Shown: positions 1-6,274 of the stretch, piece after piece
How the letters are laid out: each line of letters opens with the position of its first letter
Position numbering within the stretch: position 1 is the first letter of the stretch
Source of the DNA: a virus
Taxonomy: Duplodnaviria; Heunggongvirae; Uroviricota; Caudoviricetes
Strand: one strand, 5' to 3'
Length of the DNA: 6,274 nt
IMG/VR virus record: IMGVR_UViG_2695420597_000012
The notes under the pieces: model-generated
Seen by the model: the letters and a program-made list of their open reading frames with translations, nothing else
Told to the model about the DNA's origin: nothing
Database searches by the model: none
Position numbers and translations under genes: made by a program

Positions 1-269
1 AGCCTTCAGGGAAAAATATCATCAGATGGCTGCTTAAAAAAAGAACAAATGGTAGTGTCCGCTATTGCCAGTACACCTCAGGATAGCGGTCATGTGATGC
101 CGGTTTCCCGGTAACTCAGCACCGGTATCTGAGTCAACGTTTTCTCTACTGGGTCATTTCCGATACGCCCTGCCTGCTGACAGGCTTTCATCACATCTGA
201 AAATATAGCACCCTGACTGATACTGTAGTACCTAAGGTTCCAGAAACTGTGATGTATCCGGCACAGAAA

Positions 270-288
270 AGCCCCTCCGGAGAGGGCT
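270..288 (-). other. Imperfect GC-rich stem-loop (7 bp with one bulge) followed on the minus strand by TTTCT; possible weak terminator or RNA 3' end
   Basis: agcccctccggagagggct. The unit 2 copy at 1901-1920 has one extra G, giving a perfect 8-bp stem. Confidence 0.3.
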
Positions 289-484
289 GGAGAGTGGCGC
301 TATGTGCCATTGCATGATGCCGGGTGCCTCCCGGTGAATTCAGTACCAGCACCTGAATCCGCGATTATCCCATATACCTACTCGCTGATTGCCCCTCCGC
401 ACAGGGGGATTCACCATGCCAGTTTCTTTTAACAAACTCCCCGCAAAACAGACAACTGTCAACCGTCTGAATTGTGAGACATTT

Positions 485-510
485 AAAAAAAAGGCCCGCA
501 AAAGCGAGCC
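485..510 (-). terminator. Rho-independent terminator directly after the tRNA cluster
   Basis: Minus strand reads ggctcgc-tttt-gcgggcc followed by TTTTTTTT (plus-strand A8 at 485-492, stem 493-499/504-510). It lies 15 nt after the CCA end of tRNA-Arg(UCU). Confidence 0.65.
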
Positions 511-524
511 AGGGAAAATAAGTG

Positions 525-601
525 TGGCGCGTTGTACTGGATTCGAACCAGTGACCGATTGCTTAGAAGGCAATTGCTCTGTCCGGCTGAGCTAACAACG
601 C
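525..601 (-). tRNA. argO: tRNA-Arg, anticodon UCU
   Basis: Hand-folded cloverleaf on the minus strand: acceptor GCGTTGT/ACAACGC, D-stem GCTC/GAGC, anticodon stem ATTGC/GCAAT with loop CTTCTAA, T-arm ACTGG-TTCGAAT-CCAGT, discriminator G, encoded CCA. The symbol is assigned from context (lambdoid ileZ-argN-argO cluster), not from a search. Confidence 0.8.
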
Positions 602-614
602 ATGATGCAGATAA

Positions 615-691
615 TGGACCGCCATCGGGGACTTGAACCCCGCGCAACCAGCTTCGAAGGCTGGCGCTCTTTCCTGATGAGCTAATGGCGG
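615..691 (-). tRNA. argN: tRNA-Arg, anticodon UCG (reads CGA/CGG)
   Basis: Acceptor CCGCCAT/ATGGCGG, D-stem GCTC/GAGC, anticodon stem CCAGC/GCTGG with loop CTTCGAA, T-arm CGGGG-TTCAAGT-CCCCG, encoded CCA. Unusual: position 1 is C, the discriminator is U, and A(-1) could pair with U73. Anticodon and symbol should be confirmed. Confidence 0.65.
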
Positions 692-698
692 TATGTGA

Positions 699-774
699 TG
701 GTGGCCCTTGCTGGATTTGAACCAGCGACCTGGCGATTATGAGTCGCTCGCTCTCACCACTGAGCTAAAGGGCC
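699..774 (-). tRNA. ileZ: tRNA-Ile2-like, anticodon CAU (lysidine type, reads AUA); formally could be Met
   Basis: GGCCCTT-TA-GCTC-AGTGGTGA-GAGC-G-AGCGA-CTCATAA-TCGCC-AGGTC-GCTGG-TTCAAAT-CCAGC-AAGGGCC-A-CCA. This closely resembles my recollection of E. coli ileX (tRNA-Ile2, CAU). Confidence 0.8.
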
Positions 775-814
775 GGGAGCCGCATAATAACGACGCGTAA
801 TTAATTCTTCAATA

Positions 815-1845
815 TCATCCGTTCTGGCTGACTAAATCCTGTACTTCCCGAACCGTCTGCTCAAAACGTTCAGTCTCCAGCTCAACGCCAATTGCACGAC
901 GCCCGAGCGCCAGTGCCGCTTTCACTGTCGAACCCAACCCCATGAAAAAATCTGCAATCAGGTCACCCGGACGACTGCTAGCGCTGATTATCTGCTGCAG
1001 CATTTCTGCCGGTTTTTCGCACGGATGTTTCCCGGGATAGAACTGCACCGGTTTATGCGTCCACACATCGGTATACGGCACCTGCACCGTCACGCCAAAA
1101 TACCGCCGCAGATGTTTATATTCACTCAGCAGCTCCGCATACTGCCGGTTCAGTGAGGTATACGTATCCACCAGCTGGTGGTGGAGCTTTTCCAGTTCAC
1201 CACGCCGATGCTTCTCTTCTGCCACCCGGGCAAACAGCGCCTGTAATTTCAGATAATCGCTTTCATTCGGCAACTGCCACTGACCGGCACTGAACCAGTG
1301 CGACACCATGTTTTTCTTTCCTGTGGCATCTGCAATCTGTTTTGCCGTTATCCCCAGGGCAGCTCGCGCATCACGAAAGTAAGAAATCAGCGGGGCCATC
1401 ACATGCTGTTTCAGTGCACTGCCCTTCGCCGCATACCCGGCATCTTTCGGACGATACGGCCCCTGATAATGTTCCGCGAACAGAATGCGCTCTGTGGCGG
1501 GGAAATACGCCCGCAGGCTTTCCTTGTTGCATCCGTTCCAGCGTCCGGACGGCTTCGCCCAGATAATATGGTTCAGCACACTGAAGCGTTCACGCATCAT
1601 GATTTCGATATCAGATGCCAGGCGATGACCACAGAACAGGTAAAGACTTCCGGCAGGTTTCAGCACCCGCCAGAACTGCGCCAGACACTGGTCCAGCCAC
1701 TTCAGGTAATCATCGTCGCCCTTCCACTGGTTATCCCAGCCCTCAGGCTTCACTTTAAAGTACGGCGGGTCCGTGACTATCAGGTCAACAGAATTTTCGG
1801 GTAACGACCGGATAAATTCCAGGCAGTCGGCGTTGATTAACTCAC
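815..1845 (-). pseudogene. DNA amino-methyltransferase (beta class), copy 1, missing the first ~9 codons and start codon
   Basis: Identical to 3793-4823. Motif IV DPPY and motif I DFFMGLGST are retained. The frame stays open upstream to a TAA at 1871-1873 with no in-frame ATG; the only GTG (1751-1753, used by the ORF track) lies after DPPY and has no Shine-Dalgarno. It could still be annotated as a CDS with a non-canonical start. Confidence 0.55.
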
Positions 1846-1900
1846 TAAAACAACAAAGTCCATAAGGAGTTTACTCACATCTGACAAAATCAATATAAAC

Positions 1901-1920
1901 AGCCCCTCCGGAGAGGGGCT
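1901..1920 (-). other. Perfect 8-bp GC-rich stem-loop (agcccctc-cgga-gaggggct)
   Basis: Direct inspection. Minus-strand downstream sequence is U-rich (gtttatattgatttt) but not a clean U-tract. Confidence 0.3.
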
Positions 1921-2116
1921 GGAGAGTGGCGCTATGTGCCATTGCATGGTGCCGGGTGCCTCCCGGTGAATTCAGTACCAGCACCTGAATCCGCGATTAT
2001 CCCATATACCTACTCGCTGATTGCCCCTCCGCACAGGGGGATTCACCATGCCAGTTTCTTTTAACAAACTCCCCGCAAACCAGACAACAGTCAACCGCCT
2101 GAATTGTGAGACATTT

Positions 2117-2142
2117 AAAAAAAAGGCCCACAAAAGCGAGCC
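2117..2142 (-). terminator. Rho-independent terminator after tRNA cluster 2
   Basis: Minus strand ggctcgc-tttt-gtgggcc + T8. One stem base differs from unit 1, giving a G-U pair, so the stem is kept. Confidence 0.6.
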
Positions 2143-2156
2143 AGGGAAAATAAGTG

Positions 2157-2233
2157 TGGCGCGTTGTACTGGATTCGAACCAGTGACCGATTGCTTAGAA
2201 GGCAATTGCTCTGTCCGGCTGAGCTAACAACGC
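2157..2233 (-). tRNA. argO: tRNA-Arg, anticodon UCU (copy 2)
   Basis: Identical to 525-601. Confidence 0.8.
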
Positions 2234-2246
2234 ATGATGCAGATAA

Positions 2247-2323
2247 TGGACCGCCATCGGGGACTTGAACCCCGCGCAACCAGCTTCGAAGGCTGGCGCT
2301 CTTTCCTGATGAGCTAATGGCGG
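2247..2323 (-). tRNA. argN: tRNA-Arg, anticodon UCG (copy 2)
   Basis: Identical to 615-691. Confidence 0.65.
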
Positions 2324-2330
2324 TATGTGA

Positions 2331-2406
2331 TGGTGGCCCTTGCTGGATTTGAACCAGCGACCTGGCGATTATGAGTCGCTCGCTCTCACCACTGAGCTAA
2401 AGGGCC
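2331..2406 (-). tRNA. ileZ: tRNA-Ile2-like, anticodon CAU (copy 2)
   Basis: Identical to 699-774. Confidence 0.8.
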
Positions 2407-2455
2407 GGGAGCAGAATAATAATGGTGCGTAATTAATTCTGCAATCTCATCCGTT

Positions 2456-3477
2456 TCAAACGATTAAATCCTGAACTTCCCTGACTGTCTGCTCAAAACG
2501 TCCGGTCTCCAGTTCAACGCCAATCGCACGACGCCCGAGCGCCAGTGCCGCTTTTACCGTTGAACCTGAGCCCATAAAAAAATCTGCAACCAGGTCTCCC
2601 GGACGACTGCTTGCGCTGATTATCTGCTGCAGCATTTCTGCCGGTTTTTCGCACGGATGTTTCCCGGGATAGAACTGCACCGGTTTATGTGTCCACACAT
2701 CCGTGTACGGCACCTGCGCCGTCACACCAAAATACCGCCGCAGATGCTTATATTCACTCTGCAGCTCCACATACTGCCGGTTCAGTGACGTATACGTATC
2801 CACCAGCTGGTGGTGGGGCTTTTCCAGTTCACCGCGCTGATGTTTCTCTTCTGCCACCCGGGCAAACAGCGACTGTAATTTCAGATAATCGCTTTCGTTC
2901 GGTAGCTGCCACTGACTGGCACTGAACCAGTGCGACACCATGTTTTTCTTTCCTGTGGCATCTGCAATCTGTTTTGCCGTTATCCCCAGGGCCGCGCGCG
3001 CATCACGAAAGTAAGAAATCAGCGGGGCCATCACATGCTGTTTCAGTGCACTGCCCTTCGCCGCATACCCGGCATCTTTCGGACGATACGGCCCCTGATA
3101 ATGTTCCGCGAACAGAATGCGCTCTGTGGCGGGGAAATACGCCCGCAGGCTTTCCTTGTTGCATCCGTTCCAGCGTCCGGACGGCTTCGCCCAGATAATA
3201 TGGTTCAGCACACTGAAGCGTTCACGCATCATGATTTCGATATCAGATGCCAGGCGATGACCACAGAACAGGTAAAGACTTCCGGCAGGTTTCAGCACCC
3301 GCCAGAACTGCGCCAGACACTGGTCCAGCCACTTCAGGTAATCATCGTCGCCCTTCCACTGGTTATCCCAGCCCTCAGGCTTCACTTTAAAGTACGGCGG
3401 GTCCGTGACTATCAGGTCAACAGAATTTTCGGGTAACGACCGGATAAATTCCAGGCAGTCGGCGTTGATTAACTCAC
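2456..3477 (-). pseudogene. DNA amino-methyltransferase, diverged paralog (copy 2), N-terminally truncated at the junction with tRNA cluster 3
   Basis: About 10 amino-acid differences from copies 1 and 3, a C-terminus 3 codons shorter (LIV* versus LVSQNG*), and many silent nucleotide changes. DPPY is retained; motif I is DFFMGSGST. The frame runs upstream into tRNA-derived sequence with no in-frame ATG. Confidence 0.55.
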
Positions 3478-3502
3478 AAAAGCGAGCCAGGGAAAATAAG
3501 TG

Positions 3503-3579
3503 TGGCGCGTTGTACTGGATTCGAACCAGTGACCGATTGCTTAGAAGGCAATTGCTCTGTCCGGCTGAGCTAACAACGC
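3503..3579 (-). tRNA. argO: tRNA-Arg, anticodon UCU (copy 3)
   Basis: Identical to 525-601. Confidence 0.8.
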
Positions 3580-3592
3580 ATGATGCAGATAA

Positions 3593-3669
3593 TGGACCGC
3601 CATCGGGGACTTGAACCCCGCGCAGCCAGCTTCGAAGGCTGGCGCTCTTTCCTGATGAGCTAATGGCGG
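3593..3669 (-). tRNA. argN: tRNA-Arg, anticodon UCG (copy 3, variable-loop variant)
   Basis: Same as 615-691 except plus-strand A to G at 3625 (variable loop TTGCG to CTGCG in the tRNA). Confidence 0.65.
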
Positions 3670-3676
3670 TATGTGA

Positions 3677-3752
3677 TGGTGGCCCTTGCTGGATTTGAAC
3701 CAGCGACCTGGCGATTATGAGTCGCTCGCTCTCACCACTGAGCTAAAGGGCC
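3677..3752 (-). tRNA. ileZ: tRNA-Ile2-like, anticodon CAU (copy 3)
   Basis: Identical to 699-774. Confidence 0.8.
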
Positions 3753-3792
3753 GGGAGCCGCATAATAACGACGCGTAATTAATTCTTCAATA

Positions 3793-4851
3793 TCATCCGT
3801 TCTGGCTGACTAAATCCTGTACTTCCCGAACCGTCTGCTCAAAACGTTCAGTCTCCAGCTCAACGCCAATTGCACGACGCCCGAGCGCCAGTGCCGCTTT
3901 CACTGTCGAACCCAACCCCATGAAAAAATCTGCAATCAGGTCACCCGGACGACTGCTAGCGCTGATTATCTGCTGCAGCATTTCTGCCGGTTTTTCGCAC
4001 GGATGTTTCCCGGGATAGAACTGCACCGGTTTATGCGTCCACACATCGGTATACGGCACCTGCACCGTCACGCCAAAATACCGCCGCAGATGTTTATATT
4101 CACTCAGCAGCTCCGCATACTGCCGGTTCAGTGAGGTATACGTATCCACCAGCTGGTGGTGGAGCTTTTCCAGTTCACCACGCCGATGCTTCTCTTCTGC
4201 CACCCGGGCAAACAGCGCCTGTAATTTCAGATAATCGCTTTCATTCGGCAACTGCCACTGACCGGCACTGAACCAGTGCGACACCATGTTTTTCTTTCCT
4301 GTGGCATCTGCAATCTGTTTTGCCGTTATCCCCAGGGCAGCTCGCGCATCACGAAAGTAAGAAATCAGCGGGGCCATCACATGCTGTTTCAGTGCACTGC
4401 CCTTCGCCGCATACCCGGCATCTTTCGGACGATACGGCCCCTGATAATGTTCCGCGAACAGAATGCGCTCTGTGGCGGGGAAATACGCCCGCAGGCTTTC
4501 CTTGTTGCATCCGTTCCAGCGTCCGGACGGCTTCGCCCAGATAATATGGTTCAGCACACTGAAGCGTTCACGCATCATGATTTCGATATCAGATGCCAGG
4601 CGATGACCACAGAACAGGTAAAGACTTCCGGCAGGTTTCAGCACCCGCCAGAACTGCGCCAGACACTGGTCCAGCCACTTCAGGTAATCATCGTCGCCCT
4701 TCCACTGGTTATCCCAGCCCTCAGGCTTCACTTTAAAGTACGGCGGGTCCGTGACTATCAGGTCAACAGAATTTTCGGGTAACGACCGGATAAATTCCAG
4801 GCAGTCGGCGTTGATTAACTCACAACTGGATATTTTTACAGTATTAAGCAT
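3793..4851 (-). CDS. DNA N6-adenine or N4-cytosine methyltransferase (beta-class, likely orphan, phage type), full length 352 aa
   Basis: ATG at 4849-4851 with an in-frame TGA two codons upstream. DPPY (motif IV) lies near the N-terminus and FxGxG (DFFMGLGST, motif I) near the C-terminus, the IV-then-I order of beta-class amino-MTases. No adjacent restriction endonuclease ORF. The Shine-Dalgarno is weak. Confidence 0.85.
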   Translation of the reverse strand: MLNTVKISSCELINADCLEFIRSLPENSVDLIVTDPPYFKVKPEGWDNQWKGDDDYLKWLDQCLAQFWRVLKPAGSLYLFCGHRLASDIEIMMRERFSVLNHIIWAKPSGRWNGCNKESLRAYFPATERILFAEHYQGPYRPKDAGYAAKGSALKQHVMAPLISYFRDARAALGITAKQIADATGKKNMVSHWFSAGQWQLPNESDYLKLQALFARVAEEKHRRGELEKLHHQLVDTYTSLNRQYAELLSEYKHLRRYFGVTVQVPYTDVWTHKPVQFYPGKHPCEKPAEMLQQIISASSRPGDLIADFFMGLGSTVKAALALGRRAIGVELETERFEQTVREVQDLVSQNG

Positions 4852-4944
4852 GGATCATTAAGCCTGTCTCTGATAGGCTCATTCTGCTTTTGCGCAAAGC
4901 AGTGGGCCTGAGGTTTGCTTGTGAACCCAACGCATGAGCAGATG

Positions 4945-4973
4945 GCTGGTGGGTGCCCCTAACACCCACCAGC
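4945..4973 (-). other. Perfect 11-bp stem-loop (gctggtgggtg-cccctaa-cacccaccagc), not followed by a U-tract on either strand
   Basis: Direct inspection. It lies between the terminator at 4986-5015 and the methyltransferase start. Confidence 0.5.
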
Positions 4974-4985
4974 CGCCCATTTACC

Positions 4986-5015
4986 ACAAATAAAAAAGCC
5001 TTCACTGCGGAAGGC
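4986..5015 (-). terminator. Rho-independent terminator after the 65-aa ORF
   Basis: Minus strand gccttccgcagtgaaggc (6-bp stem) followed by TTTTTTATTT. The ORF stop codon (5002-5004) lies inside the stem. Confidence 0.55.
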
Positions 5016-5199
5016 GTCTGTAACAACCGAACTGATAGTCTGCCAGACCCGCCATAACCAGCTGGGTCAGTATTAACTGGCAGCGTTCGCGTGAAAGGTA
5101 AGTATTCTGCGCTATCTCCCCGACTGTCGCCGGTTCGGTAACGCTTAATTCATTAAACACCACTCTGGCGGTTTCTGTCATATCCTGCTGTTTTAGCAT
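5002..5199 (-). CDS. Small 65-aa protein, possibly a winged-helix DNA-binding protein (PapI/FaeA-like pattern)
   Basis: ATG at 5197-5199 preceded by AAGGA 6 nt upstream (minus strand ggaaaaggaaaagacATG), with its own terminator. The segment TVGEIAQNTYLSRERCQLILTQLVMAGL resembles small winged-helix regulators. The fold assignment is by eye only. Confidence 0.4.
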   Translation of the reverse strand: MLKQQDMTETARVVFNELSVTEPATVGEIAQNTYLSRERCQLILTQLVMAGLADYQFGCYRRLPQ

Positions 5200-5317
5200 G
5201 TCTTTTCCTTTTCCGGTTAACGTGACACACCAATAACTCTTGTCGAAAAAGCCAGCAAGCTGAAAGACAGGTATTCACCGCCACCAGCGCGTTTACTGTA
5301 CTGACGCGATTTCAGTC

Positions 5318-5341
5318 ATAAAAAACCCGCCAGGCGGCGGG
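5318..5341 (-). terminator. Strong rho-independent terminator ~85 nt downstream of Q (tR'-like)
   Basis: Minus strand cccgcc-gcct-ggcggg (6 GC pairs) followed by TTTTTTAT. Confidence 0.6.
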
Positions 5342-5390
5342 GTGTAAAAAATCTTCTAACGTCAGGCATAAAACGCCCATCGTTAGAGCA

Positions 5391-5418
5391 AATTTACCAC
5401 AGATTCGGGAAAAATCAA
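5391..5418 (-). promoter_or_regulatory. Candidate sigma70 late promoter (PR'-like) just after the Q stop
   Basis: Minus strand TTGATT (5418-5413) - 16 nt - TAAATT (5396-5391). Hexamer match only; the qut site is not identifiable by eye. Confidence 0.25.
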
Positions 5419-5423
5419 CAACA

Positions 5424-6245
5424 CTATCGCGTTACCCTCTTTAACTGCCGCTCCGCCCATGCCTCTTCAATGTCAAACCGAACCACCAACGTATCGTAAA
5501 AGCGTTTCACTGATTTTTTCCACGTATCAAGCGTGATAGCACTCGTCACTTTGCATATGGCATTAAATGCCTCCGTTGATGGCAGCCTTTCACAGCCACG
5601 ACCACCACAACGCTGGCAGTCTCTGATAACAGGCATACCACGTTTTACCGACTCTTCACGATGAATGGCGACACCACGCCCACGGCAATCCTTACAGGCG
5701 GTGGAAACCTCACCCTTTCCGCCACACTCCGGACAGGCAACTTTTACCACCTCCCGATTTTTTTTCCATTCTTCCCAGTAAGACGGATACACACCTTTCG
5801 TACACTTTGCCCATACCGGCGGCTTACCATCCGGATACTGGACCTTGTTTGTAAAAACTACGCTTTCAATAAATTTTTCCCCATAGCAACAAGGGCACTG
5901 CTTTTTACTCGCTGCGCTGCGGGCATAATCCTCAAAAGCGTACGAAGCCATAATGCGCATCACTACCGGTTTTATTTCTGCCGGGAGTTTTCTTAACGCC
6001 GCCACGCGATCACACCGACTGAGTGCATATTCTGTCAGCAATTCTGTTGCCCGCTCTCTGTCATTCATACTAATGCCCATTTTCCCAAGGAACGCAGAAA
6101 ACCCCATCTCAGCCCGATTCTGTGTCATGCCCTGCGCGGCCATCACATCAGTGATACTCAGCGCATCTTTCGACGTTGAGGCCGATGCATCAGTCAGGCC
6201 GGGGGATTTTGGGGAGTAGTATTTCGGTAAATCTTCCAGTTTCAT
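5424..6245 (-). CDS. Antitermination protein Q-like (long Q family with DnaJ-type CxxCxGxG zinc-finger repeats), 273 aa
   Basis: ATG at 6243-6245, stop TAG at 5424-5426. Three CxxCxGxG-type repeats (CPECGGKG, CKDCRGRG, CQRCGGRG) plus CPCC. It sits immediately upstream of a promoter/terminator pair and the methyltransferase-tRNA late region, as in lambdoid prophages. Family assignment is from memory, not a search. Confidence 0.6.
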   Translation of the reverse strand: MKLEDLPKYYSPKSPGLTDASASTSKDALSITDVMAAQGMTQNRAEMGFSAFLGKMGISMNDRERATELLTEYALSRCDRVAALRKLPAEIKPVVMRIMASYAFEDYARSAASKKQCPCCYGEKFIESVVFTNKVQYPDGKPPVWAKCTKGVYPSYWEEWKKNREVVKVACPECGGKGEVSTACKDCRGRGVAIHREESVKRGMPVIRDCQRCGGRGCERLPSTEAFNAICKVTSAITLDTWKKSVKRFYDTLVVRFDIEEAWAERQLKRVTR

Positions 6246-6274
6246 TTTTTGACCTGCCCTTCAAGCATTATGGG

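Follow-up and report, generated by a model that had tools for sequence, protein, structure and literature searches.

Does this phage DNA carry a late-region cassette amplified in tandem, or three separate pieces that an assembly has put end to end? In the letters of the window (the whole 6,274-nt stretch analyzed here), ARAGORN finds nine tRNA genes as three triplets in identical order, accompanied by three methyltransferase (MTase) reading frames, all on the minus strand. Self-BLAST aligns 267-1850 with 1897-3481 at 96.3% identity and 499-1845 with 3477-4823 at 99.93%, the repeats being offset by 1632, 1346, and 2978, a similarity that exceeds chance by far. We refer to the three copies, from left to right, as units A, B, and C. 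The first-pass annotation had taken them for three tandem cassettes, the outer two identical at an offset of 2978 and the middle one diverged at an offset of 1632, and had left the choice between a real amplification and a mis-joined assembly. The copies, their offsets, and the ~96% identity of the middle one are confirmed in the letters; the outer two differ at a single base (647 versus 3625), and the contiguity of the array does not stand.

An exact match of the Q protein sequence led us to the source record. The reverse complement of the whole draft record (assembly GCA_001258915.1, contig CXEY01000265.1, 6274 nt) equals the window except at 1844 and 3476, where the record has N and the window has A. 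These two sites coincide exactly with the two inter-unit junctions and lie within the intervals already proposed for them (1840-1905 and 3465-3490). Since the record differs nowhere else, and both differences are Ns at junctions, the array consists of three contigs with single-N gaps (Table 1). We therefore consider the tandem array to be, with little doubt, a scaffolding artefact in which contigs were chained across such gaps, rather than a gene amplification.

Table 1. Features of the window, in window coordinates
Feature	Position	Strand	Details
Contig 3	1-1843		S. sonnei-like chromosome type locus, ends in IS600
IS3-family (IS600-like) insertion sequence, terminal part	1..79	.	forms the left end of both contig 3 and the record
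STnc100-family sRNA homologue, A-type copy	259..448	-	Rfam RF02076, 123.6 bits; terminator-like hairpin 288-270
tRNA triplet, contig 3	525..774	-	CAT (tRNA-Ile2 type) 699-774, Arg-TCG 615-691, Arg-TCT 525-601; ARAGORN, Rfam
A-type MTase frame, incomplete	815..1843	-	contig 3 starts at codon 11; equals unit C over the shared part
Scaffold gap, contig 2/contig 3 join	1844	.	record (L150) position 4431 = N, context ...ttgttttagNgagttaatc...
Contig 2	1845-3475		allele of a second prophage
Contig 2 tail	1845..1896	-	in complete genomes, continues as the 3' end of an iraM-like prophage gene (PmrD family)
STnc100-family sRNA homologue, B-type copy	1891..2080	-	Rfam RF02076, 132.4 bits; terminator hairpin 1921-1900
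tRNA triplet, contig 2	2157..2406	-	Ile2-type CAT, Arg-TCG, Arg-TCT; ARAGORN, Rfam
B-type MTase frame, incomplete	2456..3475	-	another prophage's allele; contig 2 starts at codon 11
Scaffold gap, contig 1/contig 2 join	3476	.	record (L150) position 2799 = N, context ...gctcgcttttgNgagttaatc...
Contig 1	3477-6274		Q antiterminator, full MTase, tRNAs
tRNA triplet, contig 1	3503..3752	-	Arg-TCG with C, not T, at 3625; ARAGORN, Rfam
MTase, sole complete copy, 352 aa	3793..4851	-	PF01555, beta-class N6-adenine MTase, M.EcoGI/GII family
Conserved 65-aa ORF between Q and MTase	5002..5199	-	hypothetical protein in relatives' annotation
Late-gene antiterminator Q, 273 aa	5424..6245	-	PF03589, 171.2 bits against a cut-off of 26.7

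A real tandem amplification should show determined sequence running unbroken from unit to unit, one novel junction recurring between units, and units derived from one another. Here, both junctions are N, and their left partners differ, being the loop of a tRNA terminator in one case and iraM-side sequence in the other. The periods of the two joins, 1346 and 1632 nt, are unequal, which disposes of the uniform ~1.3-kb unit seen at first. All four contig ends halt exactly where paralogous prophage alleles differ (ccagttgT/Cgag, cgcttttgC/Tggg, and ttttagC/Tcca). Queries spanning the junctions had no match of at least 80% coverage in 5,426 complete E. coli genomes, and the junction pattern, a search that recovers both sites in the window itself, was unmatched in IMG/VR, GTDB representative genomes, and JGI metagenomes.

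Taken one by one, the contigs lead back to ordinary loci. Contig 2, first described as a diverged version of the first unit, belongs instead to a separate natural locus: positions 1845-3479 equal E. coli CP151292.1 (locus L143, 8423-10057), the N position being the sole difference. In that locus the MTase gene upstream is full (349 aa) and an iraM-like gene follows downstream, and the same single-copy arrangement is found at 99.9% identity in many complete genomes. At its other end, 1844-1990 matches prophage loci of the Q-tRNA-iraM type at 100%, and the contig stops 22 nt inside the region that leads into iraM in every complete genome.

Contig 3 gives a similar picture. Positions 1-1845 are colinear with S. 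sonnei-type chromosomes, IS600 junction included, with 1 mismatch, and there the locus is single-copy and preceded by full-length MTase sequence. The junction with the IS flank is shared by seven of 10 such chromosomes (loci L133-136, 138, 139, and 142), and over 2,800 genomes of E. coli contain IS3/IS600-family transposase elements that match the terminal IS part at 100%. The A-type frame is not truncated in the genome; its missing start reflects the contig boundary. Instead of the three MTase genes first reported, only one is complete; the other two frames have no start codon ahead of a GTG that lies downstream of the DPPY motif, and exact look-ups of their truncated products (309 and 312 aa) matched only single-copy or N-containing contigs.

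Contig 1 holds the intact part of the cassette. Its MTase scores 144.1 bits with Pfam N6_N4_Mtase (cut-off 26.7, residues 29-340), and its translation contains TDPPYF toward the N terminus and FFMGLGS toward the C terminus, in agreement with the DPPY/FxGxG methyltransferase of the first-pass annotation and with the beta class; PDB relatives include M.RsrI, CcrM, and MboIIA. Q matches the Pfam Antiterm family above its gathering score, is located upstream of the late genes, and has terminator-like hairpins behind it (5390-5374 and 5341-5326). The 65-aa ORF weakly resembles a TrmB-type helix-turn-helix (Pfam TrmB, E=0.0026, under the family cut-off). In contig 1, an A-type MTase stands beside a Q allele that elsewhere goes with B-type loci, and no complete E. 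coli genome matches the contig above 98.4%.

The earlier expectation that a lambdoid late region carries this cassette once agrees with the relatives compared: across the E. coli, IMG/VR, JGI, and GTDB collections, the close relatives examined have one complete cassette each at the locus. Of the 30 best-matching genomes, 27 have a locus of ~3.22 kb with one cassette, as long as the window less 2978 nt; the other three are longer because of an IS421 insertion or a partial duplication of the MTase, without a second cassette. The tRNA triplet is likewise supported by ARAGORN and Rfam, and its Ile/Arg/Arg assignment agrees with the annotation of RefSeq relatives. The anticodons CAT, TCG, and TCT follow in order, downstream of Q and the MTase; from its anticodon, ARAGORN calls the CAT tRNA Met, and RefSeq (PGAP) annotation of relatives calls it tRNA-Ile. 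Relatives' annotations give tRNA-Ile, two tRNA-Arg, and argN. A literature search for ileZ, argN, and argO found nothing.

How the joins arose can be sketched as follows. The isolate would have two or more lambdoid prophages whose late-region modules (Q, 65-aa ORF, MTase, tRNAs, and STnc100) are paralogous. Because the module copies are 96-100% identical, the contigs would have broken or stopped where the paralogues differ, and a greedy scaffolder or gap-filler may then have joined the pieces head to tail; the N at both gaps would have become A during preparation of the window. In the genome, the module would most likely occur once per prophage. The case resembles the false joins and N gaps of SSPACE/GapFiller-type greedy scaffolding (Page et al. 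2016, PMC5320598) in its single-N joins between repeat-sharing contigs. To that type of artefact also correspond the contig ends at paralogue-variant sites and the N-rich sibling scaffolds, the sibling assembly's contig over the equivalent region being full of N runs of 1 to 987. Searches of the literature and of the supplementary files of Page et al. 2016 did not find the accession of the CXEY01000265.1 record. Two points weigh against a scaffolding artefact: chaining contigs takes some read-pair or reference evidence, and the A-type MTase-tRNA stretch is present twice, in contigs 1 and 3, one base apart. This doubled stretch is either a third cassette copy elsewhere in the genome or a redundant extension by the assembler.

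In another reading, the cassettes are real and only their adjacency is false. Three dispersed prophages, one with the B-linked Q allele and an A-type MTase, one with the B-type module and iraM, and one with the IS600-flanked A-type module, would explain why contigs 1 and 3 differ within tRNA-Arg-TCG and why contig 1 has its mixed pairing, and E. coli genomes match the window at a median of 3 places per genome and at 34 at most. Against this reading, the best complete-genome match to contig 1 reaches at most 98.4%, so that its hybrid may instead be a wrong path through the ~500-nt stretch common to both alleles. We regard three prophages as possible though rather doubtful, and this reading belongs with the artefact explanation as one of its variants rather than with amplification.

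A real, heterogeneous array, in which recombination between resident prophages added one B-type and one further A-type cassette after the native copy and the assembler missed one base per junction, is very unlikely. The scaffolder did place the three pieces in the same orientation and order, and small true duplications are known in the region, such as a 455-nt perfect tandem duplication of the 5' part of the MTase in the gap-free CB7453 chromosome. However, the Ns fall at both joins, the bases beside each N are the last or first shared by the paralogues rather than novel junction sequence, and two independent junctions would have had to hit the identical MTase nucleotide. The iraM-side stop of contig 2 and the absence of the junctions from all collections searched also count against it. 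That the scaffold order is correct as deposited, with illegitimate recombination between resident prophages having put three cassettes of two lineages head to tail, giving nine tRNAs, two STnc100 copies, and one working MTase, is scarcely credible.

The mechanisms considered for the junctions are all moot because both junction bases are N and the shared breakpoint is a T/C difference between paralogues. They were independent microhomology joins of 2-5 nt (TTG/TTGTG at 3475-3479, GT at 1844-1845); a one-step, MMBIR-like template switch from one prophage to another; a deletion with ends at TTTTGTG and TTTTAGTG, by which the second junction would have given rise to the first; a 2978-nt circular element, which would be indistinguishable in an assembly graph; and, to account for the identical MTase nucleotide at both joins, a fixed-end process (rolling-circle or one-ended transposition, an integron-like GTTRRRY core, which the sequence does not fit, or a site-specific break). 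An IMG/VR contig with three MTase 5' segments was no precedent either, having a single N exactly at the break, where homology ends.

The apparent triple repeat is thus not a real feature, and what lies beneath it is a prophage module of an ordinary and well-known kind. A draft record may be deposited as a contig and yet be a scaffold, and once gap Ns are turned into ordinary bases, repeat-rich prophage regions mimic striking tandem amplifications. Because the single-N signature recurs in the IMG/VR contig with repeated MTase 5' segments, scans for prophage amplification should mask or check N positions. A true array would still amount to a modest structural variant, one with a higher phage tRNA dosage, and would not represent a novel type of system.

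The underlying feature is the known lambdoid/Stx-phage late module of Q, M.EcoGII-like MTase, tRNA-Ile2/Arg/Arg, and STnc100, whose biology has already been described. Its gene order matches that of Stx-converting and lambdoid phages (Stx2a phages, 1720a-02, and phiP27), in which Q, a DNA methylase, and tRNA-Ile/Arg/Arg precede stx or an esterase and the lysis genes; E. coli prophages have the order Q, 65-aa ORF, MTase, tRNAs, SASA esterase, and holin in common. Across the MTase and tRNAs, 315 phage records share 84-94% DNA identity with the window, several of them annotating argN and tRNA-Ile/Arg. Unlike the Stx-phage module, the window has no stx genes, and the threefold repetition is foreign to that module.

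M.EcoGI and M.EcoGII, encoded by prophages of E. coli O104:H4, are beta-class, non-specific adenine DNA methyltransferases, and the MTase of phage 1720a-02 has been named as very similar to M.EcoGII (PMC5778455). The window MTase shares with them the beta-class motif order, the length of ~349-352 aa, and the prophage location. From its 95% identity to the 1720a-02 enzyme, we infer that it may methylate adenines non-specifically. By analogy with lambdoid phage biology, RNA polymerase modified by Q would pass terminators from the late promoter, so that the MTase would be expressed and adenines in phage DNA methylated, and the rare-codon tRNAs (AUA, CGA, and AGA/AGG) and the sRNA would also be expressed ahead of the lysis genes.

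STnc100 is associated with prophages or Stx phages. The window has two predicted homologues, in units A and B, that were absent from the first-pass annotation; both are full length (model positions 1-206 of 206, gathering score 47) and lie directly downstream of the tRNAs.

Three copies of a methyltransferase (MTase)-tRNA cassette are present in the window, as the first-pass annotation described, but their contiguity is not real sequence, both joins being N in the deposited record. Searching for exact matches to the Q protein of the window led to contig CXEY01000265.1 of GCA_001258915.1 (L150), a public draft record that in its whole length of 6274 nt corresponds to the window in reverse orientation. 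L150 is the reverse complement of the window save at two positions, both N in the record; the plus strand of the window has 'A' at each. The apparent tandem junctions are therefore scaffold gaps, and the record is a chain of three contigs. The alternative offered at first pass, a mis-joined assembly, thus holds: the apparent array is an artefact of scaffolding, and what underlies it is a prophage module already known.

We call the left, middle and right cassettes units A, B and C (contigs 3, 2 and 1, respectively), and the two alleles of the MTase-tRNA module A-type and B-type. Nine tRNA genes, all on the minus strand, form three triplets sharing one order (anticodon-CAT tRNA, Arg-TCG, Arg-TCT), alongside three MTase reading frames. 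ARAGORN calls the anticodon-CAT tRNA Met by its anticodon, and RefSeq relatives annotate it as tRNA-Ile. The repeats go far beyond chance, and their self-BLAST alignments bear out the proposed offsets of 1632 and 2978. Units A and C differ only once (647 versus 3625, T/C), at a variable-loop base of tRNA-Arg(TCG); here unit A agrees with the B-type allele, unit C with the Shigella sonnei-type one. A single MTase is complete; in the other two frames, which start at codon 11, the first start codon is a GTG downstream of DPPY. A spurious minus-strand frame, 3461-3625 into 2456-3475, crosses tRNA genes in frame with the B-type MTase over the N; the difference at 3625 makes its putative TTG start a CTG in unit C. 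This frame carries no biological weight.

Features of the window and of the deposited record (window coordinates)
Feature	Position	Strand	Detail
Contig 1	3477-6274		
Contig 2	1845-3475		
Contig 3	1-1843		
N	3476		L150 2799; record reads ...gctcgcttttgNgagttaatc...
N	1844		L150 4431; record reads ...ttgttttagNgagttaatc...
Self-BLAST pair	267-1850 vs 1897-3481		96.3%
Self-BLAST pair	499-1845 vs 3477-4823		99.93%
Self-BLAST pair	2129-3479 vs 3475-4825		96.2%
tRNA triplet 1	525-774	minus	ARAGORN
tRNA triplet 2	2157-2406	minus	ARAGORN
tRNA triplet 3	3503-3752	minus	ARAGORN
Complete MTase, 352 aa	3793-4851	minus	DPPY and FxGxG; PF01555, 144 bits
STnc100 homologue, full-length	259-448	minus	RF02076, 123.6 bits; directly downstream of unit A tRNAs
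STnc100 homologue, full-length	1891-2080	minus	RF02076, 132.4 bits; directly downstream of unit B tRNAs
Conserved 65-aa ORF	5002-5199	minus	between Q and MTase
IS600-like (IS3-family) element end	1-79		inserted in flank
Terminator-like hairpins	5390-5374; 5341-5326; 5015-4998		also after tRNAs

Each piece has a natural counterpart. Unit A with its left flank shows one mismatch in 1845 nt to S. sonnei-type chromosomes such as HE616528.1 (which we take to be strain 53G), a match that takes in the IS600-like end; in these chromosomes the cassette is single copy, with a full MTase before it. Of 10 S. sonnei-type chromosomes, 7 share this exact insertion junction, against none of 5,426 complete E. 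coli genomes; this distribution gives a hint of the source isolate's lineage. Unit B and its 3' tail (1846-2760) are 99.9% identical to a natural arrangement that many complete genomes carry as a single copy, ordered MTase, tRNAs, STnc100 and iraM-like gene. Window 3477-5330 is identical to the same S. sonnei-type locus as unit A, and the Q gene region (5331-6101) is ~5% different from that locus; its match is the Q allele that accompanies B-type loci, for example that of E. coli CP151292.1.

The isolate carries at least two lambdoid prophages with paralogous copies of this late-region module. Contig 1 is a hybrid: its Q allele is the one that goes with B-type (iraM) prophages, and all that lies downstream is A-type. 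No complete E. coli genome matches this hybrid above 98.4%, so contig 1 may be a chimeric assembly path through the ~500-nt stretch common to both alleles. The A-type MTase-tRNA stretch lies on both contig 1 and contig 3, the two differing at one base; either the isolate has a third, dispersed cassette copy, or assembly went astray within those ~500 nt, with redundant extension. Neither restores the tandem array.

All contig ends beside an N fall exactly on sites variable between paralogous prophage alleles. Contigs 2 and 3 start at ccagttgTgag (S. sonnei-type locus) versus ccagttgCgag (CP151292.1), contig 1 ends at cgcttttgCggg versus cgcttttgTggg, and contig 2 ends at ttttagCcca (the B-type locus of CP151292.1) versus ttttagTcca (a further prophage locus). 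Graph branching or greedy base-by-base extension within a repeat family would end contigs at such sites. On the minus strand, the join near 3476 reads ...gctcgcttttgTgagttaatc... and that near 1844 reads ...ttgttttagTgagttaatc...; both enter the same MTase nucleotide from different left partners, respectively the hairpin loop of the terminator that follows the tRNAs and a sequence that many E. coli prophages extend into an iraM-like gene at its 3' end. This shared MTase 'breakpoint', otherwise very improbable, is explained by contigs ending at paralogue-variant sites. Junction-spanning queries for either join reached 80% coverage nowhere in 5,426 complete E. coli genomes, and a degenerate pattern for both junctions matched twice in the window and nowhere in IMG/VR, GTDB species representatives or JGI metagenomes. 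Among the 30 best-matching complete genomes, 27 have a locus span of ~3.22 kb, which equals the window minus 2978 nt and so one cassette; the remaining three have a longer span, yet no second cassette. A partial MTase duplication brings the span to 3,673 nt in the two CB7453 records, and an IS421 insertion brings it to 4,568 nt in DLI.5a and AST46. A real tandem array in the isolate is very improbable, since its junctions should have yielded sequence that spans them uniquely, not contig ends at sites where paralogues vary.

A sibling assembly contig covering the same prophage region (GCA_001258955.1, CXDA01000121.1) has eight N runs, the shortest 1 nt and the longest 987 nt, which shows that this project deposited scaffolds, not contigs. 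A Velvet/SSPACE/GapFiller pipeline is described in Page et al. 2016 (PMC5320598), and probably produced the present record. The IMG/VR contig IMGVR_UViG_2695420685_000022 (L047), which has the MTase 5' 474 nt three times, was rejected as a precedent for the repeats: its single N, at L047 position 4427, lies exactly at the homology end, the same scaffold-join signature. The N runs, the pipeline and this N all fit scaffold joining. The complete chromosome of E. coli CB7453 (NZ_CM144245.1; L002 5426-6334) repeats 455 nt of the MTase 5' region in perfect tandem and contains no Ns there, so that a partial MTase pseudogene lies upstream of the intact gene; this is either a small real duplication in the module or a long-read assembly quirk.

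The biology of the module is already known and nothing in it is new. It comprises the Q antiterminator (PF03589), the conserved 65-aa ORF, a beta-class adenine MTase, three tRNAs and STnc100 (whose homologues the first-pass annotation lacked); what follows it in relatives is either a SASA esterase with lysis genes or an iraM-like gene. Stx2 phages make up most of the 315 phage records in which the same module occurs at 84-94% identity. The MTase shares 95% identity with the enzyme of phage 1720a-02, listed as very similar to M.EcoGII, a non-specific adenine MTase silent in the lysogen (PMC5778455). Judging from lambdoid phage biology, Q-modified polymerase would read through the terminator-like hairpins, and lytic growth would bring expression of the MTase, the rare-codon tRNAs (AUA, CGA, AGA/AGG) and the sRNA. 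The 65-aa ORF has a weak TrmB-type helix-turn-helix match, under the Pfam cut-off, and the RefSeq annotation of phiP27 places a 'TrmB family transcriptional regulator' inside its matched region.

Follow-up and report, generated by a model that had tools for sequence, protein, structure and literature searches.

The question raised by this locus is what occupies a gap of about 196 nt that follows two of its phage tRNA clusters, at the position where Stx phages carry stxAB. The original prediction saw a non-coding spacer there and set three readings side by side: a small RNA gene, a leader for a downstream gene, and a scar of cargo insertion. Our analysis shows that the spacer is the gene for a small RNA (sRNA) of the STnc100 family, the counterpart of EcOnc05 in prophage Sp4 of Escherichia coli O157:H7 Sakai, and makes it likely that its product is an Hfq-associated RNA acting in trans. 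This sRNA gene is already known from the literature, and its presence in the window—the whole stretch of DNA analysed, 6,274 nt—is a real but ordinary finding.

Layout of the window and its repeat units

The window corresponds to the late-regulatory region of a lambdoid prophage; along its minus strand come a Q antiterminator gene, a 65-aa ORF, a methyltransferase gene and tRNA clusters. The features that frame the spacers are:

6245..5424, minus strand: Q-type antiterminator ORF
5199..5002, minus strand: 65-aa ORF
4851..3793, minus strand: DNA methyltransferase
525..601, minus strand: tRNA-Arg(TCT), argO type, last gene of the unit 1 ileZ-argN-argO cluster (ARAGORN and Rfam tRNA match)
485..510, minus strand: intrinsic terminator of the tRNA cluster (terminator scan; GGCTCGC-TTTT-GCGGGCC, then T8), upstream hairpin of the original prediction
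264..288, minus strand: the sRNA's own intrinsic terminator in unit 1 (stem 288..270, one bulge, then UUUUCU), downstream hairpin of the original prediction

ARAGORN finds nine tRNA genes, all of them minus-strand and grouped as three consecutive tRNA(CAT)-tRNA-Arg(TCG)-tRNA-Arg(TCT) clusters; RefSeq labels the CAT tRNA of a corresponding unit tRNA-Ile. The methylase-tRNA unit occurs three times in the assembled sequence, with novel junctions at about 3476 and about 1848, and the spacer element is found in units 1 (484..289) and 2 (2116..1921), being absent from unit 3 because the tRNA terminator of that unit is fused directly to a truncated methylase gene. The sRNA gene has the same orientation as Q, the methylase and the tRNAs.

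The ORF list, the alignment and the terminator scan bear out the description of two near-identical non-coding spacers lying between minus-strand hairpins; the ORFs within them are all short and unconserved. Five SNPs had been counted between the copies, and four of these (at 317, 448, 457 and 466) do fall in the spacer, the fifth (498/2130) having been misplaced, since it lies outside, in the tRNA terminator. The idea that the spacer is bracketed by two hairpins holds on one side only. The upstream hairpin ends the transcript of the tRNA cluster (in unit 1, stem-loop 510..493 and T-run 492..485); the same terminator is found in unit 2 by alignment, and 3′ of argO in an Stx2 phage (L007). The hairpin on the other side, downstream, is where the sRNA terminates: it corresponds to the 3′ end of the Rfam model RF02076 and so belongs to the RNA itself.

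The two copies of the downstream hairpin differ as had been predicted. In unit 2, at about 1921..1900, it is a perfect 9-bp stem, followed by a poor, interrupted U-tract (UGUUUAUAUU). Unit 1 has lost one C, and because of this 1-nt deletion its stem is bulged; the terminator scan gives a 6-bp stem (or a longer, bulged one) with the tail UUUUCU. By this sequence test the sRNA gene has a Rho-independent terminator with a U-tail, the criterion used for a 3′ Hfq-binding module.

The spacer is an STnc100 gene corresponding to EcOnc05

Comparison with Rfam and with sequenced prophages gives the following matches:

259..448, minus strand: RF02076 STnc100, unit 1 copy (cmscan 123.6 bits, E 1.2e-27, model 1-206 of 206)
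1891..2080, minus strand: RF02076 STnc100, unit 2 copy (cmscan 132.4 bits, E 6.8e-30, model 1-206 of 206)
1901..2116, minus strand: unit 2 spacer and terminator hairpin (216 nt, 100% identity to Sakai prophage Sp4, EcOnc05 locus, and to phage Nil3)
91..215, minus strand: degenerate second STnc100-like module, 3′ of the unit 1 sRNA (own model R1, described below, 26.9 bits, E 2.5e-4)

Both copies match RF02076, "Gammaproteobacterial sRNA STnc100", over its full length, against a curated gathering score of 47 bits, and it is these matches that vindicate the small RNA reading among the three. In the Rfam scan of the window no family other than STnc100 and tRNA scored above threshold; P26, mir-2024 and Plastid-ycf2 were rejected as chance sub-threshold matches. 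The 91..215 module scores 21.8 bits with the Rfam model, below the gathering score, and is the counterpart of the middle of three modules in an O121 locus (L001). It lies downstream of the sRNA in unit 1, and an iraM fragment lies downstream of the sRNA in unit 2; in the corresponding unit in O121 the region continues into nanS-p, holin and lysozyme genes.

The 216-nt stretch of unit 2 was found as exact strings at L008 3210-3425 and L004 5930-6145. Family membership and identity with the EcOnc05 locus are thus both established from sequence. Expression and Hfq binding come from the literature. In the Hfq-RNA crosslinking study (Hfq-CRAC) of O157:H7 Sakai by Tree et al. 2014 (PMC4104026), EcOnc05 of prophage Sp4 has a CRAC peak at 1179806-1179914 (+) and a northern band of ~222 nt. 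Projected on the window the peak covers ~387..280, and the EcOnc05 northern probe (AATCCGCGATTATCCCATATACCTACTCGCTGATT) matches the plus strand of the window exactly at 356-390 and 1988-2022. In strain EDL933, 11 STnc100 copies are listed, with transcriptome reads for all, and one of 191 nt is northern-positive (PMC5331693). The RNA "STnc_100" has also been assayed by qPCR in outer-membrane vesicles of STEC (PMC12370729), with primers that match the window exactly. Our literature search found no functional study of EcOnc05 or EcOnc06.

Of 5,426 complete E. coli genomes, 2,756 have a match to a 301-nt query around the element, with as many as 13 sites in one genome, and the element is 95-99% conserved across thousands of genomes.

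The window carries an unoccupied stxAB site

Nothing toxin-like is present in the window, as had been proposed: in tblastn searches with Stx2A and Stx2B the best match anywhere in it has an E-value of 0.32, and in the first 600 bases there is none better than E 8. The position had been identified as that at which Stx phages carry stxAB, and comparison with Stx2 phages places it exactly:

478..484 (roughly 478-485), no strand assigned: empty moron (stxAB) insertion point, where homology to Stx phages breaks (alignment and direct sequence comparison)

In Stx2 phage II (L007), stx2B ends at 2414, STnc100 follows at 2489-2694 (207.7 bits), and the anti-sRNA AsxR lies convergently at 2748..2696; the same stx-STnc100 arrangement is found in phage 2851 (Stx2c), an Stx1 phage and an Stx2a phage. 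The tRNA terminator (GGCTCGCTTTTGCGGGCC-T(n)) is kept in the Stx2 phage, and right past its T-run the sequence diverges into the stx promoter region. Homology to the window is back ~45 nt past the stx2B stop, at TCACAATTCAG..GTTGACAGTTG, and the STnc100 match starts 75 nt past stx2B in the Stx phage and 76 nt past the tRNA in the window. Nil3, a toxin-free phage of an O157:H7 host, matches the window in layout. The element is thus present in Stx2 phages as well as in Sp4 and Nil3.

In Stx phages stxAB is inserted exactly between the tRNA terminator and the STnc100 gene. By this insertion-site geometry the window shows the same site in its unoccupied state, flanked by the tRNA terminator and the sRNA gene.

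The core of the RNA has a conserved structure

The helices of the sRNA, in unit 1 coordinates, are:

312..419, minus strand: structured core, helices P1-P5 (covariation among 112 distinct homologues; MAFFT and RNAalifold agree)
419..412 with 319..312, minus strand: P1
407..403 with 396..392, minus strand: P2, with a variable arm next to it
360..353 with 343..336, minus strand: P3/P4
334..330 with 324..320, minus strand: P5 (CCGGG-AGGCA-CCCGG)

Homologues were collected independently of Rfam by searching one genome per species for CACCGGGAGGCACCCGGCA, which gave at least 120 loci; the genera among the matches listed are Kosakonia, Enterobacter, Klebsiella, Citrobacter, Salmonella, Pantoea, Erwinia, Rahnella and Trabulsiella. 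A covariance model of the core (R1; 25 base pairs), built from six E. coli phage sequences, then gave 116 matches from 100 sources, comprising 112 distinct sequences from Enterobacterales. In the alignment of these 112, standard pairs fill 95.1% of the pair cells, and in 19 of the 25 pairs both partners vary. Covariation scores 0.404; shifting the partners by 1-3 columns lowers this to 0.072 or less, and the observed values were not attained in any of 500 shuffles. Because this alignment was fitted to R1, the analysis was repeated with MAFFT and RNAalifold on 34 diverse sequences, which returned the same helices plus a three-pair helix closing the variable arm, with compensatory changes in 14 of 27 pairs.

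Many pairs switch among G-U, A-U and G-C and are compatible with the sRNA strand only. These compensatory changes, the strand-specific G-U pairs included, show selection on RNA structure. Across the family the support from covariation lies in P1, P2 and P3/P4. P5 is invariant, but its motif UCACCGGGAGGCACCCGGCA was the bait of the search, so that its conservation carries no weight; GGUGAAUCCCCCU, outside the bait, is still at least 90% conserved. All core helices can form in both window copies; at 317 the SNP of unit 1 replaces G-C by G-U in P1, which preserves the pairing. We relied on covariation because folding of single sequences says little here: energies against shuffles give modest z-scores of -1.5 and -2.2, and the single-sequence fold of unit 1 differs from the family consensus.

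Compared with the body of an ordinary seed-plus-terminator sRNA, the core is much better conserved and much more intricate. Its overall layout—P1 stacked directly on the invariant P5, together with P2, the variable arm and P3/P4—is tRNA-like.

IpeX of the K-12 prophage DLP12 was considered as a possible characterised relative and set aside, as R1 finds nothing in the DLP12 late region (best score 9.6 bits).

Promoter, 5′ end and linker

Three further segments of the unit 1 gene bear on where the RNA starts and what it might pair with:

440..477, minus strand: conserved 5′ block TCACAATTCAG..GTTGACAGTTGTCTG, common to the post-tRNA and post-stxB contexts
426..434, minus strand: extended -10-like TGtTAAAAG, placed where other family members have their -10
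289..311, minus strand: linker from core to terminator, 23 nt, AAUGGCACAUAGCGCCACUCUCC, differing between E. coli subtypes

A promoter scan found no consensus sigma-70 promoter for the sRNA copies of the window. The 5′ block, in which a small hairpin is possible, holds two -35-like hexamers, TTGACA (462..457) and TTGTCT (455..450). The second of these (4 of 6 matches to a -35), an 18-nt spacer and TGtTAAAAG occupy positions equal to those of the promoter signals of other family members; the -10-like TAAAAG is weak, with no T at -7, and the start predicted from it is at about G419/G420, giving an RNA of ~157 nt. TTGACA was rejected as the -35: a 17-bp spacer leads from it to GAGTTT, it lies ~9 nt upstream of the usual -35 position of the family, and at 24-25 nt upstream of TAAAAG it is too far away to serve.

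Of 100 distinct upstream regions from the family, 37 have a best -10 match that ends 7-10 nt short of the P1 reference base, which is consistent with stand-alone transcription units. The same base has TTGAC motifs concentrated 35-38 nt upstream of it, and past the core a strict terminator follows in 48 of 113 distinct downstream flanks, at a median distance of 25 nt. The authors' estimate of the 5′ end of the homologue PasD2 is the first nucleotide of P1.

The bands reported in the literature are ~222 nt for Sp4, ~177 nt for Sp17 (EcOnc06) and ~235/247 nt for EcOnc27. Those of Sp4 and EcOnc27 are ~65 nt longer than a start at P1 predicts, which suggests a 5′ end near the beginning of the TCACAATTCAG block. 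Segment 440..477 is either promoter DNA or a 5′ extension present in the ~222-nt form; the RNA may start at P1 or at the TCACAATTCAG block, and two forms, or processing, may also account for the bands.

Among E. coli phages the linker (311..289) has at least three unrelated versions. Because it varies between subtypes, as a seed would, we regard it as a candidate target-pairing region.

Genomic context and alternative readings

In the family as a whole, the most frequent same-strand neighbours of the element are a Q antiterminator gene (PF03589), a median of 454 nt upstream, and downstream of the element a holin gene (~+140 nt), a lysozyme gene (~+540 nt), Rz and Rz1. The window shows the same late-region context, with Q, the methylase and the tRNAs ahead of the sRNA; the corresponding O121 unit runs on into nanS-p, holin and lysozyme, and in other genera the order is simply Q-RNA-holin. 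With Q, holin, lysozyme and Rz as its commonest neighbours, the element is therefore a long-standing resident of the leader between Q and lysis, around which the E. coli morons (methylase, tRNAs, stx, nanS-p) were inserted. Same-strand arrays are found in other genera, with at least five copies at some Pantoea loci and some copies abutting at a 130-nt period. A same-strand kdgM porin gene, followed by a pectate lyase gene, lies 0-200 nt (median 193) downstream of the core at 10 loci; usually no strict terminator separates core and kdgM, as for a 5′ UTR element. The array and kdgM loci pass the RF02076 threshold. Together with the unusually conserved core, they hint that the element may do more than pair with other RNAs.

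These contexts bear on two alternatives to a trans-acting sRNA, both of them improbable. In the first, the core would itself be a working RNA domain that binds protein, serves as a decoy or undergoes processing, and the window RNA would act through its fold; we give this about one part in five of our belief. An RNase P or RNase E substrate of this kind could set the 5′ end at P1. Were it true, phages would be deploying arrays of the core before their lysis genes, and some Enterobacterales would be using it in the kdgM leader.

The second alternative, which we hold to be slightly less probable still, is that the element acts mainly in cis, as a structured leader or insulator of the late operon. 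The sRNA terminator would then shield nanS-p and the lysis genes from transcription starting in upstream morons (tRNA, stx), or else the conserved junction would serve to bind a protein or ligand or in RNA processing, with the Hfq-bound RNA a by-product. The usual place of the family between Q and holin, lysozyme and Rz on the same strand speaks for this, as do the tandem arrays (three modules in O121, at least five at some Pantoea loci), whose copies abutting at 130 nt leave no room for a promoter or terminator. So do the 10 loci upstream of kdgM, usually terminator-free and 5′ UTR-like, and the at least 90% conservation of the unbaited GGUGAAUCCCCCU; UCACCGGGAGGCACCCGGCA is conserved as well, but was selected for by the search. 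However, a sequence identical to the unit 2 copy yields a discrete, abundant Hfq-bound RNA in a lysogen (PMC4104026), many family members have a promoter set to start at P1 and a terminator of their own, and RIL-seq has given many partners for the homologue PasD; the literature reports neither a ligand or protein partner of the element nor an effect in cis. A cis-acting or fold-dependent role is, in our judgement, improbable beside that of a trans-acting sRNA.

The original suggestion of a leader for a downstream gene survives in a weak sense only, in that the element would be read through toward nanS-p and the lysis genes during Q-antiterminated late transcription.

That the RNA encodes a small peptide is very improbable. 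The sense-strand ORFs concerned are:

191..352, minus strand: 53 aa, unit 1
1871..1984, minus strand: 37 aa, unit 2

Ribosome profiling of EDL933 gave high coverage for some STnc100 copies (3.21 for STnc100_10), and TATGGGATA, which is present in the window RNA, stands in the Shine-Dalgarno column of the authors (PMC5331693). Yet other copies, the northern-positive STnc100_4 among them, have low ribosome coverage (PMC5331693), the ORFs cross the variable linker and the terminator into unrelated flanks and so differ between units and between subtypes, and the variation seen is covariation of paired columns and not codon-like.

The weakest reading, that the spacer is a functionless insertion scar or a decayed protein gene (a lost toxin or moron), could draw on the known moron insertion hot spot and on "hypothetical protein" pseudogene ORFs placed on the opposite strand by PGAP/GenBank, but it is refuted by the compensatory changes, strand-specific G-U pairs included, and by the presence of the same element beside intact stxAB in Stx phages, and it fits neither the lack of StxA/StxB similarity (best E 0.32) nor a conserved, structured RNA gene that about half of complete E. 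coli genomes carry, with 95-99% conservation in thousands of genomes.

Proposed action of the sRNA

The likeliest function, by analogy with characterised relatives, would be that of an Hfq-associated, trans-acting regulator; the promoter, the 5′ end and the regulation of targets in trans are predictions. The RNA would consist of a short conserved 5′ region, a multi-helix junction closed by P1, the 23-nt subtype-variable linker and its own Rho-independent terminator. In the lysogen it would be made without Q, end at its own terminator and be bound by Hfq, and it would probably act by base pairing with host or phage mRNAs. On induction, Q-modified RNA polymerase would pass both terminators—that of the tRNA cluster and that of the sRNA, the two determined here—and the sequence would become part of the late-operon leader toward nanS-p and the lysis genes.

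The gap past the phage tRNAs should be annotated as an sRNA gene; it is neither junk nor a lost toxin. STnc100, in about half of complete E. coli genomes, is among the commonest prophage RNAs of this species, and according to a recent report haemolytic uraemic syndrome can be predicted from SNPs in the STnc100 copy downstream of stx2a.

Comparison with known systems

The short PR′ transcripts that end at tR′, StxS and lambda 6S RNA, resemble the window sRNA in being short, terminated, Q-independent RNAs of the late region that are passed by antiterminated polymerase, and StxS binds Hfq. They differ in starting at PR′ right after Q, and there is no relationship in sequence or structure. A PR′-tR′ leader of the StxS kind was rejected as an identity for the spacer, as the Q-adjacent terminators lie elsewhere, at 5341..5326 and 5390..5374; the window terminator nearest Q, at 5341..5326, is ~4.9 kb upstream of the unit 1 sRNA copy.

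The anti-sRNAs AsxR (RF02703) and AgvB (RF02702) share the neighbourhood of the moron site and are convergent partners of STnc100-type sRNAs in many phages, but they are unrelated RNAs of 51-60 nt on the opposite strand. Neither has a match in the window at E-values up to 1, where the positive control, L007, scored 88.1 bits.

PasD1 and PasD2 of EPEC E2348/69 (Pearl Mizrahi 2021; Zhu, Shabalina and Storz 2026 preprint) are homologues of the window core, and both bind Hfq and have many RIL-seq partners or targets. Like the window sRNA they lie in a lambdoid late region, between Q and the esterase or holin gene, and in both the core is followed by a single-stranded linker and then a terminator; on PasD2 the R1 score is 41.1 bits. 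Unlike it, they are too diverged in sequence for BLAST, and their linker is longer and U-rich, with the seed predicted by the authors, UGUGAG, in the segment equivalent to the window linker. This seed is absent from the window RNA, as is the PasD probe from the window. By our own reading of the sequence, the -35 hexamer of PasD2, TTGACT, is better spaced than that of the window.

EcOnc27 (sRNA103) is the STnc100 copy that lies 75 nt downstream of stx2B in Stx2 phages. It is bound by Hfq, and fimZ and espA transcripts increase when it is overexpressed, the effects on espA being apparently indirect. It shares with the window the RF02076 match (207.7 bits, in L007), the core helices, the 5′ block and the place of first element past the moron site. 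It differs in its variable arm and linker, and its probe is not found in the window; it has stxAB upstream instead of the tRNA terminator, and a convergent anti-sRNA partner, AsxR.

Closest to the window are EcOnc05 (Sp4) and EcOnc06 (Sp17), both Hfq-bound sRNAs (Tree et al. 2014) with the Rfam annotation STnc100. The EcOnc06 probe differs from the window by one mismatch, as judged by eye. Sp4 has a second, opposite-strand terminator 3′ of the sRNA, from the convergent partner EcOnc08, whereas the window has no such partner. Shared by EcOnc05 and the window are the 216 nt identical with unit 2, the exact probe match, the place directly after argO and the terminator.

Tandem units and their junctions

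The window contains, between positions 499 and 4851, three tandem copies of the methylase-tRNA unit, with or without the STnc100 sRNA. Units 1 (499-1845) and 3 (3477-4823) are 99.9% identical, and unit 2 is ~96% identical to each of them. The repeat junctions, and a short filler adjoining one of them, lie as follows.

~3476-3481, repeat junction
~1848, repeat junction
1849-1906, 58-nt filler separating the sRNA terminator of unit 2 from the truncated methylase

Both junctions are joined at the same position in the methylase gene (..GTGAG|TTAATC) through 5-nt microhomologies, and each was found in none of 5,426 complete E. coli genomes. The triplication reflects either a rare rearrangement or a chimeric assembly.

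The filler and the unit 2 sRNA terminator together span 82 nt and share 100% identity with 3′-end DNA of a prophage iraM, an anti-adapter gene lying convergent to the sRNA in other genomes; judged from this, unit 2 derives from another type of prophage.

Additional STnc100-like modules and overlapping annotations

A degenerate second module follows the unit 1 sRNA.

91-215 (-), degenerate STnc100-like module downstream of the unit 1 sRNA

It scores 26.9 bits (E = 2.5e-4) with R1, our covariance model of the STnc100 core, and 21.8 bits with the Rfam model, which is below threshold. At L001, the O121 locus, three STnc100-like modules (136.9, 30.1 and 161 bits) take up the 975 nt that separate argO from nanS-p. 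Arrays of three to at least five copies on the same strand are present at seven loci (L054, L085, L094, L101, L053, L082 and L099), either preceding lysis genes or carried by a Pantoea plasmid; the copies are usually spaced by ~220-370 nt, with a minimum of 130 nt, and the arrays at L094 and L101 also include a tRNA gene.

On the strand opposite the sRNA, public annotations carry orfs or pseudogenes labelled 'hypothetical protein'.

304-432 (+), in the window
7868-7993, in L001
2454-2777, in L006, another locus with the sRNA

These are almost certainly spurious calls over a conserved RNA gene.

STnc100 copies beside peptidase and porin genes

Six chromosomal STnc100 copies (L062, L106, L026, L031, L069 and L100) adjoin an M3-family peptidase gene, which we take to be dcp, at distances of 64 to ~1,600 nt. 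All six have a strong TTGACC-N17/18-TA(A/C)CGT promoter placed for a start at P1, the closing helix of the core, and those at L062 and L106 have a clean terminator as well. An STnc560 match lies ~1-1.5 kb from the STnc100 copy in four of the six (L026, L031, L062 and L106).

At eight further loci (L020, L035, L041, L043, L046, L055, L073 and L096), from Kosakonia, Klebsiella, Enterobacter and their relatives, the match to RF02076, the STnc100 family, precedes a kdgM-family porin gene on the same strand by 92-200 nt, and a periplasmic pectate lyase gene comes next after the porin gene, also on that strand. At most of these loci no clear terminator separates match and porin gene, so the RNA resembles an element of a 5′ leader rather than an sRNA standing on its own. 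KdgR-operator-like sequences were spotted by eye upstream at the kdgM-associated loci.

Comparison with PasD and Stx phages

The conserved 5′ block at 440-477 (-) starts with CUCACA, a motif reported in targets of the related EPEC sRNA PasD (Pearl Mizrahi 2021; Zhu, Shabalina and Storz 2026 preprint), whose predicted seed is UGUGAG. PasD could pair with the window sRNA if the long form of this RNA contains the block, through a match of only 6 nt.

Three sites resembling intrinsic terminators lie directly downstream of Q and after a 65-aa orf.

5326-5341 (-), intrinsic-terminator-like site
5374-5390 (-), intrinsic-terminator-like site
4998-5015 (-), intrinsic-terminator-like site

The site at 5326-5341 is likely the tR′ of a short PR′ leader analogous to StxS, the short Q-independent transcript from PR′ to tR′. 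A promoter scan found no consensus PR′ for this putative leader. Inspection by eye separately picked out TTGATT-N17-TAAATT at ~5411-5383, a PR′ candidate.

The last ~110 nt of the methylase gene (3793-3903) are ~92% identical to positions 681-830 of L007, Stx2 phage II, directly upstream of ileZ; the Stx2 phage thus seems to have kept no more of the methylase moron than a 3′ remnant.

Follow-up and report, generated by a model that had tools for sequence, protein, structure and literature searches.

The nine tRNA genes in the stretch of DNA analysed here (6,274 bp, referred to as the window) belong to the known ileZ-argN-argO cluster of lambdoid, Shiga-toxin-type prophages. Our overall reading, to which we assign a probability of about 85%, is that each trio represents a codon-supply tRNA operon of a lambdoid prophage, that its middle member, argN, encodes a divergent arginine tRNA, and that the apparent triplication results from the chaining of contigs derived from two or three paralogous loci. 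The cluster is reported to have been first described for phage 933W by Plunkett et al. (1999).

ARAGORN detects the nine genes, all on the minus strand, as three trios of a CAU, an Arg(UCG) and an Arg(UCU) tRNA, at exactly the spans (525-774, 2157-2406 and 3503-3752) given in a preliminary description of this DNA. The tRNA-Ile2 gene ileZ (CAU, lysidine type) lies at 699..774, with an identical second copy at 2331..2406 and a third at 3677..3752; argN, encoding tRNA-Arg(UCG) with an encoded CCA, lies at 615..691, 2247..2323 and 3593..3669; and argO, encoding tRNA-Arg(UCU) with G73, lies at 525..601, 2157..2233 and 3503..3579. Scores with the Rfam tRNA model, whose gathering score is 29 bits, are 72.5 bits for ileZ, 59.0 bits for argN (58.0 bits in unit 3) and 70.1 bits for argO. 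The 280 bases that bear the trio are the same in all three units but for position 3625, the single substitution already reported for unit 3: it replaces U44 of argN by C44 in that unit, so that in the predicted fold G26.U44 becomes G26:C44. The first two argN copies thus carry a U44 allele and the third a C44 allele. All copies in the window fold as canonical cloverleafs with four stems, U8, A14, G18G19, U33, T54-C56 and A58, the sole exception being an A27.C43 mismatch in ileZ that is found family-wide.

Several lines of evidence identify the trio as ileZ-argN-argO, as had been suggested in the preliminary description. Its best phage matches are Stx2-converting phages. In GenBank record AP012536.1 the genes are named ileZ, argN and argO and are flanked by a DNA methylase gene on one side and stx2A on the other; the ARAGORN anticodons are the same as those in the window, the sequences of ileZ and argO are identical to their counterparts there, and that of argN agrees at 72 of 77 positions. 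As in that record, the Ile(CAU), Arg(UCG) and Arg(UCU) genes of the window are adjacent and on the same strand. Both argN alleles of the window are found exactly in IMG/VR loci, and the cluster lies in a lambdoid prophage late region, 3′ of the antiterminator gene Q, in the window and likewise in complete genomes. The Stx-phage clusters (AP012536.1, Stx2a_1447) therefore share with the window the gene order, strand, anticodons and placement 3′ of Q and a DNA methylase gene. They differ in what follows the trio: the window has no stx genes there, and instead an STnc100-type sRNA followed by IS600 or an iraM-like gene. The type of Q differs as well, with 273 aa in the window and 113 aa in AP012536.1.

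The surroundings suggest how the trio would be expressed. A promoter-like site (TTGAAG, 17 nt, TATTAT) is located just 5′ of the first ileZ (784..812, minus strand), and the same site precedes the third (3762-3790, minus strand); a "pS tRNA promoter" 5′ of tRNA-Ile has been mentioned in the literature (PMC2858043). Intrinsic-terminator-like hairpins with T-runs follow argO directly in the first unit (493..510, minus strand) and in the second (2125-2142, minus strand), while that of the third trio is interrupted by the start of the contig in which it lies. The trio would thus form a short unit framed by a promoter-like site and a terminator-like hairpin of its own. Since the cluster is placed 3′ of Q and of a terminator-like site (5326-5341), induction would also bring it under transcription from the late promoter. 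Q itself, encoding a late antiterminator of 273 aa, occupies 5424..6245 on the minus strand (Pfam PF03589, E 5e-51), and between it and the trio is a complete N6/N4 DNA methyltransferase gene (352 aa; 3793..4851, minus strand; Pfam PF01555, E 7.9e-42), whose exact protein is found in many assemblies. Directly 3′ of the tRNA operon terminator lie STnc100-family sRNA genes, one at 259..448 (minus strand; Rfam RF02076, 123.6 bits) and a second at 1891-2080 (minus strand; RF02076, 132.4 bits). STnc100 is connected with the prophage PasD sRNAs in a 2026 preprint, which also mentions tRNA hits in their vicinity. The end of an IS600 element (IS3 family; 1..80) bounds the locus 3′ of STnc100, a flank also seen in loci L218-L222 and in many genomes with the identical methyltransferase protein. 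Between Q and the methyltransferase gene there is also a conserved ORF of 65 aa (5002-5199, minus strand) followed by its own terminator-like hairpin; it has no Pfam match and is annotated as a TrmB-family regulator in one RefSeq phage record.

The CAU tRNA had been proposed to be of the lysidine type that reads AUA, and its sequence argues for this assignment. ileZ is identical at 68 of 76 positions (89%) to K-12 ileX, which is annotated as tRNA-Ile(CAU), and NCBI annotation of ileZ in E. coli genomes is tRNA-Ile. It combines the CAU anticodon and an ileX-like body with the pairs C4:G69 and C5:G68, which are reported to be determinants for TilS (Ikeuchi et al. 2005). K-12 ileX shares the CAU anticodon loop, both of these pairs and A73; ileZ differs from it by a compensated U6:A67 pair. 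The A27.C43 mismatch sits atop the anticodon stem of every ileZ, in the window and in 111 IMG/VR copies, at the position where K-12 ileX has G.U. Setting this mismatch aside, ileZ is intact in 110 of the 111 IMG/VR copies, and 116 copies comprise just 10 distinct sequences.

The middle tRNA is the unusual member of the trio. ARAGORN calls it with anticodon UCG, and the oddities listed for it in the preliminary description are all there: argN has C1:G72, U73 and an A at position −1, and the minimum-energy fold of its precursor is a clean cloverleaf with an acceptor stem of 8 bp that includes A(−1):U73. A set of 120 IMG/VR stretches, fetched by a perfect match to the argN anticodon arm, gave 115 standard-length members of the family for analysis; C1, U73 and TA at −2/−1 are invariant in all 115. 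An eighth acceptor pair recalls bacterial tRNA-His, in which G(−1):C73 also gives an 8-bp stem; the pair is G:C in tRNA-His and A:U in argN, and we treat the likeness as a resemblance, the extra base pair of argN coming from a predicted fold.

Despite these oddities argN, like argO, has the arginyl-tRNA synthetase elements A20, C35 and G36 or U36 (in argN, D-loop AUCAGGAAA and anticodon UCG), and A20 is invariant across 36 distinct argN alleles. The K-12 Arg isoacceptors (argQVYZ, ACG; argX, CCG; argU, UCU; argW, CCU) share with argN and argO the Arg-type D-arm with A20 together with C35 and G36 or U36, and argU also shares the anticodon loop CUUCUAA and G73 with argO. K-12 is not known to have an Arg isoacceptor with a UCG anticodon. 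Overall similarity to the host tRNAs is low, the best identity to any K-12 Arg tRNA being 53/77 for argN and 56/77, to argU, for argO. The K-12 isoacceptors also differ from argN at the acceptor end, having G1:C72 and A73 or G73 where argN has C1:G72 and U73. A purine discriminator, present in seven of seven K-12 Arg genes (A73 or G73) and in argO, is missing from argN in the window and in all 115 IMG/VR copies. U73 departs from the A or G that is normal for E. coli Arg tRNAs, and argN may therefore be charged poorly; this lowers confidence in efficient charging and leaves the family assignment unchanged.

The anticodon arm of argN (CAGCCUUCGAAGCUG) is that of K-12 glyT, encoding tRNA-Gly(UCC), but for nucleotide 36, and the two genes also have U73, C2:G71 and G3:C70 in common. 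Derivation of argN from tRNA-Gly was considered and set aside: overall identity to glyT is 49/77, and the D-arm of argN is of the Arg type.

With UCG as the true anticodon of argN, the cluster would cover AUA, CGA/CGG and AGA/AGG by standard wobble rules: ileZ, once lysidine-modified, would read AUA, argN would read CGA and CGG, and argO, with UCU, would serve AGA and AGG. A doubt raised earlier, that the codons given for the cluster (ATA, AGG and AGA) do not match a UCG anticodon, is thereby removed, since AGA and AGG would fall to argO and CGA and CGG to argN.

We compared codon usage in the annotated late genes of two phages with that of a 50-kb stretch of the K-12 chromosome outside prophages. 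CGG occurs at 13.8 and 15.3 per 1000 codons in the late genes and at 5.2 in K-12 (2.6-2.9-fold, p = 2e-11 and 3e-14), AGA at 4.3 and 4.8 against 1.0 (4.1-4.5-fold), and AGG at 3.9 and 4.4 against 0.6 (6-7-fold). ATA is weakly raised (4.5 and 5.9 against 3.5; 1.3-1.7-fold), and CGA is not significantly different (3.8 and 3.7 against 2.9; 1.3-fold). In stx2AB, ATA reaches 36.8 and AGA 14.7 per 1000. The earlier statement that all three tRNAs decode rare codons thus stands for CGG, AGA and AGG, which are enriched in the late genes; it does not extend to CGA, and outside stx it applies weakly to ATA.

In absolute terms CGG is the commonest trio-decoded codon in the phage late genes, and CGG and CGA together total 154-164 codons there, AGA and AGG 72-79, and ATA 40-51. 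As CGG and CGA make up the largest group decoded by the trio, a UCG tRNA would make sense as their supplier. The enrichment of CGG, AGA and AGG agrees with a codon-supply role, in which the trio would provide decoders for codons poorly served by the host and so help translation of the late genes and, where present, of stx. Codon-compensating tRNAs of other temperate phages (SfI, Sf6 and P22-like; PMC3636060) occupy the same slot 3′ of Q and share the rationale, being matched to codons that the phage uses more often than its host does; the species differ, with Asn and Thr in SfI and Ile, Arg and Arg in the window.

argN is the least well preserved member of the trio. The IMG/VR copies comprise 38 distinct argN sequences among 119 copies (36 among the aligned 77-nt family members), as against 10 among 116 for ileZ, and 67 of 115 argN copies are structurally intact compared with 74 of 102 for argO. 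Stem or T-loop defects are present in 42% of the sampled argN copies and are recurrent: A58G in 27 copies, A6.A67 in 23 and A52.C62 in 21. If anything, the variability of argN is understated, because the sampling fixed its anticodon arm. Among the 36 alleles, 97.8% of pair cells are paired, and a covariation test on these alleles found no compensatory change; conservation of the fold therefore carries little information.

On a rival reading, argN would be a decaying or weakly active passenger, with ileZ and argO the only useful members of the cluster. Its high variability, its recurrent defects, its non-canonical U73 and its lower Rfam score all point in this direction, and "tRNA-pseudo" variants of the cluster have been noted in print (PMC13641118). 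We nevertheless regard this as an unlikely, if serious, alternative. All three argN copies in the window are structurally perfect, with intact stems, G18G19, T54-C56, A58, A20 and an encoded CCA; the codons that argN would read form the largest trio-decoded group in the late genes; and C1, U73 and the base at −1 are fixed while other positions vary.

This last observation invites a more speculative proposal. Since the acceptor end does not vary in 115 copies while the T-arm and stems often decay, the fixed C1:G72, U73 and A(−1) may mark a functional specialisation rather than sequence that was simply inherited. We hold this to be a long shot. Such specialisation could take the form of a mature argN whose acceptor stem has 8 bp, like that of tRNA-His, or of altered recognition by arginyl-tRNA synthetase, RNase P or a tRNA-targeting toxin; either could turn argN into a decoder dedicated to late genes of lambdoid phages, which are rich in CGG.

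The trio might also serve mainly to replace host tRNAs that toxins or defence nucleases directed at tRNA have destroyed (the Arg-specific anticodon nuclease colicin D is an example), with codon supply secondary, given that nuclease-evading tRNAs are known from other phages and that two of the three genes encode Arg tRNAs far in sequence from the host isoacceptors; we consider this very improbable, as the anticodon loops are of the host type (that of argO is identical to that of argU), no nuclease or defence gene was found among the ORFs and Pfam matches of the window, and codon enrichment is already a sufficient reason for the trio.

We turn last to the arrangement of the three units, which the preliminary description took to be a triplicate present locally. 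A self-comparison of the window gives 99.93% identity between units 1 and 3 and 96% between unit 2 and either of them; the differences are restricted to the methyltransferase gene, in its 3′ half. The window is the whole of the 6,274-bp record CXEY01000265.1, from draft assembly GCA_001258915.1, but for two positions: 1844 and 3476, both N in the public record and both A in the window. As these Ns fall at both unit junctions, the window consists of three contigs (a, 1-1843; b, 1845-3475; c, 3477-6274) chained together, rather than of a sequenced tandem array. A single N between contigs is the mark that some scaffolders, in the manner of SSPACE, leave for an overlap that was expected and is missing. 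Showing the Ns as A hid the joins and created false junctions and falsely truncated genes: the methyltransferase fragments at 815..1843 and 2456-3475 (both minus strand; the second a B allele) are cut by contig ends and are not true truncations.

The positions at which the contigs stop can be accounted for. Both left-hand contigs end at ...GATTAACTC, one base short of an A/G difference between paralogues in the methyltransferase gene (A at window position 4822, G in the L228 locus), and a difference at the very next base accounts for the shared end point of the two contigs. In other samples, too, short-read contigs break within 5 bases of this site. A recombination hotspot at ...GATTAACTCAC was considered and rejected, because the 17-mer before the join runs on into normal methyltransferase sequence in 122 of 122 other occurrences. 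The two junctions are absent from 5,426 complete E. coli genomes, GTDB genomes, IMG/VR, JGI metagenomes and a phage collection, and argN never occurred more than once per stretch among the 120 IMG/VR stretches fetched. A look-up of the 344-aa product that spans a junction gave no match, as expected from the X that the corresponding CXEY01000265.1 product has at the join.

A real local amplification of the methyltransferase-tRNA unit by illegitimate recombination, which would triple the tRNA dosage, was our first reading, and we dropped it on the strength of the Ns at both joins and the locus-specific A/G difference at that base. The window as given is contiguous with its units head to tail, and annotated chromosome records do contain rearrangements of this region: the methyltransferase gene is partly duplicated in CB7453, and DLI.5a has an insertion of IS421. 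Against this, no novel junction has been sequenced, both positions being N in the record; both "truncated" genes stop at the same base, 1 nt before a known paralogue difference; the homology across the joins is 2-5 nt (2 nt at J1, at the loop of the iraM 3′ hairpin, and 5 nt, CACAA, at J2, within the loop of the tRNA terminator); no collection that we searched contains the junctions; and in complete genomes each piece belongs to a single-unit locus. A single N could in principle be one uncalled base within a real junction. Tandem triplication is not supported, and we consider it highly implausible compared with an artefact of draft-assembly scaffolding. In E. coli CB7453 (NZ_CM144245.1, L002 5880-6248), the partial 5′ methyltransferase copy is annotated just upstream of the complete gene and would be a separate rearrangement of the region, either real or another effect of assembly.

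The pieces of the chained contigs can be placed in complete genomes, where each belongs to a locus with a single unit. Contig b corresponds at ~100% identity to one such locus (L228) and, together with the Q end of contig c, matches CP151292.1, in which the order is Q, the 65-aa ORF, methyltransferase B, the trio with the U44 argN allele (the allele of the second copy in the window), STnc100 and an iraM-like gene. Contigs a and c correspond at ~100% identity to another single-unit locus (L218-L227): positions 1-1843 and 3477-5330 match it at 100% but for position 647. Many genomes share this second locus. One of them, HE616528.1, which we take to be Shigella sonnei 53G, has the order Q′, the ORF, methyltransferase A, the trio with the C44 argN allele (that of the third copy in the window), STnc100 and IS600.

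Q in the window is a mosaic: from position 5331, the region 5331-6101 carries ~80 substitutions relative to the otherwise 100% identical L218 and matches the L228 Q. Given this switch, contig c represents a recombinant locus or else a chimera that arose via a stretch of ~1 kb common to both loci. The strain has two or three paralogous prophage copies; three loci are possible because the A-type half of the methyltransferase gene is present in two contigs with different argN alleles. To have several copies of the trio in one genome is normal: of the 5,426 complete E. coli genomes, 3,398 contain parts of the module, at a median of 2 places each, and 1,065 have the full Q-methyltransferase-trio module.

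The finding of ileZ-argN-argO is already known and of no new kind: for decades the cluster has figured in annotations of lambdoid prophages, those of Stx phages included, which leaves it small value as a discovery. The replacement of N by A at the joins should put anyone who scans draft assemblies on guard. For the biology of the cluster, the UCG anticodon of argN matches CGG, the commonest trio-decoded codon of the late genes, and the fact that argN is the least conserved member and yet keeps its odd acceptor end fixed could justify a small experiment in tRNA biology.

Follow-up and report, generated by a model that had tools for sequence, protein, structure and literature searches.

Two beheaded methyltransferase genes at the joints of a heteroallelic module array in a Shigella-type prophage

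Why should two of the three copies of a DNA methyltransferase gene in one prophage be cut at the same internal position, and where does the 55-bp sequence that follows one of them come from? Both questions are raised by the DNA analysed here, a stretch of 6,274 nucleotides (the window) whose genes all lie on the minus strand. Read along that strand, the window begins with the antiterminator gene Q (6245-5424; PF03589), a gene for a 65-aa hypothetical protein (5199-5002), the intact gene of a 352-aa N6/N4 DNA methyltransferase (unit C, 4851-3793; PF01555), and tRNA set C (3503-3752), which comprises Ile2 (CAT anticodon), Arg-TCG and Arg-TCT. Junction J1 then leads into a methyltransferase gene that lacks its 5' end (copy B, 2456-3479), a putative pseudogene with an allele of the type called P2 below in its 3' half; this is followed by tRNA set B (2125-2406; intact terminator 2142-2125), a gene for the sRNA STnc100 (copy B, the X_B region, 1891-2080; RF02076; terminator 1921-1900), and the 20-nt tail of an iraM gene. 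Past junction J2 lie a further methyltransferase gene without its 5' end (copy A, 815-1845; PF01555), likewise a putative pseudogene and identical to 3793-4823, tRNA set A (493-774; Ile2/CAT, Arg-TCG and Arg-TCT; intact intrinsic terminator 510-493), a second STnc100 gene (copy A, the X_A region, 259-448; RF02076; terminator-like site 288-270), and about 80 nt of one end of the IS3-family element IS600 (1-80). The tRNA Ile2, with its CAT anticodon, is called as Met by ARAGORN.

The canonical single-copy locus of E. coli runs from Q through the hypothetical gene, methyltransferase, tRNAs and STnc100 region to the nanS-p esterase gene and the lysis genes. The upstream context of the window (5002-6245) matches this gene order, and the IS600 end, with 95-97% identity to annotated IS600 ends, sits where the region upstream of nanS-p would otherwise continue. 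In both STnc100 copies the alignment to RF02076 spans model positions 1-206, with covariance-model scores of 132.4 bits for copy B and 123.6 for copy A (gathering score 47); the PF01555 profile, with beta-class motif order, gives 144 bits for the intact methyltransferase and 124 bits for the copy-A ORF read from its GTG (cut-off 26.7). At 1840-1905 lies junction J2 of an array in which a methyltransferase-tRNA(-STnc100) module is present as three units, head to tail. The tRNA set is thereby tripled and STnc100 doubled, and a span of 3.5 kb holds nine tRNA genes and both STnc100 alleles.

The sequence that follows copy A at J2 had been described in an initial annotation as a 55-bp segment found nowhere else in the window. 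This holds, as the 52-55 nt after 1845 have no second copy there (best ungapped match 25/52), and only 1870-1890 resembles another part, 186-206, at 17 of 21 positions. Beyond the window the sequence is not unique: many complete E. coli genomes and several phage records match 1844-1990 with 100% identity, and these matches overlap a feature annotated as “anti-adapter protein IraM” together with an adjoining annotated feature. What looked like a novel sequence resolves into the tail of an iraM/iraL-family gene, a spacer and the end of STnc100. Positions 1846-1865, on the plus strand, are the last 20 nt of the iraM/iraL-family gene (LKQQSP and the stop codon TAA at 1863-1865) and are 100% identical to 5003-5022 of locus L001, the end of the coding sequence of WP_000871291.1. 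Positions 1866-1890 are the intergenic spacer between the convergent iraM and STnc100_B genes, a P2-type allele of the ~186-206 region (family D5), and from 1891 on the sequence is the 3' end of the convergent STnc100 gene. The native L001 locus reads ...TGTCCTTATGGAC/TAAAACAACAAAGTCCATAAGGAGTTTACTCAC... (a slash marks the breakpoint here and below).

The native gene beside the joint encodes a 111-aa protein of the IraM subfamily, scoring 162 bits with NF007393 (cut-off 121). The rest of this gene is missing from the window, which holds no full-length NF007393 ORF. IraL is a characterised homologue of IraM; in CFT073 its gene is reported from the potB genomic island, whereas K-12 has iraM on prophage e14, and iraL is enriched in Shigella (PMC4045071). 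Whereas those genes encode anti-adaptors, only the six last codons and the stop are present here, and hence no anti-adaptor is encoded. In folding calculations the native iraM end forms a hairpin with a 12-bp stem (-10.8 kcal/mol, z = -4.8), of which 1846-1868 (plus strand) retains the whole 3' arm (AGTCCATAAGGA), the loop of 10 nt and just the final base of the 5' arm.

The same remnant explains the AAGGAG motif at 1864-1869, which had been noted as perfect but with no start codon in reach. Its position and plus strand are as described, and no ATG, GTG or TTG lies in reach downstream of it; the motif is made up of the stop codon of iraM and hairpin bases from the 3' arm, and because it occurs once in the window against 2.85 occurrences expected, it is not significant. 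We reject it as a ribosome-binding site on all three counts. A reading of the joint as the N-terminus of another methyltransferase allele, which the initial annotation had named as grounds for its own refutation, is also rejected, as the sequence is part of iraM and runs on the other strand. We conclude that the joint is an iraM/iraL tail, spacer and STnc100 3' end fused to a beheaded methyltransferase, a recombination scar without function of its own; known neighbours account in full for 55 bp that had seemed to be an orphan sequence bearing a “perfect RBS”.

At J2 (1844-1847) the methyltransferase sequence ...AACTCAC passes directly into TAAAAC... of the iraM tail, where the native iraM side reads ...TATGGAC/TAAAAC.... 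The microhomology is AC (2 nt), a chance level expected in ~19% of random joints. The joint fuses methyltransferase nt 29 to the loop of the iraM 3'-end hairpin, with the partner break 1 nt inside the hairpin 5' arm; the native sequences joined in silico reproduce window 1726-2005 exactly, and the 31-mer spanning the junction is TGATTAACTCACTAAAACAACAAAGTCCATA. J1 (3475-3488, spanned by the 31-mer TGATTAACTCACAAAAGCGAGCCAGGGAAAA) fuses the same methyltransferase position, ...AACTCACAA, to AAGCGAGCC, the loop and one arm of the tRNA-operon terminator. The native terminator side reads GGCCCRC/AAAA/GCGAGCC, the partner break falls in the last 3 nt of its 5' arm or the first 2 nt of its loop, and the microhomology is CACAA (5 nt, P ~0.006) if the partner was the P2 allele or CAA if it was the allele of the resident type, P1. 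All bases flanking J1 and J2 can be assigned to methyltransferase, iraM-tail or tRNA-terminator sequence, with no mobile-element end or site-specific recombination site at either joint. A role of IS600 in the joints was considered and rejected, the element being confined to 1-80. From these features we infer that both joints are illegitimate, microhomology-level joins.

Base-by-base comparison places the methyltransferase breakpoints close together. Copy A follows the intact gene up to 1845 (corresponding to 4823) and copy B up to 3479 (corresponding to 4825), so the two truncations do map to the same position, 2 nt apart and with overlapping microhomology intervals. The loss had been put at 27 nt; it is 28 nt in copy A, which includes the ATG, and 26-28 nt in copy B. 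Two independent random breakpoints in a gene of 1059 nt would fall within 2 nt of each other with P ~0.005, and the shared endpoint is therefore more than chance.

The three units are not copies of one another throughout. Units A (499-1845) and C (3477-4823) have a single difference in 1,347 nt, an A at 647 and a G at 3625, and unit B has 52 differences from them, all within 2279-2996; the 480 nt beside the junctions are identical in all three methyltransferase copies. Unit B matches a prophage type represented by locus L015, here called P2, with the order Q, hypothetical gene, MTase_B, tRNAs, X_B (STnc100), iraM on the opposite strand, and nanS-p. Window 1846-2996 is identical to L015 except for 1 nt in X_B, the methyltransferase part 2456-2996 and tRNA set B have 100% identity to it, and 2997-3476 is a segment common to all alleles. 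For the other units, a look-up with the exact intact methyltransferase protein, which is listed in 4,314 index blocks, led to loci of a type called P1 (L016-L025) on chromosomes of ~4.5-5.0 Mb, among them HE616528.1, which we take to be Shigella sonnei 53G. Window 1-1845 has 1 mismatch to these loci and shares their IS600 insertion point: the insertion at window position 80, where homology to the canonical locus L003 begins, recurs in L016-L019, L021, L022 and L025. Positions 3477-5330 are 100% identical to L016. Further upstream, in Q, the mosaic differs from that of the P1 loci, and the best P1-type match among complete E. coli genomes reaches just 97%.

Because each unit matches its parent type (L015 or L016-L025), the array reads, at the level of sequence, as P1-J1-P2-J2-P1, with units A and C from the resident prophage and unit B, with the 55-bp joint, from an iraM-bearing lambdoid prophage. 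The resident P1 type is a Shigella-type defective prophage, seen in loci including S. sonnei 53G, and here it carries a 2,978-bp insertion made up of the P2-derived unit and a duplicated P1 unit. The initial annotation had called the two junctions independent; as two truncations of a single gene they are not, the middle unit being from a different prophage type. Unit A has the P2-type A at base 647, where G is found in unit C and in L016. At least one isolate assembly (L130) contains sequence of both parental types. The IMG/VR contigs L130 and L123 were also examined as natural two-module prophages with iraM beside an intact methyltransferase, and rejected because their module boundaries are single-N scaffold gaps. 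Reading them as natural precursors would have made J2 a simple 743-bp deletion.

Neither junction was found in 5,426 complete E. coli genomes, INPHARED phages, IMG/VR, GTDB species representatives or JGI metagenomes, although both flanks of the joints are common in the collections from which the joints themselves are absent. Degenerate pattern scans for both junctions across IMG/VR, GTDB species representatives and JGI metagenomes gave three hits, which have no similarity to the window and were rejected as chance. Three further scans of IMG/VR for a non-canonical continuation after ...GGCGTTGATTAACTCAC gave 0 hits; the site is intact in more than 120 contigs there. Exact-protein look-ups with the truncated ORFs (309 aa and 312 aa) gave no match that carries the array; their matches are cut off at a contig edge, lie on an N-filled scaffold, or have the 5' end intact. 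Literature on the ileZ/argN/argO module and on tandem duplications in S. sonnei prophages yielded nothing relevant. This heteroallelic triplication appears to be undescribed and rare.

The joint might supply expression signals, the AAGGAG motif or a non-canonical start, from which the truncated methyltransferases or a small ORF would be expressed. Both truncated copies do keep DPPY and FxGxG at the DNA level, as first described. J1 moreover destroys the terminator of tRNA set C, of which the 3' arm and U-tract are gone; no terminator is predicted after this set, where sets A and B have one each, and with the terminator lost, copy B, directly downstream, is probably co-transcribed with set C. 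The frames nevertheless speak against translation. When they were recomputed, neither copy had an in-frame ATG, GTG or TTG upstream of DPPY, which bears out the reported lack of an in-frame ATG. In copy A an in-frame TAA occurs at 1873-1871, and the nine codons between it and the junction include no ATG, GTG, TTG, CTG or ATH, not even a near-cognate start; the copy B frame extends without a stop across the tRNA genes as far as 3745, with CTG and ATH codons only. The first canonical start is a GTG at 1753 in copy A or 3385 in copy B, and as both follow DPPY, the products would miss the catalytic motif, so that DPPY and FxGxG lie inside a translatable ORF in the intact copy (3793-4851) only. Copy A also sits behind two intact terminators (2142-2125 and 1921-1900), and the AAGGAG, besides its chance frequency and iraM origin, is opposite in strand to the methyltransferase. 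We consider a functional joint very improbable. Judged by their sequence, both truncated copies are pseudogenes without a usable start codon, and they can be annotated as such.

Doubt about the array itself is better founded, though still slight. Chimeric reads or mis-resolved near-identical prophage repeats could have produced it in the library or assembly: the array is in no other assembly searched, units A and C are hard for short reads with their 1 difference in 1,347 nt, and draft assemblies of this region are untidy, L130, L123 and L043 having module boundaries that are bridged in the scaffold by a single N. Mis-assemblies, however, join within shared repeats, and J1 and J2 join non-homologous sequences with 2-5 nt in common. 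The window is without Ns, each unit has a coherent allele pattern (P1, P2, P1), and random chimeras would hardly give one consensus two distinct, exact joints. We therefore hold an artefact to be improbable and, from the nature of the joints, take the array to be probably real. A little less unlikely is a sequence-specific hotspot, in which methyltransferase nt 27-29 (...GATTAACTCAC/AACTGG...) would be a preferred site of fork stalling, nicking or breakage, J1 and J2 would have arisen there independently, and the 3' end made there would repeatedly invade single-stranded hairpin loops or join hairpins cut by SbcCD. Palindromes known to be cut by SbcCD in vivo are far longer than the stems of the two partner hairpins, which are just 7 and 12 bp. 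Both partner breaks do lie 1-3 nt from the border of a hairpin 5' arm and loop, and they fit the specificity of SbcCD, which is reported to cleave hairpins on the 5' side of the loop (PMC12323751); cleavage of this type as the source of the partner breaks is suggestive. The motif AC/(T)AA is common to all three sites, and in E. coli CB7453 the 5' part of the methyltransferase gene carries another tandem duplication, of 454 bp, which marks the region as rearrangement-prone. That duplication, however, is at another position, the methyltransferase site has no notable secondary structure on either strand (z ~0), and the argument draws on n = 2 junctions. The intact site in more than 120 IMG/VR contigs, with no alternative junction there, and the absence of both joints from the 5,426 E. 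coli genomes also count against it. A bolder form of the hotspot, which we regard as a long shot, would make nt 27-29 a sequence-determined fork-collapse or nick site whose freed 3' end is accepted by hairpin loops, with the tripled tRNAs retained as a benefit to the host. If true, lambdoid prophages would have a reproducible route to amplify tRNA/sRNA cargo modules and exchange them between co-resident prophages, and the tripled set of rare-codon tRNAs (AUA, AGA/AGG, CGA) would be retained for its benefit to a Shigella-type host.

We favour, with some reserve, a linked origin of J1 and J2 in one lineage, which would account for their common methyltransferase endpoint. The initial annotation had offered a recombination hotspot or shared history; since the joints are in no collection searched and IMG/VR has no other junction at the site, shared history fits better than a general hotspot. 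A linked origin might take either of two forms. In one, a single compound template-switching event would pass from P1 to P2 and back to P1: synthesis would proceed along P1 to the methyltransferase site and jump to the P2 iraM loop, then continue through P2 to the same site, jump to the P1 terminator loop and run onward. Such an event would yield P1-type units A and C and the P2-type unit B in one go, leaving over only base 647, and the P1-P2-P1 pattern is compatible with serial template switching (FoSTeS/MMBIR). Against it, synthesis would have to stop twice at one site on two templates, which amounts to a mild hotspot assumption. In the other form, a stepwise history of amplification would have derived one joint from the other via their shared CAC/AAAA motif. 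J1 and J2 have CTCAC...AAAA in common, and deleting 1846-2130 (285 bp) between CAC repeats turns J2 into J1 exactly; against this derivation, it would take at least 3-4 steps, and unit C would have had to acquire the P1 allele by gene conversion. Under a linked origin the P2-type base 647 in unit A requires an extra conversion or mutation.

The setting of the array is familiar. Its genes and their order are those of the late-regulatory module of lambdoid and Stx-type prophages (Q, a hypothetical gene, methyltransferase, tRNA-Ile/Arg/Arg, STnc100, stx or iraM, nanS-p, lysis), with 97-100% identity (examples L003, L015 and L016-L025), and the joint is part of the iraM-bearing version. In contrast to the canonical module, the window has three tandem copies of the methyltransferase-tRNA part, two of the methyltransferases are beheaded, and iraM is cut to 20 nt. 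In Salmonella and E. coli, tandem duplication and amplification are known to proceed without RecA, by way of microhomology and with remodelling of the junctions, and serial template switching is described as FoSTeS/MMBIR. The array has what identifies a tandem-duplication joint, head-to-tail units and a novel joint absent from the parental sequences. By analogy with RecA-independent duplication and FoSTeS/MMBIR, it seems to include a segment from a second homologous template, and one joint would be derivable by a short deletion; the 2-5 nt shared at its novel joints, at chance level for J2, may be comparable. The double use of an endpoint and partner breaks at hairpin borders do not define either model. 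In a defective prophage of Shigella dysenteriae 1, the stx region is reportedly amplified in tandem by homologous recombination between flanking IS elements. That case resembles ours in being a defective lambdoid Shigella prophage amplified just downstream of Q, and differs in that no IS stands at the joints here, IS600 lying outside the array at 1-80. STnc100 has been located downstream of tRNAs and beside esterase genes, and multiple copies of related Pas sRNAs, far apart, have been attributed to superinfection and not to tandem duplication (bioRxiv 10.64898/2026.05.13.724894). The window is like the STnc100/PasD loci of that preprint in placing STnc100 past the tRNAs and beside esterase genes; unlike the Pas sRNA copies, its two STnc100 alleles are 1.6 kb apart in one array.

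All components of the locus are known: the lambdoid late-regulatory module, the iraM/iraL moron, STnc100, IS600 and the PF01555 methyltransferase. The junction at 1840-1905 is largely an ordinary recombination scar, correctly observed. What remains to be explained is that one methyltransferase endpoint was used twice and that the partner breaks lie at hairpin borders, which by itself does not amount to a new mechanism. A heteroallelic triplication assembled from two prophages represents module exchange between co-resident lambdoid prophages by illegitimate, not homologous, joints, and its shared endpoint and hairpin-border breaks offer a small hint of how such joints may form.

The Q antiterminator gene is a mosaic. 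Up to 5330 its identity to L016, the reference locus for the resident defective prophage type (P1), is 100%; across 5331-6101 it carries about 80 differences from L016, and the closer match is a Q of the E. coli O121/CB7453 type. This switch puts a boundary of homologous recombination immediately upstream of the array of three methyltransferase-tRNA units.

The two P1-type units, A and C, are separated by a sole base, which lies in tRNA-Arg-TCG (positions 647, 2279 and 3625 in units A, B and C). Unit C has G at 3625, as does L016, whereas unit A has A at 647, the base also found in unit B, which derives from the iraM-bearing lambdoid prophage type (P2), and in most E. coli prophages. A short tract of gene conversion, from unit B into unit A, may account for this difference, or else a point mutation. 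Each methyltransferase copy contains the Chi sequence GCTGGTGG, read directly from the sequence at 1171-1178 and 4149-4156 (+ strand) and at 2803-2810 in copy B, about 670 nt away from the breakpoint shared by the two truncated copies.

A scan found a promoter-like site, TTGAAG-17-TATTAT, on the minus strand immediately ahead of tRNA-Ile in both P1-type units (3762-3790 and 784-812), and reported none before tRNA-Ile in the P2-type unit B. The site might serve the tRNAs as a promoter of their own, in which case the alleles would differ in this respect.

At the window edge, positions 1-80 hold one end of an IS600 (IS3-family) element. It is inserted immediately downstream of the sRNA gene STnc100_A, in place of the expected continuation of the nanS-p upstream region. 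The loci retrieved with the exact methyltransferase protein have an identical insertion point, suggesting that the source resembles Shigella sonnei.

Three IMG/VR scaffolds (L130, L123 and L043) have apparent two-module prophage arrangements, but in each of them the module boundary coincides exactly with a scaffold gap of a single N, which calls for caution when mining such contigs for synteny. In L123, tRNA-Arg is also interrupted by an insertion of 1.34 kb that has terminal inverted repeats and is possibly IS421-like. In two metagenome scaffolds (L007, 2391-2886; L008, 2056-2535) the gene call for the B-type methyltransferase is an ORF of 309 aa with a GTG start, preceded by a 119-121-aa gene in place of the usual 65-aa gene. 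The DNA nevertheless still holds the normal ATG region, and the call probably results from a stop or frameshift close to the 5' end.

E. coli CB7453 (L002, NZ_CM144245.1) has a different, 454-bp tandem duplication at 4454-4908, covering the 5' part of the methyltransferase and giving two N-termini, both intact; this shows that other strains, too, are liable to local duplications in the region.

Follow-up and report, generated by a model that had tools for sequence, protein, structure and literature searches.

An apparent tandem array of methyltransferase–tRNA modules in a Shigella prophage scaffold is very probably a scaffolding artefact

The window, by which the whole stretch of 6,274 nucleotides analysed here is meant, has its genes arranged as in the late-regulatory region of lambdoid prophages (Qin-like and Stx-type), and all genes of interest are located on its minus strand. 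For its description two prophages were taken as reference. P_A is the prophage located beside ompW in Shigella sonnei, with a Q gene (Q_A), a hypothetical gene, a methyltransferase gene (MTase_A) and the tRNA-Ile/Arg/Arg genes, followed by an insertion sequence (IS). P_B consists of Q_B, a hypothetical gene, MTase_B and the same tRNAs, followed by iraM and a SASA esterase. Other loci and contigs used for comparison are designated by L numbers. The first gene in the direction of transcription (5424..6245) codes for a putative Q-type antiterminator of 273 aa of the P_B allele (Pfam PF03589 Antiterm, E 5e-51). The ORF listing shows next a conserved hypothetical ORF of 65 aa (5002..5199), without Pfam match, which lies between Q and the methyltransferase and corresponds to a hypothetical protein in L001, L004 and L006. 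It is followed by the gene of a full-length predicted N6/N4 DNA methyltransferase of 352 aa (3793..4851; PF01555, E 8e-42), which is of the S. sonnei type (allele A), and by a tRNA cluster (3503..3752), in which ARAGORN detected tRNA(CAT), tRNA-Arg(TCG) and tRNA-Arg(TCT) in this order. According to the RefSeq annotation of homologous loci, tRNA(CAT) is a tRNA-Ile.

This module of methyltransferase and tRNAs is encountered twice more in the window, with start-to-start spacings of 1346 and 1632 nt. The middle methyltransferase gene (2456..3475; PF01555, E 2e-44), hereafter copy 2, is predicted to encode allele B and has its 5' end cut at position 3476. Its tRNA cluster (2157..2406, ARAGORN) is followed by a P_B-type region on the minus strand (1845..2156), which extends into the 3'-terminal 21 nt of an iraM homologue (+ strand, 1845-1865), matches at 100% the sequence that flanks iraM in numerous E. 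coli genomes and is collinear with L004 and L025. The remaining methyltransferase gene (815..1843) is a second instance of allele A, identical to 3793..4821, with its 5' end cut at position 1844. It is followed by a third tRNA cluster (525..774, ARAGORN) and by a P_A-type region (81..524) identical to the S. sonnei loci L007-L016. The terminus of the contig (1..80) is the end of an IS3-family insertion sequence, and these 80 nt match several IS copies in S. sonnei loci. The modules starting at 1843, 3475 and 4851 are referred to as units 1, 2 and 3, and their methyltransferase genes as copies 1, 2 and 3. Tandem Repeats Finder reported nothing on the window, the unit period being above the 500-nt limit of the program.

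Both methyltransferase alleles scored far above the gathering cut-off of PF01555 (144 bits for allele A and 153 bits for allele B, against 26.7), and the N6_N4_Mtase family has the motif order of the beta class of DNA methyltransferases. The allele A protein displays the catalytic motif DPPY near its N-terminus (residue 35) and the S-adenosylmethionine-binding motif FxGxG near its C-terminus (residue 310), which reads FMGLG in allele A and FMGSG in allele B. The S. sonnei allele thus deviates from the more usual form of this motif, present in the common allele, by a Leu at codon 312 (3922-3924 vs 2567-2569 of the window). Complete S. sonnei genomes, among them that of 53G (HE616528.1), code for the 352-aa protein of copies 1 and 3 without any change. 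Where allele B is whole, it forms a complete ORF of 349 aa, as annotated in L004, L005 and L025. In the scaffold, copy 2 has no ATG, GTG or TTG 5' of DPPY. Its frame stays open in the 5' direction across the join and through all three tRNA genes of the preceding unit (window 3475-3745, minus strand). The homologous methyltransferase gene of E. coli DLI.5a (L002, NZ_CP103972.1; locus 5426-7824) is interrupted by an insertion of IS421.

Copy 2 (minus strand, 3475..2456) was aligned with copies 1 and 3 over 1017 coding nt. The alignment revealed 42 substitutions (4.1%; 30 transitions and 12 transversions) and no indel, with 27 of the 42 located at third codon positions. Among the 38 codons that differ, 26 are silent and 12 lead to an amino-acid replacement. 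When counted by the method of Nei and Gojobori, 29 changes are synonymous and 13 non-synonymous, which corresponds to a dS of 0.137, a dN of 0.017 and a dN/dS of 0.12 (Fisher p ~1e-10 for the synonymous excess). The stop codon of copy 2 comes 3 codons earlier (CAG -> TGA), and in the spacer between stop codon and tRNAs 7 of 40 nt are different (17.5%). An earlier note on this DNA had described copy 2 as diverged at about 5% of nucleotides with few and mostly silent residue changes, as shorter by three codons at its C-terminus and as followed by a more diverged spacer, and all three descriptions were confirmed. The codon-aware comparison proposed there gave a ratio that is not near 1. That the differences of copy 2 are sequencing or consensus errors is hardly credible. 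The only element in favour of errors is the single base 647, which is possibly a mixed consensus. Against them stand the absence of any indel, the codon structure of the substitutions and their exact matches in independent genomes.

The differences of copy 2 are not spread over the gene. They are confined to its 3' 540 nt (42/540, or 7.8%), the 5' 477 nt being identical to copies 1 and 3 (P ~3e-12 for the clustering), and the edge between the two halves is a sharp mosaic boundary. The diverged 3' half is found with at least 99% identity in 581 E. coli records and with 100% identity in two complete E. coli genomes, while copies 1 and 3 reach no more than 95.1% in E. coli over this segment. To judge from these identities, it is copy 2 that carries the common allele. 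Its wide occurrence, together with an exact single-copy match elsewhere, indicates that the divergence is older than any array. The earlier note had also put forward purifying selection on copy 2. The dN/dS of 0.12 is real, but the signal predates the meeting of the copies in the assembly and is uninformative on selection acting on an array member. Almost no weight can be given to the idea of a duplication followed by divergence of copy 2 in place, with purifying selection keeping it functional as a member of the array. The low dN/dS and the third-position changes (27 of 42) would agree with it. Against it, copy 2 and its flanks are base for base a single-copy prophage gene of the complete genome CP151292.1, the 3' half is widespread in E. 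coli as given above, the differences all lie in this half behind a boundary that is common to single-copy prophages, and copy 2 lacks a start codon 5' of DPPY in the scaffold.

The tRNA blocks are nearly invariant. The block of unit 2 is identical to that of unit 1 and one base off that of unit 3 (2279 vs 3625), so that the identity of the three tRNAs across all units, as claimed before, holds for units 1 and 2 and fails by one base for unit 3. Units 1 and 3 as a whole are identical over 1347 nt except for the corresponding base in tRNA-Arg(TCG) (647 vs 3625). At this site of the variable loop, unit 3 has C (3625), like the complete S. sonnei genomes, and unit 1, otherwise of P_A type, has the T of P_B and E. 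coli (647). For the odd base 647, a true polymorphism is conceivable, as is a mixed consensus arising in a repeat. When the tRNA blocks of P_A and P_B were compared, each being single-copy in a separate complete genome, only 1 of 250 nt was different. In complete genomes, where P_A and P_B are each single-copy, the 5' half of the methyltransferase gene is likewise identical and the tRNAs are nearly so. Given this likeness among single-copy prophages, homogenisation inside an array, which had been invoked for the tRNAs, is not needed and finds no support.

The public record corresponding to the window was reached via an exact match to its Q protein. This record, CXEY01000265.1 (L033; assembly GCA_001258915.1, 6274 bp), corresponds to the whole window with the exception of window positions 3476 and 1844, where it has N and the window has T (on the minus strand at 3476). 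These two N positions coincide exactly with the two joins between units. It follows that the three copies of the window belong to three scaffold pieces: alpha (6274..3477), beta (3475..1845) and gamma (1843..1), with scaffold gap 1 at 3476 (alpha/beta join) and scaffold gap 2 at 1844 (beta/gamma join). The N seem to have been turned into a base during preparation of the window, and the scaffold joins then resemble real junctions. The missing 5' ends of copies 1 and 2 are gap or contig edges and no true truncation. The description of copy 2 as the diverged middle member of an array therefore stands for the divergence and falls for the array, both joins being N in the source record. Gene calling on CXEY01000265.1 predicted a product of 344 aa (L033 2785-3819) which spans the N. 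One tRNA cluster was counted in each of the 16 reference loci examined (16/16), and three only in L033.

At the gaps, each of the four piece ends borders on a base which is variable among paralogous prophage copies. Following CTTTTG, at the first SNP between P_A and P_B located 3' of the tRNAs (position 3476), P_A has C and P_B has T. Position 3476 coincides as well with a T/C SNP just before GAGTTAATC, where most copies have T and P_B of L025 has C. At gap 2, the base that follows TTTTAG is C in P_B and T in L003 and L022, which makes it a branch point between paralogues. L022 (GCA_001258955.1) displays a further variant at 8666-9646: its methyltransferase gene is allele-A-like, the tRNAs are followed by about 640 nt of additional sequence, and this T follows TTTTAG in an iraM-like 3' end. 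Piece ends of this type are the product of read extension through repeats. With the piece ends located on paralogue SNPs, it is understandable that the two seemingly truncated copies share their first base. Such a coincidence in the methyltransferase gene would seldom arise from two independent rearrangements.

Each piece was then matched to single-copy loci. Piece beta (3475..1845) is 100% identical to P_B of the complete genome CP151292.1 (L025), which has one methyltransferase and one tRNA cluster there and also carries the exact Q allele of the window. Collinearity with unit 2 and its flanks (3479..1845) was observed for E. coli MFDS1016424 as well (2 mismatches in 1635 nt), and the 21-nt 3' end of the iraM homologue is present in both and missing from units 1 and 3. 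Piece gamma (1843..1, and likewise 1845..1) shows 1 mismatch to the S. sonnei locus L007, including the IS3-family end at the same insertion site. This site is the one used in L007-L010 and L012-L014, and the transposase adjoining the IS end in S. sonnei loci displays HTH_Tnp_1 and rve domains. The insertion is not at that site in 53G (L011), L015 and L016, and is hence polymorphic within S. sonnei. The comparison of copies 1 and 2 with databases, as recommended in the earlier note, thus assigned them to different prophages, P_A (S. sonnei) and P_B (CP151292.1), respectively.

Piece alpha is composite. From 6274 to 5208 it is identical to L025, with 78 differences from the S. sonnei P_A between 6101 and 5331, and from 5330 to 3477 it is identical to complete S. 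sonnei genomes (L007). Difference maps against L025 and L007 place the change from P_B to P_A type within a run of 123 nt that is common to both prophages (5208..5330). On this comparison, alpha itself is judged to be chimeric, with a Q gene of P_B type, P_A type from 5207 onward and the switch in the common run. Two draft contigs which carry the Q allele of the window (L030 and L034) stop exactly at the position equivalent to 5207. Further stretches identical between P_A and P_B are 479 nt of the 5' half of the methyltransferase gene, approximately 280 nt of tRNAs and, upstream, 384 nt in addition to the 123 nt.

A real tandem array would consist of three head-to-tail methyltransferase–tRNA modules, the middle one acquired from a second prophage by recombination, with one or a few bases at the joins left unassembled. 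Some elements speak for it. The pieces were linked by the scaffolder in a consistent orientation, and a scaffolder needs some read-pair support. If the N are read as T, the joins look as if formed by microhomology, namely TTGTG (3479-3475) and G (1845). A different, apparent partial tandem duplication of 454 bp is seen in E. coli CB7453, of which the genome is assembled at chromosome level (L001), suggesting that rearrangement at the locus may occur. There, a 5' methyltransferase fragment of 369 nt comes first, after which the sequence starts again at 86 nt before the ATG and continues through a full gene (NZ_CM144245.1; ~5426-5880). Against a real array, the following was noted: no junction is sequenced, with N at both joins; one and the same methyltransferase breakpoint would have to serve both joins, and all piece ends lie on paralogue SNPs; a single base in 1347 nt separates unit 1 from unit 3; and piece alpha is chimeric. 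Short-read assemblers are unable to place near-identical long copies separately without re-using reads.

The joins were also missing from every collection searched. None of 5,426 complete E. coli genomes contained either of them (0 covering at least 80% of either junction query), and the contig collections (genome, viral and metagenome) yielded 0 matches to a degenerate pattern designed for the two joins. For the truncated ORFs of 309 aa and 312 aa, the exact matches were only contig-edge or frameshifted single copies, none of them in an array. Overall, a real array of this kind is considered very improbable, and its specific version, namely a true three-unit MTase-tRNA(Ile/Arg/Arg) array formed in the S. 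sonnei isolate when two resident prophages recombined by both illegitimate and homologous events, is slightly less probable still. Of the suggestion that a cassette of a second phage lineage was recombined into the array, the origin from P_B was retained (100% identity to CP151292.1). The recombination into an array was not, both joins being single-N gaps that are absent from the collections. The microhomology reading of the joins was dropped for the N at both joins of the source record, and with it two models built on real junctions: the derivation of the first join from the second by loss of 286 bp between TTTTGTG and TTTTAGTG, and the insertion of a 1632-bp circle from P_B by crossover in the common 5' half of the methyltransferase gene.

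In all likelihood, the 'middle copy' is the methyltransferase gene of P_B lying beside the P_A copy across two scaffold gaps, the window being a scaffolding artefact and the array not a real feature. The window represents a single scaffold from a scaffolded draft assembly, and the isolate behind it is very probably Shigella sonnei. This isolate would harbour two related lambdoid (Qin-like) prophages, P_A and P_B, presumably at separate loci. The assembler and the gap filler would have walked through the repeats shared by P_A and P_B and halted at the first base that differs, after which the scaffolder would have chained the pieces head to tail over two gaps of unknown size, each represented by a single N. 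The divergence of the 3' half of copy 2 (7.8%, dN/dS 0.12) would be inherited, and ordinary for two functional alleles that belong to separate phage lineages, and the identical 5' half would be due to lambdoid mosaicism, as present also between single-copy prophages. Base 647 and the exact halting points are accounted for by this model only qualitatively.

The scaffold may have been produced from short reads with scaffolding and gap-filling software. A gap written as a single N is a convention of SSPACE/GapFiller-type tools. The sibling assembly GCA_001258955.1 (L022) contains eight N runs, one of which is a single N. In the description of the Sanger pipeline, SSPACE and GapFiller are presented as greedy and able to produce false joins, joined contigs being set apart by N (PMC5320598); the accession GCA_001258915.1 was not found in the supplement of that paper. 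GapFiller lengthens contig ends, and the gaps that it leaves unclosed lie mainly in repeats with equally supported alternatives (PMC3446322).

The biological value of the window is low, as there is nothing uncommon in two lambdoid prophages that reside together and have mosaic methyltransferase alleles. If the three-unit array were true, it would provide a triple dose of rare-codon tRNAs in a Q-dependent late transcript. The value is rather methodological. A draft scaffold in which N is replaced by a base mimics a seamless tandem array with microhomology junctions, and genuine divergence between paralogues in such a scaffold mimics selection on a duplicated gene. In windows taken from scaffolded drafts, gap characters are best kept or flagged, and repeat findings are best compared with the source record first.

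Among known systems, IS-flanked tandem amplification of prophage segments occurs in Shigella, as for the amplification of stx in S. dysenteriae type 1. The window resembles this case in that a defective lambdoid prophage region of Shigella is concerned with an IS nearby. It differs from it at the junctions, which in the stx arrays are sequenced and located at IS copies, whereas the window has N gaps and no IS between units. The scaffold shares with the false duplications and false joins at gaps of short-read drafts (SSPACE scaffolding with extension by GapFiller) the single-N gaps, the pieces repeating across a gap, the extension that halts at differences between paralogues, the contig that ends in an IS and the chimeric path through a common stretch. 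The late region of Stx-type lambdoid phages (Q, DNA methyltransferase and the ileZ-argN-argO tRNAs of Stx2a phages and phiP27) has the same gene order and homologous genes, with matches at 92-94% for Stx2a-converting phages and at 87% for phiP27. In contrast to them, the window contains no stx genes. Behind the tRNAs, the relatives in E. coli and S. sonnei carry iraM and/or a SASA-family esterase, together with the lysis genes. Such modules are found at separate loci in many E. coli genomes, with a median of 3 places per genome. Compared with the mosaics of co-resident lambdoid prophages, with which it shares the sharp edges between identical segments and segments diverged by 5-8%, the window shows nothing unusual and is an ordinary case.

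Follow-up and report, generated by a model that had tools for sequence, protein, structure and literature searches.

The threefold methyltransferase and tRNA array of a 6274-nt prophage scaffold is very probably an assembly artefact

When a phage cassette pairing a DNA methyltransferase with arginine and isoleucine tRNAs is written three times in succession within one short record, does the repetition reflect selection for a higher dosage of counter-defence genes, as the original prediction proposed, or the way in which the record was assembled? The window analysed here, by which we mean the whole stretch of 6274 nt, is identical in extent to the record CXEY01000265.1 of the draft assembly GCA_001258915.1. 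We put the probability at about 90% that it is a short-read scaffold containing a false threefold array, and that each prophage of the source isolate has one real cassette, with rare-codon tRNAs and an M.EcoGII-like methyltransferase.

CXEY01000265.1 is the reverse complement of the window save at two positions, 3476 and 1844, each of which is N in the public record and T in the window. Self-comparison of the window divides it into three units (A, B and C), and the two N positions are exactly the inter-unit boundaries. Because the Ns sit exactly there, both junctions are scaffold gaps and not sequenced joins (position 3476 between pieces 1 and 2, position 1844 between pieces 2 and 3), and the window thus consists of three pieces (3477-6274, 1845-3475 and 1-1843) without read-through. 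The continuous sequence across novel junctions that marks a genuine amplification is interrupted by an N at both, and the reported tandem amplification is accounted for as an artefact of scaffolding and gap filling. A neighbouring assembly (GCA_001258955.1) contains N runs in the same prophage region, one single-N gap among them.

All three pieces have their cassette genes on the minus strand. Piece 1 (3477-6274) contains the Q gene, terminators, a 65-aa ORF, an intact methyltransferase gene and three tRNAs. Piece 2 (1845..3475) represents the cassette of another prophage. Its methyltransferase gene extends from codon 11 to the stop (3475..2456) and is accompanied by three tRNAs (2406..2331, 2323..2247 and 2233..2157), a terminator (2142-2125), an STnc100 sRNA (2080..1891, Rfam) and, as judged from genomic context, the 3' end only of a convergent IraM/PmrD-like gene. 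Piece 2 is identical over 1631/1631 nt (100.000%) to a single-copy locus in the complete chromosome CP151292.1 (hereafter L026), which encodes the window's exact Q protein upstream. Piece 3 (1..1843), a cassette of the type found in S. sonnei-type chromosomes, contains the methyltransferase from codon 11 (1843..815), three tRNAs (774..699, 691..615 and 601..525), a terminator (510-493), an STnc100 sRNA (448..259, Rfam) and the end part of an IS3-family insertion sequence (1-79); E. coli loci without this insertion sequence align to the window from position 80 onward only. Compared with the single-copy S. sonnei-type loci (L005-L014), piece 3 has one mismatch in 1843 nt, the insertion sequence junction included, and it and the 3' part of piece 1 probably derive from one physical locus. 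Piece 1 itself switches from L026 type to S. sonnei type inside the stretch shared by the two variants; natural mosaicism, instead of a chimeric contig, could account for this switch.

Units A and C are 99.93% identical, while unit B is 96% identical to either. Such a pattern is what one would predict from a single locus written as both A and C, and it would be unusual under stepwise amplification. The sole difference between A and C lies inside tRNA-Arg(UCG), where position 3625 is C and position 647 is T, and can be explained only by an error in the consensus or by a third genomic copy of the cassette. The tRNA genes are intact in the extra units. Functional methyltransferase copies are not present in units B and C, whose genes lack the start codon and first nine codons, begin at codon 11, and have their first canonical start codon only after the catalytic DPPY motif (a TTG in the unit C gene region is CTG in unit A). 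Translation of the unit B gene as a fusion from an upstream start, through a frame that is open across the tRNA genes, was considered and rejected, there being no ATG, GTG or TTG before DPPY. Elsewhere, the truncated 309-aa and 312-aa ORF products occur only in genes cut short by contig ends or gaps. The proposal of amplification for dosage is refuted, the array being put down to scaffolding or gap filling.

The positions of the piece ends are informative as to how the joins arose. Every piece end halts at a base that differs between the cassette variants of different prophages: at gap 3476 the left side ends one base short of a C/T difference in the loop of the tRNA terminator, and the right side begins one base past a T/C difference equivalent to position 4822; at gap 1844 the right side again begins one base past the difference equivalent to 4822. 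In the reference loci, GAGTTAATC is preceded by T in the S. sonnei-type locus L005 but by C in L026; the two variants also disagree on the base that follows CGCTTTTG (C or T); and, for gap 1844, TTTTAG is followed by C in L026 and by T in L004. Over about 990 nt (4343-5330) the two variants differ by a single substitution, at position 4822, and by an indel at 5206. A biological breakpoint would be expected to land on 4822 only about one time in 1000, whereas both joins lie on it. Neither junction was spanned in 5,426 complete E. coli genomes searched with 121-nt junction queries, which gave half-matches only, and the exact junction patterns had no match in collections of genome, viral or metagenome contigs (two scans each for genome and viral contigs, and one degenerate pattern covering both junctions for metagenome contigs). 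Illegitimate recombination mediated by microhomology (TTG or TTGTG) at the junctions was also considered, and was dropped once the Ns were found there.

These observations suggest the following origin of the array. The source isolate would be Shigella sonnei-like with at least two lambda-like prophages, each carrying one module composed of Q, tR' terminators, the 65-aa ORF, the methyltransferase, the Ile2, Arg(UCG) and Arg(UCU) tRNAs, and the STnc100 sRNA. The two modules share about 1 kb of near-identical sequence that covers the region following Q and the 5' part of the methyltransferase gene, and this stretch exceeds the insert length of a typical short-read library. A scaffolder and gap filler may then have chained the variant-specific parts, extending each until the reads disagreed and leaving one N per join, with a false threefold tandem array as the product; units A and C would be one physical locus written twice, and unit B the copy from the other prophage. 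GapFiller extends base by base and halts at ambiguous bases in repeats (PMC3446322), and the paper describing the Sanger pipeline, with a dataset that includes 299 S. sonnei assemblies, reports that SSPACE and GapFiller can produce false joins (PMC5320598). The use of these two programs for GCA_001258915.1 is suggested by its single-N gaps together with the organism and the accession batch.

As to the content of the single cassette, its predicted position downstream of Q is borne out, with two terminator-like hairpins between Q and the methyltransferase. The Q-type late antiterminator gene (5424..6245, minus strand, 273 aa) belongs to the Antiterm family (PF03589, E=5e-51) and to phrog_127 (1.8e-110), described as ‘anti-termination protein Q-like’, and its RefSeq relatives are annotated as ‘antitermination protein’. 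A consensus scan identified, 83 nt past the stop codon of Q, a terminator-like hairpin with the sequence CCCGCCGCCTGGCGGG and a T run behind it (5326..5341, minus strand; read 5341-5326), which its position makes a candidate tR', and a second hairpin (4998..5015, minus strand; read 5015-4998) overlapping the stop codon of the 65-aa ORF; a further weaker hairpin lies at 5390-5374. The 65-aa ORF (5002..5199, minus strand; phrog_331, 1.4e-37) is the hypothetical protein WP_000917767.1 in relatives. A simple sigma-70 scan between Q and the first terminator gave no pR'-like promoter. The Q gene and the two or three terminator-like hairpins lie on the same strand as the cargo, and the cassette may be transcribed from a late promoter once Q permits read-through of the terminators.

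The orphan methyltransferase predicted within 3503-4851 on the minus strand is likewise present. Its gene (3793..4851, minus strand), the only complete methyltransferase gene in the window, is an intact ORF encoding a 352-aa beta-class adenine DNA methyltransferase of the M.EcoGI/M.EcoGII family (PF01555, N6/N4 DNA methyltransferase, E=8e-42, spanning residues 29-340), with the beta-class motif order of DPPY (residues 35-38), target recognition domain and FxGxG (FMGLGS, residues 310-315). It shares 324/349 residues with M.EcoGII, an identity of at least 93%, which is a lower bound because the M.EcoGII sequence used, obtained by machine reading of the PMC11551740 supplement, contains errors. 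It is 95% identical to the enzyme of phage 1720a-02, cited by Murray et al. as a close relative of M.EcoGII (PMC5778455). The exact protein is found on about 1000 contigs and goes under the name of a Shigella or S. sonnei methyltransferase, and a look-up of the intact methyltransferase returned 4,314 blocks, including the single-copy S. sonnei loci. No restriction endonuclease gene was found in the window or in related complete prophages, and the neighbours in all related loci are Q, the 65-aa ORF, the tRNAs, a SASA esterase and lysis genes. M.EcoGII methylates adenine irrespective of context and blocks many restriction enzymes; it is silent in the lysogen, and its switch-on at induction has been proposed (PMC5778455). 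By analogy with M.EcoGII, the enzyme encoded here would methylate adenine with little or no specificity on induction, and progeny DNA could thereby become resistant to many restriction enzymes. The anti-restriction role suggested by the original prediction is thus supported by the sequence relationship and is reasonable, but it is not new, having already been published.

The predicted arginine and isoleucine tRNAs are encoded immediately downstream, as tRNA-Ile2 with anticodon CAU (3677..3752), tRNA-Arg(UCG) (3593..3669) and tRNA-Arg(UCU) (3503..3579), all on the minus strand and identified by ARAGORN and Rfam. The CAU tRNA, labelled ‘Met’ by ARAGORN, matches K-12 ileX at 68/76 positions, shares its anticodon loop and has a near-identical anticodon stem, and is for this reason an Ile2 (lysidine-type) tRNA of the ileX/ileZ type, in agreement with the original isoleucine call and with the RefSeq annotation of relatives as tRNA-Ile. 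The anticodon loops, which had been proposed for comparison with those of host isoacceptors, are CUCAUAA in Ile2, as in ileX, and CUUCUAA in Arg-UCU, as in argU, with A38-G39 also as in argU; the Arg-UCG loop, CUUCGAA, differs from host Arg-ACG at position 34 only. Relative to argU and ileX, the Arg-UCU and Ile2 loops bear no sign of nuclease-evading mutations. The three tRNAs read ATA, AGA/AGG and CGA. Of these codons, the host seldom uses ATA, AGA and AGG, which are enriched in prophage genes 3.9-fold, 5.5-fold and 9.6-fold, respectively, compared with 42 K-12 genes. This enrichment favours ordinary codon supply, in line with the rare-codon decoding originally put forward, and the tRNAs would most likely serve to sustain late-gene translation.

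The most direct rival to the artefact is a real array, formed by unequal or illegitimate recombination between co-resident prophages, from which the assembler missed one base per junction. The order of the pieces implies some read-pair linkage, which a scaffolder requires; a gap filler that works by extension would likewise come to a halt in a real array whose junctions happened to fall at these bases; and nine intact tRNA genes would lift tRNA dosage. Small true rearrangements do occur at this locus in complete genomes, namely a 455-bp tandem duplication of the 5' end of the methyltransferase gene in E. coli CB7453 and an IS421 insertion in the methyltransferase gene. Against this, both junctions lack any spanning sequence, the two joins coincide with the only substitution that distinguishes the variants in about 1 kb and with further variant sites, the pieces are each 99.9-100% identical to, and colinear with, a known single-copy locus, the relationship of A to C and B misfits stepwise amplification, and the junctions were in no collection searched. 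Two of the three methyltransferase copies would moreover be 5'-truncated pseudogenes, so that methyltransferase dosage would not rise even if the array were real. We regard such an array as very unlikely, and a false array from scaffolding as the better account of the window. The broader proposal of a co-selected, Q-gated module with two counter-defence functions, or its weaker version with a real three-unit array in this isolate, we consider improbable.

The remaining alternatives concern the function of a single cassette. In one, the tRNAs serve mainly in counter-defence, replenishing tRNA-Arg and tRNA-Ile destroyed by anticodon nucleases of the host or of competitors (colicin D-like, PrrC/RloC-like, retron or PARIS effectors), and form a two-function module with the methyltransferase. 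They adjoin an enzyme with a credible anti-restriction role, and tRNA-Arg(UCG) is not known to have a direct counterpart in K-12, whose ACG and UCU genes were the tRNA-Arg genes compared, which we count in favour of this function. The Ile2 and Arg-UCU loops are nevertheless the same as those of host ileX and argU, the enrichment of ATA, AGA and AGG suffices to explain retention of the tRNAs, and we know of no anticodon nuclease specific for tRNA-Ile, which we count against it. In its favour, neutralization of tRNA-cleaving defences by phage tRNAs is documented for other phages (PMC10264068, PMC11464382, PMC11555353). Since the loops equal those of the host, replacement of nuclease-cut host tRNAs is not supported at this locus, and we hold it to be an improbable explanation of the tRNAs. 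In the other alternative, the methyltransferase gene has decayed or is permanently silent in the prophage and has no role, and only the tRNAs matter. Consistent with this, M.EcoGI and M.EcoGII are not expressed in the lysogen (PMC5778455), prophage orphan methyltransferases without a detectable motif have been reported in STEC methylomes (PMC6602927), and the gene is disrupted in some genomes, by the IS421 insertion and partial duplication mentioned above. Silence in the lysogen is, on the other hand, to be expected where Q-controlled terminators precede a gene; the intact ORF has a product that recurs in exact form on about 1000 contigs, the catalytic DPPY and FxGxG motifs are conserved, and recombinant M.EcoGII is highly active (PMC5778455). 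A gene without a role is therefore highly improbable, and we retain a cassette with a lytic-phase methyltransferase and codon-supplying tRNAs as the preferred reading.

Once the N positions of a scaffolded draft have been replaced by bases, assembly gaps can mimic a selected gene amplification, and caution is warranted with such records. False duplications at unclosed gaps, of the type left by SSPACE and GapFiller, have the same sequence on both sides of a residual N, as here, and the likeness extends to pieces that end at copy-differing bases and are each colinear with a single-copy reference, the pipeline in the present case being presumed. The module itself is real and widespread, and its methyltransferase has a characterized and commercially used relative in M.EcoGII. 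M.EcoGII and M.EcoGI, studied in E. coli O104:H4 C227-11 by Murray et al. in 2018 (PMC5778455), have the same beta-class motif order and a length of 349-352 aa, and are likewise prophage-borne and without a partner endonuclease. The present enzyme differs from M.EcoGII at no more than 25 residues, several of them in the central target recognition region, and at the C-terminal end, which is …DLVSQNG in unit A and …DLIV in M.EcoGII. The phage tRNAs that evade or compensate for anticodon nucleases in T5 and mycobacteriophage (PMC10264068, PMC11464382) are likewise phage-encoded, and are expressed in lytic growth; unlike them, the tRNAs of this cassette have loops unaltered from the host isoacceptors, number only three and are all of the rare-codon type.

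The methyltransferase and three-tRNA cassette 3' of Q is well known in lambda-like and Shiga-toxin prophages. A DNA search matched 3,971/5,426 complete E. coli genomes (median, three places in each genome with any match), and the usual context in prophages and Stx phages is a single copy. Stx2a phages have 352-aa putative methylases downstream of Q (PMC10462455). The order Ile(CAU)-Arg(UCG)-Arg(UCU) on the late strand downstream of Q is the same in the window, Stx2 phages, phiP27 and RefSeq prophages, and corresponds to the ileZ-argN-argO cluster of 933W, phiP27 and Stx2a/2c phages, which has the same three anticodons in the same order directly 3' of Q and a methylase; a search for ileZ, argN and argO in combination returned nothing in the papers searched. 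Stx2 phage records annotating argN, tRNA-Arg and tRNA-Ile are 84-94% identical to the window in DNA sequence, and phiP27 is 87% identical, with the same layout of Q, small ORF, methylase and tRNAs. Unlike in the Stx phages, the cassette is followed not by stx genes but by the STnc100 sRNA, and thereafter by an insertion sequence and a SASA-family esterase gene in the S. sonnei type, or an IraM-like gene and the esterase gene in the L026 type.

All of the listed features of the window lie on the minus strand. The cassette comprises a gene for a 273-aa Q-type antiterminator (6245..5424; PF03589; phrog 'anti-termination protein Q-like'), terminator-like hairpins found by terminator scan at 5341-5326 and 5015-4998, a weaker one at 5390-5374, a conserved 65-aa ORF (5199..5002; phrog_331), a 352-aa N6/N4 DNA methyltransferase (4851..3793; PF01555, E=8e-42) and three tRNA genes with anticodons CAT, TCG and TCT (3752..3503; ARAGORN and Rfam). 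The original prediction was correct about the contents of 3503-4851, namely a methyltransferase with Arg and Ile tRNAs, and about the Q gene and terminators upstream. The CAT tRNA is labelled Met by ARAGORN, against which stands its 68/76 identity to E. coli K-12 ileX with the same anticodon loop; its sequence identifies it as an Ile2 tRNA, in agreement with the RefSeq annotation. The tRNA-Arg(UCG) has an unusual discriminator base, U73.

Self-comparison of the window yields three methyltransferase-tRNA units, A (3477-4823 and beyond), B (1897-3481) and C (267-1850), which had been interpreted as tandem amplification of a counter-defence cassette. Units A and C show one difference in 1347 bases (99.93% identity), whereas B shares only about 96% identity with each of them. 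The sole A/C difference, C at 3625 versus T at 647, falls within the tRNA-Arg(UCG) variable region. Unit B (2279) has the T as well, though C is otherwise A-type; this could represent a consensus mix-up or mean that the genome holds a third cassette. Units B and C start at the identical methyltransferase nucleotide (…|GAGTTAATCAACGCC), at codon 11, and therefore lack the start codon and first codons; neither contains an in-frame ATG, GTG or TTG 5' of the catalytic DPPY motif. Taken at face value, the tandem units would amplify the tRNAs alone, with no working methyltransferase gained.

The exact Q protein of the window was found by protein look-up to be encoded on NCBI contig CXEY01000265.1 of draft assembly GCA_001258915.1. 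This contig, of exactly 6274 nt, is the reverse complement of the window apart from two positions at which an N in the record stands against a T in the window. The two positions, 3476 and 1844, coincide exactly with both unit boundaries, and the window therefore consists of three pieces, 1 (3477-6274), 2 (1845-3475) and 3 (1-1843), joined by single-N gaps, with no sequenced read-through at either junction in the public record CXEY01000265.1. The N was apparently swapped for T in the window sequence, thus hiding the scaffold gaps from a reader of the sequence alone. In the same prophage region, the neighbouring assembly GCA_001258955.1 contains N runs of 1 to 987 bases, indicating that this batch of records consists of gapped scaffolds. 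A DNA search of 5,426 complete E. coli genomes returned no locus spanning either junction, and the exact junction patterns were absent from species-representative genomes, viral contigs and metagenome contigs.

All of the piece ends adjoin bases that vary between the cassette variants of different prophages. At the base preceding GAGTTAATC, the S. sonnei-type locus has T, as against C in L026, a single-copy cassette locus in the complete chromosome CP151292.1. In the tRNA terminator loop, the base immediately after CGCTTTTG is either C or T, depending on the type. The base following TTTTAG also varies, being C in L026 but T in L004, a further cassette locus. Across 4343-5330 (~990 nt), the two variants differ by a single substitution, the T/C site equivalent to 4822, and otherwise just by an indel at 5206. 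The chance of a biological breakpoint at this base is about 1/1000, yet both joins occur there. GapFiller extends base by base and halts at an ambiguous overhang base, and its authors attribute unclosed gaps to repeats (PMC3446322). Piece ends at variant bases are what this kind of extension-based gap filling is described as producing. The paper describing the Sanger assembly pipeline, whose dataset included 299 S. sonnei assemblies, notes that SSPACE and GapFiller are greedy and that false joins are possible (PMC5320598); CXEY01000265.1 was presumably produced by this pipeline.

The pieces match loci of two types. Piece 2 matches L026 with 100.000% identity over 1631 nt; in L026 the order is Q, 65-aa ORF, 349-aa methyltransferase, tRNAs, IraM/PmrD-like gene and SASA esterase, and the Q protein is identical to that of the window. 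The end of piece 2 (1845-1866, plus strand) lies inside the 3' end of the convergent IraM/PmrD-like anti-adaptor gene (4687-5022 in L004), which in some Qin-like prophages separates the tRNA cluster from the lysis genes. Piece 3 differs from S. sonnei-type chromosomes at 1 of 1843 nt, and the match takes in the end of an IS3-family element (HTH_Tnp_1 and rve transposase in related loci) at window 1-79, 3' of the cassette. This element is present in S. sonnei-type chromosomes and missing from E. coli loci, and as a lineage marker suggests Shigella sonnei as the source. Piece 1 has 0 mismatches to the S. sonnei type over 3477-5330 and is of the L026 type over 5331-6274. The switch from the L026 type (Q side) to the S. 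sonnei type (methyltransferase side) falls somewhere in 5207-5330; either the contig is a chimera that arose in the shared repeat, or recombination took place naturally. The simplest reading is that two prophages carry a single cassette each. Units A and C would then be one and the same S. sonnei-type locus, recorded twice, and unit B the cassette of the prophage owning the Q gene at the window end, which would explain why A and C are nearly identical and B differs.

In complete genomes, each prophage has one cassette and a genome has several prophages; cassette DNA was matched in 3,971 of the 5,426 complete E. coli genomes, at a median of 3 places per genome with any match. The cassette locus does rearrange in nature: E. 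coli CB7453 (NZ_CM144245.1, chromosome-level; locus L001, 5767-6248) contains a separate ~455-bp tandem duplication of the methyltransferase upstream region and first 369 nt, placing an N-terminal fragment ahead of the full gene, and another locus (L003) has IS421 inside the methyltransferase gene. Given single-N gaps at the junctions, pieces that match single-copy loci and no genome spanning the joins, we consider the tandem amplification to be an assembly artefact, with a probability of roughly 90%; it is improbable that the isolate has a genuine array or that the tRNAs serve in counter-defence.

The proposed anti-restriction role of the methyltransferase is sensible but not new, since the enzyme is related to M.EcoGII, for which this view has been published. 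Its identity to M.EcoGII is at least 93%, a lower bound as the comparison sequence was machine-read, and true identity is probably higher; identity to the phage 1720a-02 enzyme, named by Murray et al. as a close M.EcoGII relative (PMC5778455), is 95%. M.EcoGII methylates adenine in any context, shielding DNA from many restriction enzymes; its constitutive expression is toxic, it is not expressed in the lysogen, and its switching on at prophage induction was proposed by the authors (PMC5778455). Q-dependence of the methyltransferase gene is inferred only from its position: the gene is on the late strand, and two or three terminator-like hairpins precede it. A simple sigma-70 scan of the stretch from Q to the first terminator gave no pR'-like promoter.

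For the tRNAs, the original prediction combined rare-codon decoding, which is supported, with replacement of nuclease-cut host tRNAs, which the anticodon loops, compared as that prediction proposed, do not support. The Ile2 and Arg-UCU tRNAs have the same anticodon loops as host ileX and argU, and that of Arg-UCG differs from host Arg-ACG at position 34 only, unlike the nuclease-evading tRNAs of other phages, whose loops are mutated (PMC10264068). The codons ATA, AGA and AGG have frequencies of 9.5, 6.7 and 6.4 per 1000 in 20 L026 prophage genes, compared to 2.4, 1.2 and 0.7 in 42 K-12 genes (odds ratios 3.9 to 9.6, p < 1e-7); CGA showed no significant enrichment in the same comparison. The role with the best support is thus the ordinary one of supplying phage genes with rare-codon tRNAs; one against tRNA nucleases is less likely. 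A sigma-70-like site (TTGAAG, 17-nt spacer, TATTAT; consensus match only) at 3790-3762 and 812-784, minus strand, overlaps the methyltransferase gene end just 5' of tRNA-Ile in units A and C, was not called by scan in unit B, and could give the tRNAs Q-independent expression. In pieces 2 and 3, the tRNA cluster is closely followed by an STnc100-family sRNA (Rfam RF02076; 1891-2080 and 259-448, minus strand; 124-132 bits versus a gathering score of 47), ending at the terminator hairpin 1921-1900 / 288-270. The sRNA appears to belong to the conserved module.

The real cassette is already known, and a single copy of it has nothing new. A study of Stx2a phages reports putative methylases of 352 aa downstream of Q, as well as one Stx2 prophage whose Q protein has 273 aa (PMC10462455). 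Phage phiP27 has the same annotated layout of Q, small ORF, methylase, tRNA-Ile, tRNA-Arg and tRNA-Arg, as do many Stx2a, Stx2c and Stx2d phages and non-Stx prophages.

Follow-up and report, generated by a model that had tools for sequence, protein, structure and literature searches.

What is the function of a 65-residue protein whose gene is placed between the antiterminator gene Q and a DNA methyltransferase gene of a tailed phage? The question is raised by a 6,274-nt stretch of Caudoviricetes DNA (IMG/VR record IMGVR_UViG_2695420597_000012), here analysed as a whole and called the window (Table 1). The original prediction held that the open reading frame (ORF) is a real gene with a good AAGGA Shine-Dalgarno sequence and an end inside a terminator hairpin, that its central segment looks like a winged helix of the PapI/FaeA type, and that a small regulator at this position is unexpected.

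Table 1 Coordinates of the features of the window and of leader copies found at other loci
Feature	Position	Strand	Details
Antiterminator Q gene, 273 aa	5424..6245	-	QuuQ-like, DnaJ-type CxxCxGxG repeats; Pfam Antiterm (E 5e-51), DnaJ_CXXCXGXG (E 8e-6)
PR'-like late promoter	5376..5418	-	-35 TTGATT (5418-5413), extended -10 TGgTAAATT (5399-5391), AACGATGGG (5384-5376)
tR'-like intrinsic terminator	5319..5341 (terminator scan 5341..5326)	-	CCCGCCGCCTGGCGGG followed by T6
Conserved upstream element	5222..5259	-	CTTGCTG-N13-(C/A)AGAGTTAY-TGTRTGTCAC; candidate promoter or operator
Shine-Dalgarno sequence AAGGA	5206..5210	-	6 nt ahead of the ATG (5199-5197)
65-aa ORF	5002..5199	-	Stand-alone winged-helix protein of phrog_331; ORF list, family, fold and codon data
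Hairpin across the stop codon with T-run	4988..5015	-	Terminator scan, hairpin folding
Structured leader RNA	4849..5002	-	5' hairpin P1/P2 and long irregular stem P3-P5; covariation
Beta-class N6-adenine DNA methyltransferase gene, 352 aa	3793..4851	-	M.EcoGII/M.EcoGI family; Pfam N6_N4_Mtase (E 8e-42)
Leader copies at other loci	L039 1355-1503; L043 1352-1503; L044 1353-1503; L040 1361-1505; L041 1301-1453; L045 1352-1503

A genuine gene of a widespread phage family

The ORF listing gives a single ORF at this position, with an ATG start (MLKQQDMTETARVVFNELSVTEPATVGEIAQNTYLSRERCQLILTQLVMAGLADYQFGCYRRLPQ), and Pfam searches identify its neighbours as Q and an N6_N4 methyltransferase gene, bearing out the arrangement originally described. 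The AAGGA motif is likewise present 6 nt ahead of the start codon, and a purine-rich (A/G)GG motif is retained at this place in most relatives. Calculated for 34 distinct coding sequences out of 37 loci, the median dN/dS is 0.28 and pairwise differences at codon positions 1, 2 and 3 amount to 0.33, 0.24 and 0.54. The reading frame is intact in 36 of the 37 loci. The stretch RCQLILTQL is invariant and is written with many synonymous codons across loci; it served as the search pattern for the genome loci, so its invariance among them is partly by construction, and a pattern-free HMMER search gives the same core (C-x-L-[ILV]-LTQ...AG). Constraint on RNA or DNA instead of protein as the cause of the conservation is excluded by the codon-position pattern and by the synonymous changes inside invariant residues. 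Residues 1-64 match the profile of phrog_331 (E 1.4e-37, 128.7 bits), making the protein a member of this family, and 334 homologues were found in a set of 5.8 billion proteins. The ORF is almost certainly a genuine protein-coding gene, as had been claimed. At one locus (L031), the ORF carries a premature stop (22 aa) while leader and methyltransferase are intact.

A search of a library of 50%-identity cluster representatives returned 61 representatives at E <= 0.001, essentially all of them from Enterobacterales. The protein of the window is 100% identical to L23 of phiP27 (P27p23) and to RefSeq WP_000917767.1, and the same gene is annotated in SfV (orf47), mEp460 (gp52) and many Stx2 phages. 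N15 gp51 (E 6e-28) and PY54 ORF59 (E 2e-26) are also phrog_331 members (hhalign probability 80%). The orf-64 of lambda, which has the same size and the same place after PR', was considered as a relative and rejected (hhalign probability 0.1%). A 581-bp segment around the ORF is present in 2470 of 5426 complete E. coli genomes, with at least 80% of the segment in 1754; roughly one third to one half of complete E. coli genomes thus have the gene. The expectation that such a gene would be out of place does not hold, given these annotations and this frequency. The region between Q and the lysis genes is variable and accessory genes are usual there, so the ORF is not unusual; its annotation goes back to the genome records of phiP27 and SfV, and taken as an ORF call alone it is ordinary. 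The family is labelled "unknown function" in PHROGs and "hypothetical" or "TrmB family" in RefSeq, while the PGAP name of the product is "TrmB family transcriptional regulator". A literature search with the accession of the protein, the phage ORF names and M.EcoGI/M.EcoGII found no functional study of the ORF protein.

Two records of unexpected origin carry the enterobacterial genes described in the next section, namely a "Bacillus sp." MAG contig (L009, 2.5 kb, 98% identical protein) and "Chryseobacterium sp. 18061" (L019, a 420-kb contig). Contamination or mislabelled source records are the likely explanation. One member of the family (P0146) contains an internal duplication.

A fixed cassette with an M.EcoGII-type methyltransferase

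Homologues are plentiful in other prophages and generally keep the methyltransferase as their neighbour. The small ORF, the hairpin spanning its stop codon, a leader RNA of about 150 nt and an M.EcoGII-family methyltransferase gene follow each other in this order and constitute a cassette, all parts of which are present in 28 of 30 genome loci and in all seven phage loci examined. The genome loci represent Escherichia, Salmonella, Klebsiella, Citrobacter, Kluyvera, Buttiauxella, Mangrovibacter, Mixta, Proteus, Providencia and Plesiomonas, and the phage loci are those of phiP27, SfV, mEp460, Hafnia yong2, Citrobacter phiNP, 1720a-02 and the E. coli 203740 prophage, in which Q is annotated as "antitermination protein". 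Across the same 28 genome and seven phage loci, the methyltransferase ATG is located 340-356 nt past the ATG of the ORF, and the cassette is preceded by varying genes (Q of different types, a GIY-YIG nuclease, a 138-aa protein). The two exceptions are a locus at a contig end (L025) and one in which ORF and leader are kept and the methyltransferase is lost (L023). In N15 and PY54, the family members gp51 and ORF59 lie just upstream of the late promoter, terminator, leader and methyltransferase, so that ORF and methyltransferase are associated in a second arrangement as well. Eeyore, Serratia OS31, VHML and phiO18P have no phrog_331 member within 1.5 kb of the methyltransferase. Leader and methyltransferase thus also occur without the ORF, which makes the ORF protein a frequent but dispensable companion and the leader independent of it.

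The methyltransferase of the window (pI 8.4) is 95% identical to the enzyme of phage 1720a-02, which has been described as "very similar" to M.EcoGII. Constitutive expression of M.EcoGII is deleterious, its gene is silent in lysogens, and the enzyme is active once cloned and purified alone (PMC5778455). M.EcoGII is in wide use as a non-specific enzyme for writing m6A, and relatives are encoded upstream of the stx genes in many Shiga-toxin phages.

Position behind a late promoter and terminator

The ORF shares its strand with Q and the lysis genes and is found downstream of a PR'-like promoter and a tR'-like terminator. The promoter is located just past the Q stop codon, with a 16-nt spacer between TTGATT and TGgTAAATT, and in an alignment GGTAAATTTG and AACGATGGG are identical in lambda. 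Based on established knowledge of lambda, we take GGTAAATTTG to be the -10 region of PR' and AACGATGGG to be its sigma70-dependent pause-inducing element. The promoter remained uncalled in a consensus promoter scan (8 of 12 matches, below the scan threshold). A GC hairpin with a T-run precedes the cassette in all related loci, and in related prophages holin and endolysin genes come after the methyltransferase and tRNA genes. The ORF is thus the first cistron after PR' and tR' and a late gene, transcribed by RNA polymerase that Q carries past tR'. Transcription from PR' to tR' (5319-5384, minus strand) would yield an RNA of about 65 nt that corresponds to lambda 6S RNA; its equivalent in Stx phages, StxS, works as an sRNA.

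Between tR' and the ribosome-binding site of the ORF, a 38-nt element (Table 1) is nearly invariant in 34 loci. Its 3' half has a counterpart (CCAGTTATCTAATCTAC) in Eeyore, which is without the ORF. No RNA helix explains the element. A sigma70 promoter for the ORF with a consistent -35/-10 across loci could not be fitted, the element itself fitting none, which leaves an independent promoter of the ORF hypothetical.

A stop-spanning hairpin and a structured leader RNA

The ORF does end inside a terminator-like hairpin. The terminator scan places GCCTTCCGCAGTGAAGGC at 5015..4998, followed by TTTTTTATTT (hairpin dG -7.5 kcal/mol, T6), with the TGA stop codon (5004-5002) at the boundary between loop and 3' arm. 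Terminator-like sites in the region number 4, compared with 1.3 expected from shuffles. Among Enterobacteriaceae relatives the hairpin is kept with different stem sequences, and it is missing in Proteus and Providencia. A strong T-run follows it only in the window-type clade, where the hairpin is best read as an intrinsic terminator. Eeyore has a similar hairpin before its leader, with no ORF.

The spacer between ORF and methyltransferase measures 134-153 nt and is conserved above the level of the central part of the ORF. No Shine-Dalgarno sequence precedes the methyltransferase ATG. The 18 nt right before it (positions -1 to -18) form the 3' strand of P3-P5, and the start region is paired in stem P3, so that the start is sequestered in an RNA stem beside a hairpin, as in Com-type control. 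The leader of the window has a minimum free energy of -72.3 kcal/mol (z = -3.96) with the AUG paired. Explicit pair counting on the RNAalifold fold finds 95.8% of leader cells paired, compared with 27-48% for slid partners, and 40 compensatory cells, compared with 2-16 in slid controls; none of 500 shuffles reaches the observed value. Compensatory changes affect 21 of 30 leader pairs in a 30-sequence alignment that includes distant phages, a count that leans towards structure since this alignment was fitted to the model.

The leader covariance model (R1) matches directly 5' of the methyltransferase ATG in N15, PY54, phiKO2, Serratia OS31, Vibrio VHML, Eeyore and PhiR46_1 and has no match in Aeromonas phiO18P. 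The Eeyore leader is near-identical (150 bits). The unpaired leader motifs A[A/G]UGGGCG, GCCCA and AGCCUAUCA are equally conserved in phages without the ORF protein. No family of Rfam 15 matches the leader, the only hit being a sub-threshold one to P26 on the opposite strand (E 0.09). Conserved in lambdoid prophages as well as in N15-like, Serratia and Vibrio phages, the leader of M.EcoGII-family methyltransferases represents a candidate new cis-regulatory RNA family, and this covariation-supported RNA is the most useful by-product of the analysis.

An invariant UGUGAAAAUGGGCG-like motif is found at the 5' end of all leaders (4975-4990 of the window, minus strand). It resembles an extended -10 (TGnGAAAAT) together with a PR' pause element (AACGAUGGGCG) and, on account of this likeness, may act as another promoter or as a site of sigma70-dependent pausing.

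Fold and conservation of the small protein

The AlphaFold2 model of the ORF protein is a canonical winged helix (pLDDT 92.4) with the topology H1-b1-H2-H3-b2-wing-b3. Structural neighbours of the model include Lrs14-like, BlaI-like, ArsR, MarR and IclR regulators, stand-alone Z-alpha domains, RNA-binding winged helices of SelB, the activation domain of T4 MotA and the N-terminal winged-helix domains of small-molecule O-methyltransferases. The fold anticipated in the original prediction is thereby confirmed; its assignment to the PapI/FaeA type is not. PapI/FaeA (PF04703) is not among the closest structural neighbours and is absent among the seven Pfam families listed at E <= 10, a null result that means no match better than about 0.1, above which HMMER filters drop most matches. 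All Pfam matches obtained (TrmB, MarR_2, HTH_24, DprA_WH) are below their gathering thresholds. TrmB (PF01978) was rejected as a family assignment (E 0.0026, 18 bits against a gathering threshold of 25.6 bits; 65 aa without a second domain), and a PDB sequence search with the protein yielded nothing significant.

Conservation is concentrated in two blocks, the disordered N-terminal tail (MLKQQDMTE) and helix 3 with the following turn (RCQLILTQLxMAGL), with free variation in helices 1 and 2 and in the wing. A comparison of SfV and mEp460 illustrates this pattern: leader and methyltransferase are near-identical, and the small proteins are 53% identical, sharing just the N-terminal tail and helix 3. 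The only cysteines are C40 and C59, of which C40 alone is conserved. The family is mostly acidic (median pI 5.5, 23 of 33 members net negative), with net charges of -3 to -5 in Proteus-type members and two Glu on helix 3 of N15-type members. Natural mosaics join two subtypes of the protein at helix 3. Among the natural variants of the ORF (P0215-P0220, P0146, L031), the mosaics combine helices 1-2 of subtype A with the wing of subtype B, joined at the conserved helix-3 codons.

Possible roles of the small protein

The ORF protein is probably a modulator, of some kind, dedicated to the methyltransferase. As a member of a fixed cassette that is read late, once Q-modified polymerase passes tR', it is probably a dedicated companion of the next gene. 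The product of that gene, an M.EcoGII-type non-specific adenine methyltransferase, shields phage DNA from restriction and harms the host, and we hypothesize that the winged-helix protein tunes this enzyme post-transcriptionally. The mostly acidic protein could bind the basic methyltransferase, or the complex of the enzyme with nucleic acid, through its invariant N-terminal tail and helix 3, and the enzyme would thereby be restrained or directed. Tuning after transcription via direct contact with the enzyme is our best explanation overall, offered tentatively, and protein-protein contact between the two as such must be regarded as doubtful. Any physical contact, and the direction of its effect, we infer; acidity and conservation pattern slightly favour protein-protein contact over a plain nucleic-acid binder, without being decisive.

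What speaks for a dedicated modulator is the linkage to the methyltransferase from Escherichia to Proteus and Plesiomonas at a fixed distance while the upstream gene varies, together with the SfV/mEp460 pair, which share leader and enzyme and differ in the small protein outside the N-terminal tail and helix 3. The recurrence in N15 and PY54, the acidic family next to a basic enzyme, and the precedents of PNB-2 and of the deleterious M.EcoGII point the same way. What speaks against it is the activity of M.EcoGII alone, meaning that no partner is needed for catalysis, the lack of homology of PNB-2 and its enzyme to the proteins of the window, and the presence of leader and methyltransferase without a family member nearby in Eeyore, Serratia OS31 and VHML. 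It should also be noted that the tight linkage could reflect shared transfer as one module instead of shared function.

The structured leader raises the question of whether the protein could act on RNA. Similar to Com of phage Mu, which acts on mom, the winged helix would then bind the leader and open the helix over the methyltransferase start, so that the enzyme is made only after the small protein has accumulated late. The small gene occupies the position of com, positions -1 to -18 and, in the window, also the AUG are paired within the leader, and no Shine-Dalgarno sequence is present. In Mu-like prophages, the non-specific adenine methyltransferases Hin1523 and Hia5 take the place of mom behind com homologues, and putative Com sites are located at the 5' ends of their genes (PMC3299994). 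Some winged helices bind RNA hairpins, structures of SelB winged helices with SECIS being among the neighbours of the model, and the invariant residues R39, Q41, T45 and Q46 on helix 3 are polar. However, the unpaired leader motifs are just as conserved in phages without the ORF protein and the Eeyore leader is near-identical in the absence of an ORF. Most members, moreover, are acidic, helix 3 itself being acidic in the N15 type, and a winged helix with two cysteines differs from the zinc-finger fold of Com. We consider such a translational activator unlikely.

Alternatively, the protein could be a DNA-binding transcription factor, repressing or activating at an operator within the cassette (the 5259-5222 element or the TGTGAAAAT-like motif at the 5' end of the leader) and setting its own transcription, that of the methyltransferase or both, like a C protein. 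Nearly all top structural neighbours are regulators of the MarR, ArsR, IclR, BlaI or Lrs14 type, the PGAP name points the same way, the 38-nt element upstream of the ORF is nearly invariant, and R62 and G58 in the wing are conserved. This role is nevertheless improbable: the family is acidic or neutral, 65 residues leave no dimerisation element, every Pfam match stays below its gathering threshold, and a search of the cassette found no palindromic or repeated operator and no consistent promoter, while Eeyore has the related element CCAGTTATCTAATCTAC without the ORF. The term regulator in the original prediction was a guess from the fold, and the acidity of most family members together with the missing operator does not support it.

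A moron-type accessory gene with a function unrelated to the methyltransferase, directed at host RNA polymerase, another phage or a host pathway and linked by a shared mobile module after tR', is also unlikely. In its favour, the ORF has its own ribosome-binding site and, in the window clade, its own terminator, methyltransferase and leader work without the ORF protein in some phages, the sigma70-binding activation domain of T4 MotA is among the neighbours, and the variation in helices 1 and 2 and in the wing would suit a partner that itself changes. Against it, the linkage persists down to 41% protein identity, across genera and behind varied upstream genes, is re-created in N15-like phages, and is broken to leave ORF and leader without the methyltransferase only once (L023, 1 of 30), while no promoter of its own can be demonstrated.

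Returning to the methyltransferase modulator, a broader version would have phrog_331 proteins, the undescribed leader RNA and M.EcoGII-type enzymes form a three-part control module in lambdoid and N15-like phages of Enterobacterales. The winged helix would be a non-homologous replacement of Com that acts on the leader RNA or on the enzyme and times a host-toxic modification. We regard this generalization as unlikely.

Comparison with known modification systems

The phrog_331 genes of phiP27 (L23), SfV (orf47), mEp460 (gp52), N15 (gp51) and PY54 (ORF59) are related to the ORF by direct membership and share its place upstream of the methyltransferase, with no difference. As an analogy, Mu Com/mom, including com-hin1523/hia5, is the closest match in logic. 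Like the ORF, com encodes about 62-65 aa and, in a late operon, directly precedes an adenine-modification gene that serves to evade restriction and is toxic to the host; in both systems an RNA helix covers the start of the modification gene. Com is an RNA-binding protein of the Cys4 zinc-finger type, and com overlaps mom, whereas the ORF encodes a predicted winged helix with two cysteines at a distance of 150 nt from the methyltransferase; the ORF protein is therefore not a member of the Com family. In addition, the leader is conserved also where the ORF protein is absent.

A second analogy is offered by PNB-2, a predicted winged-helix protein whose gene is directly upstream of, and co-transcribed with, a methyltransferase gene of Stx2a phage PA8. 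Work of the Koudelka laboratory showed that PNB-2 co-purifies 1:1 with its methyltransferase, sets its substrate and directs the holoenzyme to 16S rRNA (PMC10810198). Identity of the ORF protein with PNB-2 (EcoPA8orf6775P) was rejected, as PNB-2 has 143 aa and is encoded in the early-left region near attL (BLASTP E 0.14 to the ORF). The enzymes are also unrelated, M.EcoPA8orf6770P being a 208-aa MT-A70 enzyme and the methyltransferase of the window a 352-aa beta-class enzyme (BLASTP E 0.03). PNB-2 is not homologous and is kept as an analogy only.

Three further types of small or DNA-binding proteins resemble the ORF protein in part. PapI/FaeA proteins are small stand-alone winged helices of similar size; PapI acts together with Lrp on GATC sites in fimbrial operons, whereas the ORF belongs to a prophage late region and has no Dam/Lrp-controlled fimbrial operon next to it. 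TrmB has an N-terminal winged-helix domain resembling the ORF protein, which is without the sugar-binding domain. C proteins are likewise encoded by small genes with a DNA-binding fold that precede a modification-related gene, but they are Xre-type HTH dimers with C-boxes that control a restriction gene, whereas the methyltransferase next to the ORF is an orphan and no operator was found.

Small partners of phage modification enzymes are a recurring theme, exemplified by Mu Com/Mom and PA8 PNB-2, which the present cassette extends. A leader that hides the start codon and a usual small winged-helix companion are concrete, testable parts for the control of a host-toxic enzyme.

Tandem methyltransferase-tRNA repeats in the window

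Three tandem copies of a unit consisting of the methyltransferase and tRNA-Ile(CAT)/Arg(TCG)/Arg(TCT) genes are found at positions 267-4825 of the window. Segment 499-1845 agrees with 3477-4823 at 99.9% identity, and either of them with 2129-3479 at 96%. The first ~26 nt, ATG included, are missing from copies 2 and 3, as is the leader. Among the top matches in complete E. coli genomes the three-copy layout does not occur, CB7453 having one partial and one full copy. The repeat could reflect true amplification, recombination of prophages with each other or an artefact of assembly. Behind the tRNA sets of copies 2 and 3, at positions 259-448 and 1891-2080 (minus strand), full-length matches to the Rfam sRNA STnc100 were identified with scores of 124 and 132 bits (gathering score 47).

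Follow-up and report, generated by a model that had tools for sequence, protein, structure and literature searches.

[quoted passage not shown] In lambda the QBE sits between the -35 and -10 hexamers (PMC6266700; PMC9388147). A related arrangement gives rise to StxS (EcOnc15) in Stx1 and Stx2a phages, where a constitutive PR' between Q and the first late genes is followed by termination in lysogens; StxS is a PR'-tR' product, as the preliminary description of the DNA studied here had correctly stated, and it is released when a long precursor is cut by RNase E to 74 nt (PMC7547250). Two other short prophage RNAs are comparable in some respects. HnrS (EcOnc10-12), a multicopy 66-nt RNA of EHEC, belongs to the lambdoid late region and ends at an intrinsic terminator (PMC13502914), and IsrK of Salmonella Gifsy-1, as cited in PMC7547250, is a short RNA made from a prophage promoter under antitermination control. 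The effect of IsrK is in cis, on a longer transcript of its own.

The window analysed here is a stretch of 6,274 nt from a tailed phage (IMG/VR record IMGVR_UViG_2695420597_000012). Its minus strand carries what is very probably the cassette by which a lambdoid prophage with a lambda-family Q controls its late genes (Table 1). Judged from its sequence, this cassette is an unannotated, compact example of the well-known lambda-type Q/PR'/SDPE/tR' switch, and it would set the timing of a prophage late operon that here includes a DNA methylase and rare-codon tRNAs.

Table 1. Features of the Q/PR'/tR' region and of the genes that follow it, in the order of the minus strand.
Feature	Coordinates	Strand	Remarks
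Q antiterminator gene, 273 aa, lambda-Q family	5424..6245	-	Pfam PF03589, 5e-51
Q stop codon TAG	5426-5424	-	read directly; Q ORF is 6245..5424
Gap from Q stop to -35	5423-5419	-	5 bases
PR' -35-like hexamer TTGATT	5418-5413	-	read directly; lambda TTGACT sits in the equivalent place
Promoter spacer TTTCCCGAATCTGTGG, candidate Q-binding element (QBE)	5412-5397	-	16 nt
Extended -10 TGn (TGG)	TG at 5399-5398	-	last three spacer bases
PR' -10 hexamer TAAATT	5396-5391	-	same as lambda PR'; then six bases TGCTCT
Predicted start A5384 and sigma-dependent pause element AACGAT+GGG, AACGATGGG, +1..+9	5384-5376	-	same as lambda
Predicted 5' stem-loop of the short RNA	5384-5358	-	+1-4 with +24-27, +7-12 with +16-21; MFE structure
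A/U-rich single-stranded linker AGAAGAUUUUUUACAC, 16 nt, ARN repeats and U run	5357-5342	-	unpaired in MFE and centroid structures
Intrinsic terminator tR': CCCGCC-GCCU-GGCGGG, then UUUUUUAU	5341-5318	-	hairpin 5341-5326, U6 tract 5325-5320
Predicted Q-independent terminated transcript, ~65 nt, lambda 6S RNA analogue	5384-5320	-	from start and terminator
65-aa wHTH-like ORF, first after tR'	5199-5002	-	presumed Q-dependent late transcript
Second terminator, of the 65-aa ORF	5015-4998	-	terminator scan
N6 DNA methylase	4851-3793	-	presumed Q-dependent late transcript
tRNA-Ile2/Arg/Arg	3752-3503	-	presumed Q-dependent late transcript

The cassette is common in E. coli. A 141-nt region was matched in 2501 of the 5426 complete genomes (~46%), and the window region is 100% identical to a prophage of B2/ExPEC strains (UTI89, APEC O1, S88 and ATCC 11775). 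In UTI89 and ATCC 11775 the 65-aa ORF, the methylase and the three tRNAs are followed on the same strand by genes for holin, lysozyme, Rz and terminase, so that the genes downstream are a late operon; the window itself ends before these lysis and morphogenesis genes. The lysozyme gene is frameshifted in ATCC 11775, and some copies of the cassette lie in decayed prophages. Prophage Sp6 of O157:H7 Sakai carries the same Q (ECs_1524), together with an RNA (NC_002695.2, ~1554210-1554276, plus strand) that is identical through +45 and a G-U variant of the terminator, and K-12 carries a sister cassette in Qin (ydfT/quuQ), likewise unannotated in the MG1655 RefSeq record. None of the genome records examined has an annotated RNA or regulatory feature at the cassette, and locating PR', the pause element and tR' would allow the element to be annotated correctly in close to half of the complete E. 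coli genomes.

The gene directly upstream of the cassette belongs to the Q-lambda family, PF03589, as defined by Yin et al. (2022; PMC9388147). Its product is matched by phmmer to the lambda Q chains in the PDB (7UBM/7UBN and 4MO1) with E = 3.8e-39, and the two proteins align end to end, residues 1-113 and 182-273 of the window protein corresponding to residues 1-113 and 116-207 of lambda Q, with 29% identity over the full length. The remainder is a 67-aa insertion (residues ~114-181), located exactly where the zinc-ribbon arm of lambda Q begins, which adds two CxxC pairs (CPCC...CPEC) and matches the DnaJ CXXCXGXG motif below threshold; K-12 QuuQ has a 45-aa version of it. The insertion suggests a doubled zinc ribbon, perhaps linked to the different QBE, and because it falls in the region of the DNA-binding arm, the geometry with which this Q binds may differ from that of lambda Q.

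The preliminary description had proposed that TTGATT-16-TAAATT, beginning 5 nt past the Q stop and within 100 nt of Q, is a late promoter. Reading of the minus strand bears out the element and its position, and comparison with the region past Q in lambda (lambda 43800-45300) supports its proposed role. Lambda PR' reads TTGACT-17-TAAATT-TGACTC-AACGATGGG, and its counterpart in the window is TTGATT-16-TAAATT-TGCTCT-AACGATGGG. The two have in common the -10 hexamer, its distance of 6 nt from the start and every one of the first nine bases transcribed, and by this homology a putative sigma-70 PR' lies soon after the Q stop. The identity of the -10 hexamer and of +1..+9 in turn places the window +1 at A5384, the position homologous to lambda +1 and the one that had been predicted (~5384). 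In lambda, taking the first A of AACGAT as +1 puts the T run of tR' 188-193 nt downstream, in agreement with a 6S RNA of ~194 nt, and the assignment of +1 is therefore consistent.

The two cassettes also share the family of their Q proteins, the place of the -35 hexamer, a protein-binding spacer between -35 and -10 (a candidate in the window) and a terminator before the late genes. They differ in the sequence and length of this spacer, which is 17 nt in lambda and 16 nt with an extended -10 TG in the window; in the -35-like element adjoining the pause element, which is TTGACT in lambda but a degenerate TTG-CTC in the window; in Q itself, owing to its divergence and the arm insertion; and in the short RNA, 194 nt in lambda and ~65 nt here, which cannot be aligned with 6S RNA past ~+9.

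The strongest evidence for reading this site as a late promoter, and one that the preliminary description had missed, is the putative pause element, AACGAT at +1..+6 followed by GGG, which we take to be the lambda -10-like SDPE at which Q is loaded. A generic sigma-70 scan of 4700-6274, with a threshold of 9 of the 12 consensus positions, called no promoter anywhere; PR' matches at 8 of 12 and was missed for that reason, and we accept it on homology, not on its consensus score. Promoter and terminator prediction, which had been put forward as a check, therefore recovered the terminator and left the promoter just under the threshold of the scan. The lack of a called promoter would suit a simpler account, in which the hairpin is a plain terminator of the Q gene or of the early-right operon and the promoter hexamers are a chance match, and so would the position of the hairpin, 83 nt past the Q stop, where it would also end unmodified polymerases arriving from upstream. 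We regard this account as highly improbable. The exact hexamer-spacer-hexamer pattern is expected 0.04 times per shuffled window, and the combination of the lambda PR' -10 and pause element, TAAATT-N6-AACGATGGG, which covers 21 positions, only 0.01 times; the generic scan offers no other promoter candidate between Q and the lysis-gene leader in the window; and promoter, spacer and pause element are kept across genera, whereas the stretch from the Q stop to the -35 hexamer is not.

This conservation was followed in a broad set of relatives, and it favours the late-promoter reading. A genome scan with the Q protein found 41 loci, at 39-97% protein identity, in Escherichia, Klebsiella, Enterobacter, Kluyvera, Silvania, Pseudescherichia, Leclercia, Yokenella, Mangrovibacter, Kosakonia, Buttiauxella and other genera, and a scan of viral contigs found 80 close relatives, for a total of ~120 loci from more than 10 enterobacterial genera. 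The loci, with Q relatives 39-100% identical, were compared with the pause element as anchor. Almost every one keeps the same order of elements, beginning 37-72 nt past the Q stop: a -35-like hexamer, a spacer, a -10 hexamer, 6 nt, an element like AACGATGGG, a body of 20-45 nt, and a GC hairpin with a T run. In most of the other genera the -35 hexamer reads TTTACT. The 31 distinct variants of the window-type RNA all keep A2 and T6 of the pause element, which correspond to the two positions that matter most in a -10 hexamer, and they differ at positions 1, 3, 4 and 5 (AATGAT, AAAGAT, AATTAT, AACAAT, GATGAT, AAAAAT, AACGCT).

Of all parts of a promoter, the spacer is usually under the least constraint, yet it hardly varies (TTTCC[C/G]GAATCTGTG) among 24 distinct sequences from genera whose Q proteins are 53-100% identical to that of the window. 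The QuuQ clade (Q ~40% identical, including K-12 Qin) has TTCAAAAAAnnTGG in its place, and lambda has TATTGAATAAAATTGGG. A spacer that is fixed within a clade of Q and switched between clades has the signature expected of a QBE that co-evolves with Q, and the spacer is presumed to be the QBE. The stretch between the Q stop and the -35 hexamer, by comparison, is unconserved, differing in sequence and ranging from 5 to ~38 nt, and the linker of the RNA varies between clades in both length and sequence and is A-rich throughout. The QuuQ clade, typified by K-12 Qin quuQ (ydfT), has a homologous cassette that shares the pause element and the class of the RNA 5' domain (AACGATGGGCTTTGTATACCCGACGTT...) with the window and would give a terminated product of ~63 nt, and it differs in the spacer, in Q and in its -10 hexamer, TAAAAT or TAGGAT. 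The three Q clades, each with a spacer type of its own and all with the one pause element, amount to a natural experiment on Q-QBE specificity, one that concerns lambda-family Q proteins with an enlarged zinc-ribbon arm.

Between PR' and the late genes lies an intrinsic terminator. The 6-bp GC hairpin with a U-tract reported earlier at 5318-5341 was confirmed both by direct reading and by a terminator scan, in which the hairpin at 5341-5326, with six pairs, all G-C, and a loop of 4, is the best terminator in 4700-6274; its fold energy is -12.6 kcal/mol. The hairpin had been placed ~50-70 nt from the start, which is loose but acceptable, as it begins at +44 and is followed by a U tract with its last base at +65; the same two positions agree with the length of ~65 nt that had been given for the predicted transcript. 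A terminator with a perfect stem is present in 59 of the 61 distinct homologous sequences, and in the remaining two the hairpin is there with a single defect. Across these homologues the predicted RNA is 57-75 nt long (median 66), compared with 65-67 nt for the window RNA. Since the stems differ between clades (CCCGCC/GGCGGG, GCCCTGCGG/CCGTGGGGC, ACCTCGC/GCGGGGT and others), it is the function of the terminator that has been kept and not a particular sequence.

From homology with lambda we infer the course of transcription, pausing, Q binding and readthrough at this site. Host sigma-70 RNA polymerase would start constitutively at PR' (TTGATT-16-TGgTAAATT), at A5384. Region 2 of sigma would then re-bind the non-template strand at AACGAT (+1..+6), and the polymerase would pause after ~16-17 nt, a position at which the conserved T17-G18 appears to fit the usual preference of pause sites. 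When Q is lacking, the polymerase would escape and end at the GC hairpin and U tract (5341-5320), releasing a 65-67-nt RNA with its end at 5320 +/- 2; through termination at tR', the downstream ORF, the methylase, the tRNAs and the lysis and morphogenesis genes would then not be transcribed from PR'. On prophage induction Q would be made, bind the spacer TTTCCCGAATCTGTGG between -35 and -10, load onto the paused complex and convert it to a termination-resistant form, and the modified polymerase would read through both tR' and the terminator at 5015-4998 into the late genes. The Q-dependence proposed for the ORF, the methylase and the tRNAs would follow from this mechanism of readthrough, and the late region may have additional internal promoters.

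[quoted passage not shown] It is possible, although we consider it unlikely, that besides being the product of the cassette described above the ~65-nt RNA is an Hfq-associated sRNA, trans-acting or a sponge, that is made in lysogens. There are precedents in StxS, a PR'-tR' product itself (PMC7547250), and in lambda 6S RNA, which is bound by Hfq and present in lysogens and for which a role as an sRNA has been suggested (bioRxiv 10.1101/2024.10.31.621285). The anatomy of the window RNA fits an sRNA of the Hfq type, with a 5' stem-loop, a single-stranded linker of AGAAGA and U6, and a GC terminator with a U6 tail, and its predicted fold (-21.9 kcal/mol, z = -2.48) is stabler than those of shuffled sequences. 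The first 27 nt, moreover, are common to Q clades that are ~40% identical and have different QBEs, but this conservation of +1..+27 could equally reflect the needs of pausing and Q loading at the level of DNA.

Several comparisons weigh against such a role or lend it no support. StxS, for which Hfq binding and targets are known, has no similarity to the window RNA in blastn, the Sp15 region giving only generic terminator-like matches. The two also differ in setting and origin: StxS lies behind a much shorter Q (483 bp, ~160 aa, in Sp15), and it is a processed RNA, whereas the window RNA is predicted to be a primary transcript. Against lambda, blastn matches the -10/pause segment only, and similarity to 6S RNA ends past the pause element. 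The Sakai Sp6 copy is absent from the 64 orphan Hfq peaks that Tree et al. (2014) list, an absence that is weak evidence because the peak list was thresholded. Across the 31 variants, 91% of the cells of the 5' hairpin are paired, but compensatory double changes are lacking and the pairing is no better than in shuffled sequences, so that the 5' stem-loop is a prediction only. Complementarity of the linker to the ribosome-binding sites of the two downstream ORFs, sought by analogy with StxS and stx1B, was likewise no better than for shuffled seeds. The region of the cassette matched no Rfam family at gathering or permissive thresholds, which is uninformative, as Rfam also has no families for lambda 6S RNA or StxS; an isrK family, if Rfam 15 holds one, is not among the weak matches listed, and no Rfam family reached its gathering score. 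A full-text search of the paper library used here with the RNA and spacer sequences returned no match.

Were the RNA functional, the StxS paradigm would no longer be limited to toxin phages but would take in common cryptic prophages as well. With nearly half of the sequenced E. coli carrying the element, among them K-12 (Qin), O157 (Sp6) and ExPEC strains, one may speculate, with some reserve, about a widespread and so far unnamed family of prophage sRNAs: a constitutive RNA of the Hfq type whose 5' domain and A/U linker would act on host or phage RNAs. In a related observation, CGTT, the complement of the 5'-terminal AACG, recurs at +24..27 in the window-type RNAs and at +20..23 in the other class of RNA and in lambda; all of these transcripts could thus close a 5'-terminal stem, a pairing that is without covariation support.

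The short transcript also contains an ATG at +5, within AACGATGGG, from which an open frame of 22 codons (MGVLCLTLEDFLHPAAWRVFYD) runs through the terminator, and lambda orf-64 begins inside 6S RNA. That the transcript is instead a leaderless or nearly leaderless mRNA for a micro-protein nevertheless seems to us exceedingly unlikely, as the ATG has no Shine-Dalgarno sequence and is a by-product of the pause element that disappears in variants such as AACGCTGGG, and as neither the length of the frame nor the peptide is conserved between clades, the changes showing no bias to third codon positions.

Identity of the RNA with HnrS was considered separately, given their similar size, and rejected. 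HnrS/EcOnc11 comes after the Rz endopeptidase gene of Sp10, where it is antisense to the late operon, on the opposite strand, and the 15-nt complement of HnrS to mazF is absent from the window RNA and from all of the loci compared. A scan of the viral contigs for the HnrS 15-mer gave 24 matches.

Among the E. coli copies, similarity ends right after the T tract (at ~5318 in the window) and just upstream of the -35 hexamer, and recombination breakpoints directly past the T tract argue that the module is inherited as a unit. By its boundaries the cassette acts as a module that is followed by an insertion site for morons, in agreement with Tree et al. (2014; PMC4104026), who found convergent prophage sRNAs in the region behind the moron site. 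At least four unrelated continuations are seen past the T tract of tR' in E. coli prophages, including, in strain AR434, a direct fusion to tRNA genes, and comparison of these prophages marks the stretch past the T tract as a hotspot of recombination and moron insertion.

The product of the 65-aa ORF in this stretch (5002-5199, minus strand) gives a weak match to TrmB-like winged-helix domains (E = 0.0026); the protein occurs widely in Stx2 phages and phiP27, under the annotation of a TrmB family regulator. Between the terminator of this ORF and the methylase gene, positions 4944-4974 hold a long perfect inverted repeat, GGCTGGTGGGTG...CACCCACCAGCC, which Rfam matches to Pseudomonas P26 below threshold (24 bits; gathering score 36).

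Further downstream, positions 267-4825 consist of three tandem units, each containing the 3' ~0.94 kb of the N6 DNA methylase gene with tRNA-Ile2(CAT), tRNA-Arg(TCG) and tRNA-Arg(TCT). The copies at 499-1845 and 3477-4823 are 99.9% identical, and the middle copy, at 2129-3479, is 96.2% identical. The unit is single-copy in UTI89 and ATCC 11775, and the triplicated layout has no collinear match in the complete E. coli genomes; it could reflect a real amplification, prophages that recombined with each other, or an error of assembly. Two of the three tRNA clusters have downstream of them, in the region behind the moron site in which Tree et al. found their sRNAs, strong matches to the Rfam sRNA family STnc100 (259-448 and 1891-2080, minus strand), which score 124 and 132 bits, well above the gathering score of 47.
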